This document shows, piece by piece, positions 1 through 64,000 of a stretch of DNA of 64,000 bases. The notes below the pieces were generated by a model. It did no database searches, was not told the DNA's origin, and was given only the letters and a program-made list of their open reading frames with translations. The DNA is from Octopus bimaculoides (taxonomy: Eukaryota). The position numbers and the translations under genes are program-made. The DNA lies in the NCBI RefSeq assembly GCF_001194135.2, contig NC_068984.1:137686590-137750589 (forward strand), read 5' to 3'. Position 1 is the stretch's first letter, and each line of letters opens with the position of its first letter.

Positions 1-217
1 CGGGTGGCACATAAAAGACACCATTTCGCGCGTGGCCGTTTTCGTGCGGGTGACACGTAAAAGCACCCACTACATTCTCTGAGTGGTTGGCGTTAGGAAG
101 GGCATCCAGCTGTAGAAACTCTGCCAAATCAGACTGGAGCCTGGTGTTGCCATCCGGTTTCACCAGTCCTCAGTCAAATCGTCCAACCCATGCTAGCATG
201 GAAAGCGGACGTTAAAC

Positions 218-247
<30 letters not shown>
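1..247 (+). mobile_element. SINE 3' part, GGTTGGCGTTAGGAAGGGCATCC-type family with (GAT)n tail
   Basis: Same body recurs at about 1140-1398, 9200-9460, 9570-9902, 13860-14015 and 14640-14855; ends AAGCGGACGTTAAAC(GAT)n. Confidence 0.8.
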
Positions 248-248
<1 letters not shown>

Positions 249-787
249 TCTCAGATGGCGTAAATTATGATTATATCAGAATTTAATATGGGAAAAAAAA
301 TTGGTGAGTGTATACGTACACACTGACACACTTCACAGTTATGAAGAAACAAAGATGATTCTTCTGAATTAGCTGAAACTTTTCACAACAAATTCTGATA
401 TAATTGGAATCTAGACCATCAAAGAGGTGTTTGTAGAAAATTTCATTAAAACATATCCATTTTTCTGTGAGTAGTGAGGAAAGTAAAGTGTATAGGTATG
501 CTGTTAGCGGCATCTTGTTACCAATCTTAAGATGATTACATATTTTATAAGAAAACAAGGAAGGCGGAATATAAAGAGTAGTGGACAATCAAGCCACTGC
601 CATCGAAAGCCCATGTCTATATGAAAACAAGGGCAGAAACAGTTAAATGCAACAAGCAGTGAAAAACCATTTTCTGATTTGATCGAGCTGAGTTCAGTTC
701 TGTCTTAGGGACTCTCTATCTGGCCAAATGGAACCATGTACATGAAAGGAGTTTTCTGCATGGTGTAAATGTTTGTACACATGCACA

Positions 788-825
<38 letters not shown>

Positions 826-849
826 AATAATGGACTCTCCCGACGTTAG

Positions 850-1115
850 ACGAGGTAGAAGGATTTGACAATTTCTTACCGAACAACCACACAGATGATT
901 TGTTTATAGTGATCGAATGTTTGTGTAGACATAAGCTCACTCCAAATTGAAATTATCTGTACAGGTGCAACTGGGTGCCACATGTCAGATGTCAAAATGA
1001 TTACAGAGCAATGTCAAATGAAGTGCTTTGCTCAAGAACACAACGCAACACTCGATCTGGGAATCGAACCCACGATTTCGCAATTATGAGTGCAACACTC
1101 TAACCACTCAGTAGT
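850..1115 (-). mobile_element. tRNA-headed SINE with CORE-like segment (minus orientation)
   Basis: GCTCAAGAACACAAC and GGGAATCGAACCC (reverse B-box); related to the + copy at 19708. Confidence 0.6.
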
Positions 1116-1904
1116 GCACCTCCACACATACATATGTGTGTATATATTGTGCTCAGCATCGCCTTCCTGGCACATGTAAAGACATTTGAGTGAGATCGTT
1201 GCCAGTGCCGCCGAACTGGCTCCTGTGCAGGTGGCACGTAAAATACACCATTTTGAGCGTGGCCGTTGCCAGGCCCGCCTAACTGGCTCCTGTGCTGTTG
1301 GCATATAAAAAGCACCCACTACACTCTCGGAGTGGTTGGCGTTAGGAAGGGCATCCAGCTGTAGAAACTCTGCCAAATCATATTGGAGCCTGGTGTGGCC
1401 AGAGAAGTTGAATTGTTGGGAATGGTTTTAACTTGGGTCTTATAGTATGCCTGTATATATGTGAGAGTATAGTTTCACTTTAATAGTTTCAGTATGAAAT
1501 TGAAAGTATTTAAGTGAAAGTATCTGACATTACAGTAGCGACATGTTACTGTTTCACTTTTGACACGCAATAGTGAAATAGTGCTCCTGAAAATGGAGCT
1601 AATGGAGCTGAAAAATGTGGGAGTTAAGGCCCCTATTGGGAATCTTTTTAACTTGGGTCTTATATGTATTGTTTGAATTTCTTTGAAATAGGAAATATAT
1701 GTATGTTCACTGGGTTTGTAAAAGAGAGCAAAGCTACAGGAAACNNNNNNNNNNTTTGAAATAGGAAATATATGTATGTTCACTGGGTTTGTAAAAGAGA
1801 GCAAAGCTACAGGAAACCAAAAGACGAATGATCACGATAATCAGTCAGCTACACTAGCCTAGAAAGTCTGTCTTTTATAGATAAGATACACATACATTTT
1901 ATAT

Positions 1905-2350
1905 ATCAGGTGTGGCTGTGTCGTAAGTAGCCAGGTGCAGACATGGCTGTGTGATAAGTAGCTTGGTTACCAACCACATGGTTATGGGTTCAGTCCCACT
2001 GCGTGGCACCTTGGGCAAATGTCATCTACTACATCTTTGGGCCACCCCGACGGAAACTGAAAAAGGCCCATCGTGTATATCAATTTTTTTTCTCCGTGTT
2101 TTTCTCCTTGTCTCCGTATTCTTTCTGTTGAAGAGCGTGGCTCGAAACGTCAAAGACTTTCCGTATTCCTGAGCGTCATACTAATACATTCTTTTGTTAT
2201 TTACACCACCTGTCCTCGTCTGTTGTTGTTTTTTCGTATATTCTCCCATATATATATGTTTGTATGTCTGTTTTTGTCCCCTACAACATCGCTTGACAAC
2301 CAATGCTGGTATGTTTATGTCCCTTTAACCTAGTGGTTCGGCAAAAGAGA
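1905..2350 (+). mobile_element. tRNA-headed SINE (GGCTGTGTGGTAAGTAGC family) with a Penelope-derived insert replacing its central microsatellite
   Basis: Head GGTTCAGTCCCACTGCGTGGCACCTTGGGCAA and tail GCTTGACAACC...GGTTCGGCAAAAGAGACCG flank a foreign segment of about 170 bp. Confidence 0.7.
2120..2156 (+). ncRNA. Minimal hammerhead-ribozyme-like motif with a variant core
   Basis: TCTTT / CTGTTGA / A / GAGC-GTG-GCTC / GAAAC / GTC / AAAGA. Stems I and II pair perfectly; core position 6 is U instead of A. Confidence 0.5.
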
Positions 2351-2469
2351 CCGATTGATAATGTTCCTAGAAGGAAATGACACTGAATTATACTCACTTG
2401 GCTTCTGTCCGGAAGAAGCTGCCTCACACAGCTCTTATGACTGAGTTTTGAAGTAGCTGCTTGGCTGTT

Positions 2470-3545
2470 TAAATGGTGATGTGATATATCTTGACGTAGC
2501 AAAGGCCTTTGAAAAGGTGGACCATGGCATATGTCACAAGCTGCAAGACTTTGGAATAGTAGTAAACTAGAAAAGTGGTTGTATGACTTCTTAAAAGACA
2601 GTAGTCAGGCAGTTGCTAACAATAGTACCTTCTCTGAAGAAACATAAATTCTGAGTGTTGTCCCCAAGTTAACTGTTTTGGAGCCATTACTGTTTATAAT
2701 AGTTCTCTTAAACATGGCCATGGTCACTCAGACAGCCACTGTCACTAGATATGCTAATGATGCAAAATTATCATAGGCAATAAAGAACCTTGATGATGTT
2801 TTCAGCTTACAGTGAGATCCAAATGCAATATACAAGTAGACTGAAGAAAACAACATGCAGTTTAATGCTAAACAAATTTCAAGTACTTTAGTATCAGCTC
2901 ACAGATATATCACAGCCTGCATATACAGAACCCGAAGGTACAGCAATCTCAGAGTGACAGACAGTGGGAAACTTGGTGATCAGTATGTGTAATGTTGCAT
3001 TATTTCATATGCACATTATTGAGATTGGTACCAAAGAGCAGACAATTGGCAGGATGGATACAAAGGTCCTTCAGGACGAGAGACCAAGAAATCATACTAA
3101 CCCCGTGAAAGACCTTTATTCTCGGCTGCCTAGACTACTGCTCTCCACTGTGCCAAACTAACTGTAGAGCTTCAAGTGATGCCACTACATTAAAGAGATT
3201 GTAACAATGCAGCAAATGAAAAACAGGAAGAGGCTGAAAAAAATTACAATCTTACTTCCTGTAGTGAAGATCTGAGAGATATATAGTAATCCCCACATGG
3301 AAAATTCTTGGAGAGCTAGTACCTAATTTCTGCATCAAGTGTTATACAAATACCCAAACTGGATGTCATTGCATTTTACCAAAGGTACCATCTACCCCAT
3401 CTAAAAGTCAGGACCAGGTACTTCAATAGCTTTGGGTTGAAAGGCCCACAACTCTTTAAGGCTCTGTGAAAAACTATTAAGAAAAGTACACAATGTTGAT
3501 GTGAATGTCTTTAAAAAAAGGAACTGGTCATTTTCCTCTCCATGA
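2470..3545 (+). mobile_element. Degenerate CR1/Jockey-like LINE reverse-transcriptase fragment
   Basis: Broken frames give IYLDVAKAFEKVDHGI, a VVP...VLEPLLFII equivalent of SGVPQGTVLGPLLF, YANDAKL (YADD) and EENNMQFN; many stops and frameshifts. Confidence 0.75.
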
Positions 3546-3791
3546 TACCAGAAATCATCATCATCGTTTTAATGTCCATGTTTCCATGCTCACATGGATC
3601 AGACAAAATTTGTCGCGGTTGATTTTCTATGGTTGGATGCCTTTCTTATTGTGAGCCCTTACCTGTTTTTTCTAAGGTAATATTTCCCCATGACCAGACA
3701 TGTTTCCATGGAAACTTAGAAATGGACACTGCGTGGATGAAGGTGGCATTCATTTGCAACCACTACATGATACCAAGGCAAGCAGACAATA

Positions 3792-3822
<31 letters not shown>

Positions 3823-4029
3823 TGTATGATAGTCTTAGAGTTTCTATCAAACAAATCCATTAATAAGGTTTTGGTCAGCGCAGGGCTATGGCCGAAGACA
3901 CTTACCCAAGGTGCCACACAGTGGGACTGAACCCAGAACCATGTGGCTTGGAAGCAGTCTTTCTACTTTATGGCCATGCTTGCATCTATACATGCAGACA
4001 AATATTGACATAAGCACATGTGTAGAAGC

Positions 4030-4900
4030 TATGTATGAGATGGAACTTAAAAGGTAAGAGATACACACCAGTAGAAGCAGCGTATATTGTGAGATACAAC
4101 AGCTCTGTAGTATACATTGCCAGGAAATTATGGATATGGAGACAAGAGCTTCAGGTTGAGGTTATAAAACAGCAGAAGTTTGCTAGGGGACGAGGATATC
4201 ATGAGAGGCTCTTGGAAATTGTGATGAAGTATGTGACATGGGTGGGTCTATCAGCAGACAAGTTTGTGTATTTTGGTGGTTCCATTACTGAAATAAAATT
4301 CCTTCTTCAGATATTCTTCGATGGAGTCTCTATCGAAGAATATCTGAAAAAAGAATTGGATTCCGAAATATCATCGGACTATAGATAACTAAATTACAAC
4401 AGGTATATCGTCCATTTTTGTATTATAGTGCATTGTTGTACCATTCAAAACTTTTCATTCTTTACAAACAATACACAATGCTTCAAGCGAACTACAATAC
4501 TCTCCTATATTTGTTATGCTACCAGCTATCTACACTTGTGTTACCTGGAAAAAGATAGTAATGATCTCTCAGTTTTTGGATATGTTCCATCGACACTGCT
4601 TACATTTGACCCTGGGCATATCTTACCAAGACAGAGCGAGAGACAAAGAAGCGAAGAAAAGAGCAGGCACGGGAAGTTTGCAGTACATTGTGACTATGCA
4701 ACGGATATCATTTACTGGCCATGTGTTTTGATTACTGCTGGAGAGACATGTGGTAGAGTGGACAACAGGAGGAGGAAAACCAAGTAAGATGTGGCACAGG
4801 GGATTACATGATAGTGATGGGAGTTGACCTGGGTGGAGCCAGGAGGAAGGCAAGCAGTCGTCGTGTCTGAAGAAGATTTGTTACCTGTTGTGCTGACAGC
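4030..4900 (+). mobile_element. Degenerate RTE-like LINE C-terminal fragment
   Basis: DKFVYFGGSIT (cf. F.YLGS.I) and LGISYQDRARDKE...QRISFTGHV (cf. I.WQDR..N.EV...RRLR..GHV). Confidence 0.55.
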
Positions 4901-5170
4901 ACTGGAAGATTGAAGAGCTAAGAGAAAGTATGTACGATAGGCCTAACTTTGCATATAGAATCATATAAACACTTTTTTGTTAATAAAGGTGTCTTGTATG
5001 CCATGAAATATGGTGTGTTTCAAATCTACTAAGGAAAGGCATAAACATCACAACAATTATTCTCCATTTCTCAGAAGATTCTCCTGGTTTTGTTGTGAAA
5101 AGTAATTACCAGAAATCCATTCCACTTGATCTATGGCATTAATTTAAAGTTAGCTTTGGAAATGGATATA

Positions 5171-5390
5171 CGAGGGAGTGCTGAAAAGTTCCTGGTTTTA
5201 AAGATATTGTGGAAGGCCTAGTTGGAGGCCCAACCTTGTGAGTTCTTTTACAGGGCTTTGAAAAACTGAAGGACTGCTGCAATAAGTGTGTGAACCTGAG
5301 AGGAAAATTTGTTGAATAAAATCATAATTAACGGATGATCCTCCTGTATTTTATTTTATCCGAAGCTAGGAACTTTTCAACACCATCTCA
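5171..5390 (+). mobile_element. Internally deleted mariner element (MITE)
   Basis: TA|CGAGGGAGTGCTGAAAAGTTCC ... GGAACTTTTCAACACCATCTCA|TA imperfect TIRs with TA flanks. Keeps a mariner C-terminus (GFEKLKDCCNKCVNLRGKFVE*). Confidence 0.75.
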
Positions 5391-5614
5391 TAATTTTAAA
5401 AACAAAAATCAGAAAATTAATTTTTTATGGAATTGTGTATTTTATACCATTGCTCCATTTATTTTGTAAAATTCTTGGTGTGAAATGGTGTGTTGAAACA
5501 TATTGTTATGATTGGGGATGGTCACTTTGCCAATAAGCAGACACTATTTATCTGGTCTTCACTTTAGCTTTATTATTATTATTATTATTATTATTAGCAG
5601 TATATTTAATGTGG

Positions 5615-5825
5615 TGAGCTGGCAGAATTGTTAGCATGCTGGGGCAAAATGCTTAGCTGTATTTCATCCATCTTTATGTTCTGAATTCAAACTCCACTGA
5701 AGTTGACTTTGCCCTTCATCCTTTCGGGGTTGATAAAATACCTACTAGAAGAGCACTGGGGTTGATGTAAACGATTTACTTCCCCTTCCCCTGAACTTAC
5801 TGGCCTTGTGCCAAAATTTGAAACC
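5615..5825 (+). mobile_element. tRNA-headed SINE (GGCGGCGAGCTGGCAGAA family)
   Basis: GAGCTGGCAGAAT...GAATTCAAACTCC...CATCCTTTCGGGG; the most abundant family in the window (more than 20 copies by eye). Confidence 0.8.
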
Positions 5826-6001
5826 ATTATTATTAGTTTATTTGTTGGAGTTCTTTTACCACAAATTCTGTGACCTCTTCAATGACGGTTTTTTTCTGTC
5901 TCCTCTGGTCTTGTCCCATCTCTTAATTTTGAAAAGAATTTTCAAGCATATATAATGATTCATATGATTTGTAACCATTTCTTTTCTCTTTTTTTATACA
6001 G

Positions 6002-6154
6002 CATGGTTCATCTCGGTGCAGGTTATGATCAGTTTAACATTCCTCTTACAAGGGCTGGTTGCTGTTTTCCTTCTATGCGTGCTCATCCATTGCTGTCCTA
6101 TTCATGTCAAACCTTTAATTCTCACGTTATCAAGTATTGTCATGTTTCTCTGTG
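6002..6154 (+). CDS. Internal coding exon of an invertebrate claudin/PMP22-like tetraspan membrane protein (TM2 to start of TM3)
   Basis: Pyrimidine tract then ATACAG| acceptor; 153 nt, phase 1 at both ends; reads (x)WFISVQVMISLTFLLQGLVAVFLLCVLIHCCPIHVKPLILTLSSIVMFLC(G); perfect donor TG|GTAAGT. This frame is missing from the ORF track. It joins in frame to the exon at 15377. Confidence 0.85.
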
Positions 6155-7839
6155 GTAAGTAATTACATTTCATATTCTTCTTTAAAATATCTTTTTCTCT
6201 GTTGTGTGTAGGGGGACAGGCATGCCTGTTTCGTTTAAAGGTTCACTTCACACCCTCATGTTTCAGGTTCATTTCCACTGGGGTACTGTGGCTGTTTTTC
6301 TATTATAGGCCTGGACTGACCAATACCTTGTGAATGAAATTGGTGCACTGTATGGAAGATCATCAACTATCTTTCATCTTTTACCTGTTTCTGTCATTAG
6401 ATTGTGAACATGCTGGGGCACTGCCTTGAAGGGTTTAGTTGAACCGATAAGCCCCAGTCTTTTTTTTTTTTTGTGAATCTGGTACTTACTCTCTTGGTCT
6501 CATTTTACCAAACTGCTTGGGGGATGTAAACAAACTAACACTGGTTGTCAAATGGAGGCAAGGGGACAAACAAAGCTGTACCCACACACACACACACACA
6601 CTCACACACACACACACATGTATTTATAAACAAAAGCAGGTGCAAGTTTTTAAAGTTTCCAATGCAACAGATTTGTTCAAATAATTAAAGCAAAACATTA
6701 AAAAGAAAACACCTAAAATACGGAAATATAGTAAAAATAATAAGGGAAGTTAAACTGAAGGTTGTGGCTATTATTAGCAACATTTTTTCTGCTTGAACTT
6801 TGTAATTTTGCATTGAAGTAACTGCTGAAGTAGAGAAATGGGCGACAGAAAATTATAGTCCTGTTATGCATGACTGGTTATCTAGTTAGGAGCTGCCATA
6901 TTGCACCACTTTCTTAGTGATTAAGTAATGTTAAAGAAAAATAATGTATCGTCTTTTATTTTATTTCATTCTTTGGACTGTGGCCATGCTGGGGCCACTG
7001 CCTTAAAAGGTTTAGTTGAACAGATCGACTCCAGTACTTATATATATATCTATATATTTTTTAAAGTCTGGTACTTATTTTATTGACCTCTTTTGCTGAA
7101 CCACTAAGTTACAAGGACTTAAACAGACTAACAATTGTTCTCAGATGATGGTGGGGGTCAAGCACTACAGAAAGACACCCCCCCCNNNNNNNNNNCACAT
7201 ATACGACTGAATTCTATACAGTTTTTGTTTACCAAATTCACTCACAAGGCATTGGTCATCTTGTGGCTAAAGTAGAAGACATTTACCTGAGGGGCTATGC
7301 AGTGAGACTGTACCTGAGACGACAGGGTTGTGAAGCAAGTTTCTTGACCATACAGCCATGCTAAAATATGACAGTTTATTCCTGTTGTCTCGTTTCAGTA
7401 GTTGATACTCTTTCTACGTCAAGCATTGTTTCATTTCCTCCCTGCGTTTCATTTTCTTTAGCATCGTTTAGCATCCACTTTTCCTTGCTGGTATGGATTG
7501 TAAAATATATTATTTTAAATGTAATATGTCTGACAAACATTTGTTCAGTTAGGTCATTGTAAACTTCATTGACCCTGTTGGAAAGATATTATTTATTAGA
7601 ATTAAGCAAATGCTTCTTGGTACAATTGAATTAACAGGACATAAAAGCAGTCACATATGGACATTGTAAATATGTGGATTGTACCCTCGTATGTCATGAA
7701 ATGAATGCATTATCAATAAAAAGCCAGCTGTGTTATTAAACTTTTGGATGTCTGTAGAGAAGAAAATAGCTGCCAACTGTTACAACCCGGCAGTCCCCAG
7801 CATCTGTTTGTAGCAGGAGAAGGCTCCTGTGTGATATCG

Positions 7840-8035
7840 TGTGGCTGTGTGGCTAAGAAGCTCACTTTGTAGCCCCTTGGTTTTGGGTTCATTTCCGCTG
7901 TGTGGCACCTTGGGCAAGAGTCTTTTACTATAATCTTGGGCTGGCTAATGCTTCTTGCACGAATTTGATTGATAGAAAGAAGCTGTTTTTGTGTAGGTGT
8001 GTGTGTGTATGTATGTATGTCTATCTATCTATCTG

Positions 8036-8132
<97 letters not shown>

Positions 8133-8188
8133 NNNNNNNNNNNNNNNNNNNNNNNNNNNNNNNNNNNNNNNNNNNNNNNNNNNATATA

Positions 8189-8223
<35 letters not shown>

Positions 8224-8304
8224 CCATCTATCTATTTATGTATTTATCCATCTATCTGTGTATCTGTCTGTCTTTCTTTCTTTCTTTTGAAATATGTGTG
8301 TGTC

Positions 8305-8361
<57 letters not shown>

Positions 8362-8500
8362 CTATAAATATATGTGGATGTTTCTTCCTTACTGCTTGAC
8401 AACTGGTGTTGGTTTGTTTACAGCTCTGTAACTTAGTAACTCAGCAAAAGAAACCGATAAAAAAATGTACCAAGCTTAAAAACAAAAGTAATAAATAAAT
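7840..8500 (+). mobile_element. GGCTGTGTGG-family SINE with an expanded internal (ATCT)n microsatellite
   Basis: SINE head at about 7840-7950, (ATCT)n at about 8020-8350 with a gap, tail at about 8390-8480. Confidence 0.7.
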
Positions 8501-9569
8501 ACAGGGATAGATATCCTTAAAGGTGATGCCCCACCATGAATGCTGTCCAATGATTAAAACAAGTAAAAGAAAAGTTGTAGAAACATAAATGAAATCTGTA
8601 ATCTCTATCGATTTTTGATTACAATAATTAATTGTATGCAGTTCACATTTATAGTCAATCTCAAAGTAACTTTTGCAGAATAACTTTCAAGGCTTAAGAA
8701 TCCCTGGAAATGGCTTTCTGCTAAGGGCAGACTTTGTTGTATTGCAAAGAAATTCTATAAAAGATCACTAGGTTTCTAGTAGGTATAGGACATCCTTTTT
8801 ATTAAGTTCTATGGAAGGATTATTATATTTGTGGTGTTAAGGTGAAGGAGTGCCCCCTATTGTCTTGTGACAATAGGGAGATTCTTTCACCTTCGTATTG
8901 CAACTACCAATAATACATGTGTAAAACTTTACATAAAGAAAAAGCCAGCCCCTTGTTTAGTAACGACTGATTGACCTTTGTAAGGATTTCTTTCTAGAAA
9001 AATGAAATCTGTCCCCAGAAGACAAACCTCTTTGTTCTTTGTTACCAATTCTTTGTGAGACTGAGAAAGAAAAATTGTGTTAACCCTTTAGCATTCAGAT
9101 TATTCTGTTGAGCATAATGCCTATTTATTCAAATTGGTTTGAATTAATCATGCTGCTTCTAGCTTTTAGTGATGTGATAGTATATTTTTAGAACGACATG
9201 TCCCTGGACTGGCTTGTGCGGGTGGCACATAAAAGACACCATTTCGAGCGTGGCCATTGCCAGTATCTCCTGACTGGCCTTCGTGCAGGTGACACGTAAA
9301 AGCACCTACTGCACTCTCTGAGTGGTTGGCGTTAGGAAGGGCATCCAGCTGTAGAAACACTGCCAAATTTAGATTAGAGCCTGGTGTTGCCATCCTCAGT
9401 CAAGTCGTCCAACCCATGCTAGCATGGAAAGCGGACGTTAAACGATGATGATGATGATGATTGTATGGTAGGTGTGAGAAGCTGAATTTGGTCAGTTTGT
9501 ACATAAAACAAGTAGAATATTTAGACCTGAACTGGCTTGTTTAGTTGCTAAAGGGTTAAACACAGTGCC

Positions 9570-9902
9570 CCCCCTGACTGGCTCCTGTGCCAGTGGCATG
9601 TAAAAAGCACTATCCGAACGTGGTCGATGCCATGTCTGCTTGACTGGCTCCCATGCCAGTGGCACGTAAGAAGCACCAATCAATCATGGCTGTTGCCAGT
9701 ACCCCCAGACTGGCTCCTGTGCCAGTGGTACGTAAAATGCACCCACTACACCCTTGGAATGGTTGGCGTTAGGGTGTCCAGCTGTAGAAACATTGCCAGA
9801 TCAGGTTGGAGCCTGGTGTCGCCTCCTGGCCCACCAGTCCTCAGTCAAACCGTCCAACCCATGCCAGCATGGAAAACGGACATTAAACGATGATGATGAT
9901 GG
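9570..9902 (+). mobile_element. (GAT)n-tailed SINE with a tandemly amplified internal subrepeat
   Basis: GACTGGCTCCTGTGCCAGTGGCA(C/T)GTAA occurs three times before the family body. Confidence 0.75.
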
Positions 9903-9904
9903 TA

Positions 9905-9939
<35 letters not shown>

Positions 9940-10465
9940 TATATATATACATACATACATATGTATGTATGTATGTATCACTGTTTTATTGTCTACTTTT
10001 CTGTGTTGGCATAAATCAGACAAAATTTGTTGAGGCTGATATTTATAGTTGGCTGCTCTGCTGTTTGCCAGCCCTCATCTGTTCCCAAACAATGTAATTA
10101 TTTCTCCATGTTCAGACATGTTTTCACAGAATCTTATGAAGAAAGGATACTGACCTCCTGACAGTGACATTACTTTATAGCTAATGTGCAATGTCAAACT
10201 AATACCACACACACACGCACGCACGCACGCNNNNNNNNNNNNNNNNNNNNNNNNNNNNNNNNNNNNNNNNNNNNNNNNNNNNNNNNNNNNNNNNNNNNNN
10301 NNNNNNNNNNNNNNNNNNNNNNNNNNNNNNNNNNNNNNNNNNNNNNNNNNNNNNNNNNNNNNNNNNNNNNNNNNNNNNNNNNNNNNNNNNNNNNNNNNNN
10401 NNNNNNNNNNNNNNNNNNNNNNNNNNNNNNNNNNNNNNNNNNNNNNNNNNNNNNNNNNNNNNNNN

Positions 10466-10498
<33 letters not shown>

Positions 10499-12659
10499 TA
10501 TACACGCCCACATAATATACGCACTTATATAATATACACAGATGCACATAATACACATATAATATACACATGCACATAATGGGTTTCTTTTCAGTTTCCT
10601 TCCACCAAATTCACTCCTAAGGCTATGTTTAGCCCAGGGCTAAAGAAGACAGCTGCCTAAGGTGCTGCATAATAGGAACCATACAGTTGTGTAATGAAGC
10701 TGCTTAACCACACAGCTATTTCTCTACTTGTCCATCCATCCATCCCTCCAAGTATTTCACTTTTTCTACTTGTAGCAGCAGTAGGAGTAGTGTGAGGGTG
10801 CATGACCTAGTGGTTAGGATGTTGTACTCATTATCATGAGATCGTGGTTTCAATTCCTGGATCGGGTGATGCATCACACTCTTGAGCAAAACAGTCCGTT
10901 TCATGTTGCTCTGCTATCACTTCGACACCTGACATGTGGTACACTGTAGGCCTGCCCAGACAGCATCATTTTGATAGAGTGACTGAGCTAATCATACACG
11001 CTCTTAAACATACACATCCTTATGCTTAAACATACATACTCTTAAATATACACACTCTTAAACGTATACACTCTTAAACATACATGTATATACCTTTGTT
11101 TCAGCCATTAGACCTTGAAGAATTTTAGTCGGAGGATTTAACCCCAGTACTTTTCTTTTTAAACCCTGTTAATTATTCTATCAGTCTCTTTTGCTAAACC
11201 ACTAAGTTACAGGGATATAAACACACCAGCACTGGTTGTCATGTGTTAGTGGTACATACACACACATTCACACACACACACACGCACGCACACATGCACA
11301 CCCACACATACACTCACACACATATACACAATGGGCTTCTTTCGGTTTCTTATTTCTTTACTGCCCACAAGAGGCTAAACATAGAGGAGGACAGACAAAG
11401 GGACTAAGTCGATTACATCGACCCCAGTGCGTAACTGGTACTTATTTAATCGACCCCGAAAGGATGAAAGGCAAAGTTGACCTGGGCGGAATTTGAACTT
11501 GGAACGTAACGGCTGACGAAATACTGCTAAGCATTTCATCCGGTGTTCTAACATTTCTGCCAGCTTGCTGACCTTTCTTTCAGTTTCTGTCTACCAAATC
11601 CACTCACAAGGCTTCAATTGGCTGAAGCTACAGTAGAAGACACTTGCCCAAGGTGCCACACAGCGGGACCACACCTGCACCTGTATATGTGTCTGTGTAT
11701 ACATGCACATCCATCCATCCATCCATCCCTCCTTCCCCCGTTCAAAGCTAATGCTGTAGATATTGAAAGATTAAGTCCCTGTTGATATTGATAGTCTGCC
11801 TGAAGAATGTGTAGCTGTGGTAGCTGCTTCTGAAGCTTCAAATGGATTGCATTTAGTAAAGCTGTTGGTTTCTGTGTTGTCTTGTTGAAGGATGTGTAGC
11901 TTGTGTCTACTATCTGTGAAGCTGCAAATGGCTTGTGGCTACTCATGTTGCATGCCTGTTCATGTATCTCTGTTCATGCTATTTGTTGGAATTACTTTGG
12001 TCTTTGTTTTTGTTGTTTTAGTCAGTGGACCTGTGGCCATGCTGGGGCACCGCCTTGAAGAGTTTAGTCAAACAAACCACCCCACTGCGTATTTTGTCAG
12101 TGCTTGATACTTATTAGTTGGTTTCACTGAACTACTAGGTTATGGGGATGTAAGCAAACCAACACTGGTTGTCAAGTGGTGGTGGTGGTGGACACACACA
12201 CACATACATACACACACACACATGCACACACATGCACACATACAGACACACACACACATACAGACACATACACACATGCACACACGCGCACACATATGCA
12301 CACACACACACACACGCACACACACACACACACACACACACGCGCGCACACACACACACAAACAAACATACGTATATATACATGAGTTATCATGCAATTT
12401 TGTCCGCAAAATTCACTCACAAAGGAAAAGTTGACCCGGAGCTGTGGCTGAAGTTATATGCCCAAAGTGCTGTACAGGAGGACTGAACCGCAAACCATGT
12501 GCTCGCAAAGTGAGCTTCTTAACTGAGTGTAAACTTCTTAACTTGTGTCATGTCGAGCCAAACCGTCCTGTTAAAACTGATTGTGTGTGAGCTCTCTACA
12601 GGAATTGGGAGTGACTTTATGGCAGGGCCACAAGACTAGTCAAATTGCATCAGAGTTAT

Positions 12660-12660
<1 letters not shown>

Positions 12661-12737
<77 letters not shown>
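12661..12737. repeat. (CA)n microsatellite
   Basis: Near-pure CA run. Larger compound CA tracts also lie at about 12190-12380 and 28150-28625. Confidence 0.95.
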
Positions 12738-12740
<3 letters not shown>

Positions 12741-15205
12741 ATTAGTTGTGATAATTTTTATTACTATACAGTTATGCTGGATTTTAAATGCTTTCCGCAG
12801 TAATTTTTCTTCCGGTCACCATTTATTTCACATTTGAGAAAGAAGAACGAAACAATGTAATGAAAGTACTTTTCTTAAGTGTATAAAGTGGATTGGTTGG
12901 TTCGAACTGTGACTGACCCTGCTGTAACCTACTTCTGATAGCTTACTATTTACTCCATGATGCACGTCGCTACTTGATATTTTTTATTAGAAATATGCAA
13001 TTATTATAAGGTAGATAACTCTCTGTTGTTGTCGGCAAGAGAGGCTACTCTTGCAGACAACAACAGGCGAGCTGGCAGAAACGTTAGCACGACGGGCGAA
13101 ATGCTTAGCAGTATTTCGTCTGCCGTTACATTCCGAGTTCAAATTCTGCCGAGGTCGACTTTACCTCTCATCTTTTCGGGGTCGATAGATTAAGTACCAG
13201 TTACGAACTGGAGGTCGATGTAATCAACTTAATCCCTTTGTTTGTCCTTGTGTGTCCCCTCTATGTTTAACCCCTTGTGGGCAATGGAGAAATAAGGGAG
13301 ATATGATCCCGGCTCGTACTTTCCTGCAGATGTGGACTGTGAATATTTATGGCATCAAGGTCATAGGTCATAGGGGATCTGCAAAGGTCATGGGCACTGC
13401 TCCTCCTTCCAAACACAGAAGTAATAAAAACAACAAAAAGAAGCTATATTATCTTTTGTCTTACTTCAGTCATTAGACTGTGGCCATGCTGGGGCATCAT
13501 ATTCAAAAGATTTTGAATCAACTCCAGTACTTTTTTTTTGAAGCTTGGTACTTATTATACTGGCCTGTTTTGCCGAACTACTAAGTTACAGGGATGTAAA
13601 CAAACTAACGCTGGTTATCAAGTAGTGATGTAGAACAAACACAGACAGACACAAACACACACATATACACACGATGGGCTTCTATCAGATTCATTCATAA
13701 GGCTTTGGCCAGTCCAAGGCCATAGCAGTTGCACATACCCAAGGGGCTACCCAGTAGGACTGAACCCAGAACCATTTGGTTAGGAAGGAAGCTTCATGTC
13801 ACACAGCCATGCCTGTGCCTATATTGTAGATGATTTAATTGGAAAGAAGTGAAACAAAATTGCTGAGTGGTTGGGGTCAGGAAGGGCATCCAGCTGTAAA
13901 AATCCTGCCAAAACAGTCACAGAAGTCTGGTGCAGGCTTCAGCCTGGCTGACTCTTGTGGTACCATCCGACCCATGCAAGCATGGAACACAGACGGTAAA
14001 TGATGATGATGATTTGATGTCCAAGAAAACGTTTTTTTTTTTTCTAATATTTTCTGGAAAGCCTTCCGTTTCTTTTTTTTTTTTCAGGCTATTCTAGATT
14101 AAAGGTTAATGTGATTAAATGTATGATCTTTTGCAGATTAAGTATCAGAAAGGAAACACTGATACTGAAGGAAGAGGAATGTAATTCTGACAATTAAGAA
14201 TTTACTGAAATGTTTAGGAAATGATGTGGGAACCAAAATTGAACGGGTGTAATAATAGGAAGCATGGTGTAGAGTAAGGAAGTCCAGAATTGCGAGAGAA
14301 CAATGTGAATAGCTTTTCCTGTTAAAGCTATACATTGCCGCTAAAATGCAAAGAACCAAAACACATTCCACAAAGCATTCCTTCCAATGCTCTACCAATT
14401 CTGCCAGTCTTTCACCCTAGACTGGTTCTTTATTTGTCAACCTTCTAAGGATGAAAAGCCAAATTAACTTCAAAGGAATATGAACTGCGAGTGTAAAGGC
14501 CTGGAACAAATATCACAAGGCATCCGTCCTGATGCTCTAACAATTCCAATCAATTTGTCACCCTTATATAGAATTCACCTCTTTGCTCTTGTGGACCCTT
14601 CCACATAAGAACCTTCCTTCCCTGCTAGCTTGTTAGTAAGCCAGCTGGTGACACCCTTGTGCCAGTGACATGTAACAGGTACCCACTATGCTCTTGGAGT
14701 GGTTGGCCTCTAGGAAAGGAATCCAGCCGTAGAAACCAAACTAGAATCAGAACAGAGCTTGGTACTGCTCTCCATCTTACCAGTTCCAGTCAAGCCATCT
14801 AACCCATGCCAACATGGAAAACAGACACTAAATGATGCTGATGATGATGATGATGTAGTTTATTCTGGGTACAGAAGATATAATTTCTACTTATTCTGTT
14901 TCTTCCTATCGACCAATGCTTACTTCATTGCTTGAATAAAACACTGATATTTAATTCATTTTGTATGCAAAACCTAAACCTAAGAATAAAGCTTTAATAG
15001 CAGACAACTTGAAACAAACAGAAAATTTGGTGGTGTTTATGAATTACAAAAAAACTAGAATTAAAACAAAAAAAATAAAAATCTTCAAGTTGCAATATTT
15101 AGTTCTGAAGTAGCTGTTGATAACAATGAGTAAAGAGATTCTTGCTAGTTCTTAGTGATTTCTTTGGTAAGAAGTGTGTTATTGTTGTGCCTACTTATCA
15201 GTAAC

Positions 15206-15279
15206 TATCCAGAATGGTTCTTATCCAGAATGGTTCTTATCCAGAATGGTTCTTATCCAGAATGGTTCTTATCCAGAAT
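15206..15279. repeat. 16-bp tandem repeat (TATCCAGAATGGTTCT), about 4.6 copies
   Basis: Four perfect units plus a partial one, about 100 nt upstream of the claudin last-exon acceptor. Confidence 0.95.
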
Positions 15280-15376
15280 AGCTTGAACAAAATTGATTTG
15301 TATTTAAAGATTTCTAAATTTACCTATGAGTCTTCACAATTTATTTAAATTAATTTTTTTCTTTTATTTTGAATAG

Positions 15377-15597
15377 GTCTACTAATTACAATGTCCCTGA
15401 TTGTGTTTGGAGTGAAGTCTGAAGATCGACAGTGGATGCCGCGTCCTGACCAGAACTACTTATCCTGGTCCTTTGGTATTTGTGTACTCTCTGGCTTCTT
15501 CTCCCTGTTTGCAGCAATGTGCTTGCTTGTGTCAAGCATCAGTTCATCACGTGATCAGAATGTGGACTCTAAAGCACATCGTATGCGACGCTACTAA
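15377..15597 (+). CDS. Terminal coding exon of the same claudin-like gene (end of TM3, ECL2, TM4, tail)
   Basis: Acceptor TTTTGAATAG|GT; G from the previous exon plus GT gives Gly; reads GLLITMSLIVFGVKSEDRQWMPRPDQNYLSWSFGICVLSGFFSLFAAMCLLVSSISSSRDQNVDSKAHRMRRY*. The WMPRP..NYLSWSF segment resembles the ECL2 of invertebrate claudin-like proteins. The 5' exons were not found in the window. Confidence 0.85.
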
Positions 15598-16394
15598 TAT
15601 GCAAATAACAGTGGGAAAAAAATATAACTCGAAAGACAAATCTAAGTGTTATATTTGCTTCTTTCTAACTTTTCTAATTTCATAATGTATTTATCTTGGC
15701 AGTTTTGTAGACATCTATTTCCTGTTTGCATCAACACCACTCCCAAGATCTGACAAGTTCTGGCAAACCTTTTGTAAATATATTCTTTTACTGATCTTTT
15801 GTATACAAAAATGAAAAATAACTTCATATATTTTTTAATGTTTCATCTTAAAATACAGTAGTATGTTTCAATTTCAAAGAACCATATTTAACACATATAA
15901 CCTTAAAAGAAACATCAAACATAGAAACATGGTTGTTTTCTTAATTAATAATTAGAATATTCCTATTAAAACTTACATATAGTATTAAATACTTTCAATA
16001 TTAATTTAGAATTTTTATAATTTAGTATAGATAACAAGGGACTTGTGAGAAAAGGCAAAAGAAGACCAATTATTGACTTGTATTGGAAAATCTGTAGACC
16101 TGCATTTTAAAAATGTAAATTCTTTTGTATTAGTTTTCTTGATAAATAATCCCCAAGGTTATCAATTAATTAATAAGTAATTATAGCTAATGATGATCAT
16201 GGTGTGTGATATATACAATTAAGGTAATTTCATATAGATCACTTCTAATTTAATGTATCTCAGTCATTGGTTTTTATTTCATTATAAATGGTGCTTATAA
16301 TCTAATCAAACAAGTATTGAACTTTATATTATATTTTTTGTCTTAACTATTTTTATATGCTACAATACACAATACTCTGACTGTTATATAAATT

Positions 16395-16450
<56 letters not shown>

Positions 16451-18759
16451 ATATGTATGTATATATGTATGTATGAATAGGTAGTTATAGTTATTAGTCC
16501 TTATGGTGAATAAACTCTTATGATTTTGTAATTATATATTTGGTAAATACTTAGCCGTTGATACTTGGATTAAATTTTACACAACTCTTTTTGTTAATAT
16601 TTTAATCTCCTAAAATTAATAGATAGTTTTGTAATAAGGTTCTCTAACACCAGACTTTTAACTATGGAAGACTTTTAACTATGGAAGACAAAATGTCGGT
16701 TATTCACCTTTGTGTTACTTCTTGTCATCTTAGATGAAACAAAAGTAATGCAGTAATGCTGTGATGCATTTATGCACGTGTGTGTGTGTGTGTGCATGTT
16801 TTGGCAATGATATATAGAAAGAGAGATTAGGTTCCTAAGCTCTGCATGATAAGTAATTTATGACAGAGGAAGTAGTCTAATAAAATAATTTAATGGAGAT
16901 TAGACATGCTATTAAAAGACTGCCATCATCTCATAGTTTCCTCTCAACAGGACTTTCTAAATTTCAGTCAGGTCTTGATGTAAATATATACAATGATTTA
17001 AACAAATTACTTTTCTGGTAGATTCAATCCAGACTATTTATATTGTAAGCAAATTCTCTGTCCAAGTACTTGATATACACAGCATGGAAACCAAACAATC
17101 TGTTGACATTGTTGGCTGCAGACAGATTTTATTCACACATGAAAAGTCATTTTTGTATTGCCTCCATAATAAGAGTTAGCTTTGTTTGTTTATGTCGTTG
17201 AAACGTTGTGTTGTATTATTATTGACCATGCTCTCCGACATGATACATGATGGTAAAAAGATGACAGAATCATGCATGTCTGCTGATCTATGGGAAGAAA
17301 ATCACAATTTATTATCTTGAATTGCATTGATGTATGTGTGTTTTTGGTTGAGTTTTTTGTGATTTTTATTGTAGCTCTTAGAAATTTGGTTGAACATAAT
17401 TTAGAGGAGTTTCCTTTGAAGATATTATTAGTGTTGCTCAATAGACATCCATGTTAACATTGTGGCCTTTCCAATGATTTCAGACTTGTTTCCATAATCA
17501 ACACTTTGAAGTTTATATCAACAGATTTTTGTAAATACAGCCATAGGAAACATGCCAAAAATGGAACAACCAAGTCTGATATAATCTCTCCTTGACCTGT
17601 TTCGGAGTGCAGGGATCCCAAATATGAACCAACTTAGGCTGTAGCTAATTGTCTATTCCATTCCATTTACACCATCTTAAAAAAAGATGTAGATGTAAAG
17701 TGACAATAATGATGATTTTAAAATATTGTTCATCAAGAATTAGATATTTTTGGATAGAATTTCAACAGCTTCATGCAAAAATTTGGTATTAATTTATAGT
17801 AAAATGAAATCGGACAGATGTTTTAGGTTGATGATTAGGATGACAACATTAGATCCATAATAACATTTACATCTATATTTTGATATAAAACTCTTTTAAT
17901 TTCCAGTCTTATATAAAAACATTTTGCCATTTTGGTGCAGATTAAGATTTAAAAAAATTTTTTATTAGTTGTAGCAGTTTCTTTTTTTACCTCACTTCTT
18001 AAAGCATATTTTTTTTGTTTTAAGTAAATTTTCACATTTGATAAAATCTTAATATAGTATATATTCAAAAATATACCATATTCCATATCTTTATCCTAAA
18101 AAGGAATTGTACTTTTTTGTATAATAAATATATTTTCATTGATTGTTTTTGTGTACTGTTTTCATTTATTCTGCCTCAGTAAATTTAAGTAAATTAAAAA
18201 CTGAACTTTTTATTATTGTAGAAGGTGACTGAGATTATTATAAACTGAATGGATAATTTGAAATTTGTGATTTACAAATGTTGGTTTTGAATCATCATTA
18301 TCAACGTTTAATGTCCACTTTTCCATACTTGTATGTAGCAGATTTTTTATGGGTGAGTGCCCTTCCATTGCAAGCTCTCTCCTGTTTCCAAGCAAGATAA
18401 TATTTTCCCATAGCCAGACATGTTTTTTTTTTTTTTTTTACAGAAGATTGAAAACAACTTTGTATATATAACAGATAAGATCATTTACAACCATCATATG
18501 ATGCCTAGACAAGGATATGCACACACACACGATGGACTTCTGGACTTCTTTCAGTTTCCACCCAACCAAATCCACTCACATGGCTTTGGTTGACCCCAGG
18601 CTATAGTGGTCACTTGCCCAAGCTACTGCTCAGTAGGAATGAATCCATGACCACATGGTTGTGAAATAAGCTACTTAAACACAACCAAACCTACACTTTA
18701 ATCATGGGGTAATTATAAGGGACTATAAGTAAGTCAGGTTTTTAGGAAGAAGGCCTTTA

Positions 18760-19125
18760 ATGAGGGCTACACAATTGGTACTTAATTCATCGACTCCTGA
18801 AAGGATGAATGGCAAAGTCGACCACGGCGGAATTTGAACCCAGAACGTAAAGACACAAAATACTGCTAAGCATTTTGCCCGGCGTGCTAACGTTTCCTAT
18901 TTCTTTATTGCCCACAAGGGGCTAAACATAGAGGGGACAAACAAGGACAGACAAAGGGATTAAGACGATTACATCGACCCAGTGCGTAACTGGTACTTAA
19001 TTTATCGACCCCGAAAGGATGACCGGCAAAGGCGATCTCGGCGGAATTTGGACTCTGAACGTAAAGACACGAAATACCGCTAAGCATTTCGCCCGGCGTG
19101 CTAACGTTTCTGCCAGCTCGCTGCG
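18760..19125 (-). mobile_element. Dimeric form of the GGCGGCGAGCTGG SINE
   Basis: Two monomers joined by TTTAGCCCCTTGTGGGCAATAAAGAAA...AAACGTTAGCACG; the same junction occurs at about 39150, 41330 and 49210. Confidence 0.75.
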
Positions 19126-19204
19126 CCGCCTTTGTTCTGTCACTCTTACTGTTATTAAAATGAATTTTGCTGCCCTTAACTAAAGCTATTCAGTACGCCC
19201 CAAC

Positions 19205-20133
19205 CAGCGCTGGATTAACCATTAAGCAAAATAAGCACATGCTTAGAGCATCAAGGGAAGAGCAGGGGCACCACAGAAATGGTAAATGGCTTACGGCACA
19301 AAAAAAATCACTTTAAACTTGCTAAAGTAATATTCGGGATGCTAGGGGCGGGGAGCTGGCAGAATCGTTAGCACGCCGGGCGAGATGCTTAGCGGTATTT
19401 CGTCTGTCTTTATGTTCTGAGTTCAAATTCCGCCGAGGTCAACTTTGCCTTTCATCCTTTCGGGGTCGATAAATTAAGTACCAGTTGCGTACTAGGGCTT
19501 GATGTCATCGACTGGCCCCCTTCCCCAAAATTTCGGGCCTTGTGCCCAGAGTAGAAAAATATATTCTGGATGCTTTATCTCTACAAATTACAAAAGCGGT
19601 TGTGTTAGGTAAGATCATTTTTTTTGGATTTGATCAAATACTTTGAATTGAAAAGGCAGGAGAAAACCTTTCAAATATAAATAAAGTGAAGGTATGCAAA
19701 AAGAAGTGGCGGCGCGTGGCTTAGTGGTTAGGGTGTCGGCATCATGATCGTAAGATTGTGGTTTCGATTCCTGGACCGGGCAACGCGTTGTGTTCTTGAG
19801 CAAAACACTTTATTTCACGTTGCTCCAGTCCATTCAGCAAGCAAAAATGAGTAACGCTGCGATGGACTGGCGTCCCGTCCAGCTGGGGAACACATACGCC
19901 ATAGAAACCGGGAAACTGGGCCCATGATCCTGGTTAGGCTTTAAAAGGGCACATTTATTTTTATATGCAAAAATAAACATTATTTTTCATCTTACTGTTA
20001 GTTTTGTTTCATTTTGAAGAATAAAAAAAATATTTTACGGTTTATCATTGTTTATATTTTAAGTTAAATGTATATAAGGGGCACCGAAATCTTCCAAATG
20101 CTTAGAGCCTCTATGGGACTTAATACGGCCCTG
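19205..20133. mobile_element. Non-autonomous DNA transposon (hAT-like MITE) with two nested SINEs
   Basis: Imperfect TIRs CAGCGCTGGATTAA / TTAATACGGCCCTG; similar flanks cgccccaac / cgccccac; nested SINEs at about 19345-19560 and 19708-19950. Confidence 0.6.
19708..19950 (+). mobile_element. tRNA-headed SINE with CORE-like and GCGATGGACTGGCGTCCCGTCC segments
   Basis: A-box TGGCTTAGTGG, B-box GGTTTCGATTCC, then GTGTTCTTGAGCAAAACACTT. Related copies at about 10790, 32050, 47880 (-), 54030 (-) and 56150. Confidence 0.75.
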
Positions 20134-22053
20134 CGCCCCACCCACGTTTTTCCATACATATCTCCTTTTCCTTATACTTTGTTCTTAGAACTTTGATCAC
20201 CCTAATCTTTCCTTTTAAAAGCTTGCATATCCACCAAGAGCATCTCTCCTGTTTTTGTTTTCCATTTAATCAATCTGAAAGAGTTGAAGCAAAGCAACGA
20301 AGGCGTTAGCTGTATTCCGTTATCTCAGTAAAGTCTATGAGCATTGCTTTCCCCCAAAGTAACCAAAGGAGAAAAACCCTCTAAAATCCTGAACCCCCCA
20401 CCCCAAAAAAAACAACATAGAAAAAAAAGACGACTTGTAATTCTTTTATGAGTTACAGGTCCATGGGATTAGTTTTTCAATGTATTAGATGCCATCGGAA
20501 TATATTTATTGCTAGTGTCGTGACAATATCACGTGTATATACCTACCAGAAAATGATTATAATTTTATTCCTCCATTAAAAAGTATAGTTTCATTAAAAT
20601 ATTTGGTACAGCAAAGCAAAAAAGTAATTATTTTGATTGAATATAGTAATGGTAATTTCTTTTTTGGTGATGCGTTTAGAAATTTGTGGCTGTTATTAAG
20701 GAGAAAGATGAAGCTGACGGCGGGGTAGACTTTATTTCAGGTTTCCATTTTGTTCATCCGATAAAACGTGACGATATCATTCAGCATTGGTAGTTAAAAT
20801 TTATCAAATATCAGAGGGTAAACACTGAGTTTATTTTAGCATCGTGTGCGTTTTAGCTTTTCTTGTTTTTAAAATCTCATTTTAAGAGTAGGCGTTGATA
20901 TGAAAGTTTGAATGTCGCTATGAAATTGTTCATTTTATGCGTGTTTGCCTGTTGATTTTTTGCGTAGTAATCTGCCTCAGTATTCTCTATATATCTATGG
21001 AAGTTGAACATGTATAAATAAGTAATGCTACAGTTTAACTCTTAAAATGTATAACGACTTTCCGTGACTAGCTTCAGTTGAAATGAATCTGTGCATGGAC
21101 TTTATGTTGTATCTTGTGTGTATGTGTGTGTGTAAATCTGCCTCTGTGTGTGTATGTATTTATGTATGTATGTATGTATGCATGCATACGCTTGCACGTG
21201 TGTTTCAATGCAACAGTATATTTGTATATGTACGTGAGTGGTACATCCCTGTGGAAATGTAATGCTCACATTGAGTTTTACGTGATACATACGCAGTCAT
21301 TTTTACATTGAAGTCTTGCGACACTGGTTAAGATTATTATTATTATTGTTATTGTTATTATTATTATTTTTATTATTATTATTATTATTTCTATTGCAGT
21401 TTTGAAAGCTAACAAACTAATTACAAACGAAGAACTATTGTGATGATATCGAAGCATGAAAACAAACAAACAATAACGATACATAAAATAGAATATTGTC
21501 ACGTTCTTAACCCTGACAAAAAAATAAAAACAAAATATATATATTTATAAAAAGAAAGATAACTTTTAGTATTTTTTTTTTCACTGGAAAACAACTTTTT
21601 TATTCCCCTAACTTCGTTGTTATTTCTTATTCATGGAAATGATAAGAAAGAAGAAATATAAACACTAACTCGAAGTTTCAGAAACATTGGAATAGTTCTT
21701 TTCTACAAGCTTCTATTTTTCTGTTTGTTTCCGTTTGTTCGTTTTTCACATATTTTTTTTTCTACTTAAATGTGTTTATAATGATCCCTTGCCCAACAAA
21801 AGCGACAATGCCAGTAGATTGTTGCTTCACAAATAATGCGCAACAGATCACAATGTGACAGTGACTCATAAAATATTCACATGTCGTAACTTAAGAGAAC
21901 TGATAAAGTATGGTCGAAAAAAAAAACAACAACACAAAAAGACTGTCCAAGCTGAGTTTTTACAAGGTTCTTTGCAAAACGAAATGGGTAAACTGAATTG
22001 GCCTGAAATTGTTTACGTAGGACATAAAGGATATGTAGTGGCGCGAAGTTATA

Positions 22054-22129
22054 GCCGCCATTGAGGAAGTACAATCTGCGCATGCGCAAGGGACTTCATC
22101 ACCGGAAGCCCCTCGCGTGCGCATGCGTA
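22054..22129. promoter_or_regulatory. CpG-rich housekeeping-type (probably bidirectional) promoter
   Basis: Two NRF1 palindromes (TGCGCATGCGCA 22077-22088; TGCGCATGCGTA 22118-22129), ETS motifs (GAGGAAGT 22063-22070; CCGGAAG 22102-22108) and a YY1-like GCCGCCATTG (22054-22063) within 76 bp in an AT-rich background. Confidence 0.7.
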
Positions 22130-22820
22130 GTAAAACTAGTACTTAATGAGAGTTTCATTTTGTAAGTCAGTTGCGCGACAACTCCTCGCTCCTCAACGAA
22201 GCACTCTTCACCACGATGCCTTCGATGGTGATAGCTCCTTGCTTCTCTGGCAGGCATCAAGGAAGCCCTTAACCTTCCAATACCAAATTACAACTTAATC
22301 AGTGGCTGCTAAGCTGAATGACAGGAATTGTGAAACCAAGCATCATCAAAAAAATAAAACTTATTTTTATTATGTTGTAAAATTGTTCTAATGTCTCTTC
22401 ATATATATATAATGCTGTTGAAAGGTGATAGTCTCTATGACAACTATCAAACCATTTACAGATATTATGTTAACAATGCAAGGCGTGACCATATGCCTAC
22501 GAAGCTGCATTGCAACTGCATTTTCGGCTTTGGCTCCACTGCGCAACAACCTTGGGTAAGTGTCTTCTACAATAACCTCAGGTCAATGTTTTGTGCATGA
22601 ATTTGGTAACGATAGGTCAAAGGTCAATTCGTTACTAACATATTAAACCCATAACCTCATATTTTATCCCTTCAAGTACTGTTGCATAAATGTTTGGGTA
22701 GTTGTGTCTGGTCTGTTTGGTTGCTTCGGTTTCATTCTTGAGAAAACACACACACACATACACACAGAGAGGTGTAGATAAATGTTTTTTTTTTTTTTAC
22801 CTCAGTTAACTGAAGTAAGT

Positions 22821-23365
22821 GGAGGCGCAATGGCCCAGTGGTTAGGGTAGCGGACTCGCGGTCATAGGATCGCGGTTTCGATTCCCAGACCGGGCGTTGT
22901 GAGTGTTTATTGAGCGAAAACACCTAAAAGCTCCACGAGGCTCCGGNNNNNNNNNNNNNNNNNNNNNNNNNNNNNNNNNNNNNNNNNNNNNNNNNNNNNN
23001 NNNNNNNNNNNNNNNNNNNNNNNNNNNNNNNNNNNNNNNNNNNNNNNNNNNNNNNNNNNNNNNNNNNNNNNNNNNNNNNNNNNNNNNNNNNAGGGGATGG
23101 TGGCGAACCCTGCTGTACTCTTCCACCACAACTTTCTCTCACTCTTACTTCCTGTTTCTGTTGTGCCTGTAATTCAAAGGGTCAGCCTTGTCATACTGTG
23201 TCACGCTGAATATCCCCGAGAACTACGTTAAGGGTACACGTGTCTGTGGAGTGCTCAGCCACTTGCACGTTAATTTCACGAGCAGGCTGTTCCGTCGATC
23301 GGATCAACTGGAACCCTCGACGTCGTAAGCGACGGAGTGCCAACAACAAACAACAACAACAACAA
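22821..23365 (+). mobile_element. tRNA-headed SINE (GGAGGCGCAATGGCCC family) with (CAA)n tail
   Basis: A-box TGGCCCAGTGG, B-box GGTTTCGATTCC; near-identical copies at 55488-55862 (+) and 58344-58723 (-). Confidence 0.85.
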
Positions 23366-23482
23366 ACTGCCAGCGTTATTTATAAAACATTTGCTGTGTG
23401 GCTTATACAAAAAATATTCCAGTGTCACTAGTAAGGATTATAATTCCTTAAAAAATTGGTAGGAAAGAATAATGTGTGGTCT

Positions 23483-23658
23483 ACTGTATTTACTCGTGTA
23501 TAAGATGCATCCCTAATTTAATGTTAAATCTTGGTATGAAAAAATTTCCCTCCATAGTTTTAGCTTTGCCCCAAGTTTAAGTTCCATCCCAGTTTTATTT
23601 TTCTCAGTTGAAATCAAATTTAAAATAGAGCGACTTACAACACAAGTAAATACGGTTG
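23483..23658. mobile_element. pogo/Tigger-like MITE
   Basis: TACTGTATTTACTCGTGTATAAG ... CTTACAACACAAGTAAATACGGT imperfect terminal inverted repeats. Confidence 0.6.
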
Positions 23659-24579
23659 TCACACAATTTTCCCATACTGACCTCATTTGTGCGAATTCAC
23701 CTCCGTTTAATTTTTTAGTGTGTTACTAGTGATGCTGGAAACCGAAACAAGAAAAATAAATAATAAATGAAAGAAAAGAGAAATTCTTGACATCTCAATC
23801 CTTTCACTCGGTGAAACTTCTGTTTGCATTCGGCCATTATCGCTAATAAAGTCAATATGTCTTGATTTCATTGTTAGGATTATTTTTCATGTGTGTCTTG
23901 TTACAAAGAAGCAGTTTTCTCCTATTTCGTTGCAGGTGTCGGTCTTTTCACCATTTTTCGTTTTCTGCATGTTGGAGATGTGTATCACTTTTGTTGTTGT
24001 TGTAGACGTCATTATTTACCAATCTCGGAAGAGAGAAACGAAATACATAAATAATCAAATAATCCTACTTTCTTTGTTTATTTTGGTGAGAATAAACTCC
24101 AACCTTGTTCAAATATCCTGTTGTATATAATCCAAATGGATTAATACAAAAGAGTAGGGTGGGACGAAAGTCTATCAAGCTGTACTAAAAAAGTAAAACT
24201 CGCCGTGTAAACATTTAAAATGTACAAATAAATCGACAAATATGTATGTATGTATACATGTATGTATGTATGTGTGTATGTATGCATATATGTATGTGTG
24301 TGTGTATGTATGTATGTATGTATCTATCTATCTATCTATCTATCTGTATATCTTTCATTCTTTCTTTCTGTGTGTAATATATTGTTATTATTATCATTAT
24401 TATTATTGTTGTTGTTGTTGTTATATAACATGTAATATATACTATGTATACATGTATGTTTGTATGTATGAATGTAATATATATTATATATACATGTATG
24501 TTTGTATGTATGTATGCATGTATGTATACATATATATATATGTGTGTGTGTAAAATACACACATGCATATACATATGTA

Positions 24580-26163
24580 CAGTCATGGCCAATGATTTTG
24601 GCAAACACCGTTTCCTTTTTGTTATTTCGTGTGAAATATCATGTGAATGTTTATGATTTAATATTATTTTAACAGGTTATCTATTATCCAATAAGATTTT
24701 AAAAGAAAAACTGTTGAAAACCAATAGATATTGCAAATAACCATCAGTTTGCGGAATTGGTTATATTTCCTCCTCTTCATGAATTCAAGCTGGAATCGCA
24801 TGCAAGCTAATAATTAATAACCAGAGCAATAGGTAAAGTTATGTATGATGTCATGATCGTTTTATGATTAACTTTTAATTAATGAATGCTCTTTTTCCTC
24901 ACAAAAACTTCAAATTTTCTTTTCTTTTATTGCAGGGATGACATTGGCACAAATAAGAAAAAAAAAAAAAGCAAATAAACGTCAGTCAATAATTTCTTTC
25001 CACCAAAATGACCTAACAATACGTGATATTGTTGTTAAAGGCATTGCACCTGAAAGAAATATGTACAGGATTATAGAAACCGTTCAAAGAGACAGGATCC
25101 ATGACGGTGAAGGAAGCCCCTGGTCATCAACGTCTGTCCTCTGACCGCCAAGACAGAGCATTGGTGTGACATTCATCGAGGAATCGAAGTGTTGGCAGCA
25201 AACAGCTTATTAAAGAGTGGGAACCAGCCAGTGTCAATGCTTCAGCTTGGGCTGTTCCACGACGACTTCTTGACAACGATCTCGCTTCAAGGAGTGCTAC
25301 AAGAAAACCTTTTTCCGTTCAAGAAAAACGTGAGGGACAAGCTTGCTTTTGCAGAAAATATGAAAACTGGTTTTGTGAACAATGGGACAAAGTGATTTTT
25401 TCAGATGAAGCACCGTTTCAATTGTTTGGGACATCTGGAAAAAGGCTCGTCTGAAAGCAACAAGGTGAGCGCTATGATGAGGCCTGCATCGTGCCCACGG
25501 TCAAGTATCCAGAAACCATTCATGTGTGGGGTTGCTTTTCATCCAAGGGCGTTGGATCACTGTCAGTTTTGCCGAAAAGACTTCTATGAATTCCAAATGG
25601 TACCAAAATATCCTTGAGAACCATTTCCTTCCAACCGTTGAGTGGCAGTTTGGCGAAGAAACTTGCATTTTCAAACAAGATGGAGCACTTTGCCACACTG
25701 CTAAAAAGATTGAAAAGTGTCTTGGAGATAAAGGTATTGAAATTTTGAAGCCTTGGCCGGGAAATTCTCTGGATTTAAATCCTATTGAAAATTTGTGGAC
25801 CATCCTTAAAATCCGAGTTGAAAGAGAAAAGCCAACAAATATTGAATAGCCAAAAGCTCTCGTACAGCAAGAATGGAAGCCTGTAAACATAGAACTGACT
25901 CAGAACTGACTCATAAAATGTTTAATTAATAAATCCAAGATTATATAATGCTGATGAATTCTAAAACGAATGAAATGGTGCTATGCATGATTACTTCCGA
26001 CGAGAAATTTTAAGAACTTCATATGTAAAATGTACAGCGAGAATGGAGGTCTGTAAACATAGAACTGACTCAGTGATTGGTTTCCAACATGCCCAAACTA
26101 ATCATGGATGTCTCGAATAATAGGGGTCGCCACTGCAAATATTGAGAGGAAGACGAATAACTG
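24580..26163 (+). mobile_element. Tc1-family DNA transposon relic with a pseudogenised DD34E transposase
   Basis: Left end TA|CAGTCATGGCC and degenerate right end ...AACTG|TA. Broken frames give WDKVIFSDEAPF, VWGCFSSKGVG, FKQDGALCH, WPGNSLDLNPIENLW and NMPKL...RGRHCKY*. Confidence 0.9.
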
Positions 26164-26623
26164 TATATCACGCCTTACTATTGTTCATATGGTTTGTAAA
26201 CATTAATAATTCAAAGAAAGAAAGAAGCAAAGCAATGCTTAAAACAAGGTAAAGTAATGATAAAAATAATAACCATAATAACATAGCAAGAATTATCATG
26301 TTAATAATCCGAAAATTCTCGAAGAATTTTGTCATTTCAGGATCAGCATATATTTTTCTAACTAAATACGGAAGAAATACTGTCCGGCACTCTCATAATT
26401 CGGCCAGGTGGTCGGCTGGCACAAGGCCATCAATTTCGGGTGAGGAGCTAAGTCGATTACATCGACCCCCAGTACTCAATTAGAACTTATTTTATCAACC
26501 CCGAAAGGATGAAAGGCAAAGTCGACCTCGGCAGAATTTGAACTCAGAACGTAAAGACAGACTAAGTATTTTGCATGGCTTGCTGACAATTTTGCCAGCT
26601 CGCTGTCTTAATAATAATAATAA

Positions 26624-26664
<41 letters not shown>

Positions 26665-26682
26665 TTAATCATAATAATAATA

Positions 26683-27178
26683 AGCTCCAGAAAACAGTGT
26701 TATTAGGGACAGCTAGGATACTTAGGAGGGTTCTTGGCATCTAAGGTTACTTGCTGTAGACCGATGTTAGGAAGTTTTCTTTTCCAACAGTCTAATCTGT
26801 TGTATGAATAATAATAATAATAATAATAATGTGCAATCGAACACCGTCGGTCGGATATTGTCATATTGAATAAGAGAGACAAATGCTGTCAGATCATCGA
26901 TGTAGCCATACAAAATGACATGAATGTCGTGGGTAAAGAGGTTGAAGAAATCACCAAGGGCTCCGAATTGAAAGTGGAAATGGCAAAAGTGTATGGGATG
27001 CGATAGGGTAATGTAAAAGTGATACCAGGCAACTGGAAATCCCATGCAAGATTGATGTCTTGCAAAAAGCAGCCTTATTGGGAACAGCGCACATCTTAAG
27101 AAAAGTATTATCTGTCTGAGGTCCTTGTTGTGACTTGACAGATGACTAAAGACTCCGGTGCATTTTTACTTACACTGT
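26683..27178 (+). mobile_element. Two adjacent R4/Dong-like LINE 3' ends separated by (TAA)n
   Basis: LQKTVLLGTARILRRVLGI* and ...GTAHILRKVLSV* are RLE-domain C-termini; each piece is flanked by TAA repeats. Confidence 0.75.
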
Positions 27179-28201
27179 AATAATAATAATAATAATAATA
27201 ATAATCATGATGATGATGATAATGATGATGATGTTGGTTTCTGGACTTGGATATAAATGTATCACTTTTGAGGAGAAGGGAGTCTCATCGATATCTTGCT
27301 CCACTCCCCACGCAGCACTTAACTGATTCTTTACTTTAACGACCCCAGTAAGATGAAAAGCAAAGTTGATCTTGGCTGGATTTGAACACAAAACGTAAGA
27401 AATACCGTTAAAGCATTTCTTCCGGCACTTTAAGGGCGAAAATATACAGTAGATATTGTAAAATATTTAGTCCAATAAGAAATAGAAAAAAACAAAAAAA
27501 CAACAACAAAAAGCTAAAATAAATGTATGAATAAATAAATAAATAAATAGATAAAAATGCAGAAACCGAGAAGGAGGGAAATAAAAGTAAAACCCACAAA
27601 TAAATAATTGGAAGTTGGCAGAATGAAAAAGGAAATTACCATGACATAAAATCAAAGAGGACTTTATTGCTATCTGTGTAGACATAAGCTAATGTAAAAC
27701 GACACAAACTAACCGCATCACCTCCATATTTCCCAAGTCAACACCATTACGGAGAACGTAAACCAACTCAACAATAACGCTAATAATTCAGTATATGCTA
27801 GGTAAATACTCGATGGGTTTGCTGAAGGAAAAAAAATACTTCCATGTAGGCGTCATCAGAGTTAGGCATAGCTTGTATGTATTACTGGAACATATTTCCA
27901 CTGCTGATTCGCGAATACTATGATTGTTACGCCAAAAGAGAAAACGCACACACACACACGTACACGTAGTACACGTACATATACGCGCGCGTGCACATGC
28001 GTATAATATACATACATGAAAAGAAAACTCACACCATGCGTCTACAATGCTTCTATTTTCCTTCAACTCATAGTATACATACGTATATATATATATATAT
28101 ATATNNNNNNNNNNNATAAAAGATGATTTCTGATATAGGCAAAAGCTTCGGGTTTCTATTGGAGAGCTACACACACGCACGCACGCACGCACTCACATGC
28201 A

Positions 28202-28235
<34 letters not shown>

Positions 28236-29459
28236 TGCACGTACGCACGCACGCGTACACACACATACGGCCAGACACATACACACACACGCACGTACGC
28301 ACACACATACACATACGCACGCGCGCGCACATACACATGGCCACACGCAGACACATACACACACGCGCACACGCAAGCACACACATACAACCACACACAC
28401 ATACACATACACGCGCACACACGCATACACACATGCACTCACACGCACATACACAGACACACACGGCCACATACAAACATATACACACACACACAGACAT
28501 GCATATACACACGCACTCACGCACACATTCACACGTACATACATACACACACGCACACACACACGGTCACACACAGACACACATACACACACACACACAC
28601 GCACGCACACGCGCGTACACGCACAAAACCGAAACCAATCACGCAAACGTCAGAGATGTCTTCTAGACATCATTAGGATCACAAAATCGATAAGTGATAT
28701 TACGGAACCGAATTTATTAAGAACACATTAATTAGACATTTGATCTCTGAATATTTTATTAAAACCCTAAGGGATCTCGATCGATTTCAGGAAAAATGGT
28801 GAAGAAATATTGCGATATGAAGTAACCGTTACACAAAGTCAGATTTAATAGGGAGGTAAACAGGTGATTAGGTTACTAAAGACTATATGCGCTAATTTGT
28901 GAATAGTACCACTAAGAGCCCCTTTCCCACAAAAAACGTCAAATAAAAAAAATATAAGGAAAACATGGCCTACATCTGTAAAAGCAAAATGACAATTGCT
29001 TTTATTATGTTACCGCACGAATCCGACTAGTTACAAAATCCTCATCTTGTTACAATAGCCCGGAGCGTGGATCTGCAGTGGAGATTTAAAGAGAGAAACA
29101 GAGTTGGTGACTGCTGAAGATCAAGCCTTAAAACTTATTTAATGAGTGGACGTATACATTTCACTGTATCAACGAATAAGTGCCGCCATTGTAATTATTA
29201 GATGGGAAATATTAGCCGTATTGTGTAGCAGGACGCAAAATGTATGTCAGGGCAGAAAGAATACAAGAAGCGTTGTGATAAGGATTATCTGAATTTACAC
29301 GGGTTACTTTGTTAAAAAAACACCGATGTAGCATGTTAAACAAGTTGTACAAATATGTACTAGAAAAATATTTTTAAAACTCCAAAACAAAACAAAACTT
29401 ATATTTGTCAATACAAGTTTGTAAACTTTTATAACAACGAACAAATACAATTGAAATTA

Positions 29460-29880
29460 AACATTTAGGAGTATACGTAGATGGTATTGCGAGATACAAT
29501 CTGCCTCATGGTCTCGGTGGAAAAAATGGAAAAAGCGTTGTCTCGAAAGATAGCAAGGAAGACGCCCTGGAATAATCACTTCGTCTTCCGGGCCTCCCAC
29601 TTGCTGAAAGCCATCTCTGCCCCAGGTCTCCACTGTCATAGACTCAGCTACAAATCTGTCAAAGCGTGGTTGATACTTTGACAGTTTGCCTTTCTCTGCG
29701 TGACGAGCAGAGAAGCCTGGGTTGAGAGCCGAACAAACCGGGTTGCGACTGGAAAAGATATTGCAATATGCGGCACCTCAGCTGAGGGGCCTGTCACCGT
29801 GGATCGGTAAAACTGTCATGCTGTATGGCCTCTGTCCAGCTCCACTTCCACGAGCTGGGAAAGGAAGAACAGTTTGTAAA
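29460..29880. mobile_element. Degenerate non-LTR retrotransposon fragment (Tx1/L1-like, tentative)
   Basis: GC-richer, coding-like segment with broken frames; family assignment is by weak resemblance only. Confidence 0.35.
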
Positions 29881-29884
29881 TAAA

Positions 29885-30240
29885 TCTAAGTCAAAAATTC
29901 TGTAGGATTTTGACATTCAACAAGACAGGACATCTGAAAACCGAAGATCAAATAAAAACGGCATAAAAAAAGAGAATGTCTCATAACAGGCGTTGCAATA
30001 TTGCAGAGAAGGAAGTTGTTAGACCTCAGAATCTATTAATTTAAGAGTCAAGAATGTAGAAATGTCAGACAGCTAAAGTGAAAGTTATGGCTGTTATCAT
30101 CGGAGCATTACATAAACTTTCCCGGAAATAACTTTACCTACCGAAACAGCAAGACATCAAGCCAGATAACTAAGTACTCCAAACAACTTCTTGGAACACC
30201 TCAAATTCTTTGGAAGGTACTTTTGGTCTAAGGTCTTTTA
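29885..30240 (+). mobile_element. Degenerate R4/Dong-like RLE 3' end
   Basis: KIL.DFDIQ, KVKVMAVIIGAL and LLGTPQIL..VL motifs in broken frames. Confidence 0.55.
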
Positions 30241-30510
30241 TTAAGGCTTGGAAGTTAGCATGAAGTATAAACAATAAAGCCATTATATTTTATCCATTAT
30301 TCGTTTAGGCGGCAAGATTGTTGCGTTTCTTCTGGTTCTTAATGTTTCGTGTCATAAAAAGAACTCTGCTGAGTTCGACGTTGCCGTTCATCCTTCTGAA
30401 GTCGATAAAATAAGTACCAGTTGAACACTGGAGCCGAAGTAATTGACTAGTACCCTCCCCTAAAACTTCAGGCTTTGTGCCTATCGTAGGAAGGATTACT
30501 ATTATTATTG

Positions 30511-30757
30511 CTCAGTAGTTTTATTTTTATAACGTGCTTTCACTTCACTACCGAGCGCAGCTCTGTGTGCCTTGGGTATGTGCTGTGGTTTGCTGTGATG
30601 CTCTTATGGTTACTGTATTGAAAGTGTTTTACGTAGGATGTGTGCAGTGCCCAGTAGTGCAATTTTCTGTATGTTATATATATTTATAAGTCCTGGTGTT
30701 TTTGTTATGTATTTGTCTGAATATTTTTTTATTATACCTAAGGCACCTACTATGATA
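30511..30757 (-). mobile_element. 5'-truncated R4/Dong-like LINE 3' end in (TAA)n
   Basis: Near-identical to 36285-36765; encodes IIVGALGIIKKYSDKYITKTPG...GTAHILRKTLSIQ*; ATT repeats on both sides. Confidence 0.85.
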
Positions 30758-30929
30758 TCATTATTATTATTATTATTATTATTTTATTATTGCGAAGGCG
30801 GCGAGCTGGCAGAATTGATAGCATGTCGGGGAAAATGTTAGTCGGTATTTCGTCCGTCTTTACATTGAGTTCAGAATTCACCGAGGTCAACTTTGTCTTT
30901 CATTCTTGCGAGGTCGATAGAAGAAGGCG

Positions 30930-31190
30930 TTTCTTTGACAATGAGCTGGTGTGGGCGTTGTTTGTCAAACTCACTTCTTCGCTGCTTGTATTTCTGGCTG
31001 AGCAGTAGTCCTGGATGAAGCGTAGACCGCGGCAGGGTGTTTGGCACCTAGGATGCTGCCAGGCGCTTATAATTATCTGCCAGTCGGGCAATGCAGTCGG
31101 TGAAAGTTCCACTTTGCCTCCCATAAGGCTTAGTGGCGGTCCAGCGCGATGACGGTCTGAGGTCATTGTAGTCGACTAGCTCCAATCCCT
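30930..31190 (+). mobile_element. Tx1-like LINE internal fragment
   Basis: RRFFDNELVWALFVK...SWMKRRPRQGVWHLGCCQAL. It may be the same copy as 32720-33330, split by SINE insertions. Confidence 0.5.
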
Positions 31191-31199
31191 CTGCCTATA

Positions 31200-31605
31200 C
31201 TCTTTTACTCTTTTACTTGTTTAAGTCATTTGATTGCGGCCATGCTGGAGCACCACCTTCAGTCGAGCAAATCGACCCCAGGGCTTATTCTTTGTAAGCC
31301 TAGTACTTATTCTATGGGTCTCTTTTGCCGAACCGCTAAGTTACGGGGACGTAAACACACCAGCATCGGTTGTCAAGCGATGTTGGGGGGACAAACACAC
31401 AGACACATACACCCCCCCACACACATATAGACATACATACATACATATATACGACGGGCTTCTTTCAGTTTCCGTCTACCAAATCCACTCACAAGGCTTT
31501 GGTCGGCCCGTGGCTATAGTAGAAGACACTTGCCCAAGGTGCCACGCAGTGGGACTGAACTCGGAACCATGTGGTTTGTAAGCAAGCTACTTACCACACA
31601 GCCAA
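31200..31605 (-). mobile_element. Near full-length GGCTGTGTGG-family SINE
   Basis: Reverse complement of the 37831-38290 copy, including the internal CA/TA microsatellite. Confidence 0.85.
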
Positions 31606-32327
31606 TTCGACTTTCATATCCCTCAGTGAGTGCATTTTGAGAATTAATGTTTTCTGTCCGTTTAATTGTTTGTTGTATTCGGTGTATTACAGTTTGGTTG
31701 CGCATCTTCTTTCGAAAGTCAGTTTACTTTAGATATTTAAAAAAGAAATATTGTTGTTTGATGAAGAAGAAAGAGTGGTGATAGAAGACAGAAAGAAGAA
31801 TGGAAGTGGAAGAAACGTCACTTCATATTTACGAAAGCAAGTTTTGTCCCAGTGTTTCAAAGTTCGTAAGACAATATTAACGCAAGCATCGTCGTCTCCG
31901 ACAGCAGCAGTAGCACCAACAAACAGCAACACCGTTATCAATCATTACCACGATCGTGTATAGCAGTAGAACAGTATAAAAGCTGGAACAAGCGATACAA
32001 AAATACACGCAAAGACAAAAAATTGTAACTGTCTTTTGTAGCAACACCAGTGCAGAGGTGTGTGGCTTAGTGGTTAATGGTCGTAAAATTAAGGGTTCGA
32101 TTCTGGGATCGGGCGTTGCATTGTGTTCTTGAATAATACCCTTCATTTCATTGTTGTTCTAGTCCTCTCAACTAGCAAAAAATGAGTCATATGAGCAAGT
32201 CGGCGATGGATGGGGAACATGTCAACAAAACAAACAGAAGGCCTCGGTAGGAACGAGAACTTCTGGATTGACAGAAGTTTTAGATGTTAACTTTTTTTTT
32301 TTTCATCACCACCTATGCCACTCCTGT

Positions 32328-32610
32328 GGAGGCGCAATGGCCCAGTGGTTAGGGCAGCGGTCGGAGGATCGCGGTTTCGATTCCCAGACCGGGCGTTGTG
32401 AGTGTTTATTGAGCGAAAACACCTAAGCGCCACGAGGCTCCGGCAGTGGATGGTGGCGACCCCTGTTGTACTCTTCCGCCCCAACTTTCTCTCATTCTTT
32501 CTTCCTGTTTCTTGCGATGGACTGGCGTCCCGTCCAACTGGTGGGGAACACATACGCTATAGAAACCGGGAAACCGGGCCCATGAACCTGGGTAGGCTTT
32601 GCAAGGGCGA
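32328..32610 (+). mobile_element. Chimeric SINE: GGAGGCGCAATGG head with a GCGATGGACTGGCG tail
   Basis: Follows the 22821 family until about 32513, then switches to the 3' half of the 19708 family. Confidence 0.7.
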
Positions 32611-32719
32611 CGTTTATCGTTTATGCCTCTACTATCACATCCACTGTAGCTGCTGGTATACTAGTAGCAGAAAAGCACCATCACCATCACCATCACCAGC
32701 AAAAAGCAACATGACAACA

Positions 32720-33330
32720 GCTACAGTATAGGTCTCTCTAGTAAAAAGAAAAGAAAATCAAAGAGAGGCCAATAGGATCGCAGTAGACATAGAGCTTGAG
32801 TCATGGAAGAAACAACTAAGAACAGGGTTTTATATTGATGTGTGGCGGGTAAGAAACGGGTGGAATGGTACACACAAGCTTAGGTGGGAAATTACTTGAG
32901 GGGCGTTGAAGCAAAAAGCAGTCCGTCGCTCGCAGAAGTCGATATGGGACAACAGAGGTGCATTTCCATTCCTCTTAAAAAGGAATCGATCAAAAAGATG
33001 ATAGACACTTTCCCTCCATCTTTTATACAAATTCTTATATTTTCAAGTTCTACTTTGAGAAGAAATTGAGGGGAGGAGGTTCTGTCCTTCAGGGAATTTA
33101 CTAAAAGGTGGGTGAAAGTAGAGAGAATGACTCGTGTGAATGAGCTTACTCTCTGTATGTGCTTTATCCTTGGGAGAGACTTGCCTTTGGTGGTGAGTTT
33201 CATTTGTAGGGGGTTCCTTGATTAACCGAAGCATCAGATTTTATCTCTTTTGTGTACTTTGATTTCTATGCGCGTAAACAACCACTGGTGGTTTTTGTGT
33301 GATTTGTTTTATACTGTTCAATTTGTGACA
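32720..33330 (+). mobile_element. Tx1-like LINE 3' end
   Basis: FYFEKKLR...EFTKRWVKVERMTRVNELTL followed by a T/G-rich UTR. Confidence 0.5.
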
Positions 33331-33429
33331 CATAAAAAGAAATTGTTGTTGTAGTTGTGTGTGTTGGATGGACCGCATTTTGTCTTGCGCAAAATTAGTT
33401 GTTTTTGTTTGAAATACTTCGTTTTGTTT

Positions 33430-33679
33430 ATTACTCTTTTACTCTTTTTTACTTTTTTTGAGTGATTTGACCGAGGCTATGCTGCAGCACCGCCTTTGGT
33501 CGAGCAAATCGACCCCAGGACTTATTCTTTGTAAGCCTAGTACTTATTCTATCGGTTCTTTTGCCGAACCGCTAAGTTACGGGGACGGAAACACACCAGC
33601 ATCGGTTGTCAAGCGATGTTGGGGGGACAAACACAGACACACAAACATATACACACACATACATACATACATACATACA

Positions 33680-33713
<34 letters not shown>

Positions 33714-33812
33714 CGACGGGCTTCTTTCAGTTTCCTCTATCAAACCCACTCACAAGGCTTTGGTTGGCCCGAGGCTATAGCAGAAGACACTTGCCCAAGG
33801 TGCCACGCAGTG
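33430..33812 (-). mobile_element. GGCTGTGTGG-family SINE abutting an R4-like LINE just after its zinc knuckle
   Basis: Matches the family; internal (CATA)n; the LINE motif QYIH ends at the SINE boundary. Confidence 0.8.
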
Positions 33813-33814
33813 AA

Positions 33815-34862
33815 TATACTGTGTTGCTCTAACATGCCTGTTGCGATACTCTGTACGCGCAAGAAGACTGCACATAGGGACAACATGATCAATGGTTTAA
33901 TTTTGTTGTTGACATACACGACATGTTGGGAAGCTGGCGTTCTTTAATATGCTGGCAGGCAGCTTCTTGCAGGTAGGCATTTATCTTGGGCTGCTATGAT
34001 AAACCCTTCTGTTTCTGATTTTAAGCCAGAAGACACTAACCATTGATGGGAAAGGGCTTTGTCGCCATCGGCATTATTAGCTCTCTGCGTATTTGCCATT
34101 CAGGCGGTAGTTTTAGCACGGGTTGTTTCCAGTACGTCTAGTTCTGGGATTTGTTGTATTTGGAATTCACTTAGATATTCCTTTGCCTGTTTTGTTACTG
34201 AGTATGATGTTTTCTTGTTTTCATGCTTTAAGACAAGTTTTCACATCCAGTCATCAGAGCTTTTCAGGCAGGTGTTTAGGCCAATTATGGCAATCTTCAT
34301 TGTTGATGTTAATCCCAGCTGTAAAAGTCGACGGCCTCCCTCTTTTCTTAGCAGGTAAAGTCGGTTTATATCTGCCTTAGAGTGGTGCAATCTATGCATT
34401 GTCAACAATCTTCGTATTTTTCTGTCAAGATTACATATTTCAGTAATTGACCAATTAATGATCTTGAGACTGTAAGTCACGACCAGTATGGCTAAAGTAT
34501 TGATCACTTCGATCCTGTTTCATGCACTCAGCTCTGCCTTGAGTATTGTCCTTACCCTACGATAACATTCTCTTCTGACCCTTTCCCTCATCACTGAATG
34601 TTAGATTCCATCACCTTCAAATATCCATAGGTATTGGTAGCTATCCGCTGGTTCTAACTCCTCTATGACATTTTGCTGGTCAAGATTAATGTTGGACGTT
34701 TCTGTCATTTTTCCTTTGATAAAAGCAGCTTTTGCTCATTTATCGATGCCAAATTGCATCCTGGTGTCATCACTGAATTGTTTAACAATTGTTAGTGAGC
34801 CCTGTAATTGTTGGTCATATCTCTCATATTGATTTTTTCATCACTTGGGACTGTAAAGTCAA
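33815..34862 (-). mobile_element. R4/Dong-like LINE internal fragment (RT C-terminus to CCHC)
   Basis: INTLAILVVTYS...LDRKIRRLLTMHRLHHSKADINRLYLLRKEGGR and CRVCQQQN.TIDHV...C..LA.TEY.NRH. Confidence 0.85.
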
Positions 34863-34889
34863 TTATCTAGCACTTTCTATTCTTTTTAT

Positions 34890-34960
<71 letters not shown>

Positions 34961-35830
34961 GGCTTCATTACTCTGTCAGTCTGAATGTTAAAGTTCCACA
35001 TCTTGTATTTCTTACTTTCTAGTACTTTCCTAGGTCCATGTTCATACTGTTTATCAGCATGTTCAAATCCTAGCTTTCTGCATAGCTCCCAGTGGATTGC
35101 TCACCTTAGGTTGTCATGTCTTTTCTTGTATTCTTTCTGTGACAACCTGCTACATTCACTTACTATATGAGTAATGCTTTCCTGTTTATTGGGAATCTAC
35201 TCGGTTTTTGTTTATCTTGGCTTTTATCCAATTAGTTCTTAATGTTTGATCTTATGCAGCTATTAACAAAGTTTCTGTCTCCCTTTTCAGCTTTCCTTTC
35301 TACAATCATAGCCATGCCTCACTAATACTATTTGCTGCAACTATCTTTGAGAATCTACTATGCAACGCCTTCTCCTACCAGTTAAATAATTCCTTTTCTT
35401 TTTTCTGGTTTTTAACTTCGTTTAGGTTTTTGGTTTCTCAATGTCTTACTGTGACTCTAGTAGCTTTTAATAAACTTTCTTTGCTATTATCTACATAAGA
35501 GTCTATATCTACTCTAGCTCACTCCACGCAGTCTTCTACTGATATTAACCCTCTTCCGCCTTCCTTTCTCGGTAAGTATAGTCCTGCTACTCCTGATCTT
35601 AGGTGGAGACCTTCATTCATATTGAATTCCTTCATAGTTCTTCTGTTTCACTTTGCTAACTGAGTTTTTGTTCAATCAGTTCTGTTCAATCAGTTTTTGT
35701 TCAAAAGCTGCTGAGTATCTAAGTAATGATTCTGCCCAAATATTTACATCCTTCACTAGATTCGGACCGTTTAGCTTTGACTTCATTAGCTTCCTCACCT
35801 TTCTGATGTACACCATCTCAATTTTCATTT
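34961..35830 (-). mobile_element. A second, divergent R4/Dong-like LINE fragment
   Basis: RKVRKLMKSKLNG, LYLPRKEGGRGLISVEDC, ETETLLIAA, HDNL..IHWELCRKLG and WNFNIQTD; bounded by (TAC)n and (ATC/ATT)n. Confidence 0.8.
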
Positions 35831-35848
35831 CCATTCATATCATCATCA

Positions 35849-35929
<81 letters not shown>

Positions 35930-36250
35930 CTTCGCAACACAGTGTAGGTACAAATGCACCGGAGTCTTTAGTCCTCTGTTAAGTCACAACAAGGACCTCA
36001 GACAGATAATACTTTTCTTAAGATGTGCGCTGTTCCCAATAAGGCTGCTTTTTGCAAGATTTCCAGTTGCCTTAAGAAGTCTTGAAGTTTCAATGGGATT
36101 GAACCCAACGCTCAGATCACCACTGGTATCACTTTTACATTACCCTCTCGAATTCCATACAGTCTTGCCATTTCCACTTTCAATTCGGAGTACTTGGTGA
36201 TGTTTTCAACCTCTTTACTCACAACGTTCATATCATTTGGCATTCACTAG
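35930..36250 (-). mobile_element. R4/Dong-like LINE 3' end (same family as 26835-27178)
   Basis: Shares GAACAGCGCACATCTTAAGAAAAGTATTATCTGTCTGAGGTCCTTGTTGTGACTT; flanked by ATT/TAA repeats. Confidence 0.8.
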
Positions 36251-36284
36251 CGTAATAATAATAACATTATTATTATTATTATTG

Positions 36285-36761
36285 TTCAGTAGTTTTATTT
36301 TTATAACGTGCTTTCACTTCACTACCGAGCGCAGCTCTGTGCGCCTTGGGTATGTGCTGTGGTTTGCTGTGGTGATTTTATGTTTACTGTATTGAAAGTG
36401 TTTTGCGTAGAATGTGTGCAGTACCCAGTAGTGCAATTTTCTGTATGTTACATATATTTGTAAGTCCTGGTATTTTTGTTATGTATTTGTCTGAGTATTT
36501 TTTTATTATACCTAAGGCACCTACTATGATAGGAATTGTTTCTGTTTTTAGACTCCACATTCGAGTTATCTCTATTTCCAGGTCTTTGTATTTTGAAAGT
36601 TTTTCCATTTCTTTTCGAGAAACGTTGTCATCTGCTGGTATTGATACATCAATTAGAAAGCATTTTTTTCCTTCATGATCTTTGACAACTATATCTGGTC
36701 TATTTGCCTTAATTTCTCTATCTGTGTGTATTGGCATATCCCAGAGTATGGGATATGCCAA

Positions 36762-36765
<4 letters not shown>
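36285..36765 (-). mobile_element. R4/Dong-like LINE 3' end with an open RLE endonuclease frame
   Basis: YPILWDMPIHTDREIKANRPDIVVKDHEGKKCFLIDVSIP...EKLSKYKDLEIEI...GTAHILRKTLSIQ* (PD..D..K-type RLE); flanked by (ATT)n on both sides. Confidence 0.9.
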
Positions 36766-36838
<73 letters not shown>

Positions 36839-37830
36839 CCCTGATGCAGTACCAGGTAATGGCTCTCATGGCTTTTGATCTTCACAGATTGGAAGTGTTA
36901 TCATGTACATTGTTTTAGGCAAACGGTGTAAAACATCAAACCCATTTCGTAGACCCCCCCATCCTATGAAATAATACATGCTTTCTTATTCTCTCATCAG
37001 TAATATATACCAAGCAATATATACCAAGTATATTACCATCAGTAATATATACCAAGTAATATATACAACTTTGAAGTGACTGGCAGGTTTCACTTCCTTA
37101 TAAAAAATCAGTAGAAATTCTTAGCTAATGAGAGAAGGGTTTTGTTCTGCCAGGTTGGGACGAAAATGGTTGATAAGCGAAGTAATGTTGTGTAATAAAC
37201 AGTCTTTCAGATCAGTTCAAATATGTGTGGGATATTTTTGACTACGAGTAGTTAATAAAAAAAGTAGCGATAGTGTACAGTAAGATCAATGATAGTAGAG
37301 TCTGGCAATCAGGAAGTAGGTAGGATAGGAGGTAAGGGTCCAAAGGATGAAGAAGTTGAGTCAGACAATATAACTGGGGTGGTCACGTGAACGTATATTA
37401 TTTATGGTTTAAAATGGTGCAAAAAAGAAAAATCAACAAAAGACAGAGACGGATGAGGGAACGACAGAGAAGGTGTATTAGTTTCACGCTCAAGAAAAAT
37501 AGAAAAGTCTTTTACGCTTCAAGCATAGGCTCTTCTACAAAAGACACGTGTAACATGTTTAACTGTTACTCCAGATACGTTTTCTACTGTCTCCGTCTTT
37601 TCCTTCTCTCCATCTGGTTTCTCTCCTCATTCCTTTTTGTACATGAGCGTAGGCTCGAAATATCAAAAAACTCTTCCATTCTCCGTGACCGCCAAACTAG
37701 ATTAAAAGTAGTTAAATACAGTTACAGAAAAAATAATTTAGAACCTAGAGCGTAAAACTGGTAGACGATCGGTCACAGGGTGACACAGTTAGATATAGTT
37801 CTCTTTTTTGGTCTCAAATTTATGCTTATA

Positions 37831-38030
37831 GGCGCAGGAGTGGCTGTGTGGTAAGTAGCTTGCTTACCAACCACACGGTTCTGGGTTCAGTCTCACTGCG
37901 TGGCACCTTGGACATGTGTCTTCTACTATAGTCTCGGGCCGACCAAAGCCTTGTGAGTGGATTTGGCAGACGGAAACTGAACGAAGCCCGTCCTATATAT
38001 ATATATATATATATATAAGTACATATACAT

Positions 38031-38102
<72 letters not shown>

Positions 38103-38290
38103 GCATTTGTGTGTCTGTGTTTGTGCTTGACAACCGATGCTGGTATGTTTACGTCCCCGTAACTTAGCGGTTCGGCAAAACAGGCCGATAGAATAAGTAC
38201 TAGGCTCACAAAGAATAAGTCCCGGGGTTGATTAGCTCGACTAAAGGCGGTGCTCCAGCATGGACGCAGTCAAAATGACTGAAACAAATG
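37831..38290 (+). mobile_element. Full-length GGCTGTGTGG-family SINE
   Basis: GGCGCAGGAGTGGCTGTGTGG head, GGTTCAGT B-box, internal TA/CA microsatellite, tail GACTGAAACAA. Confidence 0.9.
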
Positions 38291-38565
38291 AAAGAATTAT
38301 AGTTCTGATCCCATATCTTCTATCTTTTGCTTTTTATCTTTTACTTGTTTCAGTAACCAGACACCGGCCATGCTGGGGCACCGCCCTGAAGAATTTTATT
38401 CAAACAAATCGGTTTCAATACTTATTTTATTTTTTAAGCCTGGTTTCTGTTAGTCGCTTTAATTCTGTTCTATTAGTCTCTTTTACCGAACCTCTGTTAC
38501 GTGGATGTAAATACACCAATACCGGTTGCCAAGGGGTTGGGTTACAAACACAGATGCAAAGACGT

Positions 38566-38610
<45 letters not shown>

Positions 38611-38689
38611 AACATGCAACTAGGCAATGAACTTTGACTTGGATTCTTAAGTGTGTGTCACAAAATCCCAATACATAATGTTCGGTAAC

Positions 38690-39389
38690 GCAACAGCATA
38701 AATATTCTTCTCTACTCTAGACACAAGGCCCGAAATTTTTGGGGAGGTGGGGCCAGTCGATTAGATCGACCCCATTACGCAACTGGTACTTAAGTTATCG
38801 ACCCCGAAAGGATGAAAGGCAAAGTAAACCTCGGCGGAAGTTGAACTCGGAACGTAAAGACAGACGAAATACCGCTATAAGCTTTTCACCCGGCGTGCTA
38901 ACATTTCTGCAAGCTCGCCGCCTTGCAACAGCATAAATATTCTTCTCTACTCTAGGCACAAGGCCCAAAATTTTGGGGCAGGGGGCCAGTCGATTAGCTC
39001 GACCCCATTACGCAATCGATACTTAATTTATCGACCCCGAAAAGATGAAAGGCAAAGTCAACCTCTGCGGAATTTGAACGCAGAACGTAGTGACAGACGA
39101 AATATCGTTAAGCATTTCGCCCGTCGTGCTGACGTTTCTTATTTCTTTATTACCCACAAGGGGCTAAACATAGAGGGGACAAACAAGGACAGACAAAGAG
39201 ATTAAGCCGATTACATCAACACCATTACGCAACTGATACTTAATTTATCGACCTCGAAAGGATGAAAGGCAAAGTCGACCTCTGCGGAATTTGAACGCAG
39301 AACGTAATGACAGACGAAATATCGCTCAGCATTTCGCCCGTCGTGCTGACGTTTCTGTCAGCTCACCGCCATGCAACAGCTTAAATATT
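38690..39389 (-). mobile_element. Tandem monomer plus dimer of the GGCGGCGAGCTGG SINE bounded by three copies of a 17-bp flank
   Basis: GCAACAGC(A/T)TAAATATT at 38690, 38925 and 39373. Confidence 0.8.
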
Positions 39390-39793
39390 GATAAAAAGAT
39401 GAAATGATAGTGTGCAGTTTCTTGTATAATGTACCAGTATAACTAATGCAATTGTTGGAAGAAATTTTGCTATCTCTAATAAAATTATATGTATGAATAA
39501 ATTTACAAGTTTCTCGCCATGTACAAATGAACTGTTCTTATTTTGATAAAAAATTCACTTTACTTATAAGGCTTATATCACGTATTGCTTCTCTTGAATT
39601 CTTATATATATTATTTATTGCGCTTAGTTTATTGTAATTAAATTTGCTTCATCGCTCGATAAAACACGCATATAACACACATTTACGAACATATTCTCTT
39701 TCTCCTGTTTCTCTATTTTAGTCACATACATTCTCGTTAATACGCTCTTATAGAAATATAGTTACGCAAACGTATAAACATACGTGCATAAAT

Positions 39794-39826
<33 letters not shown>

Positions 39827-40089
39827 CATATATACACACACACACACACACGCCCGCGAGCACACACACATAATTTACACGCAAATGCATCGCTGTGAAA
39901 TAAACCAACTCTTCGATCCTTTTATATCTGTTTGGGACATATTTGACCTGTAAAAGGGTCATTTTCACATCGGTTTACCATAAAGGATAATTCTTGCATT
40001 AGGCAAAAGGTGTGAAACACCAACTAATATATGCATTTCGAGCTTTTTATGTTCTGTTTCGTCTTAGATACCAGAAAGCAACTGCGAGA

Positions 40090-40435
40090 TTATTGGAATC
40101 TTTTGCTTGCTCCTAAGGAATCAATAGAAATTATTAAATAAAATCAATAAAAAGAGTACAGTTAATTTGTGGCGAGTGGAAAATCCAACGTTTCGGACAA
40201 AGTCCTTCTTCAGGGAAAAGAAGACAGGAAAAGAATTTATGAGGGACGGCACACTTTTACATCCTCTAAATTAAAAAAAAAAAAAGGAATCTGCCTGTAA
40301 CTGATAAAAAATGCAGGAGTGTGGGAGCTTCATACATGAACAGGAAGTTGTACGGGAGAAAAACAGTGTAAGAGAAGAATAAAATGAGGAGGAGAAGCTG
40401 AAGAACTCGAGTGTGAGATGAAGGAAAGAGATGAA

Positions 40436-40484
<49 letters not shown>

Positions 40485-40870
40485 TGAAGGATAAAATGGA
40501 TAAGAAAGAGTTTAATGAACTAAGTGGAAGTGTGGGTGTCGAAGGATAAATTTGCGTTTAAATTTGTTGCTCAGGGGGTGCCAAATTCGAAAGTGAAACG
40601 TTGTTCCCTCCATTTGCTTGAGAAGGTAAATCCATGGTGTGGCCACTAAGAGCGGGTCGCTATTATTTTAGATTGGCAAATGGTACATTTGCTAATGTAC
40701 GAGAAGCATTGTCAAGCTTGAATTAATTAATCAGAAGCGCACAAACTAGTTGTGAATGAAACAAAAAAAAAAGTTTTATACAATCTTATTTAAGACGTTT
40801 GTGTGCACTCGGATATGGAAAGGCAATGTGCTGCACATATTGTCCTGAGAGCAGACATTCTCTTAAGAGC
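40090..40870 (-). mobile_element. Penelope-like element remnant (GIY-YIG C-terminus and terminal region) interrupted by (GA)n
   Basis: The minus strand gives EQRFTFEFGTP..TNLN (cf. EQ.LIF.LGTL.P.GLN). A hammerhead motif lies downstream on the same strand. Confidence 0.55.
40184..40216 (-). ncRNA. Minimal hammerhead ribozyme motif with an intact core
   Basis: TCC / CTGAAGA / A / GGAC-TTT-GTCC / GAAAC / GTT / GGA on the minus strand. Confidence 0.6.
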
Positions 40871-41129
40871 CGCCAGCTCTTAGTGGCCATGAACAGCGGC
40901 TAGGCATTTGTAGCTGATGATGCGTAACAATGTAGGAACGCATGCGTGCTACGGTTTGGTGGCATCATACATGGCCTTTTGGTATATTCAAATCCATAAT
41001 GTCTCTGTGCAGTGTATTGTTTTTCCACCCCCGAGTGTACGAACATGTTAAATATGATTGCACGTAACTATATTTCATTCAACACTGATTAAGCGCACCT
41101 CTAGTTAATGTGTGTATATATATCACTGT

Positions 41130-41540
41130 ATCAATCAAACCGGGCGAAATGCTTAGCGGTATTTCGTCTGCCATTACGTTCTGAGTTCAAATTCCGCCGA
41201 AGTCGACTTCGCCTTTCATCCTTTCGTGGTCGATAAATTAAGTACCAGTGAAACACTGGGGTCGATGTAATTGACTTAATCCCTTCGTCTGTCTTTGTTT
41301 GTCCCCTTTATGTTTAGCCCCTTGTGGGCAATAATGAAATAAGAAACGTTAGCACGCTGGGCGAAATGCTTAATGGTATTTCGTCTGCCGTTACGTTCTG
41401 AGTTCAAATTCCGCCGAGGTCGATTTTGCCTTTCATCCTTTCGGGGTCGATAAATCAAGTACTAGTTACGCACTGAGGTCGATGTAATCGACTTAATCCC
41501 TTTGTCTGTCCTTGTTTGTCCTCTCTATGTTTAGCTCTCT
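41130..41540 (+). mobile_element. Dimeric GGCGGCGAGCTGG-family SINE
   Basis: Two similar monomers joined by the conserved AATAA.GAAATAAGAAACGTTAGCACG linker. Confidence 0.8.
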
Positions 41541-41703
41541 GTGAGCAATAAAGAAACGAATATAGCAACCGTAATGTTAATGATTTTCATACAAGGCTCG
41601 ATGTATGTCGATGCGGTGTATAACCATTTCGACGAATTCACTACTTCAATGGTTCCTAAGAAAGGTAGAAAGCAACGGATGTCGTAAGAGAGAGGGAGAT
41701 AGC

Positions 41704-41771
<68 letters not shown>

Positions 41772-44477
41772 AGTTGACTATCTCACCATCCTCCATCACT
41801 TGACTGGTATGCATTGTATCAATCTCTAAGTGGTGAGGTGGGAGAATCGTTAACGTCTTAGGCCAAACTGTTTAAAGACGTCTATTCTGGCTCTTTACGT
41901 TTCGAGATCAAATACCGCTGAGATCAACTTTACTGTTTTTTTTATTTTCATTCGGGGGGCGATAATATAAAGCAGTCGTGTACAGGGGTCGATGTAATCC
42001 ACTAATTCGTTCCCTGTAAAATTGCTGGTCTTGTTCCAAAATTTGAAACCATTGTATCTACATCAGAAGAATGCTAGATAAAATCGATCTTCCAGAGATA
42101 GAGAAAGAAAGAGGTAGACGGACAGAGAAAAAGAGAAGAGAGAGAGAAGAACGTTAGATAAAATCAATTTTGACGGGACTCGATTTCAGATCATGAAGGG
42201 ATGTAAATAAATACAACAAGGTATTTAAATTAGTTACCTACTATCGTAGTGTATAAAATGTAAAATAATTTTTAACATTGGTACAATGAAATACACTATG
42301 TTCGTCGCACTACTGCGTATACTAATCGTAAATTCGGCGATAAGCTGGCAGAACCACTCGGGTGTCGGATAAAAATAATGTTGTGCGGTATTTGTTCCGG
42401 CCCTCTTCACACTGATTTCAAATTCCACTGACGTCAAATTTACCTTCCACCCCTTTGGGGAGTCAATGAATAAAGCACCATACTAAAAATGTGCCATTTT
42501 TTATTCTTCTCTCTCCCTTCTCTTTTTGTTCTGCCTGTCTGTCTGTCTCTTTCTTCCTCTCAGTTGTGGTTAGACCTAGATGGGAGAAGGGTTTCACCAG
42601 CGTTAAATGTCCAGGGTGAGATGCATGTCACGTCGGCGTCTCTACAACTCAAAACCTGGGACTCCCAGACAAGAATTCGCAATCGTAAATATTAAGAAAA
42701 GGAATGAAATAAGGAATATGGAAAGCCATACCTGAAATAAGACACGACATTGAACTAATATACATGCGTGGCTTTGTAGTAAGAAGTTTACTTCCCAATC
42801 TCATGGTATCAGGTTCAATCCCACTGCATGGCACTGTGGGCAAGTGTCTTCTACTGTAGCTAAGAGCCGATCAAAGACTTTTGAGTGGATTTGGTCGACA
42901 GAAACTGAAAGAAGCCTGCCATATATATATGTATGTGTGTGTGTATGTGTGCGACTTTATGCCTGTGTTTATGTCCCCTAGCGTTTGAAAACAAGTGTTG
43001 GTTTGTTTATGTACCCATAAGGTAGCGGTTCGCCAAAAGAGAACCGATAGAACAAGTAAAAAGTTTTAAAGAAATAAGTACTANNNNNNNNNNNNNNNNN
43101 NNNNNNNNNNNNNNNNNNNNNNNNNNNNNNNNNNNNNNNNNNNNNNNNNNNNNNNNNNNNNNNNNNNNNNNNNNNNNNNNNNNNNNNNNNNNNNNNNNNN
43201 NNNNNNNNNNNNNNNNNNNNNNNNNNNNNNNNNNNNNNNNNNNNNNNNNNNNNNNNNNNNNNNNNNNNNNNNNNNNNNNNNNNNNNNNNNNNNNNNNNNN
43301 NNNNNNNNNNNNNNNNNNNNNNNNNNNNNNNNNNNNNNNNNNNNNNNNNNNNNNNNNNNNNNNNNNNNNNNNNNNNNNNNNNNNNNNNNNNNNNNNNNNN
43401 NNNNNNNNNNNNNNNNNNNNNNNNNNNNNNNNNNNNNNNNNNNNNNNNNNNNNNNNNNNNNNNNNNNNNNNNNNNNNNNNNNNNNNNNNNNNNNNNNNNN
43501 NNNNNNNNNNNNNNNNNNNNNNNNNNNNNNNNNNNNNNNNNNNNNNNNNNNNNNNNNNNNNNNNNNNNNNNNNNNNNNNNNNNNNNNNNNNNNNNNNNNN
43601 NNNNNNNNNNNNNNNNNNNNNNNNNNNNNNNNNNNNNNNNNNNNNNNNNNNNNNNNNNNNNNNNNNNNNNNNNNNNNNNNNNNNNNNNNNNNNNNNNNNN
43701 NNNNNNNNNNNNNNNNNNNNNNNNNNNNNNNNNNNNNNNNNNNNNNNNNNNNNNNNNNNNNNNNNNNNNNNNNNNNNNNNNNNNNNNNNNNNNNNNNNNN
43801 NNNNNNNNNNNNNNNNNNNNNNNNNNNNNNNNNNNNNNNNNNNNNNNNNNNNNNNNNNNNNNNNNNNNNNNNNNNNNNNNNNNNNNNNNNNNNNNNNNNN
43901 NNNNNNNNNNNNNNNNNNNNNNNNNTATATATATACATATATATATATGTACATATATATATATGTATATATACATACATACACATGTATATACACATGC
44001 ATGTAAAAGTATAATATATATATATATATGCATATATATTTATGCGTGTGTGCATATACGTGCGTGTATGCGTGGCTGTATTTAAATATATACGTATATG
44101 TATTTAGACAAATTATACATGCATATATGCGCACATTACGTACCTATAATTACACTCGAATTTACAAGTGTATGCTTAAATGCATGTACATATATGCATA
44201 TTTTACTCGTGTGTGTGTATGTAAGTACGTGTACCTGCGTGTGTATTTGTATGTGTGCGTGTGTTGGGGATGTATTTTATAAGTAGGAATGTTAGAGATA
44301 TTGCAGTCAATCTGAATATTCTATCCGAAATCGTGGGTCATATTTACAAACTCCATTGTCTGAACTTATTTGCATGGATACATGTTATATTTTATGATCG
44401 CCAATTTAAATTTACTTCTTACTAAATCTCACCATTTTCCCACAGTTTCTTCATTAAGCTCTTTGGCTTTTATTTTC

Positions 44478-45104
44478 TTATTTCCGGCCGATGTCCAAAA
44501 GTTTTTCCCTGATTTTATTTTTCTCCATTCGTTTTCGTGACTCTTCCAGAATTCTTGCGATTGCCGTGAGTGGTGCGTTGATCGAGTAACCTTGACGCCT
44601 GTTCATCATATGTCTATCGTTATTAGTGATCCAGCACCTACACACTGGGTCAAAAAAGGGTTCATTTTCAAAGTCGTCTTTTGTGATGCTGTAAAGATCT
44701 TTGTTCGTGGATGTGTCTTGTCTTTTCTGCAAAGCTGGATACAATGTTAACAACTTCAATTTCTTCTCGCCATCAGTCTTCGTAGCAATATTACCATTGT
44801 CATTATTATAGTAATATTCGTCGTTGTTCTTACCCAAGTCCTCTTCGACGTCATTGCTGTTTATATCATTTTGAATTTTATATAGAAGTTGTTTAGTTTT
44901 AGAACCTTCGCCAGTAACACCCCCACTGTCATCAAAGTCACTGCGAAATGTGCCGTCGTCGTAGGCAGATAATTTTTTATCTCCAGTTTCGTAATCATTG
45001 GAAAGGAATACTGAGTTTAAAGTGTCAGGCCGATTTCTGCATAGAACCATATTTGGAATCATTAGAGAAAGTAGTACTGACATTATAAGTATTGATTTCA
45101 ACAT
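44478..45104 (-). CDS. ELH: Egg-laying hormone (ELH)/CRF/DH44-family neuropeptide precursor, 208 aa
   Basis: GCCACC-ATG at 45104; hydrophobic leader MLKSILIMSVLLSLMIPNMVLC; acidic spacer; KR and RR sites; C-terminal QGYSINAPLTAIARILEESRKRMEKNKIREKLLDI-GRK*. It aligns by eye with Aplysia ELH (ISINQDLKAITDML...RQRLLEK-amide). The 34 extra N-terminal residues in the ORF track span an intron 3' end (T-tract CTATTTACAG| at 45141). Confidence 0.88.
   Translation of the reverse strand: MLKSILIMSVLLSLMIPNMVLCRNRPDTLNSVFLSNDYETGDKKLSAYDDGTFRSDFDDSGGVTGEGSKTKQLLYKIQNDINSNDVEEDLGKNNDEYYYNNDNGNIATKTDGEKKLKLLTLYPALQKRQDTSTNKDLYSITKDDFENEPFFDPVCRCWITNNDRHMMNRRQGYSINAPLTAIARILEESRKRMEKNKIREKLLDIGRK
44490..44594 (-). 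other. Predicted mature ELH/CRF-like peptide, 35 aa (possible pyroGlu, C-terminal amide)
   Basis: Preceded by RR (44595-44600) and followed by G-R-K-stop, the amidation and cleavage signal. It has the S-I-N-x-x-L motif typical of CRF/DH44/ELH peptides. Confidence 0.8.
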
Positions 45105-45272
45105 GGTGGCACGAAAATTATTCAAAAAATTGGTCAATCTCTGTAAATAGAAAAAAAAAGAACGAAAATATAGACACAAAAGATATATGTAAATATATAA
45201 AAACAAAAGGATAAAGAGAGCAAAGGTAAGGTTGAAGAATTATTAATTTAAAGGCACTAGGAAGAAATAATT

Positions 45273-45305
<33 letters not shown>

Positions 45306-45339
45306 GCAACAACAACAACAACAATAGTAATGGTTTCAA

Positions 45340-45562
45340 ATTTTTCCACAAGAGCAGTGATTTGGGGGAAGGGGATGAGTCGATTACATCGACCCCAGTG
45401 TTCAACTGGTACTTATTTCATCGATTCCGAAAGGATGAAAGGCAAAGTCAATCTCGGCGGAATTTGAACTCAGAACGTAGCGACCGGCGGAAATATTGCT
45501 AAGCATCTCATCCAGCACGCTAACGATTCTACCAGCTCATCGCCTTAATAATAATAATAATG

Positions 45563-45644
<82 letters not shown>

Positions 45645-45810
45645 CTTCAAATTTTGGCACAAGGCTAGCAATTCTGAGGAAAGTGCTATGTCGATTACAT
45701 TTACCCTAGTACGTAACTGGTACTTATTTTATCGACCTCGGAAGGGATGAAAAGCAAAGTCGACTCTGGCAGAATTTGAACTCCGAATATTGAGACGGAG
45801 GAAATGCCGA
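45340..45810 (-). mobile_element. Two GGCGGCGAGCTGG-family SINEs separated by (TAA)n(TGA)n in the ELH-like intron
   Basis: Both show CGAAAGGATGAAA.GCAAAGTC...GAATTTGAACTC. Confidence 0.75.
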
Positions 45811-46194
45811 TATGTATTTTGTGCAAGAGTCCTCTCTCTTTTCCTTTCGTTCTCATTTTCACTCACGGCATTTCTCTCTGGAAATAAACGGCTGTTTTTG
45901 GATCTAGAGAGGTTTTTCAAAGTACACACACACACACATACAAACATGCGGACACACACAAATGTGTGTGCGTGTGTGCGTGTGTGCGTGTGTGCATTTT
46001 TTTCGGCGTTTCTAAACATCCAATTTCAACCAAGTTGTTTTTTTTTTTCCTTCATCTACAATTTTATGTTTAACTATTATTATAATAACAATTAAAATAC
46101 CACACATAATATTTTCAAACACAACATGAGTTTAGGAAATTGGAAACGAGAAAAATCGAGAGTGTAATTGTTTCGTAACAAGTTGAAGACTTAC

Positions 46195-46540
46195 TATTTG
46201 AGAACAGCAAATAACACTGAACTGGAATCAACGTCCGAGTTAAGCAAACGCCATTTTCCCAGTAGCGTTGTTAGTATTTCCGTGATGGAAAGTAATTTGA
46301 AACAGTGAACAAACAGCAAAAGAAACCGAACCCAGCATTAATATTTAGGATAAATAGAAGCCATTGTTATATTTGTATTTGTTCGTTTAGTCATTGATGA
46401 AAGTGCAAAAAGAAAATGGAAACACAAAGCCTACTGAATCTAGTAAGGAGTGGGTAATACGATTCACTTTAGACAAGTGCTTGCTGTCCATGTCTTTTGC
46501 TCTTCTCGAATGTTAAAAGCACTGCTTGCTATATATATAC
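46195..46540 (-). promoter_or_regulatory. Candidate TATA/Inr promoter and non-coding exon 1 of the ELH-like gene
   Basis: On the minus strand, TATATATATAG starts at 46539, an Inr-like ACATTC has its A at 46511 (28 nt later), and a GTAAGT donor lies at 46194-46189. This would splice to the acceptor at 45141 (1054-nt intron). Confidence 0.35.
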
Positions 46541-46670
46541 GTTTTTCAAGAAGGTCGTAAAGAAATACTATGTGTACGGCATTTGTCGATGGTACGTTGG
46601 ATTACACAAAAGAACTATTGTCACAACGAAACAGCAGGGGAGCCTCTAGGCAGCCGCTCACCCGACTAGA

Positions 46671-47142
46671 AAGAGCGGCAACAGTCATTTGTAAATCACA
46701 ACACAATCATTCGTAAATCAGAACTTTTTTGATTTAAATAAAGAGCGGTAACAATCATTCGTAAATCACAATGCAATCATTCGTAAATCACAACTTTTCT
46801 TATTTAAATAAAGAACGGCAACAATCATTCGTAAGTCACAACACAATCTTTCGTAAATCACAACTTTTCTGATTTAAATAAAGAGCGTCAACAATCATTC
46901 GTAAATCACAACGCAATTATTCGTAAATCACAACTTTTCTGATTTAAATAAAGAGCAGCAAAAATCATTCGTAAATCACAACACAATTATTCGTAAATCA
47001 CAACCTCTTTGATTTAAATAAAGAGCGTCAACAATCATTCGTAAATCACAACGCAATTATTCGTAAATCACAACTTTTCTGATTTAAATAAAGAGTAGCA
47101 AAAATCATTCGTAAATCACAACTTTTCTGATTTGAATAAAGA
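46671..47142. repeat. 70-bp minisatellite, six full units plus a shortened seventh
   Basis: Unit starts (AAGAGC..CA) at 46671, 46741, 46811, 46881, 46951, 47021 and 47091; internal repeat CAATCATTCGTAAATCACAAC of about 21 bp. Confidence 0.95.
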
Positions 47143-47264
47143 ATACATTAGGTGATATAAATTAAAAAACAAAACAAAAAACATTGGGATAGACACTGCC
47201 TTTTTCTCAATCTAAATTGACTTGGAGTTAAACAACAATAACAACAACAACAACAACAACAACA

Positions 47265-47298
<34 letters not shown>

Positions 47299-47668
47299 TA
47301 TTCCCAACCTTGCACCGTCTAATGGAGGTGGATTAACAATAAATATAAGTTGAAGTTGCTTATGCCAAGTCCAATTTTGAATTCCTGATTTCAGTATTTG
47401 TAAGATATGATAGTTTCAACATAGCACATGAAAACATTTTCACATGCCATATTCTCACAGAAAAAAAAAAATGCTTGTTTTTAGGGCCTTAAATCTTTGG
47501 ACGCGGAAAGGGGTTATATTCGCTCCATGTTCTCTGACCGATAACCGCGTAAAGTAGTTTTACCCCATGGCTTAAGATATTTTTTTGTATGCTGCGAAAA
47601 GCGGAGACAACCTCAGTGGTACTTTTTACAAAAGACAACTTTTCAAGTTTTCTTAGATCTTTCACGTA

Positions 47669-47705
<37 letters not shown>

Positions 47706-48442
47706 NNNNNNNNNNNNNNNNNNNNNNNNNNNNNNNNNNNNNNNNNNNNNNNNNNNNNNNNNNNNNNNNNNNNNNNNNNNNNNNNNNNNNNNNNNNNNNN
47801 NNNNNNNNNNNNNNNNNNNNNNNNNNNNNNTATATATAAAAGGGTAAAGGTACGTTCTCGAGTCATGTCGACACATAAGAGCCGGTTTCCCCTTTTATCA
47901 TGGCGTATAAATTCCTCACCTCGATGGAACGCCGGTCCGTCAGAGGATCACTAATTTTTGCCAGCTGAGTGGACTGGAGCAACGTGAAATGAAGTGGTTT
48001 GCTCAAGAACACAACGTATCACCTAGTCCAAGAATTGAAACCACAATCTTACGATCATGAGTCCAACACCCTAACCACTAAGCCATACGCTTCTACATTT
48101 AATCAAATATCACTTTACAGAGCAAACATCAAATACTTTTAGTGGTGAATATGAAAAGGGAGTAGAGGAGTAGAAAATAGCACTTCCATTTTTTGTGTGG
48201 ATGAGGACCACGGAACTTAAGTACGCATTGAAAAAGTTAAATAATTCACTCCAAAGTTAGATCCAAGCTTCAACAAACGCTGATTTTCTTTCTGTTTCTA
48301 TAGTAGTCCAGCACATAAAAAAAAAGGTAATGAAATTAAAATTAACAACAGAGCCGCAGAAAAATTAGTGGTTATTTACGTTGGTAAGAAAATTGTAGAG
48401 TGAATTTCGTGAGTCTGGATGTCCTTATATATCGCTGTCGTG

Positions 48443-48920
48443 TGAAGAGAAGGAATCAGACGTACAATGGCTCTAAAGCCTTTGAGAACTTCAAGAAACG
48501 TAGCTCACAAGCAAAACCCGTTTACTATGTCTCTTATAAAAAGATACCAGCTAAGTTGCTTGTGCGGAATCCATCAGTCTTTTATCACTTGGATAAGAAG
48601 TTTCGTCAGACCGTTCATCTGTAGTCTGTACCGATGGCTTCCACTCCGATTCTTATTCTATAAATTCTACATATGCTGGGAAAGAGAAGAAATCGGACGT
48701 ACAATGGCTCTAAAGCCCTTGAGAACTTCAAGAAAATAGGTCACAAGCAAAACCTTTTACTGTGTCTCTTATGAAAAGATGCCAGCTAAGTTGCTTGTGC
48801 GGAATCCATCAGTCTTTTATCACTTGGATAAGGAGTTTCGTCAGACCGTTCATCTGTAGTGTGTACCGATGGCTTCCACTCCGATTCTTATTCTATAAAT
48901 TTTACAGATGCTGGGAAAAG
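48443..48920. repeat. Tandem duplication of about 237 bp
   Basis: ACAATGGCTC at 48464 and 48701, with high identity across the unit. Confidence 0.9.
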
Positions 48921-49004
48921 TTTCCACTGTCTATTTTCGATAACTTTTTGTGTAACATTCGGTTTGATATTTGTTTCGATTATACGACAAAAGGCAGCGA
49001 GCCG

Positions 49005-49345
49005 GCAGAATCGTTAGCACGTCAGGCGAAATGCTTAGCTGTGTTTTGTCTGCCGCTACGTTCTGAGTTCAAATTCCACCGAGGTCGACTTTGCCTTTCA
49101 TCCTTTCGGGGTCGATTAAATAAGTACCAGTTACGCACTGGGGTCGTTATAATCGACTTAATCCGTTTGTCTGTCCTTGTTTGTCCCCTCTGTGTTTAGC
49201 CCCCTGTGGGCAGTAAAGAAATAAGAAACGTTAGCACGTCAGACAAAATTTCTCAATGGCATTTCTTCCGGCCCCTAATATTCTGAGTTCAAATTTCACT
49301 GAAGTCGGCTTTGCCTTGCATTCTTTCGAATTCGATAAAATTGCC
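49005..49345 (+). mobile_element. Dimeric GGCGGCGAGCTGG-family SINE
   Basis: Full first monomer, linker, then a decayed second monomer. Confidence 0.75.
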
Positions 49346-50249
49346 GGCCTTTTGCCAAACTTTGAAGCAGATATCACATAAANNNNNNNNNNNNNNNNNN
49401 NNNNNNNNNNNNNNNNNNNNNNNNNNNNNNNNNNNNNNNNNNNNNNNNNNNNNNNNNNNNNNNNNNNNNNNNNNNNNNNNNNNNNNNNNNNNNNNNNNNN
49501 NNNNNNNNNNNNNNNNNNNNNNNNNNNNNNNNNNNNNNNNNNNNNNNNNNNNNNNNNNNNNNNNNNNNNNNNNNNNNNNNNNNNNNNNNNNNNNNNNNNN
49601 NNNNNNNNNNNNNNNNNNNNNNNNNNNNNNNNNNNNNNNNNNNNNNNNNNNNNNNNNNNNNNNNNNNNNNNNNNNNNNNNNNNNNNNNNNNNNNNNNNNN
49701 NNNNNNNNNNNNNNNNNNNNNNNNNNNNNNNNNNNNNNNGTGGGAGGGAAATGATTACATCGACTTCAGTATTTGACTGCTGCTTATTTTATCGATCTCG
49801 AAAGGATGAAAGGCAAAGTCGATCTCGACAGAACTTGAGCTGAAAAAGTAAAGATAGACGAAATAGCTATGCAAATTCAGCGCAGCTTCCCACCTTATGC
49901 TGTTATTTAATTATATGACTGTTAATATTAATACGAAGAAGTTGAAAATTAAAAACCTCGGAATGTTTTATTTATAAATTATCTGTGATTATGAAGTTGA
50001 TATCGAAGTAATTATCCATGCTGTGGTCATTGCTCTTTCTAATCTTTATATTTACATATGATGTTATCATTACTGTTGATGAATATATGCAAAGAGCCAT
50101 TATAATACTAGTTGTAACTAAATAGGCGACGACGATGACGACACTGATGTTGCTGATAGTGTCAACGGTAATTGTTGCTGTTGCTATAGTGATGATGCTA
50201 ACGGTATTGACTATGTTGATGATACTACTGAAGTTTATTATTATTATCA

Positions 50250-50280
<31 letters not shown>

Positions 50281-50284
50281 TAGA

Positions 50285-50386
50285 AGACACCTTGGGGCAA
50301 GTGTCTTCTACAATAGCCTCGGGCCGACCAAAGCCTTGTGAGTGGATTTGGTAGACGGAAACTGAAAGAAGCCCGTCGTATATATG

Positions 50387-50419
<33 letters not shown>

Positions 50420-50627
50420 ATATGTATGTGTGTCTGTGTTTGCCCCCCCCCCAACTTCGCTTGACAACCGATGCTGGTGTGTGTTACGTCCCCGTAACTT
50501 AGCGGTTCGGCAAAAAGAGAACCGATAGAATAAGTACTAGGCTTACAAAGAATAAGTCCTGGGGTCGATTCGCTTGACTAAAGGCGGTGCCCCAGCATGG
50601 CCGCAGTGAAATGACTGAAACAAGTAA
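50285..50627 (+). mobile_element. 5'-truncated GGCTGTGTGG-family SINE inside an (ATT)n microsatellite
   Basis: Family body from ACACCTTGGGCAAG to GACTGAAACAAGTAAAG, with ATT repeats on both flanks. Confidence 0.85.
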
Positions 50628-50649
50628 AGGATTATCATTATTATTATCA

Positions 50650-50680
<31 letters not shown>

Positions 50681-53220
50681 TACTATTATTGTTATTATTA
50701 TTATTACGATGGAATTTGTGAACACATTAAAGGTGAAGTTGATGAATAATATTAATGAGGGTTATAATTTTATGGATTTCACCATTGCCATCATATAATT
50801 ATATAATGGTTATAATTTTAAAGAAATTCGACAACGAAATCGCTATGCAAATTCAACGCCAGACTTTTCTGTATTTTTATTAAGTGGAGAAATGACTAAC
50901 CTCTTCATGTAAAACATTTCTTAAATATTTTAACTTCAAAATCGATAATTCTTAATTGATCTTTTCGAATTCAGCCAATAACCTCCCACTAAACAACCGT
51001 TGCTGATCCTTCCGTTCATGCGTGTTAACTTAAGAATAGTCTTTACGAGATGTCGTTATAAATTTGTATCGGAATCCTCACATTAACATTCTCGTAAATC
51101 TATGATTTATTCTAATTAGCAGTTGTTCCCAAAAACCCTTGCACTCTATTTCCATATTGTTAAACAGCATCTTTTCATACACAATTCTCACAATTGTTCA
51201 CGGGTCCATAATATTAGCTTTCTCCAGGCACTATAAATTATTACTTGAATAATCAATACCTTTTAAAATGTCCGCGAAGTAATCGCTCTGTTGGGTTGTC
51301 AGATAAATTTGTTCGTTTTTATTCCCACTATTTAAAACAAAAAAATAAATGTAGTTAAAAGCTTGATTCCTAACCACATAGTTCCAGGTTCAGTCCCACT
51401 GCGTGGCACCTTGCGTAAGTTTCCTCTACTACATCTTCGGGCCGACATGGGGCCGGCTAATTTTAAACAACCTCAAGTGTAACAGACCGAAACTGTAATG
51501 ATAATTGGAAGCTTGACTGATGAACCACGAATGATCCATCCTGTTTTTATTGTCGTCCGTTAGTTCTTATTCCGGTTTTTTATTTATATATACAAATAGC
51601 GGCGTACATACACCTTTTGCTCACCTTATAAGCATTATCTAAATCCTGTACGACATTTTTCTCCTTTTAATCCCCCATGTACAATCTTCTTTCTTTCCTC
51701 TTTTCTTTTTCTCGCTCCTCCTCTCTCACATTTCTTGGCATTCTCCTACTTTTATCTCTCTACTTTCCTTCGTTATCTCCCTTGTACCTTTCCCTCTGTC
51801 CCTTCCTTTCTCTCTCTCTCCCTCCCCCCTCTGTTTCTCTGTCTGTCTGTCTGTCTCTCTCTCTCACTCTCTCTCCTTCTAGTTCCTTCCCTAATTCTTC
51901 AATTCATCTGCCCCTACTCTCTTTGTTCCTTCCACGTGGCCGGTGCTCGGCCAAGTATAATCTTTCTTTCTCGGTCTGACCACTGCCCGTACAACGCTTT
52001 ATTTTCCTGTCTCCTGACTTTCATCTATGTTTTGCCTCAAGGCTTTCACTCCACACCTCAGCTCAGCTCAGCTTACCTTGTCCTTATTAGTCGAAAGACA
52101 CCTGTTGTTATTCTCTTCTTGTTTGTATTTGTAATCGTGTAACATTTTCTCCGTTTTCTCGTTTTTATTTGTCTGTGTTGTAGTACACAATCGCTTGCTT
52201 TCTTCCCAAATTTAATGCTCTTAGCTTAGATTTTTGAGGCCTCCAATTTTGAACAGTCTCAAGTGTAATAGACCGACACTGTAATGATAATTGGAAGCTT
52301 GACTGATGAACAGAGGGCTACGAATAATCATTCCTGGTTTTTCCTGTCCGTTTTTGTATCGTGTATCTGTCCGTATGTTTTAATTGTCGTCCGTTACGTT
52401 CTTGTTCCGTTTTTTTTTTTTGGGGGGGGGGATATATATATATAATATAAGTATAGTCGTAATTAAAGCATAAATTGCGAATACCCACCTTAATAATTTA
52501 TGTGTGTGTTTGTGTCTATTGTCCACCACCGTGTGACAACCGGTTTTGATTTGTCTACGTTCCTGTAATCTAGCAGTTCGACAAAAAAAAAAAAAACTCA
52601 AAAAACTTTAGAATAAGTACTAGGCTTAAAAAAAGAAAAAAAAAATACTAACAAAACTTAACGAAAACGAACGAATTTATTTGACAAAGCACGTAATTTA
52701 TTTCAGTGAGTGGTTTTCGAAATACTTGGCAATCCTGAAGAATATCTACATATTAAAGTGAACAAAGAACTGAAATTTTGTGGTTCTTAAATTTTATTAG
52801 GTTTGAACTTAAGTTTGGAGCTTTGTAGACTAAAGCTGACGATGGGAAAATATTTTCATAGATTTGGCACTTGATGTCGAGAACTATTATTGAAAATTGC
52901 CACCACATTCCTTAATGCATTAAACTGAGAATATGTTTAAGAATACATTGCTTGGAAACACAGTGAAGCAAGTTAAAATAGTTTGCAAACTAAAATCTAA
53001 CCATATTTGGCATGTATGATAGAGTTAAAGTTGAAAACAAGAACTGATATGAAAAAAGAAAAACAATTCTCTTTAGTATGTATTAGTAAATGGTGTACCA
53101 AAAGTCTATCAAGTACTAAAGAGAAACTGGACAAATTCAAGCTAATCTCTGAGAATTTGCAGATTTTCGATGTGTTTTATCAAATTTGATTAACACCAAA
53201 AGAAAGCGAGAAAGACCGAG

Positions 53221-53257
<37 letters not shown>

Positions 53258-55487
53258 NNNNNNNNNNNNNNNNNNNNNNNNNNNNNNNNNNNNNNNNNNN
53301 NNNNNNNNNNNNNNNNNNNNNNNNNNNNNNNNNNNNNNNNNNNNNNNNNNNNNNNNNNNNNNNNNGGGGGGGAGGGAGAGGGAGAGAGGCAGGCAGAGAG
53401 ACTAAGAGAAAGAAAGAGCGCAGGAGAAAGGAACATTTACTGACAAACAGGCATTGACTTCTACCACGCAGATATATCATCTCATCTCACTGCCACTTCT
53501 ACATTGGTCTCTGCTAATCTGAATTAGCTGGTTGCACACAAACAGATTCACACATCTATATTCCTTTGGTCACACTAATAGTTTCTTCCCTTTTAAGACC
53601 TCCATCACCAAAGACTTATTGCAAGTCATTCCTTCTGACAATTATCATACTAACGTCTGGAATTCTTTCATTACACCCAGGTTCATCCAATTTTTGTTTA
53701 CTGTAAAGTCAAGGAGGAAAGGAAAGCGAGCAGAAACCTTAATTTCTATCGAAGTTTTCGAAACTGATCGGTGGAAGGGAGAAAATTATCCTTAAATCGG
53801 AGACTTCAGATGGCAGTGTCAGACTAACTGGTGGAGGAAGTCCACTACCCCAAATCTCAGAAATATTACAAATCATCATCTCTTCTGAAGTTTTAACAAT
53901 CCCGTCAAACCACCGTCATAGATTGATATTTTATTTTATCAACCCCGAATTGATAAAAGGTAAAATTGACTGCAGTGAGATTTGAACTCAGCCGTAACAA
54001 ATGAGAGTACTATCTTGAGTGGAAGGTCTCATAGAGCTGGCTACCCGGTTTCAATGCGGTTTAATTGACCGTGACAACTTATATGGGACGCCGGTCCGTC
54101 TCAGTGAACTGGAGAAATGTGAAATAAAGTGCTTTGCTCAAGAGCACAACACACCGCCGGGTCTGGGAATATTTTGTCTCATGCTCTAAGGCCTCTATCA
54201 ATTCGCCACACTACAGCCAGACACCGAAGTACAGCAGTTGATATGAAACATCGAACTTATTCTGTTACTGCTCTTTCTCCGCTCACTTATCCATGAATAA
54301 AAAAATATATATTTAAGCCATACTTACAACATAAAGAACTCAGACAGCCAGCCTCAGTGACAGCTCCTGAAAAATAATAGAAAAACAAACATATTATTGT
54401 CATGTCTTTTTTTGTTTTACTAAACGTATCATGCTTATATGGTTATCTTTTATCTTTCATCGTTTACTTGTTTCAGTTATGCTGAGATATCGTCTTGAAG
54501 AATTTTACTTGAACAAAGTCGACCCCCAACACTTATCTGTTTCTATCATTCTCTTTTGCCGAACCACTAAGTTACGCGGGCGTAAACAAACCAATACCAG
54601 TTTGTGAAGTGGTGTAGGGGAGACAAATACAAAGAAGTATATGCATATGTACTTACTCTCACACATACACAGACACAAACACGCACACATACAGTTTCCG
54701 TTTACCATATTCATCCACAAGGCATCGGTCGACTCAGGGGCTATTATAATATTATAATAGCTTCCTTCAGTAATATCCAGTCATTTTAAAGCTTTTATAA
54801 ATCCCCCCCTCTCTCTCTCTCTCTCTCTTTCGCTCACTTTTACACACAAAATCCAGACATATATATTATAATAATTAAAATGATTCGTTATAGATGGCCA
54901 AATGTTTCGCTCATGCACTTTCAAATGAATGAAAAATTTGGGGTGGTCGATGGAATTCGTACTTAACTAAGGAGACGAACTATTTGGTATCATAAACATA
55001 GATCACGCAAATTTATTTTGAAAGGAAGAGGAGTATATACGAGAGAGAAAGTTTTATGAGTTAGAGAAGGTTGGAGAAAACTAGAAGCACAGGGACACAC
55101 ATAGAGATATATATAAGAATTTAGGCATACAAGACACTACGGAAGAAATTTATTTCCCAGTAAATCAAATGAAATGACCTTGTATAAATTTCAACTTCTC
55201 ACACAGATGATGTGTTGGTGTAGCTGTATTCTATTGAAGTGAATATAGTGAATATAGTAAATATTTCTTGCGGGCCAACGGTGGGATAAAATGCAATGTC
55301 GAAGCTGACTGGAAGGATTTAAACTCCGTCAGTAATCAACGAAATTAATTACTGCTCAGTGCGTTACCATCAGTACCACCTTTACAGACCTGATGTTATC
55401 ACAATTTATTATAGCGGTTTCAGACTTTGGTATAAAGCCAGAAATTTTAGGGAGTGCGGTTAATTGCATGTTTATGGTTAAGTCTGT

Positions 55488-55862
55488 AGAGGTGCAATGG
55501 CCCAGCGGTTAGGGCAGCGGACTCGCGGTCATAGGATCGCTGTTTCGATTCCCAGACTGGGCGTTGTGAGTGTTTATTGAGCGAAAACACCTAAAGCTCC
55601 ACGAGGCTCCGGTAGGGGATGGTGGCGAACCCTGCTGTACTCTTTCACCACAACTTTCTCTCACTCTTACTTCCTGTTTCTGTTATGCTTGTAATTCAAA
55701 GGGTCAGCCTTGTCACAGTGTCACGCTGAATATCCTCGAGAACTACGTTAAGGGTACACGTGTCTGTGGAGTGCTCAGCCACTTGCACGTTAATTTCACG
55801 AGCAGGCTGTTCTGTTGATCGGGTCAATTGGAACCCTCGTCGTAGTAACCAACGGAGTACCA
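55488..55862 (+). mobile_element. GGAGGCGCAATGGCCC-family SINE
   Basis: Close match to the 22821 copy. Confidence 0.85.
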
Positions 55863-57409
55863 GTAATTGGCAAAACCTTTAGGACTTTCCGAACTTGAGA
55901 CGCTTTTGAGATAGACACTTAAACGCACACTGACGCAAATAATCAAACACATAGACGCAGTGGATGGCAGAACCGATAGAGCACTGGACAAAATGCCTCA
56001 GAACAAAATATCTGATGCCTTGAGTTCAATTCCTAGTGAAGTCGACTTTGCCATTCACCAGTTTGCGGTTGATAAATTAAGCGTTAAATGGTCTTAATTG
56101 ACTTTAGTCCTTCCATAAAACCCACAGCTTTATATTAGTATTAGGTAAATGCTGTGTCCAAGTGGTTAGAGACTTCAGCTCACGATCATAATATAGTGGG
56201 TTCAATTCCGGAACTAGGAGCATTTTGTGTCCTTGAGCAAGTCACTTCAGTTCACGTTACAGTTTACTCAGCTGAGAATGAGTACCACCCTTTGACCCCA
56301 TTCTCATATCGTGGATTGTGACAGTTGGATCAAAGCGTTTGAGGGAGGCGAGATGTCTATATCTGTAGATGACAGAATCAATAAAGCACTGGACAAAATA
56401 CTTAAGAACAAAACGTCTTGAGTTCAATTCCTGCCGAATGCCGATTTTGCCTCTCATCCGTCTGGGGTTGATAAAATAAGCACTGGATTGATTTAATCGA
56501 CTTTAGCCCTTCCGCAAAACGTATAGCTTAGTGTTTATATTAAATAGAAAAATCAATTATACATTAAACAATAATACATAAACTGAACAAAACCAGCGGC
56601 AGTTTGTCCATTGATAGTTGGATATATTGGATGTGAGGAACAATGGCAGATGTGAACAATACTGTACAATAAAGCTGAACATATCTAAAATGAAATATAA
56701 GCTTTGACTTGGTGATGCTGATGGCATGAACGTGCTCATAAACGATTTGACAATGAATTGGTAAATAAAGTAAAATATTACAAGATCAACACTGCGAGAA
56801 AAAGAATCGGATATTTTAAAAGAATAAACGAAACCGTTGTTGTTTTAGAATTGTAAAGTCAAATTCCTGTCAATGAACAACTTATGATATATGTATGCCA
56901 ATATATTCTGTATTATTACATAACAACACACACACACACACACACACGCTTATCTATCATTCTATCTATCTATCCATCTATCTATCTATCTATCTATCTA
57001 TATTACACAAATTATGACTGTAAATTATAAAAGATTTTAAATGTATAGGTTGTACGTGTTTCTCTTATCATCCGTGCTAAACCAATCTATCGGTGTTTAG
57101 TTCGATCTCTATTCAATTATATACTTTTCTTATTTACTCTTGAGAGATGAAACGTAACTTTGACCGCAGCGGAATTTCAGCTCGTAATGTTAGAAGTTCG
57201 GAACTAACTACTATAGTGTATTTAAGCACTTCTGTTTACTCTTTCAATATTATCTTTCTAAAAAGCGAAATACTGTGAAAAAATTCGAAAAAAAAGAAAA
57301 AAAAAGAAGACCACCAAAAAACAATGTGATACGTTTGAAGATATCTAATTTTAATCAATTACAAATTAAGTTGTTCTAAACTGTAATAGATTATAGCTTT
57401 TATTCAATG

Positions 57410-57900
57410 CAATAGATTAACGTTAATCTTTCGCTTTTGGATTTGATTTGCAAGATTATTGATGTGAACTCGTGTGTCGAACCAGATTTTGTTGTATCTC
57501 GGGAGGTTCATTATGTCAATAATACACATTCGCACTGGTTCTATATTAATTTTTTAAATTTTTATTAGCCAATTGGTTAACTGTTTGACTAATTAACGAA
57601 TCAAACGTTTGATTAATCAGAAAGTTAATCAACCAATGAGTTAAGTTTGCCAAAGTTCTTTCGTTGCCATTAGCTTCAATGATATGACATCTCTACTCCA
57701 GGTAAGTTTTGACGAGGTCGCGAATGGGAAGAAGAAGACAGACAAGAATAACTTATTGATTAATCAAGTAATGAAACAATCGATTAGTTAATTGGTTAAA
57801 TTGTTTACTAATTGACGAATAATAAAGAAGTGAAGTAAAACAGGTGTGTGTGTTTATTATTGGCATAATGACCCACCCGTGATATAACAAAATTAATATG
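57410..57900. mobile_element. Element with internal inverted repeats (MITE-like or Penelope-derived)
   Basis: Inverted repeat of about 41 bp (57488-57527 versus 57850-57891) plus internal duplicated TTGGTTAA..TGTTT.ACTAATT.ACGAAT blocks. Confidence 0.5.
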
Positions 57901-58343
57901 AAATCATATGATAAAAATGTATTATTTCTCACTGAAAAGTTTACGAATTTATTTCTACTGCTTCAAACGGCATACAGTTTTATAGACTTATATAACTAAA
58001 TTAAAACAAACAAACAACAAAAAAAATCAAACTGTATATAAATACCCATATTTTTGAAAATATAACGTAAACATTCCGCTAATTGGATTATTAATAAAAG
58101 GTTAAAACAAGTAGAGTTCTGTTTGACGTGTTGCTTTACCTTCCCGCCATTCATTCATGTAACTCAAAAATATTTGAATCAATATTAAAAGAGAGAAAAA
58201 AAATATATGATCGAAATGACATGAAAAAACAAAAAGGTAAAAATAATGTCGCATATGTTGTCAGTATTGGAATGAATTTCTTCCTATTATTATAAACATA
58301 ATCACAGTCTCAGATATCTTAAAAGAAATTATGATGCTGTGCG

Positions 58344-58723
58344 TTTGTTGTTGGCACTCCGTCGCTTACGACGTCGAGGGTTCCAGTTGATCCGATCAAC
58401 GGAACAGCCTGCTCGTGAAATTAACGTGCAAGTGGCTGAGCACTCCACAGACACGTGTACCCTTAACGTAGTTCTCTGGGATATTCAGCGTGACACAGTG
58501 TGAGAAGTCTGACCCTTTGAATTACAGGCACAACAGAAACAGGAAGTAAGAGAAAGTTGTGGTGAAAGAGTACAGCAGGGTTCGCCACCATCCCCTGCCG
58601 GAGCCTCGTGGAGCTTTTAGCTATTTTCGCTCAATAAACACCCACAACGCCCGGTCTGGGAATCGAAACCGCGATCCTACGACCGCTAGTCCGCTGCCCT
58701 AACCGCTGGGCCATTGCGCCTCC
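58344..58723 (-). mobile_element. GGAGGCGCAATGGCCC-family SINE, full length
   Basis: Reverse complement of the 22821 and 55488 copies, with a (CAA)n tail. Confidence 0.9.
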
Positions 58724-59074
58724 ACGCAGCGCGTTTATATGACTATGAACATAATTGTATTACGTTTCATCTTTCTCCGCAGACCATTGGTCCTTTGAAC
58801 AGGGTAAAGTTACATGATTAATATTTAATATTCTTAAACTCACTTCCTTGTTTGTGATTCCCTCACATCACCGCAGCAACCTTTTGATATCGTAATATCC
58901 CCACTTTCACACGGAGGGGCAGTGCAACGAAACATTACATACTACAATCTTTACGATAAATAAATGTCATCAATCTTCCAGCTTTTATATTGACTGACTT
59001 TTTCCGCAGCTGACCATCACCAGTTAACCATATATTTTAGGTTTTGCCTTATTTCAGTTGTATATTTAAGTATA

Positions 59075-59945
59075 GCGGCGAGCTGGTAGAATCGTTACCG
59101 TGCCGGGAAAAATGCTTAGCGGCATTTCGTCTATCATTACATTCGAAGTTCAAATGCCGTCGCCGAGATCGACTTTACCTTTCATCCTTTCATGGTCGAT
59201 AAAATAAGTGCCAGTTGATTAGTAGGAGTGTGGGTTAATGTAATCGACTTACCCACTCCATCGAAATTTGTGGCTTTGTCAAAATTTCAAACCAATATCA
59301 TAATATCAAAGTATGGAAAGCAGTGAGCTGGCAGAAACGTTAGCATGCCGGGCAAAATGTTTAGCGGCATTTCGTCCGCCTTTACGTTCTCAGTTCAGAC
59401 TTTGTCTTTCATCCTTTCGGGGTCGATAAAATAAGTAGCGGCTGAGTAATGGAGTCGATGTAATAGACTAACCCCACCTCGCCCGAAATTGTTGGCCTTT
59501 GCCAAAATTTGAAATCAAAGTATGAGGCAGCGATCTGGTAGAATTCTTAACACACCGGACAAAATGCTTAACGTAATTTCGTCCGCCTTTACGTTCTCAG
59601 TTCAAATTCCGCTGAGGTCGACTTTGTCTTTTATCCTTCCGGGGTCGATAAAATAAATACCGGCTGAGTACTGGAGTTGATGTAATCGCCCGAAATTGTT
59701 AGCCTTTGTTAAAATTTGAAATTCTTTAATACGAGTCAGCGATCTGGCAGAATTGTTAACATACCGGACAAAATGCTTAGCATCATGTCTTTCGACTTTA
59801 CGTTCTGAGTTCAAATGCCGCCGGAATCGACTTTGCTTTTCATCCTTTCGGGGACGATAAAATAAGGACCAGTTGAGCACTGGGGACGATGTATTTCCTT
59901 CCCCGAAATTCATGTCTTGGGCCAAAATTTGAAACGAATATTCAT
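59075..59945 (+). mobile_element. Head-to-tail array of four diverged GGCGGCGAGCTGG-family SINEs
   Basis: Heads at about 59075, 59320, 59527 and 59736; tails end in CAAAATTT(G/C)AAA. Confidence 0.8.
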
Positions 59946-62339
59946 AATTTTAAATTGGTTTTTGTTGCTTTATTCTTTCTCTACAGCTTTTGGTTGCTGG
60001 TTTTGAAATAAATTTTACCTCTTTTTCAGTCATATGACGATGGAGTGCCAAGTAGAAACACCGAACATCTTATTTGACAACCTAGTATTTGAATGAAGAG
60101 ATATTTTAATGATGCTCTATTTTATTGCTGAATTCGCAATAGTTTATAGAGAACCTATGGCTAAATATTTTAGTCAACCAGCGAACCGGTGGTAAAATTC
60201 TGTTTAGCTAAACTAATTGGTTGTTAAGATACTGGCAACATACCATGTCCTATAGCAAGCTTCAGTATAATGGAATAGTTGTCAAGTTGTGGGTAGTGAT
60301 TCAGCAACACACACAAGTGTCACCTGTAAACAGGTGTTTGCTCACTGAAGCATGATTAATTAAGAATATGAACTACAACAAATATATTAACTGTATGAAG
60401 TAGAATGTAACAGACGAATGTTTTACTATGATAGCACTTTAAGCAAATGGATTTAGTGAATTTGGTAGATATATTTATTTTGTTATATTTATATGTAAAT
60501 GTGGAGGTCATATATTCATATATAAGAGAAGAGAAACGTAAATTTGTTACAGTCATGGTTTTAATAAAAGTATTAATGAACATAAGTGAAACAATTTCGC
60601 AATAGGAAACAAAGCCATATCATCAATTTACCAAAGCCTCCCCCACTCTCTCTCTCTTTATGACTTTTATCCAAATGCGTGCACACTTACAATAATATTC
60701 AAATTTGTAAGCTGATATATCTAACCTCAACAAATCTCCAGATGATTAATCGATCTGGATGCTTAGATTATTGTCAGCATGTCATAAGGAAATTAAAAGG
60801 TTACCTATAGAGCAGCCTCAGTTTGTATGTTCTTGTTGTAACTCTGATTAACCCTGATTGCGATAATTCACTGTGATACTTATGTTACATGTAATAATAT
60901 AATGTATAAATGACATTGGACTGCTTAATGCCATCACTTAATTGAAGACCTGTGTAGAAAATATTAGCGTCCAGTTAGTCTGTATGCGAATTAATTTTCT
61001 AATTTCTCTAGCAAATTGAATCGTAAGAGAAATATTTTATAATATGATTTTGAAGCCAGTAGATGGTTTATAAGTATATGAACGTATATTCATATGTTAA
61101 AAATAATTTAATATGCTATTCTCGGATATCTCTCACTGCTGGTTTATCACTAACCAAATATGGTGAACTGTAGATGAATCATTACTGTAATTATCAAAAT
61201 AAACTGAAATTTTCGAGACTATTGAGGAAAATTCCCTTTTTTATCCTCGAGAAGGATTAAATTATTTGGATCACAGTTAGTTGTTTGGACACACAGACGT
61301 ATAATATGTAAAATATTTATTAAAAGCTGAAACAGCGTGAGTAGCTACCTGGAGTTTCTCCTTCCCGGTCATCATTAGAAGACTAGAAAGAAAAAAAACC
61401 CGAGTAGCAACACAACCATGAATAACTAATATTTCATTCTGCTTAATGGTATTGAGTAATTATTTTTTTCCACTTAATTGTAGTTAACACCAGAGCTAAA
61501 CCACCATATACTATACCATACACACATACATACATACTTACATACACATATATAAACAATAAAACCAACAATACTCTTCAAAATGTATCGATGCTGAAAA
61601 AGGTTGCTAGTATGAATTGGATTCTACAAAAATCATACACTTAGAAGAACTAAAAGAGAAACACAATAATTGAAAAGAAAATTAATTGTTGAAGAGAATA
61701 TTAACAAATGTCTCATCATATTCCATGACAATAGAACCAACAGTAAGAAAGTGTGGGTGACCTAACTAGAAATTCTCTTACCTTGCCCTAAGCTTCAAAA
61801 TTTCATTTTAATCAAAGAGTGTTTCTAAACAAAGAATATTTTTATCCGTGTATTTGGAAACCTAATTTATGCAAGAACTTGTTCAGGATATGAAAAGTAT
61901 TATATAGGACAAAGAAGAATGACATTAAAAAAACGAATTGTACTGTATAGATAGCAAGTTCGATTGCGTCGTTAAATATTCAAATACAAATTTTCCCTTT
62001 ATAGCAATGTAGTGACAGAATATCTGAACAGTAGCGGATAAACAAGGGGATCCATTCAATAAAAATATCAACAGTGCTTAAATGTGCATATGTAATTAAT
62101 CAATTAATTAACATTAATATTTATTACTATTATTAATTGAAGAATATGAATATTCCACTTATTGACTCCCATATTACTGTTAATAACAATAAATTATTAC
62201 CTCTCCATCGGTAGTTACTTATGAAATCTCGAAAATTCGTTTTTAATTACAAAGTTGAGAACATTATTAAAAATGTGAAACCGGTAGATTACTAAAACAT
62301 TTCGATTTTGTCAGGCTTTCTACAAATATGTTCTTATTT

Positions 62340-62525
62340 CACCCCGGACAAAATGCTTAGCAGCATTACTTTCGGCTTTACGTTCTGAGTTCAAATTCTG
62401 CCAAAGCCAATTTTACCTTTTTCCTTTCGGGGACAATAAAATAAGTACCATTTGAGAACTGGGATCCATGCAATTGACTGTCTCCTTCCCACCAAATTTC
62501 CTGTCTTGTGCCTACAGTGGAAAGG
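62340..62525 (+). mobile_element. GGCGGCGAGCTGG-family SINE, 5'-truncated
   Basis: GGACAAAATGCTTAG...CGTTCTGAGTTCAAATTC...CCTTTCGGGG. Confidence 0.7.
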
Positions 62526-62933
62526 TGTTTAATTTTTCTTAATCAGACTCTTTCATCATGTTCCTTTCTTTCTCAGAGATACGGATATACGCACGCACGC
62601 ACATACAGGTGAATACATAAAATCATATCTGTTATGGGTATCAGAATCGGTGGGCCGGTGGGCAAATACACTGTTTGGTGTTTGGTGGCGTCTCTTTACA
62701 TTCCGATTTCAAACTGCTCCCGATTCAGTGTCGTCTTTCATCTTTGGAAAGTCGATGAAATAAGCAGCAAACAAGTACTGAGATCGATATAATCGACCAT
62801 AGCTTTAACGGTAAAGTCTCAGTAATAGTAAATTAAGAAAAATAAATAATATATAAATATTTATTTATATGTATACATATATACAAATATATATATATGT
62901 GTTGATGTATTCGTCTATGAGCGTGTGTGTGCG

Positions 62934-62972
<39 letters not shown>

Positions 62973-64000
62973 ATGTATGTATGTATATATGTCACATTCT
63001 CTTTTAAAAGGTGAATGAATGACACCTATAAGTTCTATGTCCAAGGAGACATTAATGTTGGGTGAATCAGTGCAGTAGAGGTTTTTTTTTCTCAGGCATG
63101 TGGCAAGAAATACTTATGTTGAGATTAAATTCACATCCTTCTAATATAAATGTGTATTGAGCACGTTTTCTTTTTTTTTTCTTTATTTGTGCGCTGATAT
63201 ATAGGGAGACATTTATATCTGTCTGTCTATCCAGTGACGCGAGAAGACTGTCGCCTATATTTTCGCAAGGTGACCAATTCATTTAGGTCATTTTTAGTGG
63301 TACAAGATGAATATCGCCACAAAAGGGTCCAACCACATTGCTTCTCTGCATATCTCGGCTGTTAAAAAAAATGGTACATTTGATAATTCCGTGAGGAATT
63401 ATTAAATGCCATGGAAGACAAGGATGGGTGAAGGACCAGGAACAAGCGAATCCAAGCAAACTCAACACCATATTCTCTCTCTCTCCCTCTCTCCCTCTCT
63501 CTCCTCTCTCTCCTCTCCTTTCTCTACCTCTGCCTGTCTGTTTGCCTGTCTGTCTGTCTCTATTCATCCGTCTATCAGTATCTATTTATCTACCTATCTG
63601 CACACATGCACATATAGCTGGATTCAATGAATTATCGATCATTTGAGATTACGACAACTATCAATAATAACTTCGATTTATAGCTACTTAGAGCAGTATG
63701 TTGCGGGATACTTCTTTTGTGCGATTTTTTAATAGTCTTTAATAATATTTGAAAATAGATACTAGATTATCTGTAGATACATAAATATCATACCAAGAGT
63801 AAGAATAAGAGGCTGCGCAAATATATATTTATGAATCATATTTATTATGCTCACTTGAGATTTAAAAGCAGTACTTTGTACGCTTTCCAGCCTTAGAACC
63901 ATATGACTTAATTATACGCACTGTCTATTCTATACAGTTCTCTAACAGCGAGAAAAAGTTCTCACAGAAATGAAACTTTAGCTTAGCATTGTTTACTTTT

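Follow-up and report, generated by a model that had tools for sequence, protein, structure and literature searches.

A probable single-copy prepro-hormone gene of the DH44/egg-laying-hormone/CRF family in octopods

In a 64,000-nucleotide stretch of Octopus bimaculoides chromosome CM046604.1 (hereafter the window), we found an intact 208-codon open reading frame (ORF) on the minus strand that probably represents a functional, single-copy octopod prepro-hormone gene of the DH44/egg-laying-hormone/CRF family, closest to the lophotrochozoan DH44 type (Table 1). This assignment is supported by an end-to-end profile match, by shuffled sequences that stay below the observed score, by the logic of the precursor and by matching receptors in the genome. 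It places the precursor in the wider published superfamily only, by way of the lophotrochozoan clade, and not under the curated Pfam CRF and ELH models.

Table 1. Features of the octopod prepro-hormone gene, in window positions
Feature	Position	Strand	Remarks
Prepro-hormone, complete coding sequence (CDS)	44478..45104	-	208 codons + TAA; intact in O. sinensis and a third octopod
5'-UTR portion of the coding exon (probable), with GCCACC Kozak context	45105..45140	-	near-identical in the third octopod
Predicted signal peptide, aa 1-22 (MLKSILIMSVLLSLMIPNMVLC)	45039..45104	-	sole strongly hydrophobic stretch
Acidic Asn/Asp/Tyr-rich pro-region, aa 23-170	44595..45038	-	candidate sites KK43-44, KK114-115, KR127-128
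Predicted mature hormone, aa 171-205, (p)QGYSINAPLTAIARILEESRKRMEKNKIREKLLDI-NH2	44490..44594	-	35 residues, RR to GRK
Gly206-Arg207-Lys208, predicted amidation donor and carboxypeptidase-removed basic residues	44481..44489	-	read from the sequence
Conserved 3' flank	44210..44477	-	86% identity to the third octopod over 268 nt

The ORF runs from an ATG at 45104 to a TAA at 44480-44478, encodes a 208-aa product and apparently holds the whole coding sequence in a single exon. A first-pass annotation had described a complete prepropeptide here, with a Kozak context, a signal peptide, dibasic sites, a Gly-Arg-Lys end and one terminal 35-aa peptide, and each of these elements was recovered: the ORF lies exactly where it had been placed, the Kozak context GCCACCATG is present at 45110-45102, and QGYSINAPLTAIARILEESRKRMEKNKIREKLLDI stands between RR and GRK as written. 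Directly ahead of the 5' portion of the exon lie a conserved polypyrimidine tract and TTTACAG (minus strand), a putative 3' splice site with the intron AG at 45142-45141, and the segment between it and the ATG is a probable 5' UTR. The conserved 3' flank is probably the 3' UTR, extending up to a (CA)n microsatellite. Vertebrate CRH genes carry their coding sequence in one exon behind a 5'-UTR intron, an arrangement that the octopus gene, with its predicted 5'-UTR intron, resembles. A search for CRE motifs returned a single site, downstream of the gene, which is no more than expected by chance.

The signal peptide was called heuristically from hydropathy (mean Kyte-Doolittle value of +1.97 for the N-terminal 22 residues vs -1.15 for the remainder), and its cleavage would fall after Cys22. 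In addition to the three candidate sites of the pro-region, the precursor has basic sites at RR169-170, which closes the pro-region, at RKR190-192 and in the terminal G206-R207-K208, so that it ends in ...LLDI-Gly-Arg-Lys-stop and the predicted peptide ends in Ile. The RKR is internal to the hormone, and a basic cluster at this place is conserved across the family alignment. The pro-region contains a CxC motif at 155/157 and yielded no homologue and no family match in general protein and Pfam searches. Modelled with AlphaFold, the precursor reaches a mean pLDDT of 34.7; confidence is low across the pro-region, and the model is uninformative save for a weak helix at 179-207. The hydrophobic moment of the peptide is not above that of shuffles, so we do not claim an amphipathic helix.

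The family assignment was examined with a hidden Markov model (HMM) of 25 mature lophotrochozoan DH44/ELH units (De Oliveira et al., 2019, PMC6425005, Supplementary note S2), built without octopus sequences and without the flanking processing signals. This family HMM gave 22.0 bits for the peptide alone and 16.3 bits within the precursor (p = 4.6e-7), where the match was confined to aa 174-202, and the observed scores were reached by 0 of 100,000 shuffles of the peptide and 0 of 50,000 shuffles of the precursor. The next best of 1,272 ORF segments in the window obtained 4.3 bits, reversed sequences about 0 bits and the third octopod 11.5 bits. Accepted members scored with their own clade left out obtained 3-47 bits (median about 21), a range that makes the octopus score typical of a member, and when the three most similar units were removed from the HMM the octopus peptide still obtained 19.4 bits. 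The precursor has one positive domain, hence a single hormone copy as first proposed, and with the same HMM neither the 1,641 six-frame segments of the window nor the O. sinensis locus yielded a second copy or paralogue. Profile comparison with hhalign gave a probability of 95.7% for the peptide and 91.8% for the full precursor over 38 columns, with an aligned span of aa 171-208. The BLASTP check that had been proposed at the outset matched the Lottia ELH precursor from the dibasic site to GKR, with 18/45 identities (40%) and E = 3e-7 for this single comparison. In the joint alignment, the Ser and Leu that hardly vary across the family, the basic cluster in the centre and the R-x-K-L-L-x-I at the C-terminus are all in register, and the amidation Gly column is invariant across the 27 sequences of the family alignment. 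At the scale of a proteome (about 30,000 proteins), 16.3 bits corresponds to E of about 0.01 and the 11.5 bits of the third species to about 0.4; given these modest values, the case rests on the a-priori test of a single candidate and on positional agreement.

Profiles built from subsets of the family suggest where within it the peptide belongs. A non-gastropod DH44-only HMM gave the highest score, 25.6 bits (reached by 0/20,000 shuffles), a non-mollusc-only HMM a weak 5.6 bits, and a gastropod-ELH-only HMM a non-significant 4.6 bits (reached by 510/20,000 shuffles). The ELH/CRF/DH44 label of the first-pass annotation therefore stands as regards the lophotrochozoan DH44/ELH profile, and its "ELH" is correct at family level only, since the peptide groups with non-gastropod DH44 and not with gastropod ELH. 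Judged by its sequence, the octopus peptide is outside the gastropod ELH clade sensu De Oliveira et al. (2019) and of the non-gastropod lophotrochozoan DH44 type. The precursors of this closest type, known from bivalves, scaphopods, chitons, annelids and nemerteans (PMC6425005; Thiel et al., 2021, PMC8557429), share with it 31-42 residues between a dibasic site and Gly-Lys/Arg, an amide on a hydrophobic residue, a [LFY]-S-[IVL]-N-x-x-L-x-x-[LI]-A motif at the N-terminus, a cluster of basic residues in the centre and R-x-[KR]-L-x-x-[LI] at the C-terminus, and the Pro of the octopus SINAPL recurs in the third copy of the scaphopod precursors (SINGPL / SVNGPL). They differ in copy number, with two or three copies in non-gastropod molluscs and up to 16 in Platynereis against one at the extreme C-terminus in the octopus, and they have no counterpart of its long acidic Asn/Asp/Tyr-rich pro-region. 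With gastropod ELH (Aplysia ELH, Lymnaea CDCH, Lottia ELH) the octopus precursor shares a single hormone copy and an amidated peptide of about 36 residues, and the Lottia precursor is the best single pairwise match of the peptide (Smith-Waterman score 62); the bag-cell-peptide and RLRF-type repeats found upstream of ELH in Aplysia and Lymnaea are absent.

Arthropod DH44 and vertebrate CRF, urocortin and sauvagine resemble the octopus peptide in length class and in C-terminal amidation on Ile/Val, yet direct similarity is weak and pairwise scores are mostly not significant. An N-terminal S-I-x-x-P-L-like motif, which we take to be present in insect DH44 as well, serves as a lead only. A hand-assembled HMM of nine arthropod DH44/vertebrate CRF-type peptides gave 4.5 bits for O. 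bimaculoides and 16.4 bits for the third octopod. Both pairwise and HMM comparison place the octopus peptide nearer the lophotrochozoan than the arthropod type. Its homology to CRF rests on the published link of ELH/DH44 to CRF, which is credited to Mirabeau and Joly (2013) and Jekely (2013).

Generic searches were silent on this relationship. At E<=10 a Pfam scan of the precursor, which took in the CRF and ELH models, returned 0 families, and the gathering thresholds of these two models were not reached; a sequence search of the PDB with the peptide found no CRF/urocortin peptide at E<=10, only coiled-coil noise. The first-pass annotation had named the lack of a CRF/ELH profile match as a refuting outcome; curated Pfam does show this lack, PDB CRF/urocortin peptides give no match either, and the match comes from the purpose-built lophotrochozoan profile only. 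HMMER with a two-octopus profile against 1.84 billion representative proteins found nothing outside octopods at E<=0.001, decapodiform or Nautilus relatives included, and a word-indexed homology search of 5.8 billion proteins found only the protein itself and one orthologue (85%). A mixed octopus and family profile produced three matches (bivalve-like, annelid-like and Lymnaea CDCH) and no cephalopod match. The peptide has no exact 5-residue word in common with other family members, which is probably why BLAST-type surveys missed the gene.

The first-pass annotation had spoken of a cephalopod prohormone, a label that we can support for three octopods, O. bimaculoides, O. sinensis and a further species, and no wider. 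In these three species the ORF is intact, with one in-frame codon indel, and amino acid identity of the precursor to that of O. bimaculoides is 97% in O. sinensis and 86% in the third octopod. With dS of 0.14-0.35 among the three, dN/dS is 0.10 between O. bimaculoides and O. sinensis and 0.19-0.25 against the third octopod, and nucleotide identity to the latter is 90% in the CDS and 78-86% in the flanks (5' flank overall 78%). The ORF is under purifying selection. It is also the longest among the window ORFs free of assembly gaps, and this, together with its integrity in three species, the low dN/dS and the contrast between CDS and flanks, sets it beyond chance. Constraint is distributed unevenly: 21/22 residues of the signal peptide are invariant across the three species, and the pro-region shows unexpectedly strong constraint (omega 0.15-0.19). 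The predicted hormone is identical in O. bimaculoides and O. sinensis but has 9/35 residues changed in the third octopod (omega 0.43-0.67), where it is less conserved than the pro-region, which is unusual for a bioactive peptide. In this third species the N-terminal cleavage site reads KRRR, with the start of the peptide moved downstream by one residue and its length 34 aa. The four contigs that carry the third orthologue were considered as transcripts and rejected as such, being colinear with the genome past the putative intron end; they end in microsatellites, which identifies them as genomic contigs.

A Mytilus CRHR query retrieved two O. bimaculoides paralogues, XP_014771477.1 and XP_014778785.1, which are 54% identical to each other, and this receptor set has orthologues in O. 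sinensis, O. vulgaris and Argonauta. As the supplement of Cardoso et al. (2020) does not state which O. bimaculoides family-B receptor is of the CRHR type, we tested receptor identity directly by sequence. Among solved structures, both match human CRF1R/CRF2R best (290-312 bits), about 90-100 bits above the next receptor family, PTH1R (200-215 bits), which argues that both are CRF/DH44-type class-B GPCRs.

That the octopus peptide is expressed, how it is in fact processed, which receptor it pairs with and what it does physiologically are matters that we infer only. We propose that the signal peptide would direct the precursor into the secretory pathway, where prohormone convertases would cleave after Arg169-Arg170 and possibly also at the three upstream dibasic sites. 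Arg207 and Lys208 would then be trimmed by a carboxypeptidase, Gly206 would be converted by peptidylglycine alpha-amidating monooxygenase into a C-terminal amide on Ile205, and the N-terminal Gln may cyclise to pyroglutamate; the computed monoisotopic mass of the amidated 35-residue peptide is 4095.31 Da, or 4078.28 Da in the pyroGlu form. The peptide is predicted to act on XP_014771477.1 and/or XP_014778785.1 according to the two-domain class-B model, in which the extracellular hormone-binding domain would bind the C-terminal helix of the peptide, and activation of the transmembrane core, with a rise in cAMP, would fall to the conserved N-terminal YSINAPL segment. The role in spawning, brooding or stress that the first-pass annotation suggested is speculative.

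Three other explanations have to be weighed against a DH44/ELH/CRF hormone gene. The peptide could be an octopod-specific, secreted and amidated product unrelated to this family, its likeness being convergent or reflecting generic helical, basic and amidated properties. The absence of homologues outside octopods in general searches and the silence of the Pfam CRF and ELH models agree with this, as do the modest scores (11.5-22 bits) in a family that is short and divergent and the lack of significance with subset profiles such as gastropod ELH only. We nevertheless consider it unlikely, because neither composition-preserving shuffles nor reversed sequences ever came near the observed score, which lies within the leave-clade-out range of accepted members, because the match spans the cleavage to the amidation site with Ser, Leu, basic cluster and C-terminal motif in register, and because the genome keeps receptors that need such a ligand. 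The same receptors, two endogenous proteins with no other known ligand, weigh against a venom "doppelganger" of the salivary gland, derived from or mimicking DH44/ELH and aimed at receptors of crustacean or molluscan prey, which we regard as very unlikely. Neuropeptide mimics such as tachykinins are known octopus secretions, the hormone has changed quickly in one lineage alongside a constrained pro-region, a pattern that is often toxin-like, and the peptide is missing from reports of cephalopod CNS neuropeptide surveys. However, it is identical in O. bimaculoides and O. sinensis and more lophotrochozoan-like than arthropod-like, and a 2026 preprint that screened cephalopod salivary-gland transcriptomes with profile HMMs, crustacean DH44 among them, reported mimics of tachykinin, neurotensin, luqin and myosuppressin only.

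The remaining explanation is a conserved but untranscribed or non-functional ORF, whether through faulty annotation or as a recent pseudogene. Records of the exact protein exist for a single contig, the chromosome, and those of the third orthologue for genomic contigs only, which would fit this; against it stand the integrity of the ORF in three species despite their synonymous divergence, dN/dS of 0.10-0.25, sequence conservation at the Kozak context, at the putative splice acceptor and along the 3' flank, and two transcript isoforms modelled by RefSeq for the O. sinensis gene ("uncharacterized protein LOC115210874"), and we give this explanation hardly any weight.

A hormone gene of the DH44/ELH/CRF family in octopods revises a published inference of gene loss. 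De Oliveira et al. (2019; PMC6425005) retrieved ELH/DH44 from none of their cephalopod databases, which included the O. bimaculoides proteome, the Sepia CNS and the Euprymna genome, and inferred a probable loss in the lineage. In the open literature that we searched, we found no paper describing the gene. Databases list its product as an uncharacterized protein, and database sources suggest that the protein was already in an early O. bimaculoides protein set, unnamed. Its escape from BLAST, Pfam and database-scale HMMER is a methodological caution for short, fast-evolving peptide genes, which clade-specific profiles combined with precursor anatomy can recover. A wider proposal, which we advance tentatively and think doubtful as a whole, is that DH44/ELH/CRF signalling was kept and not lost in cephalopods, with the divergent single-copy ligand and duplicated receptor pair of octopods forming a neuroendocrine signal that feeds into reproduction, the arrest of feeding or stress (placed, for instance, upstream of the optic-gland programme of brooding and death or in parallel with it), and with the constrained acidic pro-region perhaps adding new bioactive products. 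The octopus peptide is a candidate ligand for two octopod CRF/DH44-type receptors that have no reported ligand, and a defined peptide with two receptors makes it possible to test whether the egg-laying/stress system of molluscs operates when octopuses reproduce, brood and stop feeding. It is likewise a molecular candidate behind the CRF-like immunoreactivity described in 2003 in the optic lobe as well as the peduncle complex of O. vulgaris, as that work is cited in PMC12607849. One of the two octopod CRF/DH44-type receptors was found at higher expression in the white body and heart of female O. maya (PMC6522055).

The window maps to chromosome CM046604.1 of assembly GCA_001194135.2, near 137.7 Mb, and we found in it every ORF and precursor element listed by the first-pass annotation, which had proposed a single-copy cephalopod ELH/CRF/DH44 prohormone. 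The hormone ORF is the longest in the window among those not crossing an assembly gap, and its start codon lies in the context GCCACCATG; the remainder of the 64 kb consists of microsatellites, interspersed repeats and ten N-gaps. The sole hydrophobic segment of the precursor comprises residues 1-22 (mean Kyte-Doolittle +1.97 vs -1.15 elsewhere), heuristically a signal peptide. It is followed by a long, acidic, Asn/Asp/Tyr-rich pro-region with KK43-44, KK114-115 and KR127-128, and the C-terminus reads RR169-170, QGYSINAPLTAIARILEESRKRMEKNKIREKLLDI and Gly-Arg-Lys-stop. As had been proposed, the hormone is present once: neither the window nor 20 kb of the O. sinensis locus contains a second copy. 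A polypyrimidine tract with TTTACAG lies 36 nt 5' of the ATG, nearly perfectly conserved in contigs of a third octopod species; this is a putative 3' splice site, which would place the entire CDS in the last exon. Identity between O. bimaculoides and O. sinensis peaks at 91-94% (vs ~84-87% in the background) in islands 2.7-3.6 kb 5' of the ATG, which are candidate sites of the hormone gene's 5' exon and promoter. The largest assembly gap starts ~550 nt downstream of the stop codon, so the transcript 3' end and downstream elements may be incompletely assembled.

Coordinates of the hormone gene and of other features in the window
Feature	Position	Strand or orientation	Remarks
CDS	44478-45104	minus	ATG at 45104, TAA at 44480-44478; 208 codons
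Pro-region (aa 23-170)	44595-45038	minus	without homologue; three further dibasic sites, CxC motif
(TG)n microsatellite	~44200-44270		flanks hormone gene
(AAT)n/(CAA)n	~45270-45320		flanks hormone gene
Identity islands	47838-48683		L005 6422-7267
Interspersed repeat, ~350-400 nt	31217-31604, 33454-33813	direct
Interspersed repeat, ~350-400 nt	37841-38274	inverted
Related fragment	near 43007-43080
263-nt repeat pair	30495-30757, 36269-36531		95% identity
161-aa ORF	36384-36869	minus	beside (ATT)n tract
Largest assembly gap	43084-43925
Nine further N runs	1745, 7186, 8133, 10231, 22947, 28105, 47706, 49383, 53258

A Pfam scan of the precursor gave zero families at E<=10, octopod orthologues were the only hits of a word-indexed search of 5.8 billion proteins and of a HMMER scan run in full over 1.84 billion representatives, and a PDB sequence search with the peptide matched no solved CRF-family peptide. 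De Oliveira et al., 2019 provide DH44/ELH precursors of bivalves, scaphopods, chiton, gastropods, Platynereis and nemerteans (Supplementary note S2; PMC6425005), and our family HMM was built from 25 of their mature units, leaving out octopus and the cleavage and amidation residues. With this HMM, the score was 22.0 bits for the O. bimaculoides peptide alone and, for the whole precursor, 16.3 bits (p = 4.6e-7, one sequence), the single positive domain being aa 174-202, within the predicted hormone; the third octopod gave 16.1 and 11.5 bits, respectively. Top scores of shuffles were <=15.2 bits for the peptide (n=100,000) and <=14.8 bits for the precursor (n=50,000), reversed sequences scored ~0 bits, and the hormone ORF, at 17.4 bits, led the window's 1,272 six-frame segments, the second best of which had 4.3. 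Since accepted members scored 3.1-46.7 bits (median ~21) with their own clade left out, the octopus peptide appears to be a divergent but ordinary member. The proteome-scale E of the precursor match is ~0.01, so that the case is strongest as an a priori test of one anatomically defined candidate. In a profile-profile comparison over 38 columns, the peptide matched with 95.7% probability (P = 9.5e-9) and the full precursor with 91.8%. BLASTP of the last 47 residues against the Lottia ELH precursor gave a 45-residue alignment that spans the dibasic site through GKR, with 40% identity and a single-comparison E of 3e-7. The joint family alignment holds in register a near-invariant Ser and Leu, an invariant Gly, the C-terminal R-x-K-L-L-x-I-G-basic and a central basic cluster, which explains the internal RKR of the octopus hormone.

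Subset HMMs gave the peptide 19.4 bits (all units minus the three closest), 25.6 bits (non-gastropod units only) and 13.7 bits (bivalve units only), scores reached by 0/20,000 shuffles each, as well as 5.6 bits (non-mollusc units only; 59/20,000) and 4.6 bits (gastropod ELH only; 510/20,000, not significant). An HMM of nine arthropod/vertebrate peptides, whose scores are a lead only, gave 4.5 bits for O. bimaculoides (565/20,000) and 16.4 for the third octopod. From these profiles, we conclude that the peptide is an ELH/DH44/CRF family member and falls in its lophotrochozoan DH44 clade. The proposed family membership is thus borne out by the lophotrochozoan profile, the profile-profile comparison and the Lottia ELH match, and the ELH label holds for the family (22.0 bits) but not for the gastropod ELH type (4.6 bits). 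A missing CRF/ELH profile match, named earlier as counting against the proposal, was seen with curated profiles but not with the purpose-built HMM (22.0 bits). Kinship with CRF, also claimed, follows from published work rather than from direct similarity (no PDB or Pfam match): later papers credit the tie of ELH/DH44 to CRF to Mirabeau and Joly, 2013 and Jekely, 2013.

Two orthologues were present in the protein collection. That of O. sinensis (XP_029635498.1 / XP_029635499.1, "uncharacterized protein LOC115210874") is 97% identical overall, with an identical predicted hormone; that of the third octopod (runs SRR11869384-94) has 207 residues and 86% identity. The third-octopod contigs are colinear with the window (45287 -> 44210, 87% identity) and terminate in microsatellites, which rules out transcripts and marks them as genomic DNA. 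Nucleotide identity to this species is 90% in the CDS, 78% in the 5' flank and 86% in the 3' flank. Across the three species, dS is 0.14-0.35 and the precursors differ in length by a single in-frame codon. Nei-Gojobori dN/dS is 0.10 between O. bimaculoides and O. sinensis and 0.19-0.25 against the third octopod, values that contradict a non-functional ORF; the three-species comparison shows the ORF to be a real gene under constraint. Convergent resemblance to the DH44/ELH family is unlikely, given the shuffle, reversal and register evidence. Omega is 0.15-0.19 for the pro-region, vs 0.43-0.67 for the hormone in the third octopod's lineage. There, 9 of 35 hormone residues changed, most of them to similar ones, and the segments GYSINAPLT, LEESRKRME and KLL-x-IGRK are invariant. 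Such faster evolution of the peptide would fit a salivary "doppelganger" toxin, a conceivable alternative to a hormone; however, the peptide is identical in O. bimaculoides and O. sinensis, and a 2026 preprint applying neuropeptide HMMs, including crustacean DH44, to cephalopod salivary transcriptomes reported no DH44 mimic. The tighter constraint on the pro-region across the three species may reflect either a function of its own or co-evolution of the ligand with duplicated receptors, and its extra dibasic sites and CxC motif suggest that it may give additional products.

For a DH44-type hormone, the sequence contains the processing signals, from which we infer the steps: the signal peptide would be cut off, convertases would cut C-terminal to RR170, a carboxypeptidase would trim R207 and K208, and Gly206 would yield the Ile205 amide. 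The N-terminal Gln may cyclise (calculated monoisotopic masses 4095.31 Da for the mature peptide and 4078.28 Da for the pyroGlu form). In the third octopod, the cleavage site is KRRR and the peptide begins at Gly. DH44, ELH-family and CRF peptides raise cAMP through class-B receptors; by family membership, the octopus peptide most likely acts on one or both octopus CRF/DH44-type receptors, as an agonist that would raise cAMP; egg laying, brooding, feeding arrest, diuresis and stress are all possible roles. Using Mytilus CRHR (supplement of Cardoso et al., 2020; PMC7200681) as query, 119 of the best 120 matches were named CRF receptor or diuretic-hormone receptor, or were nameless, and O. vulgaris, O. 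sinensis and Argonauta proteins were among these 120. Cluster look-up yielded two O. bimaculoides genes, XP_014771477.1 and XP_014778785.1 (with isoforms), 54% identical, on different chromosomes and outside the window, each with orthologues in O. sinensis and O. vulgaris. Top solved-structure matches of both were human CRF1R/CRF2R (290-312 bits), then PTH1R (200-215). These matches indicate that the CRF/DH44 receptor side is present and duplicated in octopods. Cardoso et al., 2020 described a unique CRHR-like gene in molluscs. An O. maya CRHR2-like transcript was reported to be expressed more highly in female white body and heart (PMC6522055), and CRF-like immunoreactivity in the O. vulgaris optic lobe and peduncle complex is attributed to Suzuki et al., 2003 in PMC12607849.

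None of the cephalopod databases used by De Oliveira et al., 2019, among them the predicted proteins of O. bimaculoides, CNS transcriptomes of Sepia and the genome of Euprymna, gave an ELH/DH44 sequence, and these authors inferred that loss in Cephalopoda was likely (PMC6425005). The octopus peptide, with evidence from three octopod species, revises this inference and is a candidate ligand for two receptors without one. Because the precursor is recorded in NCBI, UniRef, EukProt and MetaClust, we take the early protein set of O. bimaculoides to have included it already, as an entry that BLAST-type searches could not recognise. A word-indexed profile search gave zero octopus proteins, and the peptide thus appears to have no exact 5-residue word in common with other members. 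The gene was not described in the openly accessible literature searched by peptide string, accessions, and family plus cephalopod names.

The window yielded no tRNA genes. Copies of the ~350-400-nt interspersed repeat, probably a SINE-like element, are 84-91% identical, contain an internal (CA/TA)n tract and give rise to the recurring pseudo-ORF FAEPLSYGDVNTPASVVKRCWGDKH. One copy of the 263-nt repeat overlaps the 161-aa ORF, which has no Pfam match and resembles the tail of a retroelement protein.
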